Shown here: one piece after another, positions 1-64,000 of the stretch
Position numbering within the stretch: the first letter of the stretch is position 1
Layout: each line of letters begins with the position of its first letter
NCBI GenBank assembly: GCA_965203275.1
Contig: OZ241865.1
Span: forward strand, 1,376,001-1,440,000
Reading direction: 5' to 3'
Length of the DNA: 64,000 nucleotides
From: Bdellovibrionales bacterium
Lineage (GTDB): Bacteria > Bdellovibrionota > Bdellovibrionia > Bdellovibrionales > JAUICD01
Translations under genes and position numbers: made by a program
The notes under the pieces: model-generated
Told to the model about the DNA's origin: nothing
What the model saw: only the letters and a program-made list of their open reading frames with translations
Database searches by the model: none

Positions 1-1107
1 AATCTTATCAAAGCAGAAGGTACAAATGAGTCCCCTCAGTCATCCCCAGAAAAAGTAATTAAGACAAACAAACAACACGATCATTTAGACAAAACTGTAC
101 GACAAGCTGAAGCTGGAGAAATCATTACAAAAGTAAAACTTAAAAAATCACAATTGACTCATTTTGAACCGGCGTTTTTTCCTGTCACAAAAATAAAAAT
201 GCAAAAAACCATTCGTTTGTTGGGATCTGTTCTTTCTTCTGAGAACAGACAAAGCCACATAGCTGCTAGAGTAGATGGGCGTATTGAAAAGGTTTATGTT
301 CAATCAACAGGAAGTTTTATACAAATAGGAGATCCTGTTGTTGACCTTTATAGTCCCCAGCTGATCACAGCAGGTCAAGAATATCTCCTTGCCAAAAAAA
401 GCCACCAAGCTTCACCCTCTGAAGATTCTAACAGTCTTCAAAATCAAAGTGAACAAAGGCTTAAAACCTGGGGTATTAAAAAATTTCAATATGAATCTTG
501 GTTTAAAAAAAATAAAATCCCACAGAAAATCACTATTTACTCACCTGCCAGAGGAACAGTTCAACAAAAAAATGCAACGGTGGGTAAATACTTTAAAGAA
601 GGCGAACATTTTTTTGAACTATCAGATCTTAAAGATATATGGGTTGAAATGGATGTATACGAACATAATGCAAGCCTTGTACAGCTCAATCAAACAGTGC
701 AAATGCAATTCACAGCTCTTCCTGGAGATATCCTTTCAGGAAAAATCGATTTTATTGATCCTATCCTTAACAAAAATTCCAGAACACTTAAAATTAGAAC
801 AACTATTTCTAATAAAGATGGAAAGCTTAAGCCTGGTATGGTTGCTAATGCCACACTCAACGTTCAATTAGAAGAACTCTCACTTGTTATTCCACGTACA
901 GCTGTCATTGACACAGGGAAAAGAAAAGTCGTATGGACTCAAGAGAATACAAATACCTTTCAATCTAAAATCATTCACACAGGACATGAGTCTGAAGGAT
1001 ATATTGAAGTCAAAGCAGGGCTTGTTGAAGGTGAAAAAGTTGTTATGGAAGGTAATTTTCTTTTAGATGCTCAAGCACAGCTTTTTGGTGGTTACGAAAA
1101 TATTTAA
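1..1107 (+). CDS. cusB: CusB-like RND efflux periplasmic adaptor (5' truncated by window edge)
   Basis: Frame is open from base 1. Motifs ARVDGRIEKVY, DLYSPQL, LKPGM and GNFLLDA. Lies directly upstream of a CusA-family gene. Confidence 0.85.
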   Translation, partial: NLIKAEGTNESPQSSPEKVIKTNKQHDHLDKTVRQAEAGEIITKVKLKKSQLTHFEPAFFPVTKIKMQKTIRLLGSVLSSENRQSHIAARVDGRIEKVYVQSTGSFIQIGDPVVDLYSPQLITAGQEYLLAKKSHQASPSEDSNSLQNQSEQRLKTWGIKKFQYESWFKKNKIPQKITIYSPARGTVQQKNATVGKYFKEGEHFFELSDLKDIWVEMDVYEHNASLVQLNQTVQMQFTALPGDILSGKIDFIDPILNKNSRTLKIRTTISNKDGKLKPGMVANATLNVQLEELSLVIPRTAVIDTGKRKVVWTQENTNTFQSKIIHTGHESEGYIEVKAGLVEGEKVVMEGNFLLDAQAQLFGGYENI

Positions 1108-1127
1108 ACACCAACACAGAGAATCAA

Positions 1128-4100
1128 ATGTTCAAACTGATCAATCTGTCTATTCAATATCGCAAATGCACAGTTGCCCTTTTTATGTTGATTGCACTGA
1201 CCTCTATTATAGCTATACAAAACTCCAACATAGATATCATACCTGATCTTGGTGAAAACCAACAAATTGTTTTCACTGAATGGCCTGGGCGATCGCCTCA
1301 AGATATAGAAGCTCAAATCACTTATCCTCTCAGCACTCTTCTTCAAGGTATTCCTGGGGTTAAAACTGTGAGAGCCACCTCAGCATTTGGTTTTTCTACA
1401 ATTTATGTGATCTTTGAAAGCCACACAGATTTTTATTGGAGCCGATCGCGTATTATAGAAAAGCTTATTCACACACAATCACAACTTCCATCAGGAGTTC
1501 AACCTCAGTTAGGTCCTGACGCCACAGGGCTTGGTCAGATCTTTTGGTATTCTCTTGAATATTCTCAAAAGCAAGAAGATCAAACTTCACAACCTCAGTC
1601 ATTGGCACACCTTCGCACATTACAAGATTTTTATGTTAAATATCATCTTCAAAGTGTGGAGGGGGTGAGCGAAGTAGCAAGTGTTGGAGGGTTTGTCAAA
1701 GAGTATCAAATTGATGTAGACCCGCAAAAACTTTTTGCCTTTGATGTGCATTTTAGTACTCTTATTCAAGCCATTCAAAACAGCAATATTGATGTGGGAG
1801 CTAAAATTATTGAGGATGGAGATCGAGAATTTATTATAAGAGGTAAAGGCTTTTTTAGATCTTTAGCAGACATAGAAAATACAGTCATTGCTATTAAAAA
1901 TAAAACACCTATTTTTATTAAAGATGTAGCTCATGTTAATACGGGTCCTGCTTTTAGGCGAGGTGTCTTAGATAAAAATGGTTTTGAAGTTGTGGGTGGC
2001 GTTGTCACTATGAGGTATGGAGAAAATCCTCAAAAAGTCATTCAAAATATCAAAGAAAAACTCCAAGAAATCAAACAGGGACTTCCGCAACATGTACACA
2101 TTATACCTTTTTATGATCGCACAGAACCTATTAACAATACTATGACCACTGTTTACACAGCACTTACACAACAAGTGCTTCTTGCTACTTTGATTGTTTT
2201 TTTATTTTTATTGCATATTCCGTCAGCTTTTCTTGTCTCACTGACATTACCTCTAGCTATAGCTATAAGCTTTATATTGATGAAATGCATTGGCATTGAA
2301 TCTCATATTATGAGTCTTTCCGGTATGATCATTGCTATTGGTACAATTGTAGATATGGGCATCATCATGACAGAAAATATTTATCAAAAACTTTCACTGC
2401 ATAGGCCAGAAAATAAAAAACAACAGATTCAAATCATCACATCAGCAGCAAAAGAAATTAGCCCTGCTATTATGACCTCTATCACAACAACTATTATAAC
2501 TTTTTTACCTGTATTAGCCTTACAAGATATAGAAGGCAAATTATTTTGGCCATTAGCTTGGGCTAAAACTTTTACACTTTTAGGTTCGCTCATTGTAGCT
2601 GTCTTGCTTATTCCTGCACTTTCTGTTTTCTTTTTTCAAAATATAAAAACTCAAAACAAAGATTCTGCTTCTCACTCCCAAAACCCTCTTGCAAAAGGTC
2701 AAGCCCATAGCAATAAAGCATTGTGGCATAAATTCATTTTTGAAAAACATTTTTCAAATGAGGTCATTGAAAATATACATGCTTGGATTCATCAGACCTA
2801 TAAGCAAGCTCTTACTTGGGTCCTTGACCACAGAAAATTATTTTTAATAGCTCCCGCAGTGTTGTTGATTTTAGGTATTATAGCGTGGACACAATTAGAT
2901 GAAGAATTTATGCCTGAGGTAAATGAGGGAGACATTCTTTACATGCCTGTTACGACACCTGACATTAGTATTAGTAAGGCCAGGGAGCTTTTATCTTATA
3001 CGGATAAAATCATTAAGGAGCATCCTCTCGTGGAGTTTGCTGTGGGGAAACTTGGCAGAGCAAATTCTGCTTTAGATCCTGCACCTATAGCTATGATGGA
3101 AACTATTATTAAGTTAATCCCTCAAAGTCAATGGTCTCAAAAAGGGTTTAGAGGTCAGAATATTTATGATGTCATGGAAGACTTAGATCAGGCTTTGCAA
3201 ATTCCAGGATTGGTTAATTCTTGGGGGTTTCCTATGCAAACACGTATAGGTATGATCTCGACTGGTATTAAGACACAGGTTGGTATTAAAATTTTTGGTG
3301 ATGATATTTCTGTTTTAGAAAAATTATCATCTCAAGTAGCTCAAGAGATTAAAAAAATAAAAGGAGCTTATGGAGTTTATCAAGAGCAGATCACAAGCAA
3401 ACCTTATATTGAATTTAATATAGATCGAGTGGCAGCAGCTCAGTATGGTATTAATATAGGAACGATACAGACTATTTTGCAAACAGCTGTAGGTGGCATG
3501 CCTATAGGGCAGTTTTACGAAGGCCGGCAGAGGTATGCTATCCGTGTTCGATATAAAAAAGAGTTAAGAGATCGCATCGATCAGCTCAAAACAGTGCTTG
3601 TACCAAGTCCTGTGATCAGTAACGGCGTCAATCAACATATTCCTCTGAATCAGCTTGCAGACATTCGAGTGGTCACAGGACCGGCTCAGTTATCTTCTGA
3701 AAATGGAATCTTACGTTCACTTGTTCTTTTTAATGTAAGGGATAATGATTTAGTTAGCTTTGTTGAAAAGGCGAAAGCTCTTATTGAAGAAAAAATCCAT
3801 CTACCTACAGGCTATTCTTTGAGTTGGGCGGGGCAGTATGAAAATCACACAAGGGCTAATAATTATCTTAAGATTCTTTTGCCACTTGTTTTGATAGTTA
3901 ATTTGATTATTTTATTTTTAAGTACAAGGAGCTTTTCTTATTCTTTGATCATTTTTAGTGCAGTGCCTATTGCTATGACAGGGGGATTGATTTTGCTTTG
4001 GCTTACTGGTTTTCATCTTTCTGTAGCTGTGTGGATTGGTTTTATTGCTTTATTTGGTATTGCTGTGGATGATGGTATTTTGATGATCACTTACTTAAAG

Positions 4101-4385
4101 CAGGCTATGGATGCTCATCCTGTAAAGAACTTACAAGATTTAAAATCAATAATTATTCAAGCTGGTACACGTCGCATTCGGCCTTTGTTGATGACAACGA
4201 TGACAACTATTTTTGCACTTTTACCTGTGATATGGTCAACCTCAACTGGCAGTGAAGTGATGAAGCCTATGGCTATTCCTACACTTGGTGGTATGTTGGT
4301 GGAGGTGATTACTCTTTTTATTGTTCCTGTGCTTTTTTCTTTTACATATCAATTTCACTTTAAAGAAAACTCTAATATTCACTAA
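1128..4385 (+). CDS. cusA: CusA/CzcA family heavy-metal RND transporter
   Basis: 1085 aa with PDLGENQQIVFTEWPGRSP, LGPDATGLGQIFWY, RRIRPLLMT and GSEVMKPMAIP. The stop codon lies inside an element-A end (cacTAA). Confidence 0.93.
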   Translation: MFKLINLSIQYRKCTVALFMLIALTSIIAIQNSNIDIIPDLGENQQIVFTEWPGRSPQDIEAQITYPLSTLLQGIPGVKTVRATSAFGFSTIYVIFESHTDFYWSRSRIIEKLIHTQSQLPSGVQPQLGPDATGLGQIFWYSLEYSQKQEDQTSQPQSLAHLRTLQDFYVKYHLQSVEGVSEVASVGGFVKEYQIDVDPQKLFAFDVHFSTLIQAIQNSNIDVGAKIIEDGDREFIIRGKGFFRSLADIENTVIAIKNKTPIFIKDVAHVNTGPAFRRGVLDKNGFEVVGGVVTMRYGENPQKVIQNIKEKLQEIKQGLPQHVHIIPFYDRTEPINNTMTTVYTALTQQVLLATLIVFLFLLHIPSAFLVSLTLPLAIAISFILMKCIGIESHIMSLSGMIIAIGTIVDMGIIMTENIYQKLSLHRPENKKQQIQIITSAAKEISPAIMTSITTTIITFLPVLALQDIEGKLFWPLAWAKTFTLLGSLIVAVLLIPALSVFFFQNIKTQNKDSASHSQNPLAKGQAHSNKALWHKFIFEKHFSNEVIENIHAWIHQTYKQALTWVLDHRKLFLIAPAVLLILGIIAWTQLDEEFMPEVNEGDILYMPVTTPDISISKARELLSYTDKIIKEHPLVEFAVGKLGRANSALDPAPIAMMETIIKLIPQSQWSQKGFRGQNIYDVMEDLDQALQIPGLVNSWGFPMQTRIGMISTGIKTQVGIKIFGDDISVLEKLSSQVAQEIKKIKGAYGVYQEQITSKPYIEFNIDRVAAAQYGINIGTIQTILQTAVGGMPIGQFYEGRQRYAIRVRYKKELRDRIDQLKTVLVPSPVISNGVNQHIPLNQLADIRVVTGPAQLSSENGILRSLVLFNVRDNDLVSFVEKAKALIEEKIHLPTGYSLSWAGQYENHTRANNYLKILLPLVLIVNLIILFLSTRSFSYSLIIFSAVPIAMTGGLILLWLTGFHLSVAVWIGFIALFGIAVDDGILMITYLKQAMDAHPVKNLQDLKSIIIQAGTRRIRPLLMTTMTTIFALLPVIWSTSTGSEVMKPMAIPTLGGMLVEVITLFIVPVLFSFTYQFHFKENSNIH

Positions 4386-4962
4386 AAGTGGTCTGACCTC
4401 TGGTCACTTTTAGTGAAACAAACTCCCTAACCCCACCCACCGCCCTTCGATTCTGCTTTTCTATTTGTATGTTTTTTTATGAGTGGAATGCGATTGCAGG
4501 CTTCCGAAGTCCTCAATTGAGCTTGCTCCTTAAAAGCAAGCTCAATTTGCGGAAGATCTTCAGCCTGCCCCCGCTTCCCACTCATAATATTCTTCATTTT
4601 TTTGAGAGTTACGCAGAATCTAAAAAGAATAAAAAAATAAAAAAACGAAAATCTTTTTCCTTAACATGGTGTCAAGAGACGAGAGGATCCTCCCTACTAA
4701 AAGTAAACTGACCTCTGGTCACTTTGGGTAGCCAGCCCGACGGCTACCGCCGTCGATCAAAGGCTGGCTACCTCAGTCCGTTTACTTTTCGTTTTTTAAT
4801 ACGATGTTAAGGAAACAAGATATTTATATTTATTTCACTCCCGGGATCCGGGATCAGGCAATCTGGCATCCCGGGATCTGATGCCGGGCTACCGGATGCC
4901 AGATCCCGGATCCCGGATCCCAGATCCCGGATCCCGGATCCCAGATCCCGGATCCCGGGATC
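4378..4962. mobile_element. Structured-repeat cluster 1: fold-back A end, inverted module B, hybrid A, heptamer array
   Basis: cactaaaagtggtctgacctctggtcacttttagtg at 4380. Reverse B at about 4425-4625. A body at about 4696-4820. GATCCCG repeats at about 4838-4962. Confidence 0.75.
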
Positions 4963-5086
4963 AGTATCTGTCTAATAAAATAACTATTGTCTAATTCATT
5001 ATCACTCTGCATGTCTCATTATGTTACAAAAGATGATTTTCATACTTTAAATACTTAATAAATACACAGATGGACTGCTGTAAGAT

Positions 5087-5103
5087 TTGGCATAGTTTTT
5101 GAT
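5087..5103 (+). promoter_or_regulatory. Possible sigma54 (-24/-12) promoter
   Basis: TTGGCATAGTTTTTGAT: GG-N10-GA with correct spacing but a non-canonical -12 element, about 60 nt upstream of ATG 5164. Confidence 0.3.
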
Positions 5104-5163
5104 GTATTTTAATTAAGGCATAAAAAATATACGCATTTTTCATTTAAGAAAGGGGTTTTAATA

Positions 5164-8153
5164 ATGAAGTTTATTCAACAGCTCAACGATCTAACTATCT
5201 GTAGATTGTTTACATGCTCTATCTGTTTATTTGTGATCGGTTGTTCCTTTATTGCTTGCGGAGAAGCTCCTATGCAAGAACATGGAGCTTTAGACCCTGA
5301 AGCCCAAAGGCGACTTGCTAACCCAGAAGAAAATCGGGAAATATTACGCAGAGAACTTGAAGAAATACAAAAGAGAATGCAAGAGGCTGCTCAGGAGGCT
5401 CAGGAAGCTCAAGAGGCTGAAAGCCAAGACTCGTCTACCCCCCCCCCCCCCCCCCCCCCTCCAAATCTTTAACCTCACAAGCTATTGAAACTATTGAGTT
5501 ATCTAGTAGTCAACCTGAAAAAAGTGGATGGTTTTCGTCATCTTGGAACTATCTTGTAGATAAAGGGTTTAGTGCAACACAAGCTGTAAAAGACTACGTC
5601 AATGACTTCACTACTGACGATGCAGAGAACAACACAATGAACCCTCGAGAATATCAAGAGTTATGGGAGAAGATAAAAAAGTGGGAATCAAGAACTTTTA
5701 AAGATCGAGAACTCATGAGAAAAAACAAAAGTATATACAACAAATTCATGAGTTTGCCTCCAGGTAACAAAGTGTTGATTGAAGATACAATATACGATTT
5801 AGATGAAATGCCAGATGATCTACGCACGGCTATACAAAAAATAGAATCTGAAGATGATACCTTAAAAGAAGAAATTGCTCAAGCGTTATATCCTTTCCTT
5901 TGGATTCAGTCTGTGGATGTAACTAATGTCAACAATGATTCAATATTACGTCCCATGCCATTACCTTTCACCCTATATCGGAGTATGCATGATGACAATT
6001 ATACTCCACAAGAAATTATAAATGCCATACAAGCCTTGATCACACTGGGAGCTGATGTAAACAAAAAAGAAAGGAATCGAATTAAGATGAAGCCTTTACA
6101 TTATGTAATAGATAATATGAGGGATGAGAGGTTAGCATTAGAAATAGCTAAAATATTGATTGATGCTGGAGCTGATGTTAATTATAGCGATAGACAGGAG
6201 TGGACAGCTCTGCACTGTGCTAGCCGGAGAGGATTTTTAGAAATAGTTAAGCTATTACTAGATCATGGAGCTGATATAGATACACAAGGAAGGGAGTGTA
6301 ATATCCTATGTCGCACAATAAGGATAGCAAGAGACCCAGACAAGAGAAAACCACAACATCAAGAGATTATAGAGTTATTGACTGCTGTTGAACAAGAACA
6401 AGAAAAAAAAGATGAAGGAAAAATTTTTCTTCGTCCCATGCTCACTCCAACCGAACAAGAAGAACAAGAACAAGAAGAAAGATGGAAGGCAAAAAAATGG
6501 AGAAGAGAGTATAACATTGATCAACGTGTCCAACGCTGGACTTCTATGACTCCTGAACAAAGAGCAACAAGTAAATTAACAGATTTTTCTCTTAGCTTTA
6601 CCACATCTCGTCGATGTAGAAGAGAATTCCCTGCAAGCAGACAATGCCTTAAAGTAGAGTTTTTGAGAGATGGTTATAAACAAACTTTTATTTATCCTTC
6701 ACCTATATTAACTGAAGATGAAAGAACTGCACTTCAAACAGTTGAACAAGAGCAAGAGGAATATAATGCACAAAAGGAAAGAGAAGCAGTAGAAAGAAGG
6801 GAACGAGAAGCAAGAGAAAGAATGGAACGAGAAGCGAGAGAAAGAAGGGAACGGGAAGCAAGAGAAAGAAGGGAACGAGAAGCAGCAGAAAGAAGGGAAC
6901 GAGAAGCAAGAGAGCGGAGGGCAAGAGCAGAGCAACCAAATCAAGGGCAACGAACAAGCACCCAGTCTGATCCAAGAAGTCAATGGGCTGCTGATAGAGT
7001 CCGTTTAACTCAAGTCAGAGCAGCTTTAGAAGCTCCTCATGTCAATGCTTATGCTATCACACATGTTAAGCTTTTCCCTATTGCTAAACCACGCTTAGAC
7101 CCCTACCCATTTACAAGAGACGAAGATATGGCACATCTGTCTTTGAAAAACAGAAATGACGGATTTACCTTAGAAGTATTTAACCCTGAGCAACCAGAGC
7201 AGAGCAAAGTTGTTCTAGCTCAAAAAGTACATGATATTGAAATGAGCATTAGGTGTCATAATCAACTCAATTGTAATGAAAATATTCTTCGTTATAGATC
7301 TAATGTTGATCAAGATAGCCAGTGGCAAACGTATCCTCTTTCTAACTTGATAGGATATGAGAATGGCAACAATGTTTATCAGATGAGAATAATCTCAGAT
7401 AAAGAGCATGGAGATACTCAAGTGAGATGGGGTACAGGTCGCCGTCGAGTGAATAGATATTATAGAGGTCACTTTCGTATAGCTATTACTAAGAGAAAAA
7501 GCAATGACATGATGGAATGGAGCTTGATCAATGATGTTCCCGTAGAACAATATCTTCGTTCAGTTGTTCCGGGTGAGATGCCATTGACAGATGATCAAAG
7601 TGCTTCAAGGACTGCCTTTGCTGCTTTAAAGGCTCAAGTGATAGCAGCCAGGTCATATCTTTTCAGTAAGATCAAAGAGAATAGACATGTCAAAGCAATG
7701 GGATGGGATGTGGATCCTACAACATGGTTTCAATCTTATCCAGGTTCTAGAGAAGTAAGAAGTGGCAGAGTAAGAAACAGAGAATTTTTAAGAAGCGATG
7801 AAGCAGTGGAAGCCACAGTGGGTGTGATCCTCACATATCGAGGACAGTTAGCTATGACAGAATATCATGCTTGCCGAAGAGATAGCACAAGAACAAGTAA
7901 CAGTCTACCTATATTTAGAGCAAAGAAGATTCCAAGTGGAGAGAGATGTGGTCGTTACAGAGGTGAAGGAGGTCATGGTCGTGGTTTATCTCAGAGAGGT
8001 GCTATGTGGCTAGCCCGTGTAGGATGGGACGATGAAGAATCACCTACAGAAAATGCCGCCAAGCCTGAAGATGTTACAGAGCCATGGAGTCATGTTGATA
8101 TTCTTCGCTACTTTTATCACGGAGTCAATGTCCAAAATCACCACGAGCTTTGA
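5164..8153 (+). CDS. Frameshifted (phase-OFF) putative lipoprotein: ankyrin repeats + EREARERR repeats + SpoIID/LytB domain
   Basis: ORF 5164-5472 has a lipobox-like FIAC and ends just after C22 (5438-5459). The frame of ORF 5637-8153 is open back to the tract (SKSLTSQAIE...ENNTM). Ankyrin motif WTALHCASRRGFLEIVKLLLDHGAD. SpoIID motifs EQYLRSVVPGEM, ALKAQVIAARSY and GHGRGLSQRGA. Confidence 0.8.
6777..6925 (+). repeat. 24-bp coding tandem repeat (EREARERR, about 6 copies)
   Basis: gaacgagaagcaagagaaagaagg-like units. Confidence 0.85.
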
Positions 8154-8555
8154 TTCACTCAAAATAAATCATGCCTCTGGCATGTTTTCTGGCAGTTAGC
8201 CCGACGGCTACCGCCGTCGATCAAAGGCTAACTGCCTAGAAAATTCATTTATTTTGAGTAGGGAGGATCTCTTCGTCTCTTAACTACATGTTAAGGAAAA
8301 AGAGTTTCGTTTTTTTATTTTTTTTATTCTCTTTTAGATTCTGCGTAACCTCAAATAAAAAGTAATTTAGAGGGAGGATGGGGCAGTGTGGGCCTGGAGA
8401 TCTTCCGCAAATTGAGCTTGCTCTTTAAAAGCAAGCTCAATTGAGGACTTCGGAAGGCTCACACTGCCCCATCCTCAAGTAAAAACAAAATGGAAAGGCA
8501 GAATCGAAGGGCGGGGGGTGGGGTTAGGGAGTTCCTTTAGATCCCGGATCCAGGG
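8154..8555 (+). mobile_element. Most complete structured element: module A + tail + module B + G-rich end + short heptamer run
   Basis: A core 8156-8259, ttaac...gttaagg tail to about 8305, B 8337-8505 (GATTCTGC...GCAGAATC), G-runs 8509-8529. Confidence 0.78.
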
Positions 8556-8587
8556 ACTAGCTTGTTAGAAAATAAAAAAATATTCTT

Positions 8588-9505
8588 TTAATGAGAAAGA
8601 CTTGATGCTCCTCCTAGCTGTATCGCAACAGAGGCTACAAAAGCAAGATGTGTTACACGATTTAAAAAGAAAGTGCCATCACGACCAATAATAAATAAAC
8701 TATCTTCTTTAACTCCTACATCTTTGCTGATCAAAGCTAAAACAATACTTCCCCAACCTCCCATAAATACAACTATAAGGCTTATAGCCCACCAAAATGG
8801 ACCTATAGGCAAAAAAGTGCTTACAAAATAACTAATAACAAAAACAATAGAACCTGCAATAAACCAACCTTCTAAAGTTCTACGATGGGTGATTTTAACC
8901 CATTTTTTTTTACATAAATGAGAGATTGTGAGGTGAATATGGTTGAATAGCTCAACTAATAAAATAAGATAAATAAGATAAAAAGCTCCATCAGATAAAA
9001 GTACAATCCAAAGAGTATGTAAAAATCCCCATCCTATAAGCAGACATGCCAATAAACTTAAGCAGGTTAATTGCAACATATTTTGAGGAGATCTGTTTTT
9101 AATAACAGCAATTAAAGGAAGCAAGCCTAAATATATCATAGGAAGCAAGTTGTATAAGAGTTTTCCTTTAAAAACAGCAACCCCAGCAAATAGCAAAATA
9201 AAGATATAAGTCAACCAAAGATAGCTCACTTGATGATATATACCTGTGATTTTAAAAAATTCTTTAGTGGCCAAAAGGGCAACACAGGTTAAAGTGATAA
9301 CAGCTAATAATTGGTAAAAACCAATCATAATTATAATGATAGGAGCTAAAATAAACCAGCTTTTGATACTCACCCATTGTACTCGACTTAGAATGCTTTT
9401 GTTACGAAAAGGAAATATCAAAATAGCTACAGCAATTAAAAATCCAAAAGTTAAACAAGTGATTGTTGGAATATCTGTGTGATGGAATAAATATATGCCG
9501 GCCAT
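8588..9505 (-). CDS. Phosphatidate cytidylyltransferase family membrane protein (divergent)
   Basis: Multi-TM protein. SWFILAP, ATKEF, RTLEG and ISKDVGVKE...GRDG resemble the CTP_transf_1 signature. Confidence 0.65.
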   Translation of the reverse strand: MAGIYLFHHTDIPTITCLTFGFLIAVAILIFPFRNKSILSRVQWVSIKSWFILAPIIIIMIGFYQLLAVITLTCVALLATKEFFKITGIYHQVSYLWLTYIFILLFAGVAVFKGKLLYNLLPMIYLGLLPLIAVIKNRSPQNMLQLTCLSLLACLLIGWGFLHTLWIVLLSDGAFYLIYLILLVELFNHIHLTISHLCKKKWVKITHRRTLEGWFIAGSIVFVISYFVSTFLPIGPFWWAISLIVVFMGGWGSIVLALISKDVGVKEDSLFIIGRDGTFFLNRVTHLAFVASVAIQLGGASSLSH

Positions 9506-9518
9506 GTTGCTTCTTCTC

Positions 9519-9905
9519 TTATTCGCTATTAATAGGTCGTGTTAAGGTCAAGCACCTCAAAATATCATAAGCAATTTTTTGGCATAGACTGCGATATTCA
9601 GTGTTTCCTTCAATGTATCTACGTATTGAAATATAATCATCTAGAAAATTCTCATCTGTGTTCATTAACCTTTCAATGACTTCTTGGGTTGGAAAGTCGT
9701 GAATAGGGAGATTAGAACTCAACATTAACTCTACAAACAAAACATCACCTGTGTCAGGATCATAAGCCGTGCCTCCTATAATATCAACCTGTAGCTGATA
9801 GCAAACATTTTGTTGACACACAATGGTTTGAAAATCATCCGCATCTTGAGCTAATACATTGATACTGAAAATAATCATTATAAAATATAAAATTGATAGT
9901 TTCAT
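9519..9905 (-). CDS. Hypothetical secreted protein
   Basis: Signal peptide ending VLA-Q. RBS aggag upstream. Confidence 0.65.
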   Translation of the reverse strand: MKLSILYFIMIIFSINVLAQDADDFQTIVCQQNVCYQLQVDIIGGTAYDPDTGDVLFVELMLSSNLPIHDFPTQEVIERLMNTDENFLDDYISIRRYIEGNTEYRSLCQKIAYDILRCLTLTRPINSE

Positions 9906-9981
9906 AGTTTCTCCTTTCTATTAAAAGTATGATTCAAAATATTTGATTGGTCAAACAATTAAATTATGAGATAATATATTT

Positions 9982-10647
9982 ATGCAAGAAAAACCTACGT
10001 TGTATACATATTTTAGAAGTTCTTCAGCTTATCGAGTACGTATAGTACTTCATTACAAACAAATTAAGTTTATATCTCATGCTATTCATTTACTTAAGGG
10101 ACAACAGCACAGCAAAGAATATTTGCAAAAAAATACCATGGGACAGGTGCCTTTCTTTCAACATAATCAGGTAGGCCTTATTCAATCTATGAGTATCATA
10201 GAATACATCGATGAAGTGTTTGCTGGACCAAAGGTTTTTCCAAAAGATTTCAAGTCTTGTATTATTGTAAAACAAATATGTCAAATGATTAATTCAGGTA
10301 TTCAACCCTTACAAAATTTATCTGTAGGTCAGAGACTTACTGTTCAATTTCAAGCCTCTCAAGAAGACATCAAAAAATGGAATACTCATTGGATTGCAAA
10401 AGGTCTTACAGGAGTAGAAAGGTTTATTCAAACTTATGCTGGTCAATATACTTTTGGTGATGAGATCACTGTTGCAGATGCTTTTTTAATTCCGCAAGTT
10501 TATTCTGCTCAACGTTATAATGTAGATATGACTGGCTTTCCTTATATTAATCAAATTGTCAAGAATTGTCATTTATTAGAAGCTTTTCAAAAAGCCCATC
10601 CTGATCAACAAGATGACAGCCCTTCTCAGCATAAAAAACTTTCATAG
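9982..10647 (+). CDS. maiA: Maleylacetoacetate isomerase (zeta-class GST)
   Basis: LYTYFRSSSAYRVRI, GQVP, SGIQPLQNL and AHPDQQDD. Confidence 0.92.
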   Translation: MQEKPTLYTYFRSSSAYRVRIVLHYKQIKFISHAIHLLKGQQHSKEYLQKNTMGQVPFFQHNQVGLIQSMSIIEYIDEVFAGPKVFPKDFKSCIIVKQICQMINSGIQPLQNLSVGQRLTVQFQASQEDIKKWNTHWIAKGLTGVERFIQTYAGQYTFGDEITVADAFLIPQVYSAQRYNVDMTGFPYINQIVKNCHLLEAFQKAHPDQQDDSPSQHKKLS

Positions 10648-10733
10648 AAAATAGACACTGTAAAACATGATAAATAATACAACAAATAGGTCTTATTAAG
10701 TCTTTTCCCAAGCATCACTACTAGTGAAATTTA

Positions 10734-11267
10734 CTAGTGAAATTTTTGATCTTCAAAAAAATTCACATTAGCAAGCTTAAAAATATGTTGATTTTCATCA
10801 TATTTATAGATATTGATGCGGGCAGATAAATTCTTCTCATACCCAGGGACAAGAATTTCTAATTTATTATCTCCATCTATATCATGGAGAGCTAAGTTGC
10901 TGGACACTCCTTTAAAATTAATATAAGCATCCCTACCAAAAAAAAGTGGGATACGACTTAATAACAAAGGAGCAGACTGAACATCTGAAGTGTTGCCATA
11001 TATTTCTAAGAAAAATTCATTATTTGTTCTCACTTTAATAACTTTTGTTTTCTGCCCATTATAAAGCAAATTACCTGTAGCCGTTGAAAGTACCTCTCTT
11101 TGATGTGATGTAAATTTTGCATGAAGTTTTTCTCTGACATCATCGTTCAAGACACATACAGTACTCACACAAAAAAGTGTCAGAGCCACAGCATAAAGGG
11201 CAAAATTCAAACAATCTTTAAAAGTGATGTTTTTAATAAAAGTGATATTTTTAATATTTTTTATCAT
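10734..11267 (-). CDS. Hypothetical membrane-anchored protein with a DxDGD (FG-GAP-like) motif
   Basis: N-terminal TM segment. LALHDIDGDNKLEILVP. Confidence 0.65.
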   Translation of the reverse strand: MIKNIKNITFIKNITFKDCLNFALYAVALTLFCVSTVCVLNDDVREKLHAKFTSHQREVLSTATGNLLYNGQKTKVIKVRTNNEFFLEIYGNTSDVQSAPLLLSRIPLFFGRDAYINFKGVSSNLALHDIDGDNKLEILVPGYEKNLSARINIYKYDENQHIFKLANVNFFEDQKFH

Positions 11268-11632
11268 TTTCTATTATTTCCCCATTTCCATTTATATCTC
11301 GAATATCTCAAATATCTCGAATATATTTATTTTTATTATAACACAATATCTCCTATAAACAATATCGGTTAAAATTAAAAAATTTATTATATAATAATTA
11401 TATTTAAAAAATAAAAAAGTGTCTCTAAATAAGACACTCCTCACCTGAGTTGTCTAAAATACTTGACACTAAATAATTGACACTTTTCGTAAACAAAAAA
11501 CATAAAAATAATATCAAAAAATAAACAGATAAAAGTAAAGTTTTTTGCAGTTTTTACCGAAAAATAATTAAGTATTGTATATGAAGATTTAGTTTCAGCT
11601 TTTATTTTATTTATATTTGGAGGTATTTATAT

Positions 11633-12823
11633 ATGAATAAACATGAAAAATATTTATATATTTTGGTTGGTAGTTTATTTGTTTTAATGATTGGATTTCA
11701 AAACTGTGATTCATCAACATCTTTATTAAATGCAGAAAATAAAGAACATCCTGCTATTCTTCAAGATACATCATTTAATGCTATAGAAGATGCATTAAGT
11801 ACATCTATTAAACCTATCCGAGCTACATTGGTATCAGACGATGCTCAAACTCCTAGAGATTATTTTTCTATTTATAGCAATATCAAACTATCTTTGACAG
11901 ACTTATTACCAGAATCTTCTCAAAATCAAAGCTTTACATGGAGTATTGAAAAAATATTTCCACAGGGTGTTGTTTTTCAACATACAGTGACTAATGAACA
12001 ATCAGAATATATATATACTTTCCCTCAAGTAGGTGTTTATGATGTTTCTGTCACATCACACCAAGAAGAGAATGCAAACAATGCTGAATCCATTAGAGGA
12101 CATAAAAAACTTGTCGTAGGCCTTTGCAATGAAAATCAAAATATTTTAGAGATCACTTTAAGTGAGGGAACACTTCAACCTAACACAAAATCTGCTTTCA
12201 CCTTGAGCTACTTTGACGAGAATGAAGCTGCTATCTCTAACGTGCTGTGGCAAGTGACACATCACAATAAGAACGTTGCTACTTCTAATAACAATGATCC
12301 AAGTAAATTGGTAACTCAATGGGGTAATATATCAGGAGAAACACTTGTAGAAATTTTTGCTCAATTTGAAGGGAATGATTGCATTTTTCATAGACAAAGA
12401 TGGGTCAATATAGATCAAAACATACGCCCTCATTTTAATTATGTGCGACCTGTTGATGATCACTCTGCCAATATAGCTCTACTTAATAATGATACTTATG
12501 TGTATGTCAGGAGCAGTGCAAACACATCTGTTTTGTTAGATATTCAAAATGCAGATAAGTGCTTATTTAATGGAAAGATTGTACCAGATTGCAATGGTTC
12601 TGCATGGGATTTAAGTCAGGAGAGTCCCAGCACAGAATGTCAGGAAAATGAATTTACAGTCACAGCTTACCGGAACGATAATCAATTAAAAGTTTCTGAT
12701 TCTTTTTATAGTTATTGTCCTGCCAATGATGACTTTTGTGCTTTTGGCCCTCAAAGATATAGACCTGATGAATATAGATGCCATCCTCTTGTGTCAGAAG
12801 TTACTAACTCTGACAGCATATAA
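11633..12823 (+). CDS. Secreted/lipoprotein with FQNC leader and PKD/Ig-like beta-rich body
   Basis: LMIGFQNC leader. YTFPQVGVYDVSVT. RBS ggagg. Confidence 0.72.
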   Translation: MNKHEKYLYILVGSLFVLMIGFQNCDSSTSLLNAENKEHPAILQDTSFNAIEDALSTSIKPIRATLVSDDAQTPRDYFSIYSNIKLSLTDLLPESSQNQSFTWSIEKIFPQGVVFQHTVTNEQSEYIYTFPQVGVYDVSVTSHQEENANNAESIRGHKKLVVGLCNENQNILEITLSEGTLQPNTKSAFTLSYFDENEAAISNVLWQVTHHNKNVATSNNNDPSKLVTQWGNISGETLVEIFAQFEGNDCIFHRQRWVNIDQNIRPHFNYVRPVDDHSANIALLNNDTYVYVRSSANTSVLLDIQNADKCLFNGKIVPDCNGSAWDLSQESPSTECQENEFTVTAYRNDNQLKVSDSFYSYCPANDDFCAFGPQRYRPDEYRCHPLVSEVTNSDSI

Positions 12824-12829
12824 TAATTT

Positions 12830-13636
12830 TTATTTTTCGGCTACAATATAGGCAACCCAAGACTGACAATCTTCACCTGTTTCTGTCTTTGTATAATGAC
12901 CATCCCCTTCACCATCAGAGGTTGTACCTTCCCAATAAACATGACTTTTGCTAAAGCCAGCTTCTGTCAAAATATCTCTTAACTCTGGAATACTCCACAT
13001 TCTCCAATCATAACTGAAAACCTTAAGACGCTTTTTTTCTCCTTTGAGCTTAAAATGTATATCAAACCGAGCATAGTTAGATACAGGATCGAAACTAGTC
13101 TGATCCCAAAAATAACTAAAGCCGTTATGTTTGACCTTTTCTTCATTTGGTTCATAACATTCTGACCCACCAAAACAATCTATGACAAAAAGACCTTCTT
13201 TGTAGAGTTTCTTATGCACTAAAAGAAAATATTTAAGCATTTCTTTTCTTGTTTTAAAAAGATAATATGAAAAATTATTAGCTACAATCATATCAGCTGG
13301 AGGAAGATTTTGAGAAAGTACACTTGCATTACAAGTTTTGATGCGGTTTTGTTGGCTTGCTAGCAGTTTTGCGTAATGTGTTTTATAACCATATTCTAAA
13401 GGATGAAAATCAATATCTACTCCTATAGCTTCTCTGTAGCTTTTAGATTTGACCCATTGACAACATACAATAAAAGTACCACAAAAATCTTCTCGCAAAA
13501 GAGCTAATCTTTTCCCTGGTCTAAGCTCCTGCCAAATCTTTTCAAAAAACTCTATATCAGCTTCTGGAGCTTGTACAGAGGCAATGTAATACTTATATTT
13601 ATCAAATGGTTTAGAAGTAGCAGTTTTTTGAGCCAT
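12830..13636 (-). CDS. Class I SAM-dependent methyltransferase
   Basis: LREDFCGT, AIGVDID and FSYDWRMWSIPELRD. Confidence 0.8.
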   Translation of the reverse strand: MAQKTATSKPFDKYKYYIASVQAPEADIEFFEKIWQELRPGKRLALLREDFCGTFIVCCQWVKSKSYREAIGVDIDFHPLEYGYKTHYAKLLASQQNRIKTCNASVLSQNLPPADMIVANNFSYYLFKTRKEMLKYFLLVHKKLYKEGLFVIDCFGGSECYEPNEEKVKHNGFSYFWDQTSFDPVSNYARFDIHFKLKGEKKRLKVFSYDWRMWSIPELRDILTEAGFSKSHVYWEGTTSDGEGDGHYTKTETGEDCQSWVAYIVAEK

Positions 13637-13675
13637 AATTTTATTAGACTTAGCAAATATTTTGATCGCTGTCCA

Positions 13676-14671
13676 CTAAAAAATATTTTGATAAGCAGGT
13701 GAAGAAAGAATTGGAAATTTCTTAAGTTCTTTTTGTCTTATTTGAGAGATCATGTTTTTTTGATCTTGTCTCCAAATCAAATGTATGTGAGGGCCAGCAT
13801 CCATACTGACCAAAGGTCCATCTTTATTTTTCTTCCAAAACTTATCTAAAATATTTAATACTTCAACTGTTTGAGGTTTTAAATAAGAAAAGCTAGGGAT
13901 AGATGTATGAAATAAATCCATCATATCTAAAAACTCCTCTTGAACTGTCTGATAAAGGCCTTTCCAATTGTTTTGCTTCAGATAAGTTATAAAAGTAGAG
14001 AGACGTTTTTCTGCCCTTTGAGGTCTACCTCTATAAAGAGGACTACTTAAAACCATTCTGTGAGCTTGTGAAGAAGATATATGTTTCTTTTCAGATGAAA
14101 CCAAAACAGCTATATGAATCCAATCTTTTGGAAAATCTATAGGCAGAAGTTCCCCATCAGGTCTCCATAAACATCCTGGGAAAAAGCTCCGACAGGCAGA
14201 CCCAGAACCTCGACGGCTTAAATGAGCCATTTCCATATCACTTAATTGTTGATCTGCTATTTCTTTCAAAGCTTTCGCAAAAGCTTTTGTTAAAGCTGCA
14301 AAACTACTAGCAGAGCTAGCAAGCCCTATATCAGCAGGGAAGTTATTATGAGATCGCACAATAAAAGGTTGCTTAACCCTAAATCGATATTTAAGATATT
14401 CTAAGTGTTTTAAAAATCGCTTCTGTCCTTGTGTAGAAATGCCTTTCAAGCATTGAAACTGTCCTCCTGCAATATGAAAAGAAGATTGACTTTGACTTGC
14501 TAAAAAAATATCTTGTTGAGATGTTTTATTAATCTCTAACTGAACAGTGCTGGTTAAATGATCTAAAGTCCAAGAAAGTGATGAATGTGTAGGGGTATTT
14601 TCTCTATCAGAAGCTTTACCCATGTATTTGATAAAGGCAAGATTGGCTGGGGCTTGAGCTTGAAAATTCAT
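13676..14671 (-). CDS. mvaD: Diphosphomevalonate decarboxylase
   Basis: APANLAFIKYMGK, NNFPADIGLASSASSFAAL, SRRGSGSACRS and MDAGP. Start placed at MNFQ. Confidence 0.9.
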   Translation of the reverse strand: MNFQAQAPANLAFIKYMGKASDRENTPTHSSLSWTLDHLTSTVQLEINKTSQQDIFLASQSQSSFHIAGGQFQCLKGISTQGQKRFLKHLEYLKYRFRVKQPFIVRSHNNFPADIGLASSASSFAALTKAFAKALKEIADQQLSDMEMAHLSRRGSGSACRSFFPGCLWRPDGELLPIDFPKDWIHIAVLVSSEKKHISSSQAHRMVLSSPLYRGRPQRAEKRLSTFITYLKQNNWKGLYQTVQEEFLDMMDLFHTSIPSFSYLKPQTVEVLNILDKFWKKNKDGPLVSMDAGPHIHLIWRQDQKNMISQIRQKELKKFPILSSPAYQNIF

Positions 14672-14679
14672 GATGACAC

Positions 14680-15000
14680 CTAAGTAACCTGTTTTTGAAG
14701 CCATGAAAGATAATCAGAGTTACCTTCAATTATTTTGTAAAAAACCACACACGGGCAATGATAGCTGTGCAGTTTTTTCACACATTCTATCACTGCCTTG
14801 CTATGTTTTTGGAGTGTTTTGACAATCAAAACAGATTCATTGGATTGCTCTAAAGCATTTTGTGGGTTATGATAAAAAGATTGTACGGACTCATGGATAT
14901 TCGCACAAGCAATAAGTTTATCTTTTAAAAGAGCCACAGCTAAAGCTTGTGCTTCTTTTGTATCTTTGCATGTAATATATCCTAAAATCATTTTACTCAC
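14680..15000 (-). CDS. cutA: Divalent-cation tolerance protein CutA
   Basis: LIACANI, LHSYHCPCV and GNSDYLSWL. Confidence 0.9.
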   Translation of the reverse strand: MSKMILGYITCKDTKEAQALAVALLKDKLIACANIHESVQSFYHNPQNALEQSNESVLIVKTLQKHSKAVIECVKKLHSYHCPCVVFYKIIEGNSDYLSWLQKQVT

Positions 15001-15130
15001 TTATTTTGTGTTTATTTTGCGTTTATTTTGTGTTTTTAAATATGAATTCTTTTGTTCATTAACAAAATTCAAAAAACATAATATAAATTATTTATACAAA
15101 CCAATAGCATTAGAGTCAATAGTCATTTGT

Positions 15131-16150
15131 TTTGTTTCTCTAAAAGTGGTCTGACCTCTGTCTCACTAAAAGTAAACCAACCTCTGTTTCACTCAAAGTG
15201 AACTGGCCTCTGTTTCACTAAAAGTGGTCTGACCTCTGGTCACTTTCTGGTTGCCAGCCGAAGGCTATCGTTCACTCAAAGTGAACTGGCCTCTGGCCAC
15301 TTTTGGACAATGACCGCAAAGGCTTTCGCCTTTGACAAAATGGTCATTGTCTCAAAAGCCTGTTCACTTTGAGTAAGGAGGATCTCTTCGTCTCTTGACA
15401 CGATATTAAGGAAACAAGAGTTTATTTCACGTCGATAAAATGATCATCGCCTAGAAAGCCTGACCACTTTTAGTAGGGAGGATCTCCTCATTTTTTAACA
15501 CCATGTTAAGGAAACAAGATTTCTTTCTGATGCCGGCTTGCCGGACTGCCGGATTCCAGATGCCGGATTCCGGATTGACATGATGTTAGGGAAATAAGAT
15601 GTTCACTCCCGGGATCTGGGATCCGGCAATCTGGCATACCGGGAACTGATGCCGGATCCCGGGTTGCCGGATCCCAGAAAAAATCAATTTTAACTTTAAG
15701 TGTTTTTACACAACTTGTATAAATAAGCTCCTAATTTATCAGCTTGTTTTGTTTCACTAAAAGTGGTCTAGCCTCTGGCTACTTTCTGGCGATGACCACG
15801 ATGGCTTTTGCCATCGATAAAATGGTCATCGCCTAGAAAGCCTGACCACTTTTAGTAGAAAGGATCTCTTCGTTTTTTAACACCATGTTAAGGAAAAAGT
15901 TCTTTTTTTTTGTTTTTTTATTTTTTTTAGATTCTGCGTAACCATCAAACAAAAAATAATTAGGGAGAGGATGGGGCAGTGGGAGACTGAAGATCTTCCG
16001 CAAATTGAGCTTGCTCCTTAAAAGCAAGCTCAATTGAGGACTTCGGAAGGCTCACACTGCCCTATCCTCAAATAAAAATAAAATGGAAAAAAGCAGAATC
16101 GAAGGGCGGTGGGTGGGGTTAGGGATAATCCTTTTGTTGCCGGGGTCCCG
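15131..16150 (+). mobile_element. Structured-repeat cluster 3: stacked A 5' ends, full and partial A copies, degenerate heptamers, four-helix-bundle 3' fragment, A+B element
   Basis: 26-nt-period heads at 15138/15164/15190/15216. Full A from 15273. A+B from 15755 to 16124. Confidence 0.78.
15696..15752 (-). pseudogene. 3' fragment of a four-helix-bundle gene
   Basis: Translates as TKQADKLGAYLYKLCKNT*. Same sequence at 35557-35613 (+). Resembles the last helix of this family. Confidence 0.5.
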
Positions 16151-16164
16151 GAGGGAGAATATCC

Positions 16165-16272
16165 GTATTTCACTATCGATGTGTATTATATTGATACAGA
16201 ATCTTAGAAAAATTATATATTTTTTACTTTTTTCGTTGAATTGTCGATAAGTCGTTTATAATGACTTTAAGG
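16165..16272 (+). promoter_or_regulatory. Upstream motif shared by three pilin-family genes
   Basis: tgtattatattgataca...ttg(t/c)cgataa...tttataat also occurs at about 25803-25885 (+) and 34300-34405 (-). Confidence 0.65.
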
Positions 16273-16277
16273 AGTTG

Positions 16278-16420
16278 GTTCACTAAAAGTAAACTAGCCT
16301 CTGGCTACTTTTGGACATTGCTCTGACAGCTATCGCTGTCCAAAAAGAGCAATGTCTCAAAAGTCCGTTTACTTTTAGTAGAAAGGATATCCTCATTTTT
16401 TAACACGATGTTAAGGAAAA
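16278..16420 (+). mobile_element. Single module A inserted between promoter and start codon
   Basis: Absent at the equivalent position upstream of paralog 29823-34286. Confidence 0.8.
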
Positions 16421-16422
16421 AA

Positions 16423-19400
16423 ATGTATATATACAAAAAGTTTATTTATTTAGTTTGGTTTTATTTTTCATTTGTACAAATATTTGCACAAACACTTCTG
16501 CAAAAAAATTGCATAACGCAATTAGCCTACCCCCCCCCCCCCCCCCTTAAGTCCAGGTTTTGATTGTCTTAAAAAAAATCATTTTAAAAAGTGCAAACAG
16601 CTAGGGATGGGCTTAGTAGAGATGTTGATTGTGATGACCATGCTTGCCTTAATCAGTGTAGGTACAGCATATTACTTCACACAAAGTCAAACAGTGATGC
16701 GTTCATCTGCACAAGATTCAGATTGTCAGAGCATTGCCCAATCAGGTTTAGATAGAGTTGTCTCATTAGGGACTCGTCTTTATGGATATAGAGTAGGTCA
16801 TACTGACCCTGATCTTAGATATAACCCTCTTTTTATCAAGAGAGGAACTCAAATAACAGGTAGCACTCCAGTAGCTTATCGGATTACAGATACAAGCTCT
16901 GGTAATAATTTAAGCCTTACAAAAAAATATAAGGATTTATACAAAGCATTAACAAATAACACTCCCCCTGCCCTGCTTGTGAATACAGGAGTTCCTTTAG
17001 TAAAGCTTTCTAATAGTGGCTTTATTAATATAGGTACATCTGTGTTGCTGGTTAATTCTGTGAATTTTTTGCAGTATATGTATAATTCTGACCCTGCATT
17101 TTTTAATGGTAATAGTGGCAAAGGTAAAGAATTTACCATTACCAGTAGCACCCAAGCAAGTAATAAAGTGATAGCTTCATTATGGAAGGACTATCTTAAA
17201 AAGTACAACCTTCAAAATGTGAAATTCTACATCAGGATTAACCCTGTTGATCTGAAAAATCAAAAGGTGATAGAGAGTTATTCAGGTATTAAATGTCATT
17301 ATACAAGATATAATGGTTCAAAATTTGTCTCAACAGAGATTCCTTGCCCACGTCCATCCACTCACCCGGCACATAAGTTAGTGTTGACTCATCCTAGGCT
17401 TGCTGTTTCTGGGACTTCAACCTTAAATAGCTCATCAAATTTACGCACCATAGGCAATCCTGATTTAGGATTTCAGGTGACAGTTAAGTTAAGTTATGAA
17501 AAGAATAATCAGGATTATTTTTGTAAGAGCATGCAACGATTTGCTCACCAGACTCGTTTATTGATGGAGCAGACAACTCCAATTAATGTTTCAGTGACCT
17601 CCCTTAAGAATGACTATAACAAGAATTTACTACCTAATGGTGGTCGTAAGCAGACTTCATGTGACACAGATGACATAAATGGTACAGATGGTCATAGAAA
17701 CATCACCATGGAGTTAAATTTTGATAATACAGCCGGCAGAACAACTAAGGAGTTTGGAACATTATTTTTATGTCGTGGAATACGTTGGAAGTATCCTAAA
17801 AGAGGTTGTAACAATACTGCTTCAAGTGAAAAAATATATGGACCTTGGCGGAGATGTCATGAAGTGAAATTTCCAGATCAAAGAGGTCATACAGAGTCTG
17901 TTTTATTAAATAGCAGTGGCCATGATATAAAGCTACGATTAAAATTTAATAACTTAAAGGAAGATAGAAGCTATGCCTTAGAGATTGCAGAGGTATCGCA
18001 ATTAGGTATTTCTAAACCACCTTATCAGCGTATAACAAATAGTCGCTTTTATATAGATGCTACAAGACCTACATTAATTGCAAGTATAAATGATATTGAT
18101 GTCGGTCCACCAGAAGATATGCGAAGAGGAAGATCTTATTTATATAATGGCCATACAACAAATTGGGATTTACCTGAGGTTCGGTTTAAATATAATAGTA
18201 ATTATAAAAAAGGACCTGGTTTGCAGTGCAATGACGATGCTGTTGACTTTCATGGTTGTATTATTGATGAGTTTCATCATAATTTAGGAGACTGCACTGC
18301 AACACATCAGAGAGAAGATGGTAATGGCCTCTCATCTATTACTAGTGTTACCATGACTACTGACACCTCACAACATGCTTGTAGTGGTACTTTAAGTTCG
18401 CCGATTCCACATGGTCAACAAACAGTGAAGATCACTGCCAGTGATATTTGTGGCAGTGATCCTGAGTCCAGCGATCAACTTAAATGGGATACAGACCTTC
18501 CAAATACATTTGTTGCCAGACCTTTTCCAACAAGTCCTCATTGGCTTTACCGAAATGCTAGTAATGCTAGACCAAAATATACAATTCAAACACTCGTACC
18601 AGCTTCAGGGGCGGGTACATTCCCGAAGCATTATGCAGTGACATGTTATGGAAAGCAATACGGATATCATCCAAGAAAAGATGGGAATGGAGGGAGTATT
18701 GCTTGTGAATTTTATGGCAGTCTGAATAGTAGTCACTTAGATCATGATGGTTGCAATCCTGCAGACTTCGGGGTGAAGTATCATCATATTTGTGGTCGTA
18801 ATTCTGCTGTGCAAGCAAAAAAATGGGGTGTGTATGTGGCACATCCAAGTGCTGGTGGTGGCCTTTGTGACAAAGTACCTTGTGAACCTAATTTGATATG
18901 TTGTGATAAAAGTAAAGGTACTTGTGGAACTGGAGCAAGTGTAGGTGATAAAAAATGTGCTAACAAAGTAAGCAACCCAAGGTGTACTGATCCTAAAGGA
19001 GGTACACAGTCTAAGGACGATGAAACTCCATCTGGCTGTTCACCGCTAGGCCTCTATGACTGTCATTATACTTTGCCCTGTGAAGGAGATGCAGGAGAGC
19101 TAAAAAATAGAAGAGATAATGGTGTTGCTTGTAATGAAGATGGTGGTAAACGTGAAGGCGATGGATGTACTTTTAATAGAACTGGTCAGTGTAAACATAG
19201 AAATAGTTCCATAGCCCAGGGAAATAAACACTCTCAAGGTGCTATTCAAGCACATCATGGTGGTGATTGTCATCTTAATGGTAATTCAGAAATACCATGT
19301 ACTGTTCAAGCACAGTGTAAGCAGAAATATAAATATGCAAAAAGGAGCGACTCATGTGAATATCCTGGTAACCTTCCTGATGATCCACCTATAAAAAAGG

Positions 19401-20617
19401 ATTGTAACATTCATCCTCCTAATGAGCCAATCTATGAAATAGATGGTGAATGGACTAGTCAGGAACTTGATGGTGATGGAAAGGGTGTGTGTGCTGATTC
19501 TAATCCACTTGAACCATGTGATTTGAAAGTTGAAAAAGTAACAAATACAAATGACTGTAGAGCCAAGAATACGTCCTGTCCTTTGAAATTCATAGGGACT
19601 TGTCAAGAGCCACAAGGCAGAGGTTGCATTTCAAGAGGTCGTGGTGGTAGTTCAGGGGTACAATGTACTGCACGACCACCGACACCTTCTTCTTCACCCG
19701 GGGCAACCCCTCCTTCTACTCCAGACGCTCCAGGATTTGGAGCATGTGCAAGTGGGACATGCACCCATCCTTTTTGTGCAGAAAACTGTGCATCGCCAGG
19801 CAGATGCCATGTCAAAGATATAGGTGGTGTATGTCATCCTTCTTGTGGACATGCAGCTCGATTGAAATTTGGTAGAGATGGCTATGGACCTGATAGAAAG
19901 CCTAATACCTCTGACGATCTGCATTTTTATCGTCAGAGGCCAGCCACTACATGTAATGATCTTTCTATTACTTATTCTGATGGTGTTACAGTCAATAACT
20001 GGGTAGTACTATCATCTATTCAAGGTCGCATCCCATACGAAGTTTTAGAGCGTGGTGGTAGTAATGGTGTCTGCTGTATACGAGGCTCTGCTTCTTCACC
20101 TACTCCCACTCCTACTCCTACTCCTACTCCTGCATCTACACCTGCACCTGTACCCACACCTTCGGTATGTGAATTCGGAAGTTTTGCCATTTGTAACAAT
20201 GGAAAACCATCAGGAACAAGATGCGATCAGATAGGTGATGGATGCTATGACAGAATCTGCAAAGATGGATATATTGAACAGACCAACGGCACTTGCATTC
20301 AATCAACCCCTACCTGTTCTGGCAATCAATATGTCACTAAAGACACTTGTGAAAACGCTCTCCCCCTCCCCGGTAAAGACTTTTGTGTTAAAAACAACAG
20401 CAGTGGATGCTGGGTCCAAGGACCTCCCGTTCACGGACAATGTGGCAGTGATTGTGGTACATGCCGGTCCGGAGTAAGAGGAAGAGGTACTCTTAGTTGC
20501 AATCTACATCTACCTGATATACCTGAATATCAATGTTCCTGGGCTTGTGATGGACAAAATGGAGGACTAGGCTATCCAGATTGTAGAGCAAGTGATTTGT
20601 CTTCACCATGCGGTTGA
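16423..20617 (+). CDS. Giant Cys-rich type IV prepilin-like surface protein, leader frameshifted at C17 (phase-OFF)
   Basis: ATG 16423 matches the paralog start MYIYKK. C17 at 16530-16546 shifts the frame relative to ORF 16607-20617. Prepilin-like QLG|MGLVEMLIV. Confidence 0.8.
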
Positions 20618-20664
20618 TTTATTTTTAATGTCCAAGTCATTTCTAGGACCTGATCCCAGTTGTT

Positions 20665-20965
20665 GCACTCAAAATAAATCATGCATCTGTTTCCCTAAAA
20701 TTGAACTAGCCGTCATTTTCACTCAAAATGCATCATGCCTCTGGCATGTTTTTGGGCAATGACCGCAATGGCTTTCGCCATTGGCAAAATGGTCATTGCC
20801 TCAAAAATCTATGCATTTTGAGTAGAGGAGGATATCTTCGTTTTTTGACTACATGTTAAGGAAAATATCCTTTTAATACCAGTTAGCCCGACGGCTACCG
20901 CCGTCGACCAAAGGCTAACCGCCTCAAAAGCTTGTTCATTTTGAGTAGAGGAGGATCTCCTCGTC
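20665..20965 (+). mobile_element. Structured-repeat cluster 4: two stacked heads, full A, partial A
   Basis: cactcaaaataaatcatgcatctg, ccctaaaattgaactagcc, then cactcaaaatgcat...atgcattttgagt. Confidence 0.75.
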
Positions 20966-20997
20966 ACCAGCAAATCTTATAATTGAAAAAAGACAAT

Positions 20998-21975
20998 TTA
21001 TTTTTTCAGCTTGAGAATGTCATTTTTAGACAAACCTGTCATTGTAGAGATCAATGAAATATTAAGATTTTCTTTTAACATATTTAGTGCTATTTTTTCC
21101 ATTCCTTTCTCCATCCCTTCCTCACGACCCTTCTCAATACCCTTCTTAAAACCCTTCTCCATCCCTTCTTCACGACCCTTCTCAAGACCTTCTTCACGAC
21201 CCTCGTCACGAACAAATTCTTCTCTGTCTACTTGATCCCTCCTAGCTCTCTCTTTCACCATATCAAGCTCTTGTAATGTCTCATCTTTTGATAATACCCA
21301 TAAATGCTCAGCTGCCTCTGCCATGATGCCTCCTTTATCTTTGAAATACAAATATTCCTTTTGGTCCATCTGACCCGACCTCTTTAAAAAATAACACCAA
21401 TTCTCTTTTATGTCAATTAATTCTCCTAATTGGGACTGAAATTTATCTAATTCTACTATCACAAAACTCATACCCCGTGACATCACTACTTCTGGATGCC
21501 CTATCCGACGAATATTGCAAACATGGTAATAGTCCTTTATTCCTTCAAATTCTTTTAAATTTACAGTTGTGAAAACCAATGAATACACGGGAAGTAACTT
21601 ATCAACATTCTCCCCTTTCCTAATTTGACCTGAATAGAGCCGAGATAAATACATCAGTAACCTATCCGTAAAATGCTTTTGAGCTGTCGTTTGAACTTCT
21701 ACATTCGCAGTCTCTGTATTTTGAAGAACGCCATTAATCCTTCTTCTTAACTGTACTCGCAAATCTAAAACAAAAAATTTATACTCCTCTGGGAATTTAT
21801 CCGATGGAAGTTCTGTATTTAATATATGGATGTCTTCTATTACAGAACCCTCTGGCAATGGAAGAAAATTCTCCATTATTGAAATCAAAAGCTTTTTCTT
21901 CCTTGTAAAGAATGCCTTAAAATTACGATCCTGTGTTAAACTTAAATTCTTGCTTGGTTTTTTCATCTTGTACAC
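20998..21975 (-). CDS. Rpn family recombination-promoting nuclease (PD-(D/E)XK) with EKG-type C-terminal repeats
   Basis: DRNFKAFF, LDLRV, NVEVQ, DRLLMYLSRLY, IVELDKF and EGREEG/EKG repeats ending IALNMLKENLNISLISTMTGLS. Confidence 0.88.
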   Translation of the reverse strand: MYKMKKPSKNLSLTQDRNFKAFFTRKKKLLISIMENFLPLPEGSVIEDIHILNTELPSDKFPEEYKFFVLDLRVQLRRRINGVLQNTETANVEVQTTAQKHFTDRLLMYLSRLYSGQIRKGENVDKLLPVYSLVFTTVNLKEFEGIKDYYHVCNIRRIGHPEVVMSRGMSFVIVELDKFQSQLGELIDIKENWCYFLKRSGQMDQKEYLYFKDKGGIMAEAAEHLWVLSKDETLQELDMVKERARRDQVDREEFVRDEGREEGLEKGREEGMEKGFKKGIEKGREEGMEKGMEKIALNMLKENLNISLISTMTGLSKNDILKLKK

Positions 21976-22117
21976 CTCATTCTTGTTATCTTAAGTTTAA
22001 TAGTAAAAAATCACTTAAGTCAAATATACTTTGTTTGTCATAACATTTGACTGACTTATAACTATTCTAAGAATAATATGTATTATTCTGTGATCTTTTC
22101 TACAAAGATCATTCCTC

Positions 22118-22280
22118 TGGGAATCCAGATCCCGGGATCCCAGCTCCCAGATAAACTCCATACTAAAAAAACAAGGCAAATTTTGACACCATGTTCAGAA
22201 AAAAGCATTTTTTAAAATTATTTTAAGGAATATTTCCACGATATGGTGTAAAAGGCAATGAGGTTTTTTCTACTCAAAAT
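22118..22280. repeat. Degenerate heptamers and element-tail remnants
   Basis: gatcccgggatcccag, tgacaccatgttcagaaa and ctactcaaaat. Confidence 0.45.
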
Positions 22281-22358
22281 ACATGGTGCATCTTAAAACA
22301 CATAGTGCATCTTATAAATATCAAAATATATAGCACATACATAAACTAAGGAATACAA

Positions 22359-25300
22359 ATGCCTAAAAAACAAGACATATCATCGGTTTTAATTGTTGGA
22401 GCTGGACCAATTGTGATTGGACAGGCTTGTGAGTTTGATTACTCTGGTACACAAGCCTGCAAAGCCCTTAAAGAAGAAGGCATCCGAGTCATTTTAATTA
22501 ATTCTAATCCAGCAACTATTATGACAGACCCTCAAATGGCTGATGCCACTTATATTGAACCTATTACACTTGAATCTATTGAAAAAATTATTATTAAAGA
22601 AAAACCTGACGCTCTATTAAGTACTGTGGGAGGACAAACTGCTCTTAACACAGGACTAGAGCTATGGAAAAAGGGAGTGTTAGATAAATACAATGTACAA
22701 ATGATTGGTGCTAAACCAGAGGTGATTGAAAAAGCAGAAGATCGCCAGCTTTTCAACAAAGCTATGGAAAAAATCGGACTGGAAGTTCCTCGAAGTGCCA
22801 TTGTTTCATCTCTACAAGAAGGACTTGAACAGCTAGACAAAATTGGCTTACCTGCAATCCTCCGTCCATCTTTTACTTTAGGCGGAATAGGTGGAGGGAT
22901 TGCTCACAACTTAGAAGAGTTTAAGCAAATCCTTAACTATGGGTTGGGTCTTTCACCCAACCATCAGGTTTTGATCAATGAGTCTGTCTTAGGCTGGAAA
23001 GAATATGAAATGGAAGTTGTCCATGACCACAATAACACGGCCATTATTATTTGTTCTATAGAAAATTTAGACCCTATGGGTGTACACACTGGAGATAGTA
23101 TCACTGTAGCTCCTGCTCTTACTCTGACAGACAAAGAATACCAAGAAATGCGAGAAGCTTCTATTGCTGTATTAAGAGAAATTGGCGTTGAAACAGGGGG
23201 ATCTAATGTGCAGTTTGCTATTAATCCTCAAAATGGCAAAATGTTTGTGATAGAAATGAACCCTCGAGTTTCCCGATCTTCTGCATTGGCCTCTAAGGTG
23301 ACAGGCTTTCCCATTGCTAAAGTAGCTGCTAAGCTGGCCATTGGCTATACATTAGATGAAATTCAAAACGATGTGACACAAGCAACACCCATTTGTTTTG
23401 AACCCTCTATCGATTATATTGTAACCAAAATCCCTCGTTTTAACTTTGAAAAATTCAATGGCACGAAGCCTATTTTATCTAGCTCTATGCAATCTGTAGG
23501 TGAGGTGATGTCTATTGGTCGTAGCTTTGCTGAAAGCCTACAAAAAGGACTTTGTTCTTTAGAAATAGGACTTACAGGCCTTAACACCCCTATCATTGAA
23601 GGAATAGACCAAACACAAACTCAAACCCAAACCCAAACCCAAACTCAAACCAAGCAAGAAAAACAAGCTATTTTAAAAAAAACTTTAAGCAGTTTATATT
23701 CTGATCGCATCTTACAAGTGGCAGAAGCTTTAAGATGGGACTTGTCTGTTGATGAAATCTATAAAATCACAGGTATTGATCCCTGGTTTTTAAAAGAGAT
23801 CCAAAAAATTATCATAAAAGAGAAAAAAATCCAAACTCAAGGCCTACCTACAAATAAAATAAAGCTTTTACGTTTAAAAAAAATGGGCTTTTCTGATGCC
23901 CGTTTAGCAGAACTTTCTGGGAAAACTCAAGAAGAGATTTGTCAGTTAAGACACCAATTAAATATTAGACCTGTTTTTAAAAGAGTGGACACCTGTGCAG
24001 GTGAGTTTGAGTGTAAAACAGCTTATTTATATTCTAGTTATGAAGGTGATGGTCTTTCAACAACGGAGTGTGAGGCTTTCCCCTCGACCCAAAAAAAGGT
24101 CATTATACTAGGCAGTGGTCCTAACCGTATTGGTCAAGGCATTGAATTTGACTATAGTTGTGTGCATGCAGCTATGAGCCTCTCTGCTACTCATCTAGAA
24201 ACCATTATGATCAATTGTAATCCTGAAACAGTTTCTACAGATTATGACACTTCTGATAAATTATACTTTGAAGGACTTTGTGCAGAAAATGTTTTAGAGA
24301 TCATTCATTGTGAACAACAAAAAGGACAACTCTTAGGAGTGATTGTGCAGTTGGGAGGGCAAACCCCTCTTAAATTATCACAAGCTTTACAAAAAGCCAA
24401 TGTTCCTATTTTAGGTACCTCACCTGACAAGATTGACTTAGCCGAAAATAGAGAACGTATGCAAAAACTACTGACTCATTTAAAGATCAAACAACCTCAA
24501 AGCACTATAGCTTATAATATGAAAGAGATGGCTTCTACAATTGGCAATCTAGGCTATCCTGTTGTCATACGCCCTTCTAATGTGTTAGGTGGGCGGGCTA
24601 TGGCTATTTTGAAAAGCCCTCAATGTTTAGAAAGATATTTAAAAGAAAATCAATATATGATTTTAGATGGGCCTATTTTAATTGATAGGTTTTTAGAAAA
24701 TGCAATAGAGGTTGACGTAGACGCAATCAGTGATGGCAAGGATGTTTATATTGCAGGTATGATGCAACATATTGAACATGCAGGCATTCATTCAGGAGAT
24801 TCAGCTTGTGTCCTCCCTCCTTATAGCTTATCAAAATCCCTCCAAAATGAAATAACCCAAAGTACTGTCCATTTAGCAAAAGCCTTGTCCATAAAAGGTT
24901 TTATTAATGTTCAGTATGCTATATATAAGGAAAAACTTTATGTGATTGAGGTCAATCCAAGAGTTTCACGGACTGTGCCTTTTGTTGCTAAAGCTACAGG
25001 TGTGCCGATTGTAGCAATAGCCTCTCAAATTATAGTAGCATTTCAAAAGCTTGCTGATTTTAATTTGCCATCTAGTGTGCCTGAGCATTTCTCTGTCAAA
25101 GAAGTGGTTTTACCTTTTTCTCGATTGTCTGGTGCAGATACACTCTTAGGGCCAGAAATGAAATCCACAGGAGAAGCTATGGGTTGGGATCAGAACTTAC
25201 CTATAGCCTTTGCTAAAACTCAAGTGGCAGCTTTTAATCCCATCCAGACACAAGGGACAGCTTTAGTTGTCTATCCAAAAGAACTCAAAGAACAAGCTTT

Positions 25301-25742
25301 ATTTATGCTTAAGTCATTTATTGGTTTAGGTTTTAAAGTAGGTATTTTAAGGGAGCTTATAGGAGATCTATCAGAAGAAGAATCAAAAAGCATTTTTTCT
25401 TTAGAAGATGCTTTATTTACATTTATAAGACAGGAGAAAAAAACAAAGGATCATCAGAGCAGAGGAGAGCAACAAGATTTTGCTTCTTTAAGTTTGGTAG
25501 ATTTGTTAGATTTTATACAGTCAAAAAGGATAGATTTTGTAGTGAATGTGGATCGCAGTGAACGTTTAAAAGTTTTTAGAAAAGCTATTTTATTAAGTCA
25601 TCTAAGTTGCTTTTCTACCCATGAATCTGCTTTATCAGCTCTTGACTTCATAAAGTACAGTCATAGCAAAAATATATCTCCTAATGCTTGGAATATTGCT
25701 CCTATTCAATCTTTACTCTCCCACCAGTCATCTTGTTTGTGA
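22359..25742 (+). CDS. carB: Carbamoyl-phosphate synthase large subunit
   Basis: [35 protein letters not shown] and [13 protein letters not shown]. Confidence 0.97.
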
Positions 25743-25944
25743 AGATTTGTTATTTTATGGATAGTGACTATAGAGTTTTTTAAAACAGAAAGACATATAT
25801 ATTTGTATTATATTGATACAAAATCCTAGAAAAATCATATATTCTTTATATTTTTCGCTCAATTGCCGATAATTTGTTTATAATATAGTATATTAGACCA
25901 TTGTAAAAAGCATGATTTAAGTTAAAAAACAAAGGAGTTTTAAA

Positions 25945-26556
25945 ATGACTTTAAATATAAAAGGATTTTCTCTTATAGAACTAATGGTGGTTGTAGCTAT
26001 TATTGGTCTTTTAAGTACTGTGGCTATCCCCCAATATCAAAAGTACAAGCAGAGAGCTATACAAGCTGAGGCTAAACTTTCCTTATCTACACTTTACACA
26101 ATGGAAAAAGTATTTATCACCAATTATGGATGGGGTACGTCTAACTTTTCACAACTTGGCTTTGAACCAAAGGGCGTTTATCATTATACGGCAGGATGGG
26201 GTTTTCAAGCAAAGAATGGGACGCCTTTCAATGTCAATGAGAAAACAAGGGTAGCCATAACAGCAACACCTTACACAGGGCCTCTAAGTACTCGTGGTAC
26301 ATTAAACATATTTAATAGATGTAGAAGTAATGCAAGGCCAAATAGAAAAAACCATAATTGTTTTTTGAAAACGAGGAGTGGTGGCCTGGGCCTACCACAT
26401 ATCGCCACAAGGGCCCAGACTGGCTTAGCTCAAGACAGACATGTAAGGATAGATAACATTGGATACAAAAATGTAAAGTTTTTAATTGGAGCACAAAATA
26501 TGCATAGAGATAAGTGGATTATAACAGAGAATAAAACACTAGTTAATTTTGATTAA
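25945..26556 (+). CDS. Type IV pilin (PilA/PilE-like)
   Basis: KG|FSLIELMVVVAIIGLLSTVAIPQY. RBS aaggag. Confidence 0.9.
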   Translation: MTLNIKGFSLIELMVVVAIIGLLSTVAIPQYQKYKQRAIQAEAKLSLSTLYTMEKVFITNYGWGTSNFSQLGFEPKGVYHYTAGWGFQAKNGTPFNVNEKTRVAITATPYTGPLSTRGTLNIFNRCRSNARPNRKNHNCFLKTRSGGLGLPHIATRAQTGLAQDRHVRIDNIGYKNVKFLIGAQNMHRDKWIITENKTLVNFD

Positions 26557-26617
26557 TTATGTTCCTGAGCATATAGAAAGGCCAACAGAACTTTTTTTAA
26601 AGTCCTTGAAGTTTGCT

Positions 26618-27595
26618 TCAAGAGTGACTTTTAAGTGCAAGTTCTTCAAAAAGCAATGCTCTATCTACATAACCTTCTATCCGATAAGTCATCTCTAAAG
26701 TAAATTTAAAAAGTTCAAAAAGCTTTTGATTTGGTACACCTGAGACTTTTACAAAATGAGGCTTTAAATCTTTATTCATTAAATCTTCATATCCAAGCCT
26801 TAAAAGCAATATATCTCTTAAAAACTGCCCTAGATAAGTGACCACCCAAAGAGCTTCAAGACGATCCAATGATTGTGTTTGTTGTTTGATTTTTAAAAAA
26901 GCATCAGAAATATAAGACTGAAATAAGTTTTCAAAAATATCTATAGCCTCCTGTCTTAAATGGCTGTTGTTTAAAAATTGATGGAGCAAATCCGCTCGCC
27001 CTTGACAAGATTTTAACATCCAATCAGGTAAGCTATCTTTTTGCATTATTTTTTGGAGGTTCTCAGGAGATAAAGGAGAGAAGACAAGACTCTGAAAACG
27101 ACTATTTAAAGTAGGCAAAATATGACCTCTACTATTTGTAATAAAAATAAAATATGTGTTTGCTTGAGAGGCTTTGTTGTGAGGAGGTTCTTCAAGTGTT
27201 TTAAGAAGGATATTGGAGGCTTGTAGATTGAGACATTCTGCATCCTTTACAATGACAACCTTAGCTTTTCCTAAAGCTCGAAATTGTAAAAAATCAATAA
27301 TGCTTTTGGCTTGCTCTACCCCAATGATATTTTTTTCAGGTGCTATATAACAAAGACTTTCACTTTGCTGAGAAGCTATCCTTAAACAAGGACCACACTG
27401 ACCACAAGCTTGCAAAAAAGATATAGGTTTTTCACAAAGCATACACTGAGTTAAGGCAAGTGCCATACCAGATTTACCTATCCCAGAGGGACCTAGAAAA
27501 AGCAAATTATAAGGCAAACAATCTTGCTCAAGCAATTTTGCAAGTTTTGTTTTCATTGCCTGATGGCCTTGAATATTTTGAATAAGACAGGTCAT
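26618..27595 (-). CDS. holB: DNA polymerase III delta-prime subunit
   Basis: LFLGPSGIGK, CGQCGPC, ASNILLKTLEEPP and ILPTLNSR. Start trimmed to MTCLIQ because the ORF extension lies inside element A. Confidence 0.88.
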   Translation of the reverse strand: MTCLIQNIQGHQAMKTKLAKLLEQDCLPYNLLFLGPSGIGKSGMALALTQCMLCEKPISFLQACGQCGPCLRIASQQSESLCYIAPEKNIIGVEQAKSIIDFLQFRALGKAKVVIVKDAECLNLQASNILLKTLEEPPHNKASQANTYFIFITNSRGHILPTLNSRFQSLVFSPLSPENLQKIMQKDSLPDWMLKSCQGRADLLHQFLNNSHLRQEAIDIFENLFQSYISDAFLKIKQQTQSLDRLEALWVVTYLGQFLRDILLLRLGYEDLMNKDLKPHFVKVSGVPNQKLFELFKFTLEMTYRIEGYVDRALLFEELALKSHS

Positions 27596-27612
27596 AACAA
27601 TACCTTTGGTTG

Positions 27613-28545
27613 GTTCACTAAAAGTGGTCTGACCTCTGGTCACTTTCTGGCAATGACCACGATGGCTTTCGCCATCGATAAAATGGTCATTGCCTAGAAA
27701 GCCTGACCACTTTTAGTAGGGAGGATATCCTCATTTCTTAACACGATGTTAAGGAAAAAGATTTCCTTCTGATGCCGGTTGCCAAATCCCGGATCCCGGA
27801 TAAACACCATATTAAGGAAAAAGTTCCTTTATTGCAAGCCACTTGCTCCTTAAAAACATTTTAGAAGCATATCTTGTTTCCTTAACATGGTGTAAGAAGC
27901 AAGAAGATTCGCCCTACTCAAAATGCATAGATTTTTGAGGCAATGACTATTTTGTCAACGGCGTAAGCCGTTGCGGTCATTGCCCAAAAACATGCCAGAG
28001 GCATGATGCATTTTGAGTGAAATGTTAAGGAAAAAGAGTTTCATTGAGATTTCTTAGAGAGCCAAGACTAATATAGTAAAATTTCCTACGATCTTTTGCT
28101 GTAGGTTTAGCAGATCCTTCAGCTAAGTTAAGTACAATACTTGAGACAGCCCTTCGAAATTGACTTCTATGAGGCTCTTTCAGATGTAATTTTTTAGAAT
28201 TACGATAAAATTGAGTAGCTAATTGATAAGTTTTGAATTTTTGTTTTTGTTTCACTCAAAATAAATCATGCCTCTGGCATGTTTTCTGGCAGTTAGCCCA
28301 ACGGCTTATCGCCGTTGATCAAAGGCTAACTGCCTAGAAAATCCATTTATTTTGAGTAGGGAGGATCCTTTTTTTTTCTTAATACCATGTTAAGGAAAAA
28401 GTTCTTTTTAAACCCGCCAGGGCTTGGGAGGAAATTTTTTAGATGCAAAAATTCATTACAATCAATACTCTGGAACCTGATCCCGGATCCCTGATCCCGG
28501 ATCCCGGATCCCAGATCCCGGTTCCCGGATCCCGGATAAACACCT
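27613..28545. mobile_element. Structured-repeat cluster 5 between holB and tmk, containing a four-helix-bundle fragment
   Basis: Forward A about 27616-27765, heptamers, reverse A about 27877-28020, forward A about 28253-28405, heptamers 28476-28537. Confidence 0.78.
28025..28255 (-). pseudogene. Truncated four-helix-bundle protein (TIGR02436/23S-IVS/Avd-like fold)
   Basis: FKTYQLA...QFRRAVSSIVLNLAEGS...DRRKFYYISLGSLR. Both ends of the ORF are element sequence and the last helix is missing. Confidence 0.75.
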
Positions 28546-28581
28546 CTAATACCAACATCTTACATCTTAACGTATAGATAT

Positions 28582-29232
28582 CTAAGTAGCTTCAATGAAT
28601 TTTCTTGCAATGATCTCTTTGATCACAGCTTGCTTGAGCTGAGACACATCTTGTATGGAATTCAATACAAGCCACTTATTTGGTTCTTCATTAATTTGAT
28701 CTAAATAAGCTTGTCTAACATTTTGATGAAACTCTATATTTTCAAGCTCAAAGCGATCGAGTGCAATACCATCCTTTTGGCTACGAATATGGCAACGTCT
28801 TTGGGCTTCCTCAACAGGAAGATCCAAAAATACAATGAGATCAGGAGATAGTCCATTTGTTGCAAAAAAATTGAGCCACTGCACATCTTTAATATTTAAC
28901 TGCCGTCCACCCGCTTGAAAGGCCACAGAGCTATAAGTGAAGCGATCACACAACACCCAGCCTTTTTTATTTAAAAAAGGTTTAATTTTATGTTCAACAT
29001 GTTGCGATCGGATGGCCTCGTAAAGTAGGAGTTCTGCCTTAGGGGTCGGGATATCAGAGTCTTTACTTTTATGACGAGTTAAAATACTTCTCAGTTCATA
29101 TCCTAAAGGAGTTCCTCCTGGCTCTTTTGTTATTAGATATTCAATATTTTTTGAAGATAACCAAAAGGCAAGCTCTTTGATCAAAGTGCTTTTGCCAGAT
29201 CCATCCAATCCTTCAAAAACTAAAAATGCCAT
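28582..29232 (-). CDS. tmk: Thymidylate kinase
   Basis: FEGLDGSGKST, KEPGGT, LCDRF and DRFE. Confidence 0.95.
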   Translation of the reverse strand: MAFLVFEGLDGSGKSTLIKELAFWLSSKNIEYLITKEPGGTPLGYELRSILTRHKSKDSDIPTPKAELLLYEAIRSQHVEHKIKPFLNKKGWVLCDRFTYSSVAFQAGGRQLNIKDVQWLNFFATNGLSPDLIVFLDLPVEEAQRRCHIRSQKDGIALDRFELENIEFHQNVRQAYLDQINEEPNKWLVLNSIQDVSQLKQAVIKEIIARKFIEAT

Positions 29233-29272
29233 AATTAAAAGTTTTTACCTCAATAAAGAATGGAAGTCAATT

Positions 29273-29712
29273 TGTCTCACTCAAAATAAATCATGCCTCT
29301 GGCATGTTTTCTGGCAGTTAGCCCGACGACTACCGCCGTCGTAAAAGGCTGGCTACCTCAAAAGTCCGTTTACTTTTAGTAGGGGAGGATCCTTTTTTTT
29401 TCTTAATACCATGTTAAGGAAAAAGTTCTTTTTAAACCCGCCAGGGCTTGGGAGGAAATTTTTTAGATGCAAAAATTCATTACAATCAATACTCTGGAAC
29501 CTGATCCCAGATCCCGGATCCCGGGATCCCGGTTCCCGGATCCCAGGATCCCGGATCCCGGTTCCCGGATCCCAGGATCCCGGATCCCGGATCCCGGATC
29601 CCGGGATCCCGGATGAATACCATATTAAGAAACAAAAGGATCTTCCCTTACTTGAAATGAACGGCATGATGCATTTTGAGTGAAAATGACGGCTAGTTCA
29701 ATTTTAGGGAAC
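29273..29712. mobile_element. Structured-repeat cluster 6: chimeric A, long heptamer array, inverted heads
   Basis: A at 29278-29430. GGATCCC array at about 29500-29614. Inverted heads at 29660-29712. Confidence 0.75.
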
Positions 29713-29822
29713 TGGTGATTTGCAAAAAAGAGAGTGGATGCTGTTGCTTTGGCTTGGGAATAACTTGGAATTTAAAAAGATGGAATTAGTTGCATGAAGT
29801 TAAGCTTATTAAAATACAAGTA

Positions 29823-32800
29823 TTAGCATGAAGTTAAGTAGTCTAGTCTACAGGTTATACGTGTTCCTCCATTAAGTCCTTTACAGTCCCAAGAACAATT
29901 AAAATATGGGCTTTCACCTCCTTCTGGTAAACACAACTGAGTACCCTGATCTAGTCCACCACCTCCCCCGCAAAGATAACAATTATTCTGATCGGTGGAA
30001 TGACAGCTTCCGTTGACGGGGTCGCCTCGGACCCAGCATCCATTTTGTTGTTTACATGTATCATTACCAGAGACACTGGTACAGCTGGATTCATCGTTGT
30101 ATTGTCCAGTGCCAGTGCAAGTTGGCGTGCTTTCTTTTGTTTTTGAACATGAAACTGTGTTTCCACCATGTACACAAGACCATTTATAATGAGTTGTTGT
30201 GTCAGGTACTTGACGGAGTGTGCCTCTACTACAACTATTTCGTGTATTATTGTTACAAACTGGAGTTTGTGAATTAGAATTTGGATTAGAATTTGAATCA
30301 GCTTCCTTTGTTTTTGAACATGGAACTGTGTTTCCACCAAGTACACAATGCCACTTATACTTAGTAGCTGTGTCAGCTAAGCTATTATCGTTTGCTGTAC
30401 CTCTACGACAACTATTTCGTGTATTATTGTTACAAACTGGAGTTTGGGAATTAGAATTGTCAGAATCATCAGAATCTTCATCAGATTCTTCATCATCAGA
30501 ATCAGAGTCATCGTCAGAATCTGAATCATCGTCGGAATCGGAGTCTTCATCGGAATCTTCAGAATCATCAGAGTCATCATCAGAATCTGAACTAGGTACG
30601 GAAGTTCTATAACAGCAATGGTTCATCGTACCTTCTTTGATTTCCCAGATATCTCCTACTCCTAGGCTAGTACTAGGAGGATCAACGTGCATCCAACCGC
30701 CACGTCCAGTTCCATGTTTGCTTAACTCATTACAATCTATAGAAGAAGCAATATGTGAATCATCTGCCTCATTTGTATTGCTTTCTGCGTCAGGTTCTGC
30801 TCCATAGCTTCCATAACCTATTAGATGTGCAGCATATCCACAAGATGGATAACACGTTCCATTCACATCTCTAACATGACATGTGAATGGTTCATTAGTA
30901 GCACACCCTGCTGATTCAGCACAATAAGACCCTGTACATCCTCTGCCACAGGCTCCATGGGGATCAGGTGTATTATCAGGAGTCGGATTAGGGAGTGGAG
31001 TGCCACCACAGGCAGGTCGTAGGCTACATTTTTCTTGTAAGTCATTCACTTCTAAACGAGGATTATTTTGAGTACAACCGTTGCCTGTATGCCGTAGACA
31101 GGTTCCATTCTTGAATTCCACAGAACAAGACCCTGGTCCGACTGCTTTACATTCACCATCTATGTCCTGTTTGCCAACAACTTCCAAGTCACATGACCTA
31201 CTTGATCCTTGACATTTCCCCTGGTTTTCACCCTCATCACCATCAGGTTCTTCATCTGATTTATGTGGACCGCCATTACCATCAAGAAGACACTTCACTG
31301 GGTTTTCATTAGGTGGAATACCAGTTTTTCCACACTTATCTTCATCGTCCTGTGCAGCAAGGTTATATTTCCACCGACACTTTACTCTAACACTGTCACA
31401 TGTTTTGGTTGATTTTCTATTATTTTTATTTAAGTAACAAAAACCTTTCTTTAGATCACCCTTATTCTTATCATAACCTCCTCTTCCTATATCATTATTT
31501 TTGCATTTACCAGGTTCTGTAAACTCACACGAGGTATTTCTACGCTTACCATGACAAGGTCCACTACCAGTATTTGTTTCTGTCAGTCCTTCTGCTGTTC
31601 CCTTGCAGGGAAGTGTATATGTGCAAGTATTTAAACCTAGTGGTGGACAGCCAGATGCAGTTTGATCAGTATTAGATTGTGTACCTCCTTTAGGATTGCT
31701 ACATTCTGTTTTTCCTCCTGGATCAGGATCGCCACATCGTGCATAATCTACTCCATTACAATAAGGTCTAGTAGCATCACAGCAAACAAAACCACTCTCA
31801 CAAGGCACATATTGACAACTACCTCCTCTTCCTCTACCACTTCCAGGAGGCGACACATACACGCCCCATTTTGCTACCTTAACGGAAGTGCCTCCACAAA
31901 TATGGTAATACTTAACTCCTACATTGTTAGGATTACAACCATCATGGTCTGTAAGAAGATCTTGTGTTGTCAGTTCACAATTAATGGGAGAACCATTGCC
32001 ATCTTTTCTGGTCCTTACACATTGGCTTTGATGACAATCCACAGAATAATGTTTTGGAAATTTACCTGCTGTTGAATTGGATGGTACTTTTGTAAGAATA
32101 GAATATTCTTTCTTATCTCTATTCTTAAACCACCTAGTATTATTGTTTGAAAAAGAAAAGTTTTGAGCTTCAAATGTATCTGGATCATCTGTATCCCATA
32201 TAAGAGTATTATTAGAACTACCTCCACAGACATCCTTAGGAATAATGGTCACTGTTTGTCGACCATGTTGAATCCCGCTCAAAGTACCCTCACAACGTAC
32301 TTCAGCTGCATGTCCAGCTGGAGCTCCGATGGTCATATTGATGGAACTAGTTGTATTAGTGGTGCCGGTGCCATCCCTTCGACGACCTAACTTTGTGCAG
32401 TTTTCTAAATTATGGGTAAACTGGTCACATATCCCTACCTCAAAATCGACATTATTCCGATTGCACTGCAAACCATTAGAAGGCAATCTCCAACTAGTGG
32501 TTGGACTAGAGCTGGAGTAATTCCTCCCCTTAACTCCATCGCCGGGTTGACCTACATCGTCCTCGCCATGCTTAAAACCTACTTCAGATGTGGGTCTTCT
32601 GGCATCTATATAAAAACGACTCTTAACAACATTACCAACCTTACCAATCTGACGTGGATTGGTTACGCCCAACTGTGAGGCTTCTATTACCTCTAGCTCA
32701 TACCTTCTATTAGGTGGTAAATCATTGAACTTTAATCGCAAATTGATATCATTACCACTGCTATCTAAAAATGTACTGTTTGTACTGCCGAGTTGACCCG

Positions 32801-34286
32801 GAAATTTCACTTCATGACACTTCTGCCAAGGACCTTTTGTAAAAGAACAACTTGCCCATGGATAAGAATTACAACTTGAAGACATGAGATAATTAGTTGT
32901 GCTATCACCACTTACACAACCCCTGACCCCTCGACATAACAAGACTGTTCCAAATTCTTTTGACCTGCTCTGAGGAAACTTCAAGTCCATAATAATATTT
33001 TTGTAATTAGAGCCATCTGTATCACACGAAGTTTGTTTGCGTGAACTCAGCAGTAAGTCCTTATTATGACCATTCTTGAGGGAGGTAACTTCTACACTGA
33101 CAGGAGTTTGATTTCCTTCTACAAGCATTCTTGTTTGATGAGAAAATCTTTGCATTGCATTGCAAGAATAACTCTGGTTTTCTTTTTCATATTTTAACTT
33201 AACTGTCACTTGGAATCCTAAGTCAGGATTACCTATGGTACTTAAACCTGAATTACTGCTTTTGATTCTAGTTTTAAAGGCTGGACTCCCTGATACAGAA
33301 AGCCTAGGATGAGTCAATATTAATTTATGTGTAGCAGGTGAACGTGGACAAGTCACAGGTATTGATACAAACTTACTGCCGTCATACTTTGTCTCTTTAC
33401 ATTTAATATCTGCATAACTTTCTATGACTTTTTGATTTGTAAGATCAACAGGGTTAATCCTGATATAGAATTTCACATTTTGAAGGTTGTACTCTTTAAG
33501 ATACTCCTTCCATAAAGAGGCAATTCTTCCATCACTTGTTGTGGTGCTACTGGTAATGGTAAACATTTTACCTTTTTTGTCTTCGTCCAGTTCATTTGCA
33601 TCAAAAAATTGAGGGTCGGAGTTATATAAAAATTGTAGAAAATTAACAGCATTCAGCAACAAGACAGATGTACCTGTCTGAACAGAAGAACCAGCATTCA
33701 CTTTCACCAAATCCACTCCGGTATTGATAAATTGAGATGGAGGGTTGCTATTGATCAATTCCCTGTATAATTTTGTATACAGCGTTGGAGTATTTAAGCT
33801 AGTGCCTGAACTGATATCGTTAATCTCATATTCAGCTGGATTTGTGCTGGCAATTTGAGTGCCTTTTTTAATAAGCAGTGGATTATAATCATAGCCAGCT
33901 TTGTATCCGTAAAGACGAGTCCCTAATGAGACCACTCTATCTAAACCTGATTGGGCAATGCTTTGACAATCTGAATCTTGTGCAGATGAACGCATCACTG
34001 TTTGACTCTGTGTGAAGTAATATGCTGTGCCTACACTGATTAAGGCAAGCATGGTCATCACAATCAACATTTCTACTAAGCCCATTCCTAGCTGTGATTG
34101 TGGTTGTGGCTGGTTGCACTTTTTAAAATGATTTTTTTTAAGACAATCAAAACCTGGACTTAAGGGGGGGGGGGGGGGGTAGGCTAATTGCGTTATGCAA
34201 TTTTTTTGCAGAAGTGTTTGTACAAATATTTGTACAAATGAAAAATAAAACCAAACTAAATAAATAATCTTTTTGTATATATACAT
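29823..34286 (-). CDS. Giant Cys-rich type IV prepilin-like surface protein, in frame (phase-ON, C16)
   Basis: 1487 aa. YPPPPP is encoded by the tract (G16 at 34164-34179 on +). QLG|MGLVEMLIV, an Asp/Ser tract and a duplicated TPVCNNNTRNSC module. Confidence 0.85.
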   Translation of the reverse strand: MYIYKKIIYLVWFYFSFVQIFVQTLLQKNCITQLAYPPPPPLSPGFDCLKKNHFKKCNQPQPQSQLGMGLVEMLIVMTMLALISVGTAYYFTQSQTVMRSSAQDSDCQSIAQSGLDRVVSLGTRLYGYKAGYDYNPLLIKKGTQIASTNPAEYEINDISSGTSLNTPTLYTKLYRELINSNPPSQFINTGVDLVKVNAGSSVQTGTSVLLLNAVNFLQFLYNSDPQFFDANELDEDKKGKMFTITSSTTTSDGRIASLWKEYLKEYNLQNVKFYIRINPVDLTNQKVIESYADIKCKETKYDGSKFVSIPVTCPRSPATHKLILTHPRLSVSGSPAFKTRIKSSNSGLSTIGNPDLGFQVTVKLKYEKENQSYSCNAMQRFSHQTRMLVEGNQTPVSVEVTSLKNGHNKDLLLSSRKQTSCDTDGSNYKNIIMDLKFPQSRSKEFGTVLLCRGVRGCVSGDSTTNYLMSSSCNSYPWASCSFTKGPWQKCHEVKFPGQLGSTNSTFLDSSGNDINLRLKFNDLPPNRRYELEVIEASQLGVTNPRQIGKVGNVVKSRFYIDARRPTSEVGFKHGEDDVGQPGDGVKGRNYSSSSPTTSWRLPSNGLQCNRNNVDFEVGICDQFTHNLENCTKLGRRRDGTGTTNTTSSINMTIGAPAGHAAEVRCEGTLSGIQHGRQTVTIIPKDVCGGSSNNTLIWDTDDPDTFEAQNFSFSNNNTRWFKNRDKKEYSILTKVPSNSTAGKFPKHYSVDCHQSQCVRTRKDGNGSPINCELTTQDLLTDHDGCNPNNVGVKYYHICGGTSVKVAKWGVYVSPPGSGRGRGGSCQYVPCESGFVCCDATRPYCNGVDYARCGDPDPGGKTECSNPKGGTQSNTDQTASGCPPLGLNTCTYTLPCKGTAEGLTETNTGSGPCHGKRRNTSCEFTEPGKCKNNDIGRGGYDKNKGDLKKGFCYLNKNNRKSTKTCDSVRVKCRWKYNLAAQDDEDKCGKTGIPPNENPVKCLLDGNGGPHKSDEEPDGDEGENQGKCQGSSRSCDLEVVGKQDIDGECKAVGPGSCSVEFKNGTCLRHTGNGCTQNNPRLEVNDLQEKCSLRPACGGTPLPNPTPDNTPDPHGACGRGCTGSYCAESAGCATNEPFTCHVRDVNGTCYPSCGYAAHLIGYGSYGAEPDAESNTNEADDSHIASSIDCNELSKHGTGRGGWMHVDPPSTSLGVGDIWEIKEGTMNHCCYRTSVPSSDSDDDSDDSEDSDEDSDSDDDSDSDDDSDSDDEESDEDSDDSDNSNSQTPVCNNNTRNSCRRGTANDNSLADTATKYKWHCVLGGNTVPCSKTKEADSNSNPNSNSQTPVCNNNTRNSCSRGTLRQVPDTTTHYKWSCVHGGNTVSCSKTKESTPTCTGTGQYNDESSCTSVSGNDTCKQQNGCWVRGDPVNGSCHSTDQNNCYLCGGGGGLDQGTQLCLPEGGESPYFNCSWDCKGLNGGTRITCRLDYLTSC

Positions 34287-34404
34287 TTTAACTGAACCCT
34301 TAAACTTATTATAAATGATTTATCGACAACTTAACGAAAAAAGTAAAAAATATATAATTTTTTTAAGATTCTGTATCAATATAATACACATCGACAGTGA
34401 AATA

Positions 34405-35661
34405 CCCAGAATCCGGGATTCCGGGATCTGGGATCCGGAATCCGGCAACCCGGCATCTAAATGAACTTTTTCCTTAACATGTTGTTAAAAAACGAGGAGA
34501 TCCTTCCCTACTAAAAGTGGTCAGGCTTTCTAGGTTGCCAGCATTTGAGAAGGCGATAGCCTTCGGCTGGCAACCAGAAAGTGACCAGAGGTCAGACCAC
34601 TTTTAGTGAAACAAATCCTTCAGTCTCCCACTGCCCCATCCTCTCCCTAATTATTTTTTGTTTGATGGTTACGCAGAATCTAAAAAAAATAAAAAAACAA
34701 AAAAAAAGAACTTTTTCCCTAACATGGTGTTAAGAGAAAAAAGGATCCTTCCCTACTCAAAATAAATGGATTTTCTAGGCAGTTAGCCTTTGATCAACGG
34801 CGATAAGCCGTTGGGCTAACTGCCAGAAAACATGCCAGAGGCATGATGCATTTTGAGTGAAACAAACCCTTAACATGTTGTTAAAAAACGAGGAGATCCT
34901 TCCCTACTAAAAGTGGTCAGGCTTTCTAGGTTGCCAGCATTTGAGAAGGCGATAGCCTTCGGCTGGCAACCAGAAAGTGACCAGAGGTCAGACCACTTTT
35001 AGTGAAACAAATCCTTCAGTCTCCCACTGCCCCATCCTCTCCCTAATTATTTTTTGTTTGATGGTTACGCAGAATCTAAAAAAAATAAAAAAACAAAAAA
35101 AAAGAACTTTTTCCCTAACATGGTGTTAAGAGAAAAAAGGATCCTTCCCTACTCAAAATAAATGGATTTTCTAGGCAGTTAGCCTTTGATCAACGGCGAT
35201 AAGCCGTTGGGCTAACTGCCAGAAAACATGCCAGAGGCATGATGCATTTTGAGTGAAACAAACCCTTAACATGGTGTTAAAAAATGAGGAGATCCTCCCT
35301 ACTCAAAATGAGCAGGCTTTTGAGACAATGACCATTTTGTCAAAGGCGAAAGCCTTTGCAGGCAACGCTCAAGGTGTAAGAAGGAACTTTTTCCTTAACA
35401 TGTGGTCAAGAGACGAGAGGATCCTCCCTACTAAAAGTAAACGGACTTTTGAGACATTGCTCTTTTGGGACAGCGTAAGCTGTCAGAGCAATGTCCAAAA
35501 GCAACCAGAGGTTGGTTTACTTTTAGTGAGACAGAGGCTAGACCACTTTTAGTGAAACAAAACAAGCTGATAAATTAGGAGCTTATTTATACAAGTTGTG
35601 TAAAAACACTTAAAGTTAAAATTGATTTTTTCTGGGATCTAGGATCCGGCAACCCGGCATC
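34405..35661 (-). mobile_element. Structured-repeat cluster 7 (about six reverse A copies, partial B, 396-bp tandem duplication)
   Basis: 34472-34867 is repeated at 34868-35263. Further A copies run to 35556. Heptamers occur at both ends. Confidence 0.78.
35557..35613 (+). pseudogene. 3' fragment of a four-helix-bundle gene
   Basis: TKQADKLGAYLYKLCKNT* between an element head and heptamers. Confidence 0.5.
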
Positions 35662-35816
35662 AAAAAGCACTTTTTAACTCTTCTTTTACTTTATTAATCT
35701 TGGTAGGAATATGGTTATTTACTTGTTCCTTAATAGGGTTTATTTCTTTTTTAATAGTCCTATCTCTTTATTAATCTTGGTAGGAATATGGTTATTTACT
35801 TGTTCCTTAATAGGGT

Positions 35817-36086
35817 TTATTTCTTTTTTAATAGTCCTATCTCTTTTTTTATCGGGTCTACTGAAGAATGTATTATAACCCTTAAAACAATAATTGATAA
35901 AATGGCATTTATTATCTCTTTTGATGAATACAAATCTTGCAATCCAAAATAATTTACCACTATTAACAAAATAAACAAAACAAGGATAAAAAAACCTGTA
36001 TATCCTTTTAGCAATGATGAAAATATATCCATTGGTGATGATTGATTATTTTCTGGCCCGTTGCCATTACCTGAATGATCATTCAT
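35817..36086 (-). CDS. Small two-TM hypothetical protein, probably 3' frameshifted
   Basis: RBS gagga and two hydrophobic segments. The end lies in a 77-bp tandem duplication (35690-35843). Confidence 0.5.
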   Translation of the reverse strand: MNDHSGNGNGPENNQSSPMDIFSSLLKGYTGFFILVLFILLIVVNYFGLQDLYSSKEIINAILSIIVLRVIIHSSVDPIKKEIGLLKKK

Positions 36087-36292
36087 AAAATCCTCAAGCT
36101 ATATTCACAAAAAAAAGAGGCTATCAAGCCACTTTAAGCTTATGAATTTATCTACAATCTACGACAATAGAAATTAATATTAGAATATCAATCCTAAAGG
36201 ATTTTGTCAATATGACGATAAGAGTCATATCAATTCTTCTTATCTCTAAAGATTGAATCGTTTAATTTTGTACTTAATTTATTATGTTATTC

Positions 36293-36323
36293 AGACCACT
36301 TATGAGGATAAGTGGTCTTTTTT
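36293..36323 (+). terminator. Intrinsic terminator-like hairpin
   Basis: AGACCACTTAT-gagg-ATAAGTGGTCT followed by a T run. Confidence 0.5.
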
Positions 36324-36693
36324 AGCAATTTTACCAAACGTTGTCGAAATTTTGATGTTTTGAAGCTTAAAAATAATAGCCTTGAAACTATGAAAAAAAA
36401 TTAACTATTTAAATTAACTATTCAAATCAGGAGTTATTATTTATTACGATATGCAACAGGTTTGTTTTTGTTGTGAGCTTCTTGTTGGCCTCTTATAGAT
36501 GAAAGTCCAGAGTCAAAAGAGAAAGTGTCTCATTATGGATCACAAACAGAATCACAAAAAGATTTTTTATCTGATTTTTAGATAAAAAGTTTCATTATTT
36601 TAAAATTTCTGACGATAACAATTATAGGTTTAAATAACTTAGTAAATAAAATTTATAAAAAATAATCCATATTTCAAACAAGGAGGAAGTCTT

Positions 36694-38791
36694 ATGTACA
36701 CTACAGCGTTTCAGCAAAAAATGCGGGGGGGGGGGGCAGTGCGTCAAAATGTCTGTGGTCCTCATTCTGTCTTGTTTGCAGGTGTTTTTAGAGCCTGTGG
36801 AAGTCTTTGCCAGGTCTGATGCCACTGCTTCTCGCTTAAAACCATCTAAAGTTACAAATACCAGAGTTAGTAATTCCCGATCTAGTAGATCAAGGGTTCA
36901 ACGTTCAAGAGCTTCAAATACCAGGGTTAAAAAACGCACTTCTTCTAGAGCAAGAAAAGAAAACAGAGCAAGAAGACAAAACACAAGAGTATCTCTTGAG
37001 GCTCGCTGGAAGCGATTACCTGTCAAACAAAAAATCAAGTTATATCATTCTATGGTCAGAACTATGGCTGTCTTAGAGTTATCTCGTCGTCAACGTTCTA
37101 CAAAAACATCCTCCCTTTATCCATTTTGGCAATTATTTATAGCACAAGCTTATGCTCAGAATTCACCCGTAGCATGTTTTCTGGGAGGGTATACTGTACG
37201 TGGTTGTCGAAGGGGTGATTGGAATGCGGCAAGGAACATATCTGGTAGGAGATGTGATTTAAATGGTAATGGTACTAATAATGGTATTACATGTAATCCT
37301 GAAATATTCCCTACAGCCCCTTGTGTTTATGATTTGAGAGAGGCAAGAGAAACAGTAAGTAGAAACTATAGCACCACTCAAGCTTGTGCTTATGCTGATG
37401 CTCAACTGATAGCACAGAAATTAAGAGATGGTAGTATCTCTCCGGAGCAGAAAAGAACAGTTGTTGAAGAACAACTCAATAATGAAGATTTATGGCAGTT
37501 AGGTGACCCTAGTACATGGATTGACAAAAGAAATAAACTCATCGAAACAATCTTAGGCGGAAATAATGCAATGACTCGATACAATGAAGCTCTTTTAAGT
37601 GAGGCGACTGGTATTTTAGATAAGCTTCAAGAAGTGGATGTAGCGTGTCGTCATGTAAGTAGCTCCTTTGAAGAGAAACACTGCGATGTATTTCGACATG
37701 ACTTAAGAGCATTAGAAACTGAAAAGAATCGTGCAACTGAAGCTACAGATTCTTGTTTTAAATTTCATGAATTACCTGGGGAGCATTTTTGTCAAGTTAA
37801 AACCGGTGATGATAAATATCTTGTTGTAAGGCTGGAAAGAGGTGGTGAAGAAAATAACAGATTAAACGCTGTTGTTTATCAAAGCGATAGTAGTCCAGCA
37901 GGAGACTACTGTTTGGATTCCAGTTTCACTGCTCATGATAAACATGTTATTAATGATGCACAACTGGCTAATTTTTCTAATGTGGGTTATCCATTTAGTG
38001 GTGCAAGACGACTTGCATGCAATCGTAACAATCAGAGCCATAGTGCAAGCTTTACCTATCAAGGCCATGAGATTGAAATAAAAAAAGAACTGGGTGCAAG
38101 TAATCGTTGTTTATTTGATGAAGATGATGATGATGATGATATTGATAATATTGATGATATTGATAGAGATTTAGGCAATGATCGAACTGAGCTTTTTTTC
38201 CCAGGAATAGTAGATGATGGTGATGAAGAAGAAGAAGGAGGTGATAATAGTATTTATGGGTCAGCATTAGAAGCATATAATAAAGAAAAAAATAAAGGAC
38301 AGAATACGGATAAGTGTATAGAAGCAAGTCATGTAGCCTTTCATGAAGCAGGACTTCTCTTTAACACAACCTGTCTAAATCAAGGTAGACGTCGTAATAA
38401 TCTTTTTATAGATAAAAGCACAGGGAGTAGCATTAGCAGAGTCCGTAGCATTATATGGTTAAAACGTAGTGATTATAAAGAATATGACAGATTATCAATT
38501 GCGGGAGGAGGATCCAAACCAATACCTTCTACAACTCCTCCTCGTAATAGCTGTAATAGCGATAGTTCTATATGTCGTAAATATTTAACCCTTACAGATT
38601 ATTTGTGTGGTATTGGGAATGCTCCTAGTGCTGATGGAACTGGATGTGAAACCCCGGTAGCAACAGAAGCAAGCAGTGAAGATTGGACAACAGGACTAGC
38701 AAACGAACTCCAACATTGTTCTTCAGCTGCCCCTGCCTCTGCCAGAGATGGAGGAAGTGGTGGTCGAGCGACACCGGGGCAGGGTGGGTGA
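36694..38791 (+). CDS. Secreted Cys-containing family protein, copy 1 (G12 tract at 5' end)
   Basis: AGGAGG-preceded ATG 36694 is out of frame with ORF 36749-38791 across G12 (36725-36736). Paralog of the genes at 50993, 54297 and 56506. Confidence 0.72.
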
Positions 38792-38945
38792 GCCAACGGA
38801 GGAATAAAGCTTTTTTACAAATAACTCAGCTTTCTCTTTTCTATTATGAATTGCTTGTGTTGTTTATAAAGTCAACAAGTCAAATCATCAAGGCATAAGG
38901 CTCAATCCAGCCTAGGTCACAATTCATAGCAACCAATAACAAACA

Positions 38946-39872
38946 TCAACAAGCTAAATGACTTTTGATCGTACGGGAAATACCTATAGCATCTAATCCA
39001 TATTTTTCATAAAGAGATTGAGGTGAACCGCTTTCACCAAAGGTATCAGGAACACCTATTTTCACTAACCGAGCTGGACAAGGAGTTTCTGCCATCACAT
39101 TGGCAACAGCACTCCCTAAGCCTCCTACAATATTATGATCTTCTGCTGTGAAAATCACAGACACTTTGCTTTTCCAAGATTCAATTGCTTTTTTATCTAT
39201 CGGCTTGATACTGCACATATTCACCACGGCAAGGTCTATTTGATCTTCTTTTAAAATCTTTGCAGCTTCTAAACTCAAACTTGTTTGATGACCTGTTGCA
39301 AAAATCACAGCATCTTTCCCTGATTTGACTTCTGTGGATTGACCATAAGAGAATTGATAATCTTCATCAAAAACAGAAGATACCTTTTGACGAGTCAATC
39401 TTACATAAGCAGGCCCTTTATGGTCTACAAGGTATCTCATAAGTGCTTTGGTTTCTATATCATCCGCAGGGGAAAATACACTCATACCAGGGATAGTTTG
39501 CATACAAGATAAATCTTCAAGAGCCATTTGTGTTGTGCCGTCTTCTCCTATACCAATGCCAGCATGAGTTCCAACAAGCCGGACATTAGCTTCCCCATAA
39601 CCCACAGTCACCCTTATAGTGTCAAAACGGCCTGTTAAAAAAGCCCCAAAAGAACATAAAAAAGGAACTTTTCCACTCAAGGCCATGCCTGCAGCTACCC
39701 CAATCATATTGGCTTCTTGTATGCCCATTTGAAAAAACCTTTGAGGAAACTTTTTTGCAAAAAGGGCAGATTGTGTACTCTTAGATAAATCAGCATCTAA
39801 AACAACAATATTTTGAAATGTCTTGCCTAGCTCCAATAAGGCTTCTCCAAAGCTATTCCGGGTTGCTTTCAT
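38946..39872 (-). CDS. Transketolase C-terminal subunit
   Basis: LDADLSKST, GIQEANM, GEDGTTQMALED and EDHNIVGGLGS. Confidence 0.92.
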   Translation of the reverse strand: MKATRNSFGEALLELGKTFQNIVVLDADLSKSTQSALFAKKFPQRFFQMGIQEANMIGVAAGMALSGKVPFLCSFGAFLTGRFDTIRVTVGYGEANVRLVGTHAGIGIGEDGTTQMALEDLSCMQTIPGMSVFSPADDIETKALMRYLVDHKGPAYVRLTRQKVSSVFDEDYQFSYGQSTEVKSGKDAVIFATGHQTSLSLEAAKILKEDQIDLAVVNMCSIKPIDKKAIESWKSKVSVIFTAEDHNIVGGLGSAVANVMAETPCPARLVKIGVPDTFGESGSPQSLYEKYGLDAIGISRTIKSHLAC

Positions 39873-40090
39873 ACTCTCTCTCCTTTTGTAACTTACAATA
39901 TCATTCAGGTTGTGTTTGCTTTACAAATAGTTATCTCTTTGTTGATTTTATCTTCAAATTTTGTTTTCAAATTGTTTCATTTGATTTTTTATAAAGTTTA
40001 TGTCGGTCCATTTCTACTCAGACTCCACTTAGTATCAGAAGAACTTTGCTCAAAATCAAAAGATAAGCAAACTGTGTTATTTCTACAGGT

Positions 40091-40900
40091 TTAGCATTCT
40101 AACTCTTTAAAGGCTTTTTGAAGTTGCTCCTTGTTAGGTGCAACACCATGCCAATGGTTTTCATTCTCCATAAAACTCACCCCCTTACCCTTGATTGTAT
40201 CTGCAATGATCACAGTAGGCTGGCTTTGATGGTTTTGGGCTTGGTCTAATGCTTTAACAATTTCAGGGATATTATGCCCATTGATTTTTAGAGTTTGCCA
40301 TTTAAAAGCTTGGAATTTTTTAGCTAGATCAGATAAATCCATAATATCTTCTACCCGTCCATCAATTTGATATTTATTGCAGTCTGCAATCAAACATAAA
40401 TTGCTTAAGGCAAAGTTCCCTGCGGACATAATGGCTTCCCATATTTGCCCTTCTTGCATTTCGCCATCTCCTACCATGCAATAGACACGATAATTTTTCG
40501 AATCCATACGAGCAGCGAGAGCCATGCCTATAGCCACAGACAATCCCTGACCTAGAGAACCTGTAGAAGCTTCTACAGCAGGCAATCTTACCCTATCAGG
40601 ATGACCTTGAAATGGGCTACCTAACTTCCTTAAACTCAGTGTGTCCTTAGGATCAAAATAACCAGCATAAGCGAGGGTGGCATAAAGAGCTGGTACACCA
40701 TGCCCCTTACTGAGAATAAAGCGATCCCTATCTGGCCAGCTAGGTTCTTTAGGGCGAATTTTCATTTGGTGAAAAAACAGCACTGTGATCAAATCAATTG
40801 CCGAAAGGGAACCCCCAGGATGCCCACTACCTGCCTTTTCCAGCATATTTAAAATGAGTTTGCGACTTTGTTGTGCTTGTTTTAATAGTTTATCGTACAT
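40091..40900 (-). CDS. Transketolase N-terminal subunit
   Basis: GSGHPGGSLS, DRFILSKGH, STGSLGQG and GDGEMQEGQIWEA. Start placed at MYDK. Confidence 0.92.
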   Translation of the reverse strand: MYDKLLKQAQQSRKLILNMLEKAGSGHPGGSLSAIDLITVLFFHQMKIRPKEPSWPDRDRFILSKGHGVPALYATLAYAGYFDPKDTLSLRKLGSPFQGHPDRVRLPAVEASTGSLGQGLSVAIGMALAARMDSKNYRVYCMVGDGEMQEGQIWEAIMSAGNFALSNLCLIADCNKYQIDGRVEDIMDLSDLAKKFQAFKWQTLKINGHNIPEIVKALDQAQNHQSQPTVIIADTIKGKGVSFMENENHWHGVAPNKEQLQKAFKELEC

Positions 40901-41080
40901 GCAGAATACCTTTTTGGGCATTATATATAATGAAAGCACATTTGATGCAAGTTTTTTTCAATATCAATATTAAGTGTTATTTATAAAAAATCACAAAAAC
41001 CACTTATTCTGGTAAGATTTCTTGATTTCATTGTGATATTGAGGTGTTCATTGATTTAACAGGCCCGTTGTGTCAAAGAA

Positions 41081-42940
41081 TCATTCTGGATCATCAGGCC
41101 ATAGCTCCACTCTACTGATCTGCTCTCTGTATTCTTGTACCCTCCTTCTGTAATTGCTCACATCACTACTTTGTAGAGACAAGAAACCTTCATAAAAAGC
41201 TAATCTATTTCTTAATCTGATAAGGGTTTGAGATTTGTTTCTTCCTAGTACATTTGATTCTTCACAAAGTTTTTTTCTTTCTAAGCAATCTGCCTCTCCA
41301 TGATTTTGTTGTGATGTTTGATATGCTAAGTTTGAACATTCTCTATAAAGCTTGATTTCTGATCGATCAGGGCAGTTTCCATAAAGAATTGAATAAAAAT
41401 GAGCTGGATCTAACATGGAAGATTCTAAACCTAATCTAATATCTCTCGCTCTGGCATATTGATTAGCCATCACAGATGAATGTTGCACTACTCGGCAGTC
41501 ATACCTTGGTTTAAATCTATCAGGGTTTTCTTCTCTACCACCACGTGTGCTGGTCACCTCCCCATGATCATCAACGACACTTCCTATGCTTCTTTCTTCA
41601 TACTCATCATGTAAACCTAAAAGATGAAGCAGTTCATGTAGTATTGCAGGACAATCAATGTCTGCTGCATAACTTAAACTATAAGAACGACTATTTTCTG
41701 ATTGAATATTAATTTCAATGGGGGAAATGCATGCTCCCATTTCTCTCTTAAGTTCTGTTTGAGGAGAAAGGTTTTCACCGTCAATAATCCGGACAGAAAT
41801 ATTTTGTCCATCAGGACCTGTCATTCTTCCATTTTGTTGATCCATACAGCTTCTCACATGTCTCAAATAATGAGTATGGACTTCTGCTTCTGCTAAAGAA
41901 CCATCATAGTCATCTGCAGGTTTAAAAATCAAAGCTAGAGGGACTGTATAATTATCTCCATGGGGTTCTTTTTTAATAATGTAGCCAAATCTTCCATTAC
42001 GTTCAGTTGGAATTTCTCTGATTTCCCCTGGCTGAAAATCACTACATGCAGTATGTTCATTTATTGAATCTATGTCAGCAAGTAGGCTAGCAAGATTATT
42101 ATTTATAGAGCTACCTCCTGAATAACAAATATTTTTAGTCACTACTTGATTGGCATTAGATTGATTGAGTAAGTGTTGGAGTCTACTTTCAATTTGTTTA
42201 TAATCATTAAGCATCCTAGCACAGACAGGATGTTCTGGTTCTTCGGAGCAGGCTTGGGGGATTTCTATAGATGATGCTTGATGCAGAGCCTCTAAAGTTG
42301 CTGAATGCATGCAATTGTCTCCTCTGTGCTGAAGACTTTTAATCACATCATTATATTGTCTGATGGATCCAAAAAGTAAAAGATCTCTTATTGATGAACT
42401 TTTACAGTAGGAGGAGCAATATCTTTGAGATCTTTGAAGATGTATCACATTGATTTTACGGACTGTTTGAATATGTTCTAGATTATAAGTTGCAGGATAT
42501 AAGATGCGATTTGATTGTTGTTCTAGAAAAAGAACTTGTCTTTGAGATATTCTGTTCCTTACTAAGTCTCGACATCTAACTCCTCCTCTTCCTACTCGAC
42601 GATTACAAATATTTAAGAGCCTTTCTTTTATTAAGTTAAGTCCTTCATTAATAAACTCTGTATTTTCATAATGAGATTGATTAAGTAATGCCTCAGCTCG
42701 ATTCAAAAGAGAAGGCAAGTTTTCAGGAGTGACAGCCAATGCTCCTTGATCCCTTTGCTTTTCTGAAATCCCTCGTATTTTTTCAAAGCTATCTGGCCGT
42801 TCGTGTTCAGGGCCAGAAGGTGGGCTGGGCCAAGGCATGATGTTGTTTCCAGTATTTGCAAAAGAAGGATTCAGACTATACAAGGATAAATAAGTAATTA
42901 AAAATGCCTTTTGTAAAATGAATCGAGACCATATAAGCAT
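41081..42940 (-). CDS. Secreted zinc metallopeptidase-like protein
   Basis: Signal peptide ending SFA. HELLHLLGLHDEY motif. Cys-rich. Confidence 0.72.
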   Translation of the reverse strand: MLIWSRFILQKAFLITYLSLYSLNPSFANTGNNIMPWPSPPSGPEHERPDSFEKIRGISEKQRDQGALAVTPENLPSLLNRAEALLNQSHYENTEFINEGLNLIKERLLNICNRRVGRGGVRCRDLVRNRISQRQVLFLEQQSNRILYPATYNLEHIQTVRKINVIHLQRSQRYCSSYCKSSSIRDLLLFGSIRQYNDVIKSLQHRGDNCMHSATLEALHQASSIEIPQACSEEPEHPVCARMLNDYKQIESRLQHLLNQSNANQVVTKNICYSGGSSINNNLASLLADIDSINEHTACSDFQPGEIREIPTERNGRFGYIIKKEPHGDNYTVPLALIFKPADDYDGSLAEAEVHTHYLRHVRSCMDQQNGRMTGPDGQNISVRIIDGENLSPQTELKREMGACISPIEINIQSENSRSYSLSYAADIDCPAILHELLHLLGLHDEYEERSIGSVVDDHGEVTSTRGGREENPDRFKPRYDCRVVQHSSVMANQYARARDIRLGLESSMLDPAHFYSILYGNCPDRSEIKLYRECSNLAYQTSQQNHGEADCLERKKLCEESNVLGRNKSQTLIRLRNRLAFYEGFLSLQSSDVSNYRRRVQEYREQISRVELWPDDPE

Positions 42941-43254
42941 AGATTATACCCTAAGTAAATTACCGATGCATAAAATTGCATAAAATGAACAACTTTTACT
43001 CTTTTTATTCTGTTTTTTCTATGAATATGATCGGTAGAATCAAGACAAAACTTAAAAAGTTTGTTGAAAAATCCCATATTGTGCATGTATATTTTTCTGT
43101 TTTTTTCAAAGGTTTTTCAAAGGTTTTTATTCCTGCATTTAAGTTGCAAAACATCCATAATATGACTCTACTTTTGTGGAGTTTTTATAATCTTTAAACT
43201 CAAAGAATTAAGGTATAGAGCTTCCTTTCCGAAATATGTTTTAAGGAGAGAAGT

Positions 43255-43887
43255 GTGGGTTTACTATGGAGTTTATTTTTATTTGGTTCTTTGATTGGAT
43301 ATTCAGAAATCTTTGCTTCTGAAGCTGTCGTCCTTCAGATGGAGGTTTCTCATTCCCGGAACACTGATCAAACTTCTATTATTTTTAAAGATAAAAAAGT
43401 GGAACTTGTGACCAACACTTTTACTCGGAAAGACACACCTCGTTTAGGTAGATTTCAAGTTCCTTTGAGCAATAGGTTAAAATTACTCAGAAAACAAATT
43501 CAGCTTTATCGCAAACTCATAGATTCAAAAAAACCAGCTATTGATGTATCTAAGCTTTATAAGGCTATAGGTATAAGTCAAAACAAGAAAGACCCTACTG
43601 TCCATCATGCTCCAGTGGTCCGGCTGAATGGAAAGGAGGTATTAGCACAGCATCCTTATTTTCAAGCTTTGAAGAATATTTTAAGAGATATAAGTCAAGA
43701 AGAAAAATGGTCTTGTGTTGACTGTGCTGAATATCAAAGGAAGCAAAATAATATTGTCAGATGGATTAGAAAGACAGGGAAAAAGCCAGTGATTCGCACT
43801 TTCTCAAGAAAGCATCTCAATTGTTTCCCTTTAAATAAAAATCGAATAGAGTGTATAGATCCACAGTTTGGTATTTTTGAAATTTAA
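43255..43887 (+). CDS. Hypothetical secreted protein
   Basis: RBS aaggag, GTG start and signal peptide ending IFA. Confidence 0.65.
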   Translation: MGLLWSLFLFGSLIGYSEIFASEAVVLQMEVSHSRNTDQTSIIFKDKKVELVTNTFTRKDTPRLGRFQVPLSNRLKLLRKQIQLYRKLIDSKKPAIDVSKLYKAIGISQNKKDPTVHHAPVVRLNGKEVLAQHPYFQALKNILRDISQEEKWSCVDCAEYQRKQNNIVRWIRKTGKKPVIRTFSRKHLNCFPLNKNRIECIDPQFGIFEI

Positions 43888-44242
43888 TGGTTTTATCCTT
43901 CTCTTTAAAAAAATCAATTTTTATTGATTGATATTTGTTTACCATAAGCCTTATAAGCTATTGATGAGCTGTCTGATTGTATCATTATTGCTTCTGAAAA
44001 CATTCTATAGCTAGTATATTCATATCAAATATCAGCAAAACAATTAAGACATCACAAATTTTATTTTAATAGATTTTAACCATGTTACAACGCTTTCCAT
44101 TGGGGTGATATAAAATCTATAGGAATTCATTTTTGTAAACCATTGAAATTTATCAACTTTATGCTTTATGCCATTAAATTTAAAAATAAATGCTTGAAAT
44201 AGTGTATAAATTTTGTTAAAGTAAAGGGAAAAGGAGGCAAAT

Positions 44243-45028
44243 ATGTCTGAACCAGCCATTAAATATCCAGAAAACTTAGTAGAAAAGGGATTTACACATG
44301 AACAAGCTCTCTCTCTTGTGAGCTATTTTGGTTATTTATCTCAAAAAATCTTTGCCAGTAAAACTGATGTGGAACTGATCAGGCAAGAAACAGCTTTTAT
44401 TAAAGAACAAGGTGAAATCCAAAAAGCGACTATACTTAGAGAGACAGAAGCTATTAAAAATGGAACAAAACTGCAAAAAGAAGAAATGACTCAAAAAATG
44501 GAATTGCAGAAAGTAGAATTATTAAAAAGGATGGATATACAAAAGGAGGAATTACTAAAAAAAATAGAAGTACAGAAAGTGGAATTATTGAAAAAGATGG
44601 ATGTGCAAGGGGAAGCTCTGCATAGAAAGATAGATGTGCAGAAAGAAGAACTGTTAAAAAGAATGGATATACAGAAAGTAGAATTGTTAAAAAGAATGGA
44701 CTTGCAGAAAGAAGAATTATTGAGAAAAATAGATGCACAGAAAGAAGAATTATTGAGAAAAATGGATGTGCAGAAAGAAGAGATATTTAAAGAAATGGCA
44801 TTGATTCGCAGTGAAATGGAAAAACAAAAAGCAGAGATACTTAAAGAAATAGCATTGCATCGCAGTGAGACAGATTTACAAATAGCAGAAATAAAAAAAG
44901 AAATAGCAATAATCAAAAAAGAAATAGTATTGCAACGAGAACAGATCATCAATACTGTATATAAAATGGGATTTGCTATGACAACTATTATAATTACTGT
45001 TTTAGGATTGATTATTAAATTTGGTTAG
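44243..45028 (+). CDS. Coiled-coil protein with 11-aa repeats and C-terminal TM (DUF1640/CCDC90/Bdr-like architecture)
   Basis: LVEKGFTHEQA...FASKTDVE, (K/R)MD(V/I)QKEELL repeats and a hydrophobic C-terminus. Confidence 0.7.
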   Translation: MSEPAIKYPENLVEKGFTHEQALSLVSYFGYLSQKIFASKTDVELIRQETAFIKEQGEIQKATILRETEAIKNGTKLQKEEMTQKMELQKVELLKRMDIQKEELLKKIEVQKVELLKKMDVQGEALHRKIDVQKEELLKRMDIQKVELLKRMDLQKEELLRKIDAQKEELLRKMDVQKEEIFKEMALIRSEMEKQKAEILKEIALHRSETDLQIAEIKKEIAIIKKEIVLQREQIINTVYKMGFAMTTIIITVLGLIIKFG

Positions 45029-46124
45029 TTTGCACTAGGTAAGGATTTTGGTAAAAATGGTTGAGGGGTTTTATTTTCTCAATACAATCTATAGCTAATT
45101 GATGAGCTGCTTTATGGGTTGTGACATTCTGCTCCCGAGAAACCTGAAAAATATGAATTAAATTATTATAAATTTTTTGAGAATACATCTTTTGTTTGCT
45201 CTGCATATCTTGTAGAGAATGTTTTTCAAATTCTGAAAACACAGAAATCAATCCCCCTGCATTGATGACAAAGTCAGGAGCATATAAGATGCCTTTTTCA
45301 TGTAGGATTTGCCCATGCCTTTCTTCCACAAGCTGATTATTAGCTCCACCTGCAATGATCTTGGCTTTGATCTGTGGTATTGTCTTGTCATCAAAAAGCC
45401 CTCCTAATGCACAAGGAGCTAAAACATCGCATTTTGTAAAGAGGATACTTTTAGGATCCACTACTTTGGCATTTGTTTCTTGTGCTACCTGATCCACAAG
45501 AGACGAATTAATATCTGATATAATTAATTCTGCACCACTTTTATAAAGGTGAGTGGCTAAATAAGAACCTACATGCCCTACACCTTGAATAGCTACAGTG
45601 ATTCCATCAAGATGGCTGATCTGGTATTGATGTTTAAGAGCAGCTTTGATACCCATGAGTACACCATGGGCTGTGTAAGGGCTTGGATCACCTGATCCAC
45701 CTAGCTCTTGAGCAGTTCCAGCAACCCAGGGGGTTTCTCTATGGATGTATTTCATATCTTCTACACATGTTCCTACATCTTCTGCTGCGATATAACGTCC
45801 ATTCAAAGAGTGAATGTATTGGCCAAAGGCACGAAATAAAGCTTCAGATTTTATTTTTTGAGGATCACCAATGATGACAGATTTACCTCCACCTAACTTT
45901 AATCCTGATACAGCTGCTTTGTAAGTCATACATTTTGAAAGACGTAGCACATCAATAAGAGCTTGTTCATCAGAAGCGTAGGGCCATATACGTATCCCAC
46001 CTAAAGCTGGGCCTAAGATTGTACTATGAATAGCTATGATAGCCTTAAGATTCACCTTTTTGTTGTGACAAAAGATAACCTGTTCATGTTCTCCTTGTTG
46101 CTCAATCACTTGAAAGATACTCAA
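45015..46124 (-). CDS. Glu/Leu/Phe/Val dehydrogenase (leucine dehydrogenase-like)
   Basis: GPALGGIR, GGGKSVI, AEDVGT, QGVGHVG and GGANNQL. Confidence 0.92.
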   Translation of the reverse strand: MSIFQVIEQQGEHEQVIFCHNKKVNLKAIIAIHSTILGPALGGIRIWPYASDEQALIDVLRLSKCMTYKAAVSGLKLGGGKSVIIGDPQKIKSEALFRAFGQYIHSLNGRYIAAEDVGTCVEDMKYIHRETPWVAGTAQELGGSGDPSPYTAHGVLMGIKAALKHQYQISHLDGITVAIQGVGHVGSYLATHLYKSGAELIISDINSSLVDQVAQETNAKVVDPKSILFTKCDVLAPCALGGLFDDKTIPQIKAKIIAGGANNQLVEERHGQILHEKGILYAPDFVINAGGLISVFSEFEKHSLQDMQSKQKMYSQKIYNNLIHIFQVSREQNVTTHKAAHQLAIDCIEKIKPLNHFYQNPYLVQTNQI

Positions 46125-46356
46125 ATGAAACCTCCTTATTAGAGTTTATTACATTTACAATAATTATTTAATTAAGTCAAATGAATCTCACAATATGTAC
46201 TTATTTTTTATTGTATCGGGCAAATTTTAGATAAATTCGAGTAAATCCAGATAAATTCGGATAAATAAAAACTAGATATTAAAACTTATTTGTTAAAATA
46301 TTTGACCAAAAGTCAGACAACAGAAATAATAGAAAAAGATGCCCTTCTTATAATCC

Positions 46357-47430
46357 TTGAAAAGGATATGTGTGTATGAGAACATAAAAGCTCAAAAGGA
46401 TATCATTATGGATCACCAATTAAATATTCCTTTACCTAATGAGTTGCCACCTCCATTGACGAGAGAATCTTTGAATAAAGAAAATGTCTCTCAAGCTATT
46501 GATATGGCAGTCATCCAAAATACAGATCTTATGAATAGGCTATCTTTAGCTTTAAAGCGTACGGCTCATCTTGAATCCAGGCTGAAATTTTCTGAGAGAA
46601 ATAATAATCAAAGGAAAGAAAAGCTCACTGTCTTAGATGACGAAATACATGTTTTACGTTCAAGTCAAAATCAAATGCAAACTCAGATGCAAGGTTTATT
46701 TACAAAACTCAATCAATCAGAAAAGAAATATACAGATATTTATCAACAATATTTAGAAAAAGAACAACAACTTCAAGCTTATCAAAAGCAAATAGAACAT
46801 TTTAGAGATGTTGCACAAAATAGTCATGTACAATCTCAAAAGGATTTAATTTCTCTTGTAGATTACCATGAGAAAAGATACGCCACTGTTGAAAGAGAAT
46901 GCAAAAATTTAAAAAAGCAATTAGAGTTTCAAACACAAAAAATAAAACATTTAGAATCTGAAAAACTCGAGGCAAAGAAGCAAATAGCTCAAGCTCAACA
47001 TCAAATAACATCGTTTGAAAAAAAGCTTCAAGTTTTTCAAAAAGAATCAGATCAAAATTTAAAACAAATGTATAATTCTTTAGAACGAGATCAAAAACAA
47101 ATCCAAAATAAAGATATACAAATTGTTCAGCTAGAGGCTAAAGTCACTCATTTCAAGAAGCTTCAAGAGGAATATAAAAATATTCAAGAAGTACGAGATC
47201 AGTTAAAAATCAGCCTGCAATCTAAAGATATTGAGTTAAAAAACATGAAAGAAAGATTAACACAATCTAAGAAAAGTCAAACAACTATAGCAGCAAACAA
47301 TAAAGTCCTCAGCGATCAAGTTAAGGAACTTAAACAATTGTTAGAGATCAAAGGGCAGGGACAAGGGGATGAAAAAAAGCAATCTATTCAAAAGCAACTA
47401 AAAATTATTGAAAAGCTACTTGCCAGATAA
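46357..47430 (+). CDS. Long coiled-coil hypothetical protein
   Basis: Q/K/E-rich heptad pattern throughout. Confidence 0.7.
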   Translation: MKRICVYENIKAQKDIIMDHQLNIPLPNELPPPLTRESLNKENVSQAIDMAVIQNTDLMNRLSLALKRTAHLESRLKFSERNNNQRKEKLTVLDDEIHVLRSSQNQMQTQMQGLFTKLNQSEKKYTDIYQQYLEKEQQLQAYQKQIEHFRDVAQNSHVQSQKDLISLVDYHEKRYATVERECKNLKKQLEFQTQKIKHLESEKLEAKKQIAQAQHQITSFEKKLQVFQKESDQNLKQMYNSLERDQKQIQNKDIQIVQLEAKVTHFKKLQEEYKNIQEVRDQLKISLQSKDIELKNMKERLTQSKKSQTTIAANNKVLSDQVKELKQLLEIKGQGQGDEKKQSIQKQLKIIEKLLAR

Positions 47431-47489
47431 TCTTTATATCCTTCTAACATTTATCTTAAATTCGATAAGTTAATAGATGAAAAATGTGG

Positions 47490-49919
47490 CTACATCACAA
47501 GTTGTGATAAGGCTTGATCTGCACTGATCATACTTTCTCTCATCTTTGTAGACATATACACAGCTTCTTTGATTGGTTTTCCGATAGAATCTTGTACTTT
47601 TTTAGATGGAAGGATAATTTTAATTTTCTTTACATCAGATGAACGAATACTTTTAAGAATAGAACCACTAGATATTCTCTCTAATTGTATCTGACCATAT
47701 TTTGAATTGAGGAAAGAAACTAAATAATAAGGATTAATACCTTCTTTAACTTTGATTTTAATAAGAAAACCAGAAGCTATACCATCTACAAGGTCTGGTG
47801 GAATATTGGTAGCTATTCCAGAATTTCCTGCTCTTGTTATAAGTATTGTGTCTTCATCTACTTTGTTTTTAATGACTTCTTTATTTACTTCTAAGGATTT
47901 CTTTATATATTTTAAATTTTCAAAATTAATGCCTTCCTTTGTAATACTTTTCACTAAAATATAGGGAAGCCCTTCTTCTTTTTCAACATAAATAGACGAA
48001 TCGTCAATATTAGCTCCATTATGTATAGAGTCTATAATTTCTTCAAAATCAATCACAGGATATTTTGATTGATAAATGTTTTCCAGGTGATTTATATATT
48101 TCTTTAAATATCTTTTTGCAATAAAATTGTTCTCTAATAAAGAAGCCTTAATAAAAAAATTGTTTTTGTCTATTTGATTATTTTTGTAAAAATTTTCAAC
48201 ACAAGGTAATTGGTCTTTTTCAATAGGTCTTCCTTTTTTATCATGTCCGCAATATTTATTAATGGAAATAAAAATATTTTTATTATGACAGTTGCCTTTT
48301 TGAATAAATAAAACACTTGTGTTGATTGTTACATGAGGGCTAAAGGTTTCAAATGGCAATTCAACAATTGCAAATAAATGACCTTGTTCTAATATGTGTT
48401 GTCTTAAATAAGACTCTTTTTCATTACCTAAGATGCCATTTGGAAGAACGATAGCCATTCTTCCTCCTTCTTTGAGAAGCGATAAGCACTTTTCTATAAA
48501 TAAAACTTGTGGCTCCTCTTTTATTTTTAATTTCTCAGTTTTGATCCATTTTTTATTATCCTTATCAAACTTCCACTTATAACCAAATTGAAATTGTTTT
48601 AATTTACTTTCTCCATAAACAGGAATTCTAGATCCAAATGGTGGATTAGTCAGTAGAATGTCAAAATGGCCTTCTTTGATTTTCTCATTTGTGAGTGATT
48701 TCCAATTCCTTTTGTCTTCCAAACTATCATCACAAACAATGCCACTAGCACCATCACCTATTAAGGTCATATAAACCTTTGTGACCTTAGATAAAAAATA
48801 ATCTTTATCTATACCTCTAAATTTTTCTGTTGCAATTTTTTGTTTTTCTCTATCTATCTCAATCTGAGGCCAATTATATTCTTTGCCTTTTTGATCAATC
48901 TTTTTCCAAATATATCTTAATGTTTCAATGAGAAATCCACCGCTACCACAAGCAGGATCAATAACCATATCTTTATCATTAGGATCTAAAATATGAACCA
49001 TCATTTTAATGACATTTCTAGGAGTAAAAAACTGTCCTTGTCCACCTTTTAAAGCATGACCAATAAATGTTTCAAAAGCATCAGCAATAATATCTCTTTC
49101 TGCTTCTATCAGGCAATAGTTTTGTAACTCTCCTACAACATAAGCAATAGAATTTTCATCTAAAATAATTTCATCTGTTTTGTCTAATACCTCGCGATAT
49201 GAATCTTTTACTTTCTTAAAAATATTTAATATTCTTGTTTTTACATCTTTAGGTTTTTCATTAACTCCAGCTCTAAAAGAAACTATATCATTTTGTTTTG
49301 TAAATTTTTCATCATAGATTTTACAAAAAATAATATTAATCAATTGTTGAGCTAACACTTCGTCTCTGGTTACCCCAACAGTATTAGCAGCTAAATAATT
49401 TCTCATAGCTTTAAAAGTAGCTCTTAGATTATGAGTTGGTTTAAGGTCTTTTCTCTTAAACATCCCTATATCTTCAAGCCTTTGTCCGTATTTTGGGATA
49501 TTGGGGATTTCTTCAAATATAACCTTCCCATGTTTTTCTATCTTTCTTAAGAAAAGCCTTTCATTACCATTAAACCAAACTCCTAAATATGCTCTTGATA
49601 ATCTAAGATAATCTTCTAATTGAGACTTGCCGTCTTTTTTGTTTTTTCGTTTACATTCAACAATAATCTTTATATCTTGTTCTTTCTTTTTATTATTTGC
49701 AAAAATAGCAATATCTACAGGATATTCTTTTTTTGTATCAGAAGGTTTGGATTTGACTCTAAACTGAGGTTTTGTTTGGATGTGCTTTTTGGGATAATGA
49801 TAATCTTCAACCAACTGTTTAGAAAAGGGTTGTACAGCATCAATTTCTTCAGGGGTTGCTTTGATTTTCCGACCTGAAATAAAATCTATAATATGTCTTT
49901 GTGTTTTTGATTGTACCAT
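47490..49919 (-). CDS. Fused restriction-modification protein: HsdR_N-like nuclease + N6-adenine MTase + single TRD
   Basis: VDIAIF...IIVECK...QLEDY, GQFFTPR, DPACGSGGFL, NPPF and a C-terminal HsdS-like region (NPYYLVSFLNS). Confidence 0.85.
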   Translation of the reverse strand: MVQSKTQRHIIDFISGRKIKATPEEIDAVQPFSKQLVEDYHYPKKHIQTKPQFRVKSKPSDTKKEYPVDIAIFANNKKKEQDIKIIVECKRKNKKDGKSQLEDYLRLSRAYLGVWFNGNERLFLRKIEKHGKVIFEEIPNIPKYGQRLEDIGMFKRKDLKPTHNLRATFKAMRNYLAANTVGVTRDEVLAQQLINIIFCKIYDEKFTKQNDIVSFRAGVNEKPKDVKTRILNIFKKVKDSYREVLDKTDEIILDENSIAYVVGELQNYCLIEAERDIIADAFETFIGHALKGGQGQFFTPRNVIKMMVHILDPNDKDMVIDPACGSGGFLIETLRYIWKKIDQKGKEYNWPQIEIDREKQKIATEKFRGIDKDYFLSKVTKVYMTLIGDGASGIVCDDSLEDKRNWKSLTNEKIKEGHFDILLTNPPFGSRIPVYGESKLKQFQFGYKWKFDKDNKKWIKTEKLKIKEEPQVLFIEKCLSLLKEGGRMAIVLPNGILGNEKESYLRQHILEQGHLFAIVELPFETFSPHVTINTSVLFIQKGNCHNKNIFISINKYCGHDKKGRPIEKDQLPCVENFYKNNQIDKNNFFIKASLLENNFIAKRYLKKYINHLENIYQSKYPVIDFEEIIDSIHNGANIDDSSIYVEKEEGLPYILVKSITKEGINFENLKYIKKSLEVNKEVIKNKVDEDTILITRAGNSGIATNIPPDLVDGIASGFLIKIKVKEGINPYYLVSFLNSKYGQIQLERISSGSILKSIRSSDVKKIKIILPSKKVQDSIGKPIKEAVYMSTKMRESMISADQALSQLVM

Positions 49920-49979
49920 AGCCTACTCCTTGATCTGTTTGATCAACCCAAATTTTTGATTTTTTTAGCAACACGTTTT

Positions 49980-50609
49980 TCATAAGATTTCATAAGAGTA
50001 AGGGCCTATACAAAAGCTGTTATTTTCGTTTTTATTAAACAAGGTCGTGGGTTTATTAGATTCTTTTTCATTCAATAAATAAACAATTTCCTTAGTTGTA
50101 TGATCTACTAATCTTTCAAATGCAATATTAAGATGGGGCAGAAAATCATTCATGCTACTACAACGAAACATACCATTTTCCTTGTTCCATGTTGTAAAAC
50201 AAACTAAACTGCCTGTAGAATTACAAAGAACTAAAACGCCCTTTCCTTTTTGAGGATTGCAATTAATAGCTATCTCTTGATCTTCTGTAGGATATATATC
50301 GTATGCATATTGTGGAAATTTATTGTAAATAAAATCTAAAACTTTTTTTGCATTCCCTCTTGCTACTTCAGAGAACTTTTCAAATTCTTCTTCCTCACAT
50401 TCCTTGTCTATTTCATGGTCTAAAATATCATGTAACTTTTCTTCTTCTTGCTTGCTATATGGTAAAGAAGTTTTTGTTGAAGAACTTGAAACACTATAAT
50501 AAACGTACTTATTAAAATAAATAGGTTTTCTTTCATTCCGTCGAATACTTTTTATTAACATTTCTAAAATATTAAAAATCATATAACTTTGACTCATAAA
50601 AACCTCCAA
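49980..50609 (-). CDS. Hypothetical protein upstream of the RM gene
   Basis: 209-aa ORF co-oriented with the RM gene. No recognised motif. Confidence 0.55.
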   Translation of the reverse strand: MEVFMSQSYMIFNILEMLIKSIRRNERKPIYFNKYVYYSVSSSSTKTSLPYSKQEEEKLHDILDHEIDKECEEEEFEKFSEVARGNAKKVLDFIYNKFPQYAYDIYPTEDQEIAINCNPQKGKGVLVLCNSTGSLVCFTTWNKENGMFRCSSMNDFLPHLNIAFERLVDHTTKEIVYLLNEKESNKPTTLFNKNENNSFCIGPYSYEIL

Positions 50610-50955
50610 TAATTTTCTTGAATTTTCATAATTTGCTTTTATTTTTTGAAATAGTCTTATACTTTACACTTTCTTCAATAAATATACAAGACTTTTTTGC
50701 TTTTAACTACTTAAATTTCTGCCGTCCATTGTTTTATAATACATAACCTTAAAAATAAGTGCTTTTCAGAAATTTATAGCAATAAAGTGTCTCATTATGG
50801 ATCACAAAATAGATCACAAACAGATTTTTTATCTGATTTTTAAATAAAAAGTTTTATTATTTTAAAACTTCTGACGATAACAATTATAGGTTTAAATAAC
50901 TTAGTAAATAGAATTTATAAAAAATAATCCATATTTCAAACAAGGAGGAAGTCTT

Positions 50956-53161
50956 ATGTACACTATAAACAAACTCAACATTTCAGCAAAAAATGCGGGG
51001 GGGGGGGGCAGTGCGTCAAAATATATTAATAGCCCTACTTCTGTCTTGTTTGCAGGTGTTTTTAGAACCTGTGGAAGTCTTTGCTCAATCTGATGCCACT
51101 GCCTCTCGTGTAAAACCATCTAAAGTTACAAATACCAGAGTTAGTAATTCCCGATCTAGTAGATCAAGGGTTCAACGTTCAAGAGCTTCAAATGCCAGGG
51201 CTGGACAACGCACTTCTTCTAGAGCAAGAAAAGAAAATAGAGTGAAAAAACAAAACAAGAGAGTATCTTTTGCGACTTACTGGAAGCAATTACCTGTCAG
51301 AAAAAAAATCAAATTATATCATGCTATGGTGAAGACGATGGCAGCTTTAGAGTTATCTCATCATCAACGTCCTAAGCGTTCTACAAAAACATCCTCCCTC
51401 TATCCATTTTGGCAATTATTTATAGCACAAGCTTATGCTCAAGACTCACCTGACAATGTGTGTTTTTTTGGAGGGCATGTTTTACGTCAGTGTGATTTTG
51501 ACAGAGCAAGAAATGACGAGAGTAAAAAATGTAGTTTAGGTGATCAAGCAGGTGTTCGGTGTAACCGTAGTATATTCCCTACAGCCCCTTGTGTTTATGA
51601 TTGGAATGAAGCAAGAAGACGCGGAACAAGAAACTATAACACCACTCAAGCTTGCTCTTATGCTGATGCCCAATTGATAGCACAGCAATTAGAAAGCGAT
51701 GGCCCTTCTCGCTTTACTGCAATCACTCCAGATCAGAAAAAAGCAGTCGTTGACGGACAAATGAATAATGTAGATTTATGGGATTCAGATGACCCTGAGG
51801 AATGGATTGAAAAAAGAAATGCACTCATTGAGGAAACTCTAGGTGGAGAAGGTGATGCAATCACTCGATACAACGCAGCTCTTTTAAATGAGACAGATGA
51901 TCGAATTATAGGTGATTTTTTTCAAGCAACTACAGCAGCATGTACGACGAATGCTTCACAAAAACCTGCTGAGAAAAAGTACTGCACTGTATTTCTAAAT
52001 GATGTAGAAGAATTATCAAACGCAACACAACTAGGGGTTCAAATGCATGACGGAGTTGAAGTTTATGACGGTGAAGGTGAGTCCCGTGAACGTAGGCTTT
52101 GTTTTAAATTTCAGGAATTACCTGGAGAGCATTTTTGTCAAGTCAAAACTGGTGATAATAAATATCTTGTTGTACGACTGCTACTTCAATATCCTCCTTA
52201 TTCATACGCTGATGCAAGATTAGGAGCTGAAGTTTATCAAAGTAATAGTCCAGAAGGAAGCTATTGTTTCAGTTCTAATTTCAGTGCCGATGACGAATAT
52301 GGTCTGACTAATTTTTCCAATCCTAATGATTTAGCAGGAGAACAGGGAATTGCATGTAATATTCGTGGTAAGAGCCACATTGCAACTTTTAGCCATCAAA
52401 GTCAACAGATTGCAATACAAAAAGAACTTGGCCCAAGCAATCGTTGTTTATTCAAGAACCCCCGAAGGGGTGACAACCAACGGGCAGAAGCACGAGGAGT
52501 TATTCCAAATTTAGGAGATAATGAAACGACTACTTTCTTCCCAGGAATAGCAAGTGATGATAGTTTTTATGATGAAGCATTAGAAAGAAATCAGCAGGGT
52601 ATGACATCGAATGGGACTATGAATGATCGCAAGTGCATGGAAACAAGTTATGTAGCTCTCTATGAAGCAAGTCATCTCTTTGAATCAGCATGCAAGAGAG
52701 CTATTCCTTATAGAGCTACTCGTCGTCGTTTATATGTACATCAAGGAGCAAAGGAAATTGATTATAACACAGCATTCGTACTCAATCAAGCAGATTATAA
52801 AAGTTTTGACAGACTATCGATTGATAGTAATCGTGGAACAGAACTAACTTCTAAACCAATAGATCCTATAATGAGGAATTGGTGTGGTCCTGGTCGTCAT
52901 ATAGCTGGTTATGGTGTTCCAGAAAACTGCATACAAAATAAATATCGAACCAGTACAGATTATTGGTATGGTGATGGAAATGGACCTAATGCCAATAACA
53001 TGGAGCCTTCAAACGGCAACTGGCGGACAGGGCTAATAAGCGAACTCCGACATTGTGGAGGTGCTACTCCTTCAAGAACTTCCACGCCTGCTGGGCCTAG
53101 AGGCCCTCAAGGGCCTCCTGGACAGATGAGGCGACCTAGAGGTAGTAGCGGTGTTCAGTAA
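50956..53161 (+). CDS. Secreted Cys-containing family protein, copy 2 (G12 tract)
   Basis: RBS-preceded ATG 50956 is out of frame across G12 (50997-51008). In-frame alternative starts are ATG 50993 and GTG 51011. Confidence 0.72.
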
Positions 53162-53344
53162 GCCTTTCTACAAAGCTATCTCAAAAATCCGTTTATTTTT
53201 AGTAGGAAGAATCCTTTCCTCTTTTTTCAGTTTTAGGACCTGATGCCGGGTTGCCAGATCCCAGAAGAAGGATCCCTTTTATTCTGAAAATTGGTATACT
53301 CCTTTAAATCCATACCAGCAAATCTTATAATTTAAAAAGGCAAA

Positions 53345-53637
53345 TTATTTTTTCAGCTTGAGAATGTCATCTTTAGACAAACCTGTCATTGTAGAGATCA
53401 ATGAAATATTGAGATTTTCTTTCAACATATTTTGTGCCACTTTCTCCATTCCTTCCTTACGACCTTTCTCTACCCCTTTTTCCATCCCTTTCTCCATTCC
53501 TTTCTCCATCCCTTCCTTACGACCTTTCTTCATCCCTTTCTCCATTCCTTCTTCATAAGCACCCTTTTCTCTGGCTGCTTGATCTTTTCTGTCTCTCTCT
53601 TTCACCATTGCAAGCTCCTGTAATGTCTCATCTTTTG
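53345..53637 (-). pseudogene. C-terminal fragment of an Rpn gene truncated by element A
   Basis: KDETLQELAMVKER...NMLKENLNISLISTMTGLSK matches the C-terminus of 20998-21975. Homology stops at the element head near 53638. Confidence 0.8.
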
Positions 53638-53975
53638 TTTCCCTAAAATTGAACTAGCCGTCATTTTCACTCAAAATGAGCCACACCTCTGGTGTGTTTT
53701 TGGGCATTGCTCTGACAGCTATCGCTGTCTAAAAAGAGCAATGCCGCAAAAAACTGCTCATTTTGAGTAGAGAGGATCTCTTCGTTTCTTAACACCATGT
53801 TAAGGAAAAAGAGTTCTTTCTGATGCCTGACTGCCGGATCCCAGATCCCGGAATCCCGGATGAACACCATTTAAGGAAAAAGTTCCTTTCTTTTTGTTTT
53901 TTTATTTTTTTAGATTCTGCGTAACTCTCAAAAAATGAATATTATGAGTGGGAGGCGAGGGCAGACTGAAGGAGT
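53638..53975 (+). mobile_element. Structured-repeat cluster 8: stacked head, full A, heptamers, half of module B
   Basis: CACACC-tct-GGTGTG variant. gattctgcgtaac B start at about 53913. Confidence 0.75.
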
Positions 53976-54237
53976 TGGCTTGATGTGTGGGTTTGTTTTT
54001 GTTGTGAGCTTCTTGTTGGCCTTTTATAGATGAAAGTCCAGAAGTCAAAAGAGAAAGTGTCTCATTATGGATCACAAAATGGATCACAAAATGGATCACA
54101 AACAGATTTTTTATCTGATTTTTAAATAAAAAGTTTTATTATTTTAAAACTTCTGACGATAACAATTATAGGTTTAAATAACTTAGTAAATAGAATTTAT
54201 AAAAAATAATCCATATTTCAAACAAGGAGGAAGTCTT

Positions 54238-56330
54238 ATGTACACTACAGCGTTTCAGCAAAAAATGCGGGGGGGGGGGGGGGGCAGTGCGTCAAAATGT
54301 CTGTGGTCCTCATTCTGTCTTGTTTGCAGGTGTTTTTAGAACCTGTGGAAGTCTTTGCCAGGTCTGATACCTCTCGCGTAAAACCATCTAAAGTTACAAA
54401 TACCAGAGTTAGTAATTCCCGATCTAGTAGATCAAGGGTTCAACGTTCAAGAGCTTCAAATGCCAGAGTTAAAAAACGCACTTCTTCTAGAGCAAGAAAA
54501 GAAAACAGGGTAAGAAGACAAAACACAAGATTATCTCTTGAGGCTCGCTGGAAGCGATTGCCTGTCAAACAAAAAATCAAGTTATATCATTCTATGGTCA
54601 GAACTATGGCTGTCTTAGAGTTATCTCGTCGTCAACGTTCTACAAAAACATCCTCCCTTTATCCATTTTGGCAATTATTTATAGCACAAGCTTATGCTCA
54701 AGCTCCATTCTCTGAAAAATGTTTTTTTGGAGGACATGTTTTAAGTGGTTGTCGTTGGGGTGCTGCAAGGAGAGACTCTAGTAAAAGATGTACATTAACT
54801 GGTGAGTATGGTGCTATTCTTAATGGTATTAAATGTAATAGTGAAATATTCCCTACAGCCCCTTGTGTTCAGGATTTTAGAGATGTAGGCGGAACTCGGA
54901 GAAAAACCTATAGCACCACTCAAGCTTGTGCCTATGCTGATGCTCAATTGATAGCAGATCAATTAAAAAATAGTGGCTCTCTTGATCTTGATGCGATCAC
55001 TCCAGAGCAGAAAAATGCCGTTTTTTGGGATCAAATCATACCCGGTGACTTATGGGCTTCAGGTAACCCCGAAGACTGGATTGAACAAAGAGATCAACTT
55101 ATCAAAGACACCTTAGGCGGGAATGATGCAATGACTCGATACAATGTAGCTCTTTTAAATGCGACAGATGGTAATATTGTAGAACGACTTGAAGATGTGG
55201 AAGCAGCGTGTAGGCTTAACCATGTACAAAATCCCTTTGAACAGAAACACTGCGATGTATTTATAAATGATTTTAACGTGTTAAAAGAAGCAAAAGAGCA
55301 GAGGAATTGTTTTAAATTTCATAAATTACCTGGGGAGCATTTCTGTCAAGTCAGAACCACAACTGGTGTTAGAGATGACGCTACTCATAAATATCGTGTT
55401 GTACGCCTGGAAAAAAGCGGAGATGATGAACAGAGCAGGTTAAAAGCTGTTGTTTATCAAAGCGAAAGCGGTCCGGCAGGAGACTACTGTTTGGATTCCA
55501 GTTTCACTGCTCATGATAAACATGTTGATAATACGCAGCTGACTAATTTTTCCAATCTGACTTATCCATCACAAAAAGAACCAGGACTTGCATGCAATCG
55601 AGGTCAGAGCCATAGTGCAAGCTTTACCTATCAAGGCCATGAGATTGAAATAAAAAAAGAACATGGTCCAAGCAATCGTTGTTTATTCGATGATGATATT
55701 GATGATATTGATAGAGATTTAGGCAATGATCAGACTGATCTGTTTTTCCCAGGAATAGCAAATGATGAGAATAATAATATTTATAAGACAGCATTAGAAG
55801 AATATAATAATACAAAAGATCAAGGAGAAAATAAGGATAAATGTATAGAACCATATCATGTCGCCCTTCATGAAGCAGGGCTTCTCTTTTACAAAGCATG
55901 TCCAAATCCAAGTAGCAGAGATAATCTTGTTGCACGGGATCCGAATAAACAAAGTTCTGAATACGATGTTTTCAAGCCTTTATCTTCATGGTTAGCGTTT
56001 CTTAGCTATAAAGATTTTGAGACATTCTCCATTTTTCCTTCTACAAATAAAGAAACTGCTAAACCAATAAATTTTATAATCCCTAATTGTAGTGATGATT
56101 CTGCATGTCGTAAAAATTTAACCTTTATGGACTATTGGTGTGGTATTGGAAATGCCCCTAGTGCTGATGGAACTGAATGCACTAGCCCGGATTCACCAGC
56201 AGGTGAGGGAGAAGGCAGCAATACTTGGACAACAGGATTAGCAAATGAACTCAGACATTGTTCTGAAGCTACACAAGCTCCTCCCGCCAGAAGAAGAGCG
56301 GGTGGTGCTACAGATGGTCTTAGGCAGTAG
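54238..56330 (+). CDS. Secreted Cys-containing family protein, copy 3 (G16 tract)
   Basis: RBS-preceded ATG 54238 is out of frame with ORF 54297-56330 across G16 (54269-54284). Confidence 0.72.
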
Positions 56331-56505
56331 GAGGTGAATAAAGCTTTTTTACAAATAACTTAGCTTCTCTTTTTAGAAAGCTAACTCTTACGATATGTAG
56401 GTAGAGTATATAGAAAACAATAAATATTTCAAACAAGAACAAAAAGGAAGTCATTATGTACACTATAAATTCAATGTTTCACCAAAAAATACACAGGGGA
56501 GGGCA

Positions 56506-57963
56506 ATGCTTCAAAATATATTAATAGCCCTACTTCTACCTTGTTTACAAATATTTTTAGAGCCTGTGGAAGTCTTTGCCCAGTCTGATGCCTCTCGCGT
56601 AAAAGCATCTAGAGTACAAATACCAGAGCCAGTAATTCCAAATCTAGTAGCAAGGGTTCAACGTTCAAGTGCTTCTAATACCAGCAGGGAAAAACACTTT
56701 TTTTATCGACTATCACTAGGCACTTTTGATAACTCTGAGAGTACTTTGCCGACGAATGAGAATGATCAGAGATGTGACAAATTAAAACACTGCACAGAAG
56801 TTAAGGAAGGCAATGTTTGTATTATAGAAAGTGGGCAACATAAGCTAATAGGAAGAAGTATTGAGTATTCAAATGACTATGTAGCAACTTATACTTGTCC
56901 TAAGGATTCACTAACATATTTTATTGAAGACAAAACCAATATTAATGGTATTTTGGATGCACTTAATAATGTAGCAGGAGAACATTGTACAAAAATAAAA
57001 AGATTGTATTTATCAGGACATGGAGTTCCAGGTTCGCTAGCTAATGGTTTAAATAAAGATAATGTCAGTCAGTTAAAAGATTATAGTTGCCTTATGGCTG
57101 ACAATCCTATAGTTGACCTAACTGGATGTAATGCTGGTAAAGGCTGTGCAGGAAAGTTTTTTATGCAAAAGACAGCTGAGACTCTGTTTCAAAATACACA
57201 AGGAACAGTTATTTCTCCTAATGTAACTACATATTTTGGACATGATGTGGGTATTTGGTCAAACAGAAACTTTGCATATAATTCTTTAACATTTACACCA
57301 CCGCCACCTGAACCTTCTCAAACAAATTGGGAACAGCTAAATAATCCAGTGGCTTTCCGTAACACTAGAACTGAAAGTGATAGTTATCAAGATAGCATTA
57401 TGGCAGGGATATTAGGAAAACCTATTGAAGATAAAAGTTTGCCAGATGAATGTATTGATGAGATCCGCGAAAAACAAAGGGCTGTTATTAGAGAAATGAG
57501 TCCAGCTATCGATAGAGGGTGTAAACCATTAATACAATGTACTCGAAGGGTAGCTGGCAAAGTTGTACATCCATTTTCAAAGTTACTAGATCAAAGCAGA
57601 TTATGGACGAGAGCTAGAAGTGCTTCTGGAATGAGGGGCTATAATCAATCTTCAACTTTTGAACAAGCAACCCGTGTGATAGATCAGCTGGATACAGTTC
57701 ATAAACAATTAAAAGATTGTGGAAGGTATCTTGTAGGGCATGTAATAAGCAGGCCTCCTGATGAAAATTCTTGCATCCATCCCATCACTCTCGATCGTTG
57801 TGTAAGTTGTATAAGATTTAGTCAAACCCAACGCACCCTGTCTGGTAGAAAAAAATGTGTAGAGACTTATAGAGAAGGTTGTGATATCACTGATTATTTT
57901 CTACTACCAAATACACCAACAACAACAACAAGAAACAGAAGCCGTGGTGGTGGCGTAAGATAA
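56506..57963 (+). CDS. Family copy 4: shared leader fused to an unrelated DUF4347/clan-CD-like (His-Gly...Gly-Cys) domain
   Basis: LEPVEVFAQSD leader, then LYLSGHGVPG...VDLTGCNAG. Confidence 0.6.
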   Translation: MLQNILIALLLPCLQIFLEPVEVFAQSDASRVKASRVQIPEPVIPNLVARVQRSSASNTSREKHFFYRLSLGTFDNSESTLPTNENDQRCDKLKHCTEVKEGNVCIIESGQHKLIGRSIEYSNDYVATYTCPKDSLTYFIEDKTNINGILDALNNVAGEHCTKIKRLYLSGHGVPGSLANGLNKDNVSQLKDYSCLMADNPIVDLTGCNAGKGCAGKFFMQKTAETLFQNTQGTVISPNVTTYFGHDVGIWSNRNFAYNSLTFTPPPPEPSQTNWEQLNNPVAFRNTRTESDSYQDSIMAGILGKPIEDKSLPDECIDEIREKQRAVIREMSPAIDRGCKPLIQCTRRVAGKVVHPFSKLLDQSRLWTRARSASGMRGYNQSSTFEQATRVIDQLDTVHKQLKDCGRYLVGHVISRPPDENSCIHPITLDRCVSCIRFSQTQRTLSGRKKCVETYREGCDITDYFLLPNTPTTTTRNRSRGGGVR

Positions 57964-57987
57964 TAGCACAACAAAAGGAGATGCAAT

Positions 57988-58719
57988 ATGTTAAAACATG
58001 TTCAAAGTATTTCAATGAAACAAAAAATGCTTTTTGTTGTTATGATCATAATGAGTTTGCCTTATTTAATTTCTGCTCAAGAGCTGAAGAAAACCCAAAA
58101 GCAAAAAAACGAGATCACATATATTAAAGAGCCTCCGCGTAAGGATTTATATAGAGAGATTACACGTACGACAGGTGTATCCTTAAAAGAAATTTCTAAT
58201 CTTGTATTTCAAAAAGGGAGTGCTAAAATTAATCAAGCAACGTTAAATAAACTATCTGTATATGTGAACAAAACAGGAACTACTGGAATTGATAAAGAAT
58301 ATCAACAGAGGATGAATAGCATCAAGGCTTTTTGTGATCGTCAAGATCGACAGAGTTCAAGTTGTTACTCACAAGTAGAAGATTTAAAAAAAGAGCAAGC
58401 TTATTTGAAAAAGCTACAAGATCAAGCTAAAAAGGACAAAAAACTAGCAGTATACTATAACTTAACAATTTTAACCCATGCCATAAAGACTAAAATTTTT
58501 GCAACAGCCAATGAACATCTTGCAAAAACTTGCCCACCTCAAAAAATCAATTCAAATTTATGTATGGCTAAAAGAAAAGGTATCCGTGACCTTTACGACA
58601 TTGCAGATCATCTAAAATTAGTAGCTTCCGCTCAGATAAAAGGTAAGGCTCAAAAGACAAATAAAGAGACCCAAAAAATTGCAAACTATATTCATAAACT
58701 AATCATTGCTTATGAATAA
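57988..58719 (+). CDS. Hypothetical secreted basic helical protein
   Basis: RBS aaggag and signal peptide ending ISA-Q. Confidence 0.65.
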   Translation: MLKHVQSISMKQKMLFVVMIIMSLPYLISAQELKKTQKQKNEITYIKEPPRKDLYREITRTTGVSLKEISNLVFQKGSAKINQATLNKLSVYVNKTGTTGIDKEYQQRMNSIKAFCDRQDRQSSSCYSQVEDLKKEQAYLKKLQDQAKKDKKLAVYYNLTILTHAIKTKIFATANEHLAKTCPPQKINSNLCMAKRKGIRDLYDIADHLKLVASAQIKGKAQKTNKETQKIANYIHKLIIAYE

Positions 58720-58782
58720 AATTAGCTATTTCTTTCTTTTATTATGTGTACTATATTCTCTGGCCACTTGATTTTTCCTCTG

Positions 58783-58847
58783 TTTCACTAAAAGTAAACC
58801 AGCCGTCATTTTCACTCAAAATGCATCATGCCTCTGGCATGATGCAT
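58783..58847 (+). mobile_element. Stacked A heads ending in a fold-back palindrome
   Basis: cactaaaagtaaaccagccgtcattttcactcaaaATGCATCATGCC-tct-GGCATGATGCAT. Confidence 0.65.
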
Positions 58848-58902
58848 TAAGTTAAGAAGTCATCCATTATTTTTCTGATTCCCGATGGATGACTTTAACT
58901 TA
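58848..58902. terminator. Hairpin downstream of the duplicated secreted gene (second copy about 62390-62443)
   Basis: aagttaa-aagtcatccat...atggatgactttaactt inverted repeat. Confidence 0.45.
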
Positions 58903-59003
58903 GCATAGAGAAACTCACTTATAAAGACTTAATAAATTTATCAAACTTATGAAAAAGTTAAAACCATATAAGTTTTAGCTTCCTCGTCAGTTAATTTCAG
59001 AAA

Positions 59004-59480
59004 CTACCTATTAACCTCATCAGCAGTGTCAGAATGATCTGCTTGACATCTACGCATCTCTTCTTCAAAGACGTTATGAAAATTATCTATAACCTCCTGA
59101 ATTTCATTAACTCTTTGTACATCTGTCAGGTCTTCATCAAAAGCTCCTCTTCTATATTTGTTGAGCCTTCTGAGCATTGATTTTGCGATTTGAATACAAT
59201 CAATTGGCAGAGAATCTATATGATCTTTAATATTTTGAAAATCATTTCGATTAATAACGAACAATCTATCTTGGTTACTGGAATATGCAGTTTCCGCAAG
59301 AAAATCTAAAAATAAGTCAACCCACACAGATGTAGACAATACAAGGTTCCTATGATATCTTTCTCTTGCTTGAGGTGCAGTTATCTCATTTTCATTCTCA
59401 TTAACTTGTGAAATAGATTCTTCACTATAACCAATTAAGATCACTAATGATAAACTTAAAATACTTAAAATGTTTTTCAT
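59004..59480 (-). CDS. Secreted helical protein, paralog 1
   Basis: MKNILSILSLSLVILIGYSEESISQ...FEEEMRRCQADHSDTADEVNR. Confidence 0.72.
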   Translation of the reverse strand: MKNILSILSLSLVILIGYSEESISQVNENENEITAPQARERYHRNLVLSTSVWVDLFLDFLAETAYSSNQDRLFVINRNDFQNIKDHIDSLPIDCIQIAKSMLRRLNKYRRGAFDEDLTDVQRVNEIQEVIDNFHNVFEEEMRRCQADHSDTADEVNR

Positions 59481-59933
59481 AATACTTCTCCTTTTTTAAT
59501 GTTTTAATAAAATGACTTAATAATAAATAAAATCTTCCTCTACCTTCTAAAGCCCTTAAAGCTCTAATAAGTTTGACTTATAACATCACTTCAGAACAAA
59601 AGTCAAGGCAAATTTTAAATTTTTCTAAGATTTATAAAACAACATGTAAGATTTACATATTTTGAGATTCAAAGTTTGATGTTTGGTAGCTAAAAAAAAG
59701 ATGGAGGGACTTCAATTCAATAAGTTATTAAAAATAAAAAGATTTTTATATAAACAATGCAGTTGTATTTGCTCAAAATAAATGTTAAACTATGTATAGA
59801 ATATTTATCTAACTTTTTAATAAAGCCAACTACAACTATAGGATTTTTAATAATGAACGATCATAGCAATTTAGATTCTCTTATTGAAGATGAATTGAGA
59901 AAAAGTTAGTTTATTCTTATTTTGATTTATTAG

Positions 59934-60260
59934 ATGATGTATCCGATGAGGAAGAAATACCATTTATTCATTCACGTTTATGATAATAAAGGATGTTTTA
60001 TTATGAGTGAGTCTAAAAAATTAGAAGATGATTTTAATCAATTAGGTATTAATTTGAAAAACAGTCCTCATGTTTTAGAACAACTTCGGATGTTCAATGA
60101 ATTTCAAAAAAAATTTGGCATCAAGATAGAAAAAGGTGCTAATTATACTCTAAAGCATCCATTTGAAAGAATAAGGATTAACCCTAAAAAACTACCTAAT
60201 AGAAAACCTTTTCGCCTTAGTCGTCACACTTTTACTCGTAATTTAAAAAATAAACTTTAA
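59934..60260 (+). CDS. Hypothetical protein (start probably the later MSESKK)
   Basis: ORF with aagga upstream of the internal ATG. No motif recognised. Confidence 0.45.
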   Translation: MMYPMRKKYHLFIHVYDNKGCFIMSESKKLEDDFNQLGINLKNSPHVLEQLRMFNEFQKKFGIKIEKGANYTLKHPFERIRINPKKLPNRKPFRLSRHTFTRNLKNKL

Positions 60261-60283
60261 ACAAAATTATAGGAAAGTTAATA

Positions 60284-60517
60284 ATGATCGACACAAAACT
60301 TATCGATGCAAATTATGATTACTTCCAAAAAGTACTTCCAAAGCTAATGAAAAAACATCTCAATAAGATAGCCGTTGTGAAAGATCAAAAGGTTATTAAA
60401 GTTTTTAATACAGTCGCAGAGGCTCATCAATTTACACTTGACGAAAAATATCAACATGGACATTTTATCATTCAAGAAATCAACAACACAATTCATCATA
60501 TCTCAAGGATAGGTTGA
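60284..60517 (+). CDS. Small DUF5678-like protein
   Basis: NYDYFQKVLPKLMKKHLNKIAVVKDQKVI pattern. Coupled to the downstream aspartyl protease gene. Confidence 0.55.
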   Translation: MIDTKLIDANYDYFQKVLPKLMKKHLNKIAVVKDQKVIKVFNTVAEAHQFTLDEKYQHGHFIIQEINNTIHHISRIG

Positions 60518-61062
60518 TGGTGAAAATTCAAGATGCTTCTCTTGAACAACTTGGACGTCTGTCTCTTTTCTCTTTTAAACATGAATTCAAAGGTAGAGTT
60601 ACAGAGCTTAAAACACAGGGAAGTATTGTTAATTCGGAAAATGATCAACAAGTAGCAGGAGTATTTCTATGGGACACGGGGGCTACTACCTCTTGTATAA
60701 ACTCTAATCTAATTTCTAAATTGAATTTACATCCTGAAGGTACTACTCGAGTTCATACAGCTAATGGAGTAATAAAAACCTATATGTATGTTGCTAACAT
60801 TCTTTTAACAGATACTCAAAACCATAGAGCAGAAAGCTTTGATTACAAAACACTGGTTACTTCAGTTGATCTGAAAGAAGATATATTGGGTCTTATCGGA
60901 ATGGATATTATTGGCAAAGGTTCTTTTTTAGTTCATTACAATAGTATTACAGATCAGCATATATTACAGTTTTCTTTTCCTGAGTTAGAAAAATTTAATC
61001 ATTTTAATTTTAAAAATGAAGCTAAAAAACAAAATAAACAATCTTTAAAAAATAAACTTTAA
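60514..61062 (+). CDS. Retropepsin-like (clan AA) aspartyl protease
   Basis: LWDTGATTSCI, VHTANG and LIGMDII. Confidence 0.82.
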   Translation: MMVKIQDASLEQLGRLSLFSFKHEFKGRVTELKTQGSIVNSENDQQVAGVFLWDTGATTSCINSNLISKLNLHPEGTTRVHTANGVIKTYMYVANILLTDTQNHRAESFDYKTLVTSVDLKEDILGLIGMDIIGKGSFLVHYNSITDQHILQFSFPELEKFNHFNFKNEAKKQNKQSLKNKL

Positions 61063-61115
61063 ACAAAATTATAGGAAAGTTAATAATAATCGACACAAAA
61101 CGTATAAGCTTGTTT

Positions 61116-61169
61116 TTAAAATTTCCAGTTTTCTTTTTCCATAAAATTGTCTAAATTCACACACTCAAT
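61116..61169 (-). pseudogene. C-terminal remnant of a DUF4411-like PIN-domain gene
   Basis: IECVNLDNFMEKENWKF* overlaps the XRE-ImmA stop codon. Confidence 0.55.
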
Positions 61170-62346
61170 AATTTGCTTCTAAATTTTCAACTGATTTGAC
61201 CTTCATAAATAAATACTCAGCTGTTTGGTCAATAGATATTCTTTTGTTTAAGTATCTATTAAATACCAAATTGAGATATGGTTTCCCTAAGTAAGAAATT
61301 TTTGTATTATAATAATCTGCACCAGATTTCTTTTTGGCTTTTTGATTTGACTGTTCTTGAAACTCCTTTTGAATCTTCTCAATAAAATTACGGTATTCTG
61401 TTTTTGTTATTTGTTTTTTATCTAAAAACTTCCTTAAAATGACCTCTCTACTCACTTTATATGATTTTGCTAAACTTTCTGTAATATTTTTAATGGCATT
61501 GACGCCTTCAATATGAGAAGGATTGTGAGAAGAATATTTCTTTATTTCATTTTTAAGATCGTTACTTGGAACGAGAAATTCTGCTGCAAATTTATTGCAA
61601 AAATTTTCTATTTTTTTATCATCACCATCTAAATGTTTAAGGTATTGATCGCTGAATGCAAAATCAATATGACTTCCTTGATAAAGTAAATGAGCTAATT
61701 CATGGAACAATGTAAAAATTTGTTTTGTTTCAGTTGATGTGTTGTTGACACAGATAATTGGAAATGTTTTATCATAAAGACAAAATCCTGAATAATCATC
61801 GGACCTAAAAGCATTTTTAAAAACAAAAATACCTTTTTGTGTTAATAATTTTCGCCAATGGTCAAAAGCTTCTTTTGAAGATGACCATTGTTTTTGTTTG
61901 ACAATATCAACGCCTAAAAAGCTTCTTACTTCTTTAGCAAAATCTTTTACATTTATGTTTTTTTCAATCTTAATTTTTTTCGTAATCAATTGGTCTTCAT
62001 AAGGATTCTTTTCATTACATAATTCTAACAAATTCATTTGAAGTATTTTGCCTTCTCTTAATACAAACCTGACAGATGGTGGTATCGCTTTTTGTTGAAT
62101 ACTAGGAATGGTACGAAAAGATTTTTCTATGCTCTCTTCTTGAGGCACTTGTGGGAAAAAGAACAACACAAGAGGTCTTTTATATTTATCAGATAGTTCT
62201 TCTAATTGAATGTAAGTAGGATATTTAGTTCCATTTTCCCATGCAGAAATATTTTTAAATGACTTTTGCACTTGATCTATTTTAAAACCGGCAGTTTCTC
62301 TTGCCCACTTTAAAATGTCAGGGTTGATATTATTGCATTTTGTCAT
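61165..62346 (-). CDS. XRE HTH + ImmA/IrrE metallopeptidase
   Basis: INPDILKWARE...WENG..PT, FTLFHELAH and CNKFAAEFLVP. Confidence 0.88.
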   Translation of the reverse strand: MTKCNNINPDILKWARETAGFKIDQVQKSFKNISAWENGTKYPTYIQLEELSDKYKRPLVLFFFPQVPQEESIEKSFRTIPSIQQKAIPPSVRFVLREGKILQMNLLELCNEKNPYEDQLITKKIKIEKNINVKDFAKEVRSFLGVDIVKQKQWSSSKEAFDHWRKLLTQKGIFVFKNAFRSDDYSGFCLYDKTFPIICVNNTSTETKQIFTLFHELAHLLYQGSHIDFAFSDQYLKHLDGDDKKIENFCNKFAAEFLVPSNDLKNEIKKYSSHNPSHIEGVNAIKNITESLAKSYKVSREVILRKFLDKKQITKTEYRNFIEKIQKEFQEQSNQKAKKKSGADYYNTKISYLGKPYLNLVFNRYLNKRISIDQTAEYLFMKVKSVENLEANY

Positions 62347-62546
62347 AACTTCTCTTATTCTGTAAATTTCTATAAAGTTTTATAAGTATTAAGTTAAAAA
62401 GTCATCCATTATTTTTCCGATTCCCGATGGATGACTTTAACTTAACATAGAGAACCTAACTTATAAAAACTTAATAAATTTATCAAACTTATGAAAAAGT
62501 TAAAAACCATATAAGTTTTAGCTTCCTCGTCAGTTAATTTCAGAAA

Positions 62547-63182
62547 TTACCTATTAACATTAACCTCATCAGCAGTATCAGAATGAGCTGCTTGACAGCT
62601 ACGCATCTCTTCTTCAAAGTTGGTAGAAAAATCATCTATCATATCTCGTATCGCATGCTGTTTTTGTACAAAGGTCGTTCCGTACTCAAAATCAACGCTG
62701 ATTCCTCTGAGAAAAAGTGCTGTCAACAATTCTGAGGTGTGTCTGATACAAGGAGGTGACAGACGATCTATATTATTTTCAACATTTTGTAAAATCATTT
62801 GATCATCTATTACCGCATTGCTATCATTTGCACATTGTTGTGCAGAGACAAAGAAATTACATCCTTTATAATAATTTCTTAGTCCGCTTATTAAAAAATT
62901 GACTCTATCGGTACCTTCGGCATTGGCCTGTTCGAAAAGGATCTCTTGTATTCCCTCTATTCTCCCGTTATACACTTTAGAATATAAAAAATAGTCAGAA
63001 TAGCTGTATAATTTAACAGGATTACTAAAAGCAATAGTAGCAATTGTAGTAATGAATTCTTTTACATCTGCTTCATTGCTCTGGGTTGCTTGAGTAACTT
63101 CATTAACTTGCGAAATAGATTCTTCACTATAACCAATTAAGATCACTAATGATAAACTGAAAATACTTAAAATGTTTTTCAT
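62547..63182 (-). CDS. Secreted helical protein, paralog 2
   Basis: Same N- and C-termini as 59004-59480. Start placed at MKNILS after aggag. Confidence 0.72.
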   Translation of the reverse strand: MKNILSIFSLSLVILIGYSEESISQVNEVTQATQSNEADVKEFITTIATIAFSNPVKLYSYSDYFLYSKVYNGRIEGIQEILFEQANAEGTDRVNFLISGLRNYYKGCNFFVSAQQCANDSNAVIDDQMILQNVENNIDRLSPPCIRHTSELLTALFLRGISVDFEYGTTFVQKQHAIRDMIDDFSTNFEEEMRSCQAAHSDTADEVNVNR

Positions 63183-63688
63183 AATATTTCTCCTTTTTAA
63201 ATAAAATAAATGATTCAATAAATAAAAACTTCTTCTACCTTCTAAAATTCTTAAAAATTCTAAAGGTATTATAAGCTTGACTTATAACATCACTTCAGAA
63301 CAAAAGTCAAGGCAAATTTTAAATTTTTCTAAAATTTATAAAACCACATGTAAGATTTACATATTTTGAGATTCAAAGTTTGACGTTTGACAGCTAAAAA
63401 AACAAGATAGAGGAACTTCAATAGGTTATTAAAAATAAAAAGATTTTTTGCAACTAATGTAACGACTAATTCAAACAAACATAATCATTAAAATGAACTA
63501 TCAAAATCAAAACAAAGTGCAACACTAGGCAGTTCAATCACATTTTTTGGAAAAAGGAAAAGCCAGAGGAGTTAAAGAAAGCCTTGAAAAACCGCATCAG
63601 AGCCACCATCAATGTATATGCTATTTCCCTTTTTCTTATATCTTTTATTATTTCACTTCAAAACTATTGATAACCTTTACTTAGTAAT

Positions 63689-64000
63689 TCACAAACCTAA
63701 CTGCTCTAAAGATGTTTTTTTGTCATAATCTGTTATTGTAGGAAAATATGGGTTTTTTGTTTCTTTTTTTATCTCTCTTATAATTTCTTTAAATAAACCT
63801 TTTCTCTTTCCATGAATTTTCTCTAAATGTTTCTGAAGTATAGTCAATAAAGTGTAGACTTGAGTTGGATCGTCATTGTAAAGTTCAATTATTGTATCTG
63901 TGAAATAAAGAATGGTTATTTCTATTGAATTATCTTCTTCTGTTTCTTTGTCTAATTGTTTCTGAAGTTTAGCTAAAGCGTGAGAGTATGTTGCTCGAAA
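63689..64000 (-). CDS. Partial hypothetical protein (runs off the window)
   Basis: Open frame from the window edge: FRATYSHALAKLQ...TSLEQLGL*. Confidence 0.5.
   Translation of the reverse strand, partial: FRATYSHALAKLQKQLDKETEEDNSIEITILYFTDTIIELYNDDPTQVYTLLTILQKHLEKIHGKRKGLFKEIIREIKKETKNPYFPTITDYDKKTSLEQLGL

Follow-up and report, generated by a model that had tools for sequence, protein, structure and literature searches.

Module A: A Family of Self-Nesting Structured Repeats in a Bdellovibrionales Genome

Introduction

Module A is a genuine, new family of structured repeats that nest within themselves, and its junctions differ from those of the bacterial repeats known so far. Its reference copy lies at 8154-8299 on the + strand of the 64-kb window (the whole stretch of DNA analysed here), immediately 3' of the TGA stop of an 838-aa ankyrin/SpoIID gene, and is a non-coding unit of about 145 bases. 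The source genome (G000; 2.6 Mb in a single contig rated 90% complete) carries 1,339 matches to module A, 749 of them full length, which add up to 154,956 bases or 6.0% of the sequence.

Architecture of Module A

The predicted fold is a three-way junction with four helices (P1 outer, P2 side with a TCT loop, P3 middle and P4 apical) and a tail. In the reference copy, all of whose parts are read on the + strand, the head (8154-8169) consists of a conserved left end, (T)TC, and the 5' arm of P1. The side hairpin P2 (8170-8184; CATGCC-TCT-GGCATG) has a loop that is a main hot spot for same-orientation nested insertion, and the hairpin scores as terminator-like on both strands. P3 pairs 8185-8201 with 8226-8243, leaving a bulged T at 8237; its arms enclose P4, the apical hairpin (8202-8219), followed by a bulge rich in A (8220-8225). 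The 3' arm of P1 (8247-8259) leads into the tail (8260-8299), which is made up of a variable purine/pyrimidine stretch, a small TTAAC...GTTAA hairpin and a near-invariant ATGTTA(A/G)GGAAA end, and this is followed by a right linker of pyrimidine-rich junction sequence (8300-8309) whose length ranges from 0 to 26 nt across copies. The two ends of module A form an imperfect inverted repeat in which mostly 8-10 of 14 letters are alike. GTAG, a motif internal to module A, follows P1 in 517 of 663 cores, and a perfect 5-bp hairpin comes after it in 138 of the 663. The first-pass annotation had described the sequence and the helices P1-P4 as they are found here, but the tail hairpin that it included, GGAGGATCTCCTC, is not conserved, as the last count indicates. 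In the second species of the genus (G001, introduced below) P2 is often enlarged by a short tandem unit (L009:1870-1905, L006:1230-1260), a side-arm elaboration specific to that genome.

Folding energies for the region 8154-8305 are -67.5 kcal/mol as RNA (z -9.3), -46.3 kcal/mol as DNA (z -11.7) and -71.3 kcal/mol for the reverse strand as RNA (z -10.4), and in each case 0 of 200 shuffles was equally good. Neither strand folds much better than the other. Among the single mismatches of the core, read on the + strand, 97 are A.C and 34 are G.T, an excess that fits either selection on the - strand or copying (wobble) errors from a + template; the tail contains G.U pairs on the + strand.

Covariation and Selection on the Fold

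An alignment of 29 copies (15 from the source genome, 10 from G001 or from loci that belong to it and four from the bin G004, described below) has 97.0% of its cells paired, compared with 80.7% after shuffling and 31-45% with slid partners. Among its 40 core pairs 29 vary on both sides, and one-sided (wobble) changes are rare. Because kin copies can beat such shuffles, further tests were carried out on unique cores. In 365 of these the arms are exactly complementary in 76% (P1), 91% (P2), 90% (P3a) and 91% (P4) of cases, against 16-29% when shuffled, and the alleles of the four helices occur in 169 combinations. The adjusted mutual information between the two arms of a helix is 0.57 for P1, 0.82 for P2, 0.72 for P3a and 0.88 for P4, whereas that of P1 with P4 is 0.21, below any arm-to-arm value. 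When the comparison is made within one inner-helix class, the P1 arms match in 235 of 307 unique cores, and a within-class shuffle gives 143 +/- 7, which argues that the fold is maintained beyond subfamily descent. P1 arms are mismatched in a quarter of the cores, as expected of chimeras.

At the level of these alignments selection on the module A fold is supported. The earlier statement that the fold and not the sequence is conserved is borne out by the two-sided variation and by the conditional P1 test, and all six P1 and all six P2 alleles that it had named are present genome-wide, as are those of P3 and P4 together with a few extra ones.

Copies, Load, and Distribution

A profile built from the 29 copies finds 23 matches in the window, 16 of them full length. 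The first-pass figure of roughly 20 full or partial copies is close to this count and the window copies are real, but the true scale is that of the whole genome. The leftmost group (4378-4815) combines a head fragment, the separate repeat module B and an inverted pair of A pieces. It is followed by a composite at 15140-15514 (+), in which a stack of 26-nt orphan heads and a head-half cut at P4 precede a full copy (15271-15414) and a tail-half remainder, and by full copies at 15753-15896 (+) and 16279-16419 (+). A full copy with a remainder (20718-20965, +) lies 3' of an Rpn (PDDEXK_2) gene. At 27614-28021 there are two full copies that face opposite ways, next to a piece of a four-helix-bundle gene at about 28037-28234; further full copies are located at 28251-28398 (+) and at 29276-29422 (+), the latter a chimera with P1 arms of two alleles. 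The region 34469-35530 (-), in which 396 nt are duplicated in tandem, holds five full copies together with one remainder. An internal fragment (53175-53226, +) and a full copy behind orphan heads at the break of an Rpn gene (53666-53808, +) complete the set.

Only 13 of 939 heads lie inside open reading frames of at least 150 aa, as called by an in-house script. Intergenic gaps that contain module A are 65 of 223 convergent, 61 of 257 divergent, and 57 of 355 and 59 of 448 co-directional ones, and in three of the four gap classes the orientation of the repeat is about even. Contigs from four runs (three studies) pile up on repeat-bearing bins far above unique bins; the height of the pile is not a copy number, and its presence argues against an assembly artefact. 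The contigs of these four runs break at module A copies and gave no usable empty site for strain polymorphism.

The second species of the same genus (G001), with a median protein identity of 64%, has 367 matches, equal to 2.0% of the part read (the first 2.4 of 2.94 Mb). A covariance model finds module A in three of 151 genomes of the order and, in a draw from the phylum, only in the source genome (1 of 151). The third genome of the order, the bin G004, belongs to another genus, and its copies are found solely on three small contigs, with none detected by the model on the large ones. One of the element-bearing contigs carries a second rplB gene, 96% identical to that of G001 and 69% identical to G004's own. 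These contigs are read as misbinned on the basis of such comparisons, and module A would then be confined to one genus among the genomes searched. Within the same bin, contigs C1, C4 and C11 (L049-L052) appear to come from another organism close to G001, and contigs C3 and C5 (L055, L056) are non-coding repeat contigs of eukaryotic appearance.

No module A was found in IMG/VR, PLSDB or INPHARED, and JGI metagenomes returned none and then two chance matches. Pattern matches in GTDB outside Bdellovibrionales, nine of 19 among the matches listed, are likewise put down to chance. No Rfam family exceeds its gathering threshold in the window, the best match on module A scoring 21.2 bits against a cut-off of 60, and the literature searched, which included few subscription journals and no supplements, yielded no published description of the repeat.

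Insertion Junctions and Nesting

The proposal that module A is mobile holds. In 243 intergenic regions syntenic between the two species it is present only in the source genome in 10, only in G001 in seven and in both in none. Filled and empty paralogues were paired for 21 of the 127 isolated full copies in the source genome and for 14 of the 75 in G001, with the limits that some pairs are one event copied, that some empty sites are themselves repeats and that later deletion could mimic loss of target. Across the 35 pairs the outcome for the target ranges between a duplication of 37 nt and a loss of 59 nt (-37 to +59 nt). Set against its paralogous empty site, the window copy at 16279-16419 has cost 8 nt of target and brought a foreign left linker of 7 nt, and that at 28251-28398 replaces 29 nt of its target. 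The sequence broken by the copy at 53666-53808 is uninterrupted in the intact Rpn paralogue at 20998-21975.

The left junction contains 0-14 letters foreign to the target, mostly eight or fewer, and often ends in YTGTT, a left-end motif conserved in both species. The right junction adds 0-26 letters after the tail motif and is pyrimidine-rich over about 20 nt, again in both species. Identical cores occur with different tails and linkers. Three insertions in G001 lie behind one repeated hairpin; each has a left linker of its own, and the hairpin is duplicated. In a wider scan, both genomes show target stretches of about 25-90 nt duplicated next to a copy whose left linker is foreign. Adjacent duplications as a whole accompany 29 of 241 and 35 of 115 non-nested full copies, vs. 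seven and 18 in controls, and many lie in tandem arrays. A derivation of the right linker from the target by sloppy copying was rejected, the weak signal for it being driven by a few true duplications. Upstream of the insertion sites there is no excess of hairpins, and a replication-strand bias is not clear in a genome whose GC skew is weak.

Module A also inserts into itself. Of 939 heads, 513 come after element sequence, and 415 of these share its orientation; the P2 loop is a hot spot, as is the tail on either strand. Nested insertion produces stacks of 26-nt heads, for instance at 15140-15270. Head-to-tail dimers are common, and copies disrupt genes as well as each other. These junctions match no bacterial class with which they were compared.

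Associated Repeats and Genes

Module B is a separate long-hairpin repeat of about 230 nt, present in the window at 8310-8530 (+), 15900-16130 and, in reverse, about 4420-4650. It has 162 matches (23 kb) in the source genome and none by the same profile in the part of G001 read, and it usually follows an A-type tail; G001 has a repeat with a core similar to it. Module C is a GATCCC(G/A) tandem repeat, represented next to the reference copy by a fragment (8540-8556, +); tail motifs follow it in 146 of 1,247 cases. At 4830-4962, 28470-28544 and 29503-29614 of the window it lies near four-helix-bundle genes and often ends in a truncated A-type tail.

Module E is a 152-nt insert with imperfect inverted ends, which in the source genome occurs nearly only inside module A (G000:C1:2552470-2552621 and 17 further sites). 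It occupies one position in A, in 15 complete and three truncated composites with several helix backgrounds, and in nine of the 15 complete composites the P1 arms match, with four alleles represented. Elsewhere in G001 module E is a dispersed repeat, so repeated insertion of E is an alternative to shuffling. One locus holds nine tandem copies of it (array 467087-468463).

Four-helix-bundle genes (PF05635) give 14, 19 and 19 matches in G000, G001 and G004, being multi-copy in G004's own contigs too, and they form dispersed near-identical cassettes with a common upstream hairpin (28037-28234 in the window). The Rpn/PDDEXK_2 family (20998-21975 and 53345-53608) clusters into 87 related open reading frames, many of which comprise the C-terminal part only, and several Rpn genes are cut by module A at the same codon. 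By reading of the open reading frames, the source genome has four CRISPR-cas loci (G000:C1 238802-244554, 371675-376815, 1990534-1994921 and 2268955-2278444); they comprise a type I set, a large nuclease that is type V-like, and a pair of Cas9-like genes, one of which is accompanied by a split cas1. In G001, module A copies alternate with duplicated parts of a tRNA-Arg gene in a tandem array (L003:960-1690), and there are at least eight AAA_14 + DUF4143 genes (e.g., L072:7377-8546 and L078:901-2091). Long poly-C/poly-G runs at 5435-5460, 16527-16547, 34163-34182 and 54269-54284 of the window lie near the starts of large genes and are possibly phase-variable.

Search for a Mobilizing Enzyme

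The earlier suggestion to look for copies linked to an intact reverse transcriptase, HUH/Y1 transposase or recombinase yielded none in the source genome. The Y1 HUH profile PF01797 has no match there (control positive in 6/14), and a custom Y1 profile reaches at best an E value of 0.67; G001 has one Y1 match, which looks like an IS200-type TnpA and has no module A nearby. Neither Pfam (RVT_1) nor a profile made from the reverse transcriptases of relatives detects such an enzyme in the source genome, and reading of the sequences assigns to G001 two group II intron-like reverse transcriptases and one retron/Abi-like one. The Y2 profile PF04986 is blank in five of five genomes, as is its control. 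Searches for an IS110 DEDD recombinase were negative in both species (control positive in 6/14), and those for an AEP primase(-polymerase), Ku and a Y-family polymerase gave no match in the source genome.

Candidates examined one by one were set aside. Two tyrosine recombinases (one of 307 aa, labelled XerD-like by size and context, and one of 187 aa) are not directly flanked by module A, and the junctions are imprecise. The ends of IS1634-like and IS256 elements differ from those of module A, and resolvase ends offered no candidate either. A PF07282 match proved to be a 1,325-aa protein next to genes labelled Cas1- and Cas2-like by reading of their sequences. No open reading frame with a head on one side and a tail on the other recurs in both species. 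Pfam found no transposase, reverse transcriptase or HUH domain in 162 of the 186 shared, basic, non-syntenic proteins from the part of G001 read, and inspection by eye of 17 unnamed proteins of this set produced no candidate. The co-occurrence of Rpn genes was dropped when the element-bearing contigs of G004 turned out to be foreign to it.

How Module A May Spread

The leading account, held tentatively and at a little less than an even chance, is that module A is a repeat spread as a folded single strand (RNA or DNA) by target-primed copying at a nick or break in the target, with an enzyme that was not found. It is ranked first because copying of this kind leaves ragged ends, duplication or loss of variable length, dimers and chimeras in non-LTR elements. 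A copy would be released as a single strand with a head overhang of about 7-8 nt beyond P1 (ending in YTGTT) and a ragged extension of 0-26 nt beyond the tail. A 3' end of the target would join the head overhang through 0-3 nt of microhomology and prime copying, and the far end would rejoin the chromosome at a variable position, upstream to give a duplication or downstream to give a deletion. Where an older copy serves as the target, homology would allow its body to be exchanged for that of the newcomer, with stacked orphan heads and shuffled helices as the residue, and the fold would be kept if only copies with pairing arms are copied again. Against target-primed copying stand the failure to find an enzyme and the fact that adjacent duplications are a minority of the non-nested full copies. 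A more ambitious version is doubtful: it would make module A a new class of bacterial, SINE-like replicator, a 145-nt folded strand written into nicks of the chromosome by target-primed, template-jumping synthesis without a recognizable reverse transcriptase, HUH or DDE enzyme and evolving as a recombining population of swappable helices in one genome.

Several other routes have been weighed. An HUH-type nicking enzyme too divergent to detect, comparable to those of REPINs or IS91-type elements, might cut the head at a fixed distance and join it, with replication running past the tail hairpin and host repair finishing the event. This is unlikely, although the folded arms are almost free of wobble pairs and so suggest DNA, YTGTT marks the left end in both species, GTAG follows P1 in most cores, and REPINs likewise insert in or beside one another and build tandem units that take in neighbouring DNA (PMC3116915). 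The source genome has no Y1, however, the sole Y1 match of G001 is unaccompanied by module A, only 138 of 663 cores retain the hairpin that follows GTAG, and there is no clear lagging-strand bias; the left motif, moreover, is often absent from the empty target and is therefore not a target tetranucleotide. A spread that needs no dedicated enzyme is improbable. Host nucleases (such as the expanded Rpn family or CRISPR nucleases) would then nick hairpin-rich DNA, and Pol I/RecA repair would patch it from another copy, so that the repeat advances by repair and gene conversion. Half of the heads do lie in older copies, alleles are shuffled, Rpn has 14 matches in the source genome and five in G001 with genes often flanked or cut by module A, and no mobilizing enzyme was found; but insertions into unique DNA have reproducible head and tail ends, which general repair would not define. 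Moreover, Rpn genes have no element-like ends, and Rpn is present on G004's own large contig C13, yet the model finds no module A on the large contigs of that bin.

The remaining readings give the host or a resident transposase the leading part. As a domesticated structured RNA or terminator for the regulation of host genes, spreading only as a side effect, module A would explain the scarcity of heads in long open reading frames, the more frequent occupation of convergent than of co-directional gaps and the terminator-like P2 on both strands. None of the 243 syntenic sites is common to both species, though, module A is frequent in divergent gaps as well, the two orientations are nearly balanced in three of four gap classes and copies break genes and each other, which leaves this role very improbable. 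Least probable, and already largely refuted, is a MITE moved by a resident DDE transposase of the IS1634 or IS256 family whose junctions were blurred later. IS1634 of Mycoplasma generates long variable direct repeats, IS1634-like and IS256 elements reside in both species, some IS1634-like copies have a subterminal motif resembling the module A head, and the ends of module A form the imperfect inverted repeat described above. The terminal repeats of both IS families are nevertheless unlike the ends of module A; target duplications have no set length, deletions are frequent, and separate insertions into the same target carry different linkers.

If target-primed copying is the mechanism, it would represent structured-strand insertion outside the transposase classes known so far, and a new DNA-writing activity would belong to the missing enzyme. 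Regardless of mechanism, about 750 full copies with swappable helices amount to a natural mutagenesis of one fold, and a bacterial genome of 2.6 Mb can evidently give up 6% of its length to a selfish repeat. For now the finding reaches no further than a single uncultured genus, in which it covers two genomes and some misbinned contigs.

Comparison with Known Systems

The view that module A is no known REP, MITE or Rfam family stands: apart from its intergenic and nested clustering, the REP/RAYT and MITE features compared are absent, and Rfam gave no match. REPINs and REP-BIMEs with their RAYT (TnpA-REP) enzymes (PMC3116915, PMC6006769, PMC3733652, PMC3333891, PMC2817692) also exist as hundreds of intergenic, non-coding hairpin copies with nesting, tandem units and asymmetric ends, and module A is likewise intergenic, in high copy number and arranged in nested and tandem clusters. 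However, a REPIN is built from two REPs of 20-40 bp, whereas module A is a branched 145-nt fold with four covarying helices, and a palindrome of 20-40 bp with a terminal GTAG or CGTC tag was not seen in it. There is no RAYT in the source genome and no conserved tag-plus-palindrome (cf. PMC6006769, PMC3733652); foreign linkers are found at both ends and the repeat takes up 6% of the genome. Bacterial MITEs (Correia, RUP, ERIC, Nezha; reviews PMC2229807, PMC3184786, PMC10969869) are equally short, non-autonomous, structured, lineage-restricted and high in copy number; module A differs in that it lacks a true terminal inverted repeat, its target duplications have no set length and none of the resident IS elements has ends that match its own.

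Module A has no link to an integron-type integrase and its junctions are imprecise, unlike those of an integron attC or another tyrosine-recombinase site, and the IS110 bridge recombinase has no DEDD counterpart in the source genome or G001. Rickettsia palindromic elements are hairpin repeats of 100-150 nt in host-associated bacteria, of obscure mobility; module A, by contrast, avoids coding regions, nests in itself and shuffles its helices at the level of alleles. With IS91/ISCR and Helitrons it shares the pairing of a better-defined end with one that is ragged beyond a small hairpin, and the carriage of extra DNA, but no Y2/Rep was seen (with a blank control), the left motif is not derived from the target, and both duplications and deletions of the target occur.

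Non-LTR retroelements, SINEs and elements with a template-jumping reverse transcriptase (R2, Mauriceville) produce variable target duplication or deletion, extra letters at the junctions, dimers and chimeras. Module A is bacterial, known from DNA alone and has no poly(A), and the source genome lacks a reverse transcriptase that could act in trans. Its likeness to these elements lies in the variable change of the target with extra junction letters, in head-to-tail dimers and chimeras, and in the joining of different bodies (A, C) to one tail.
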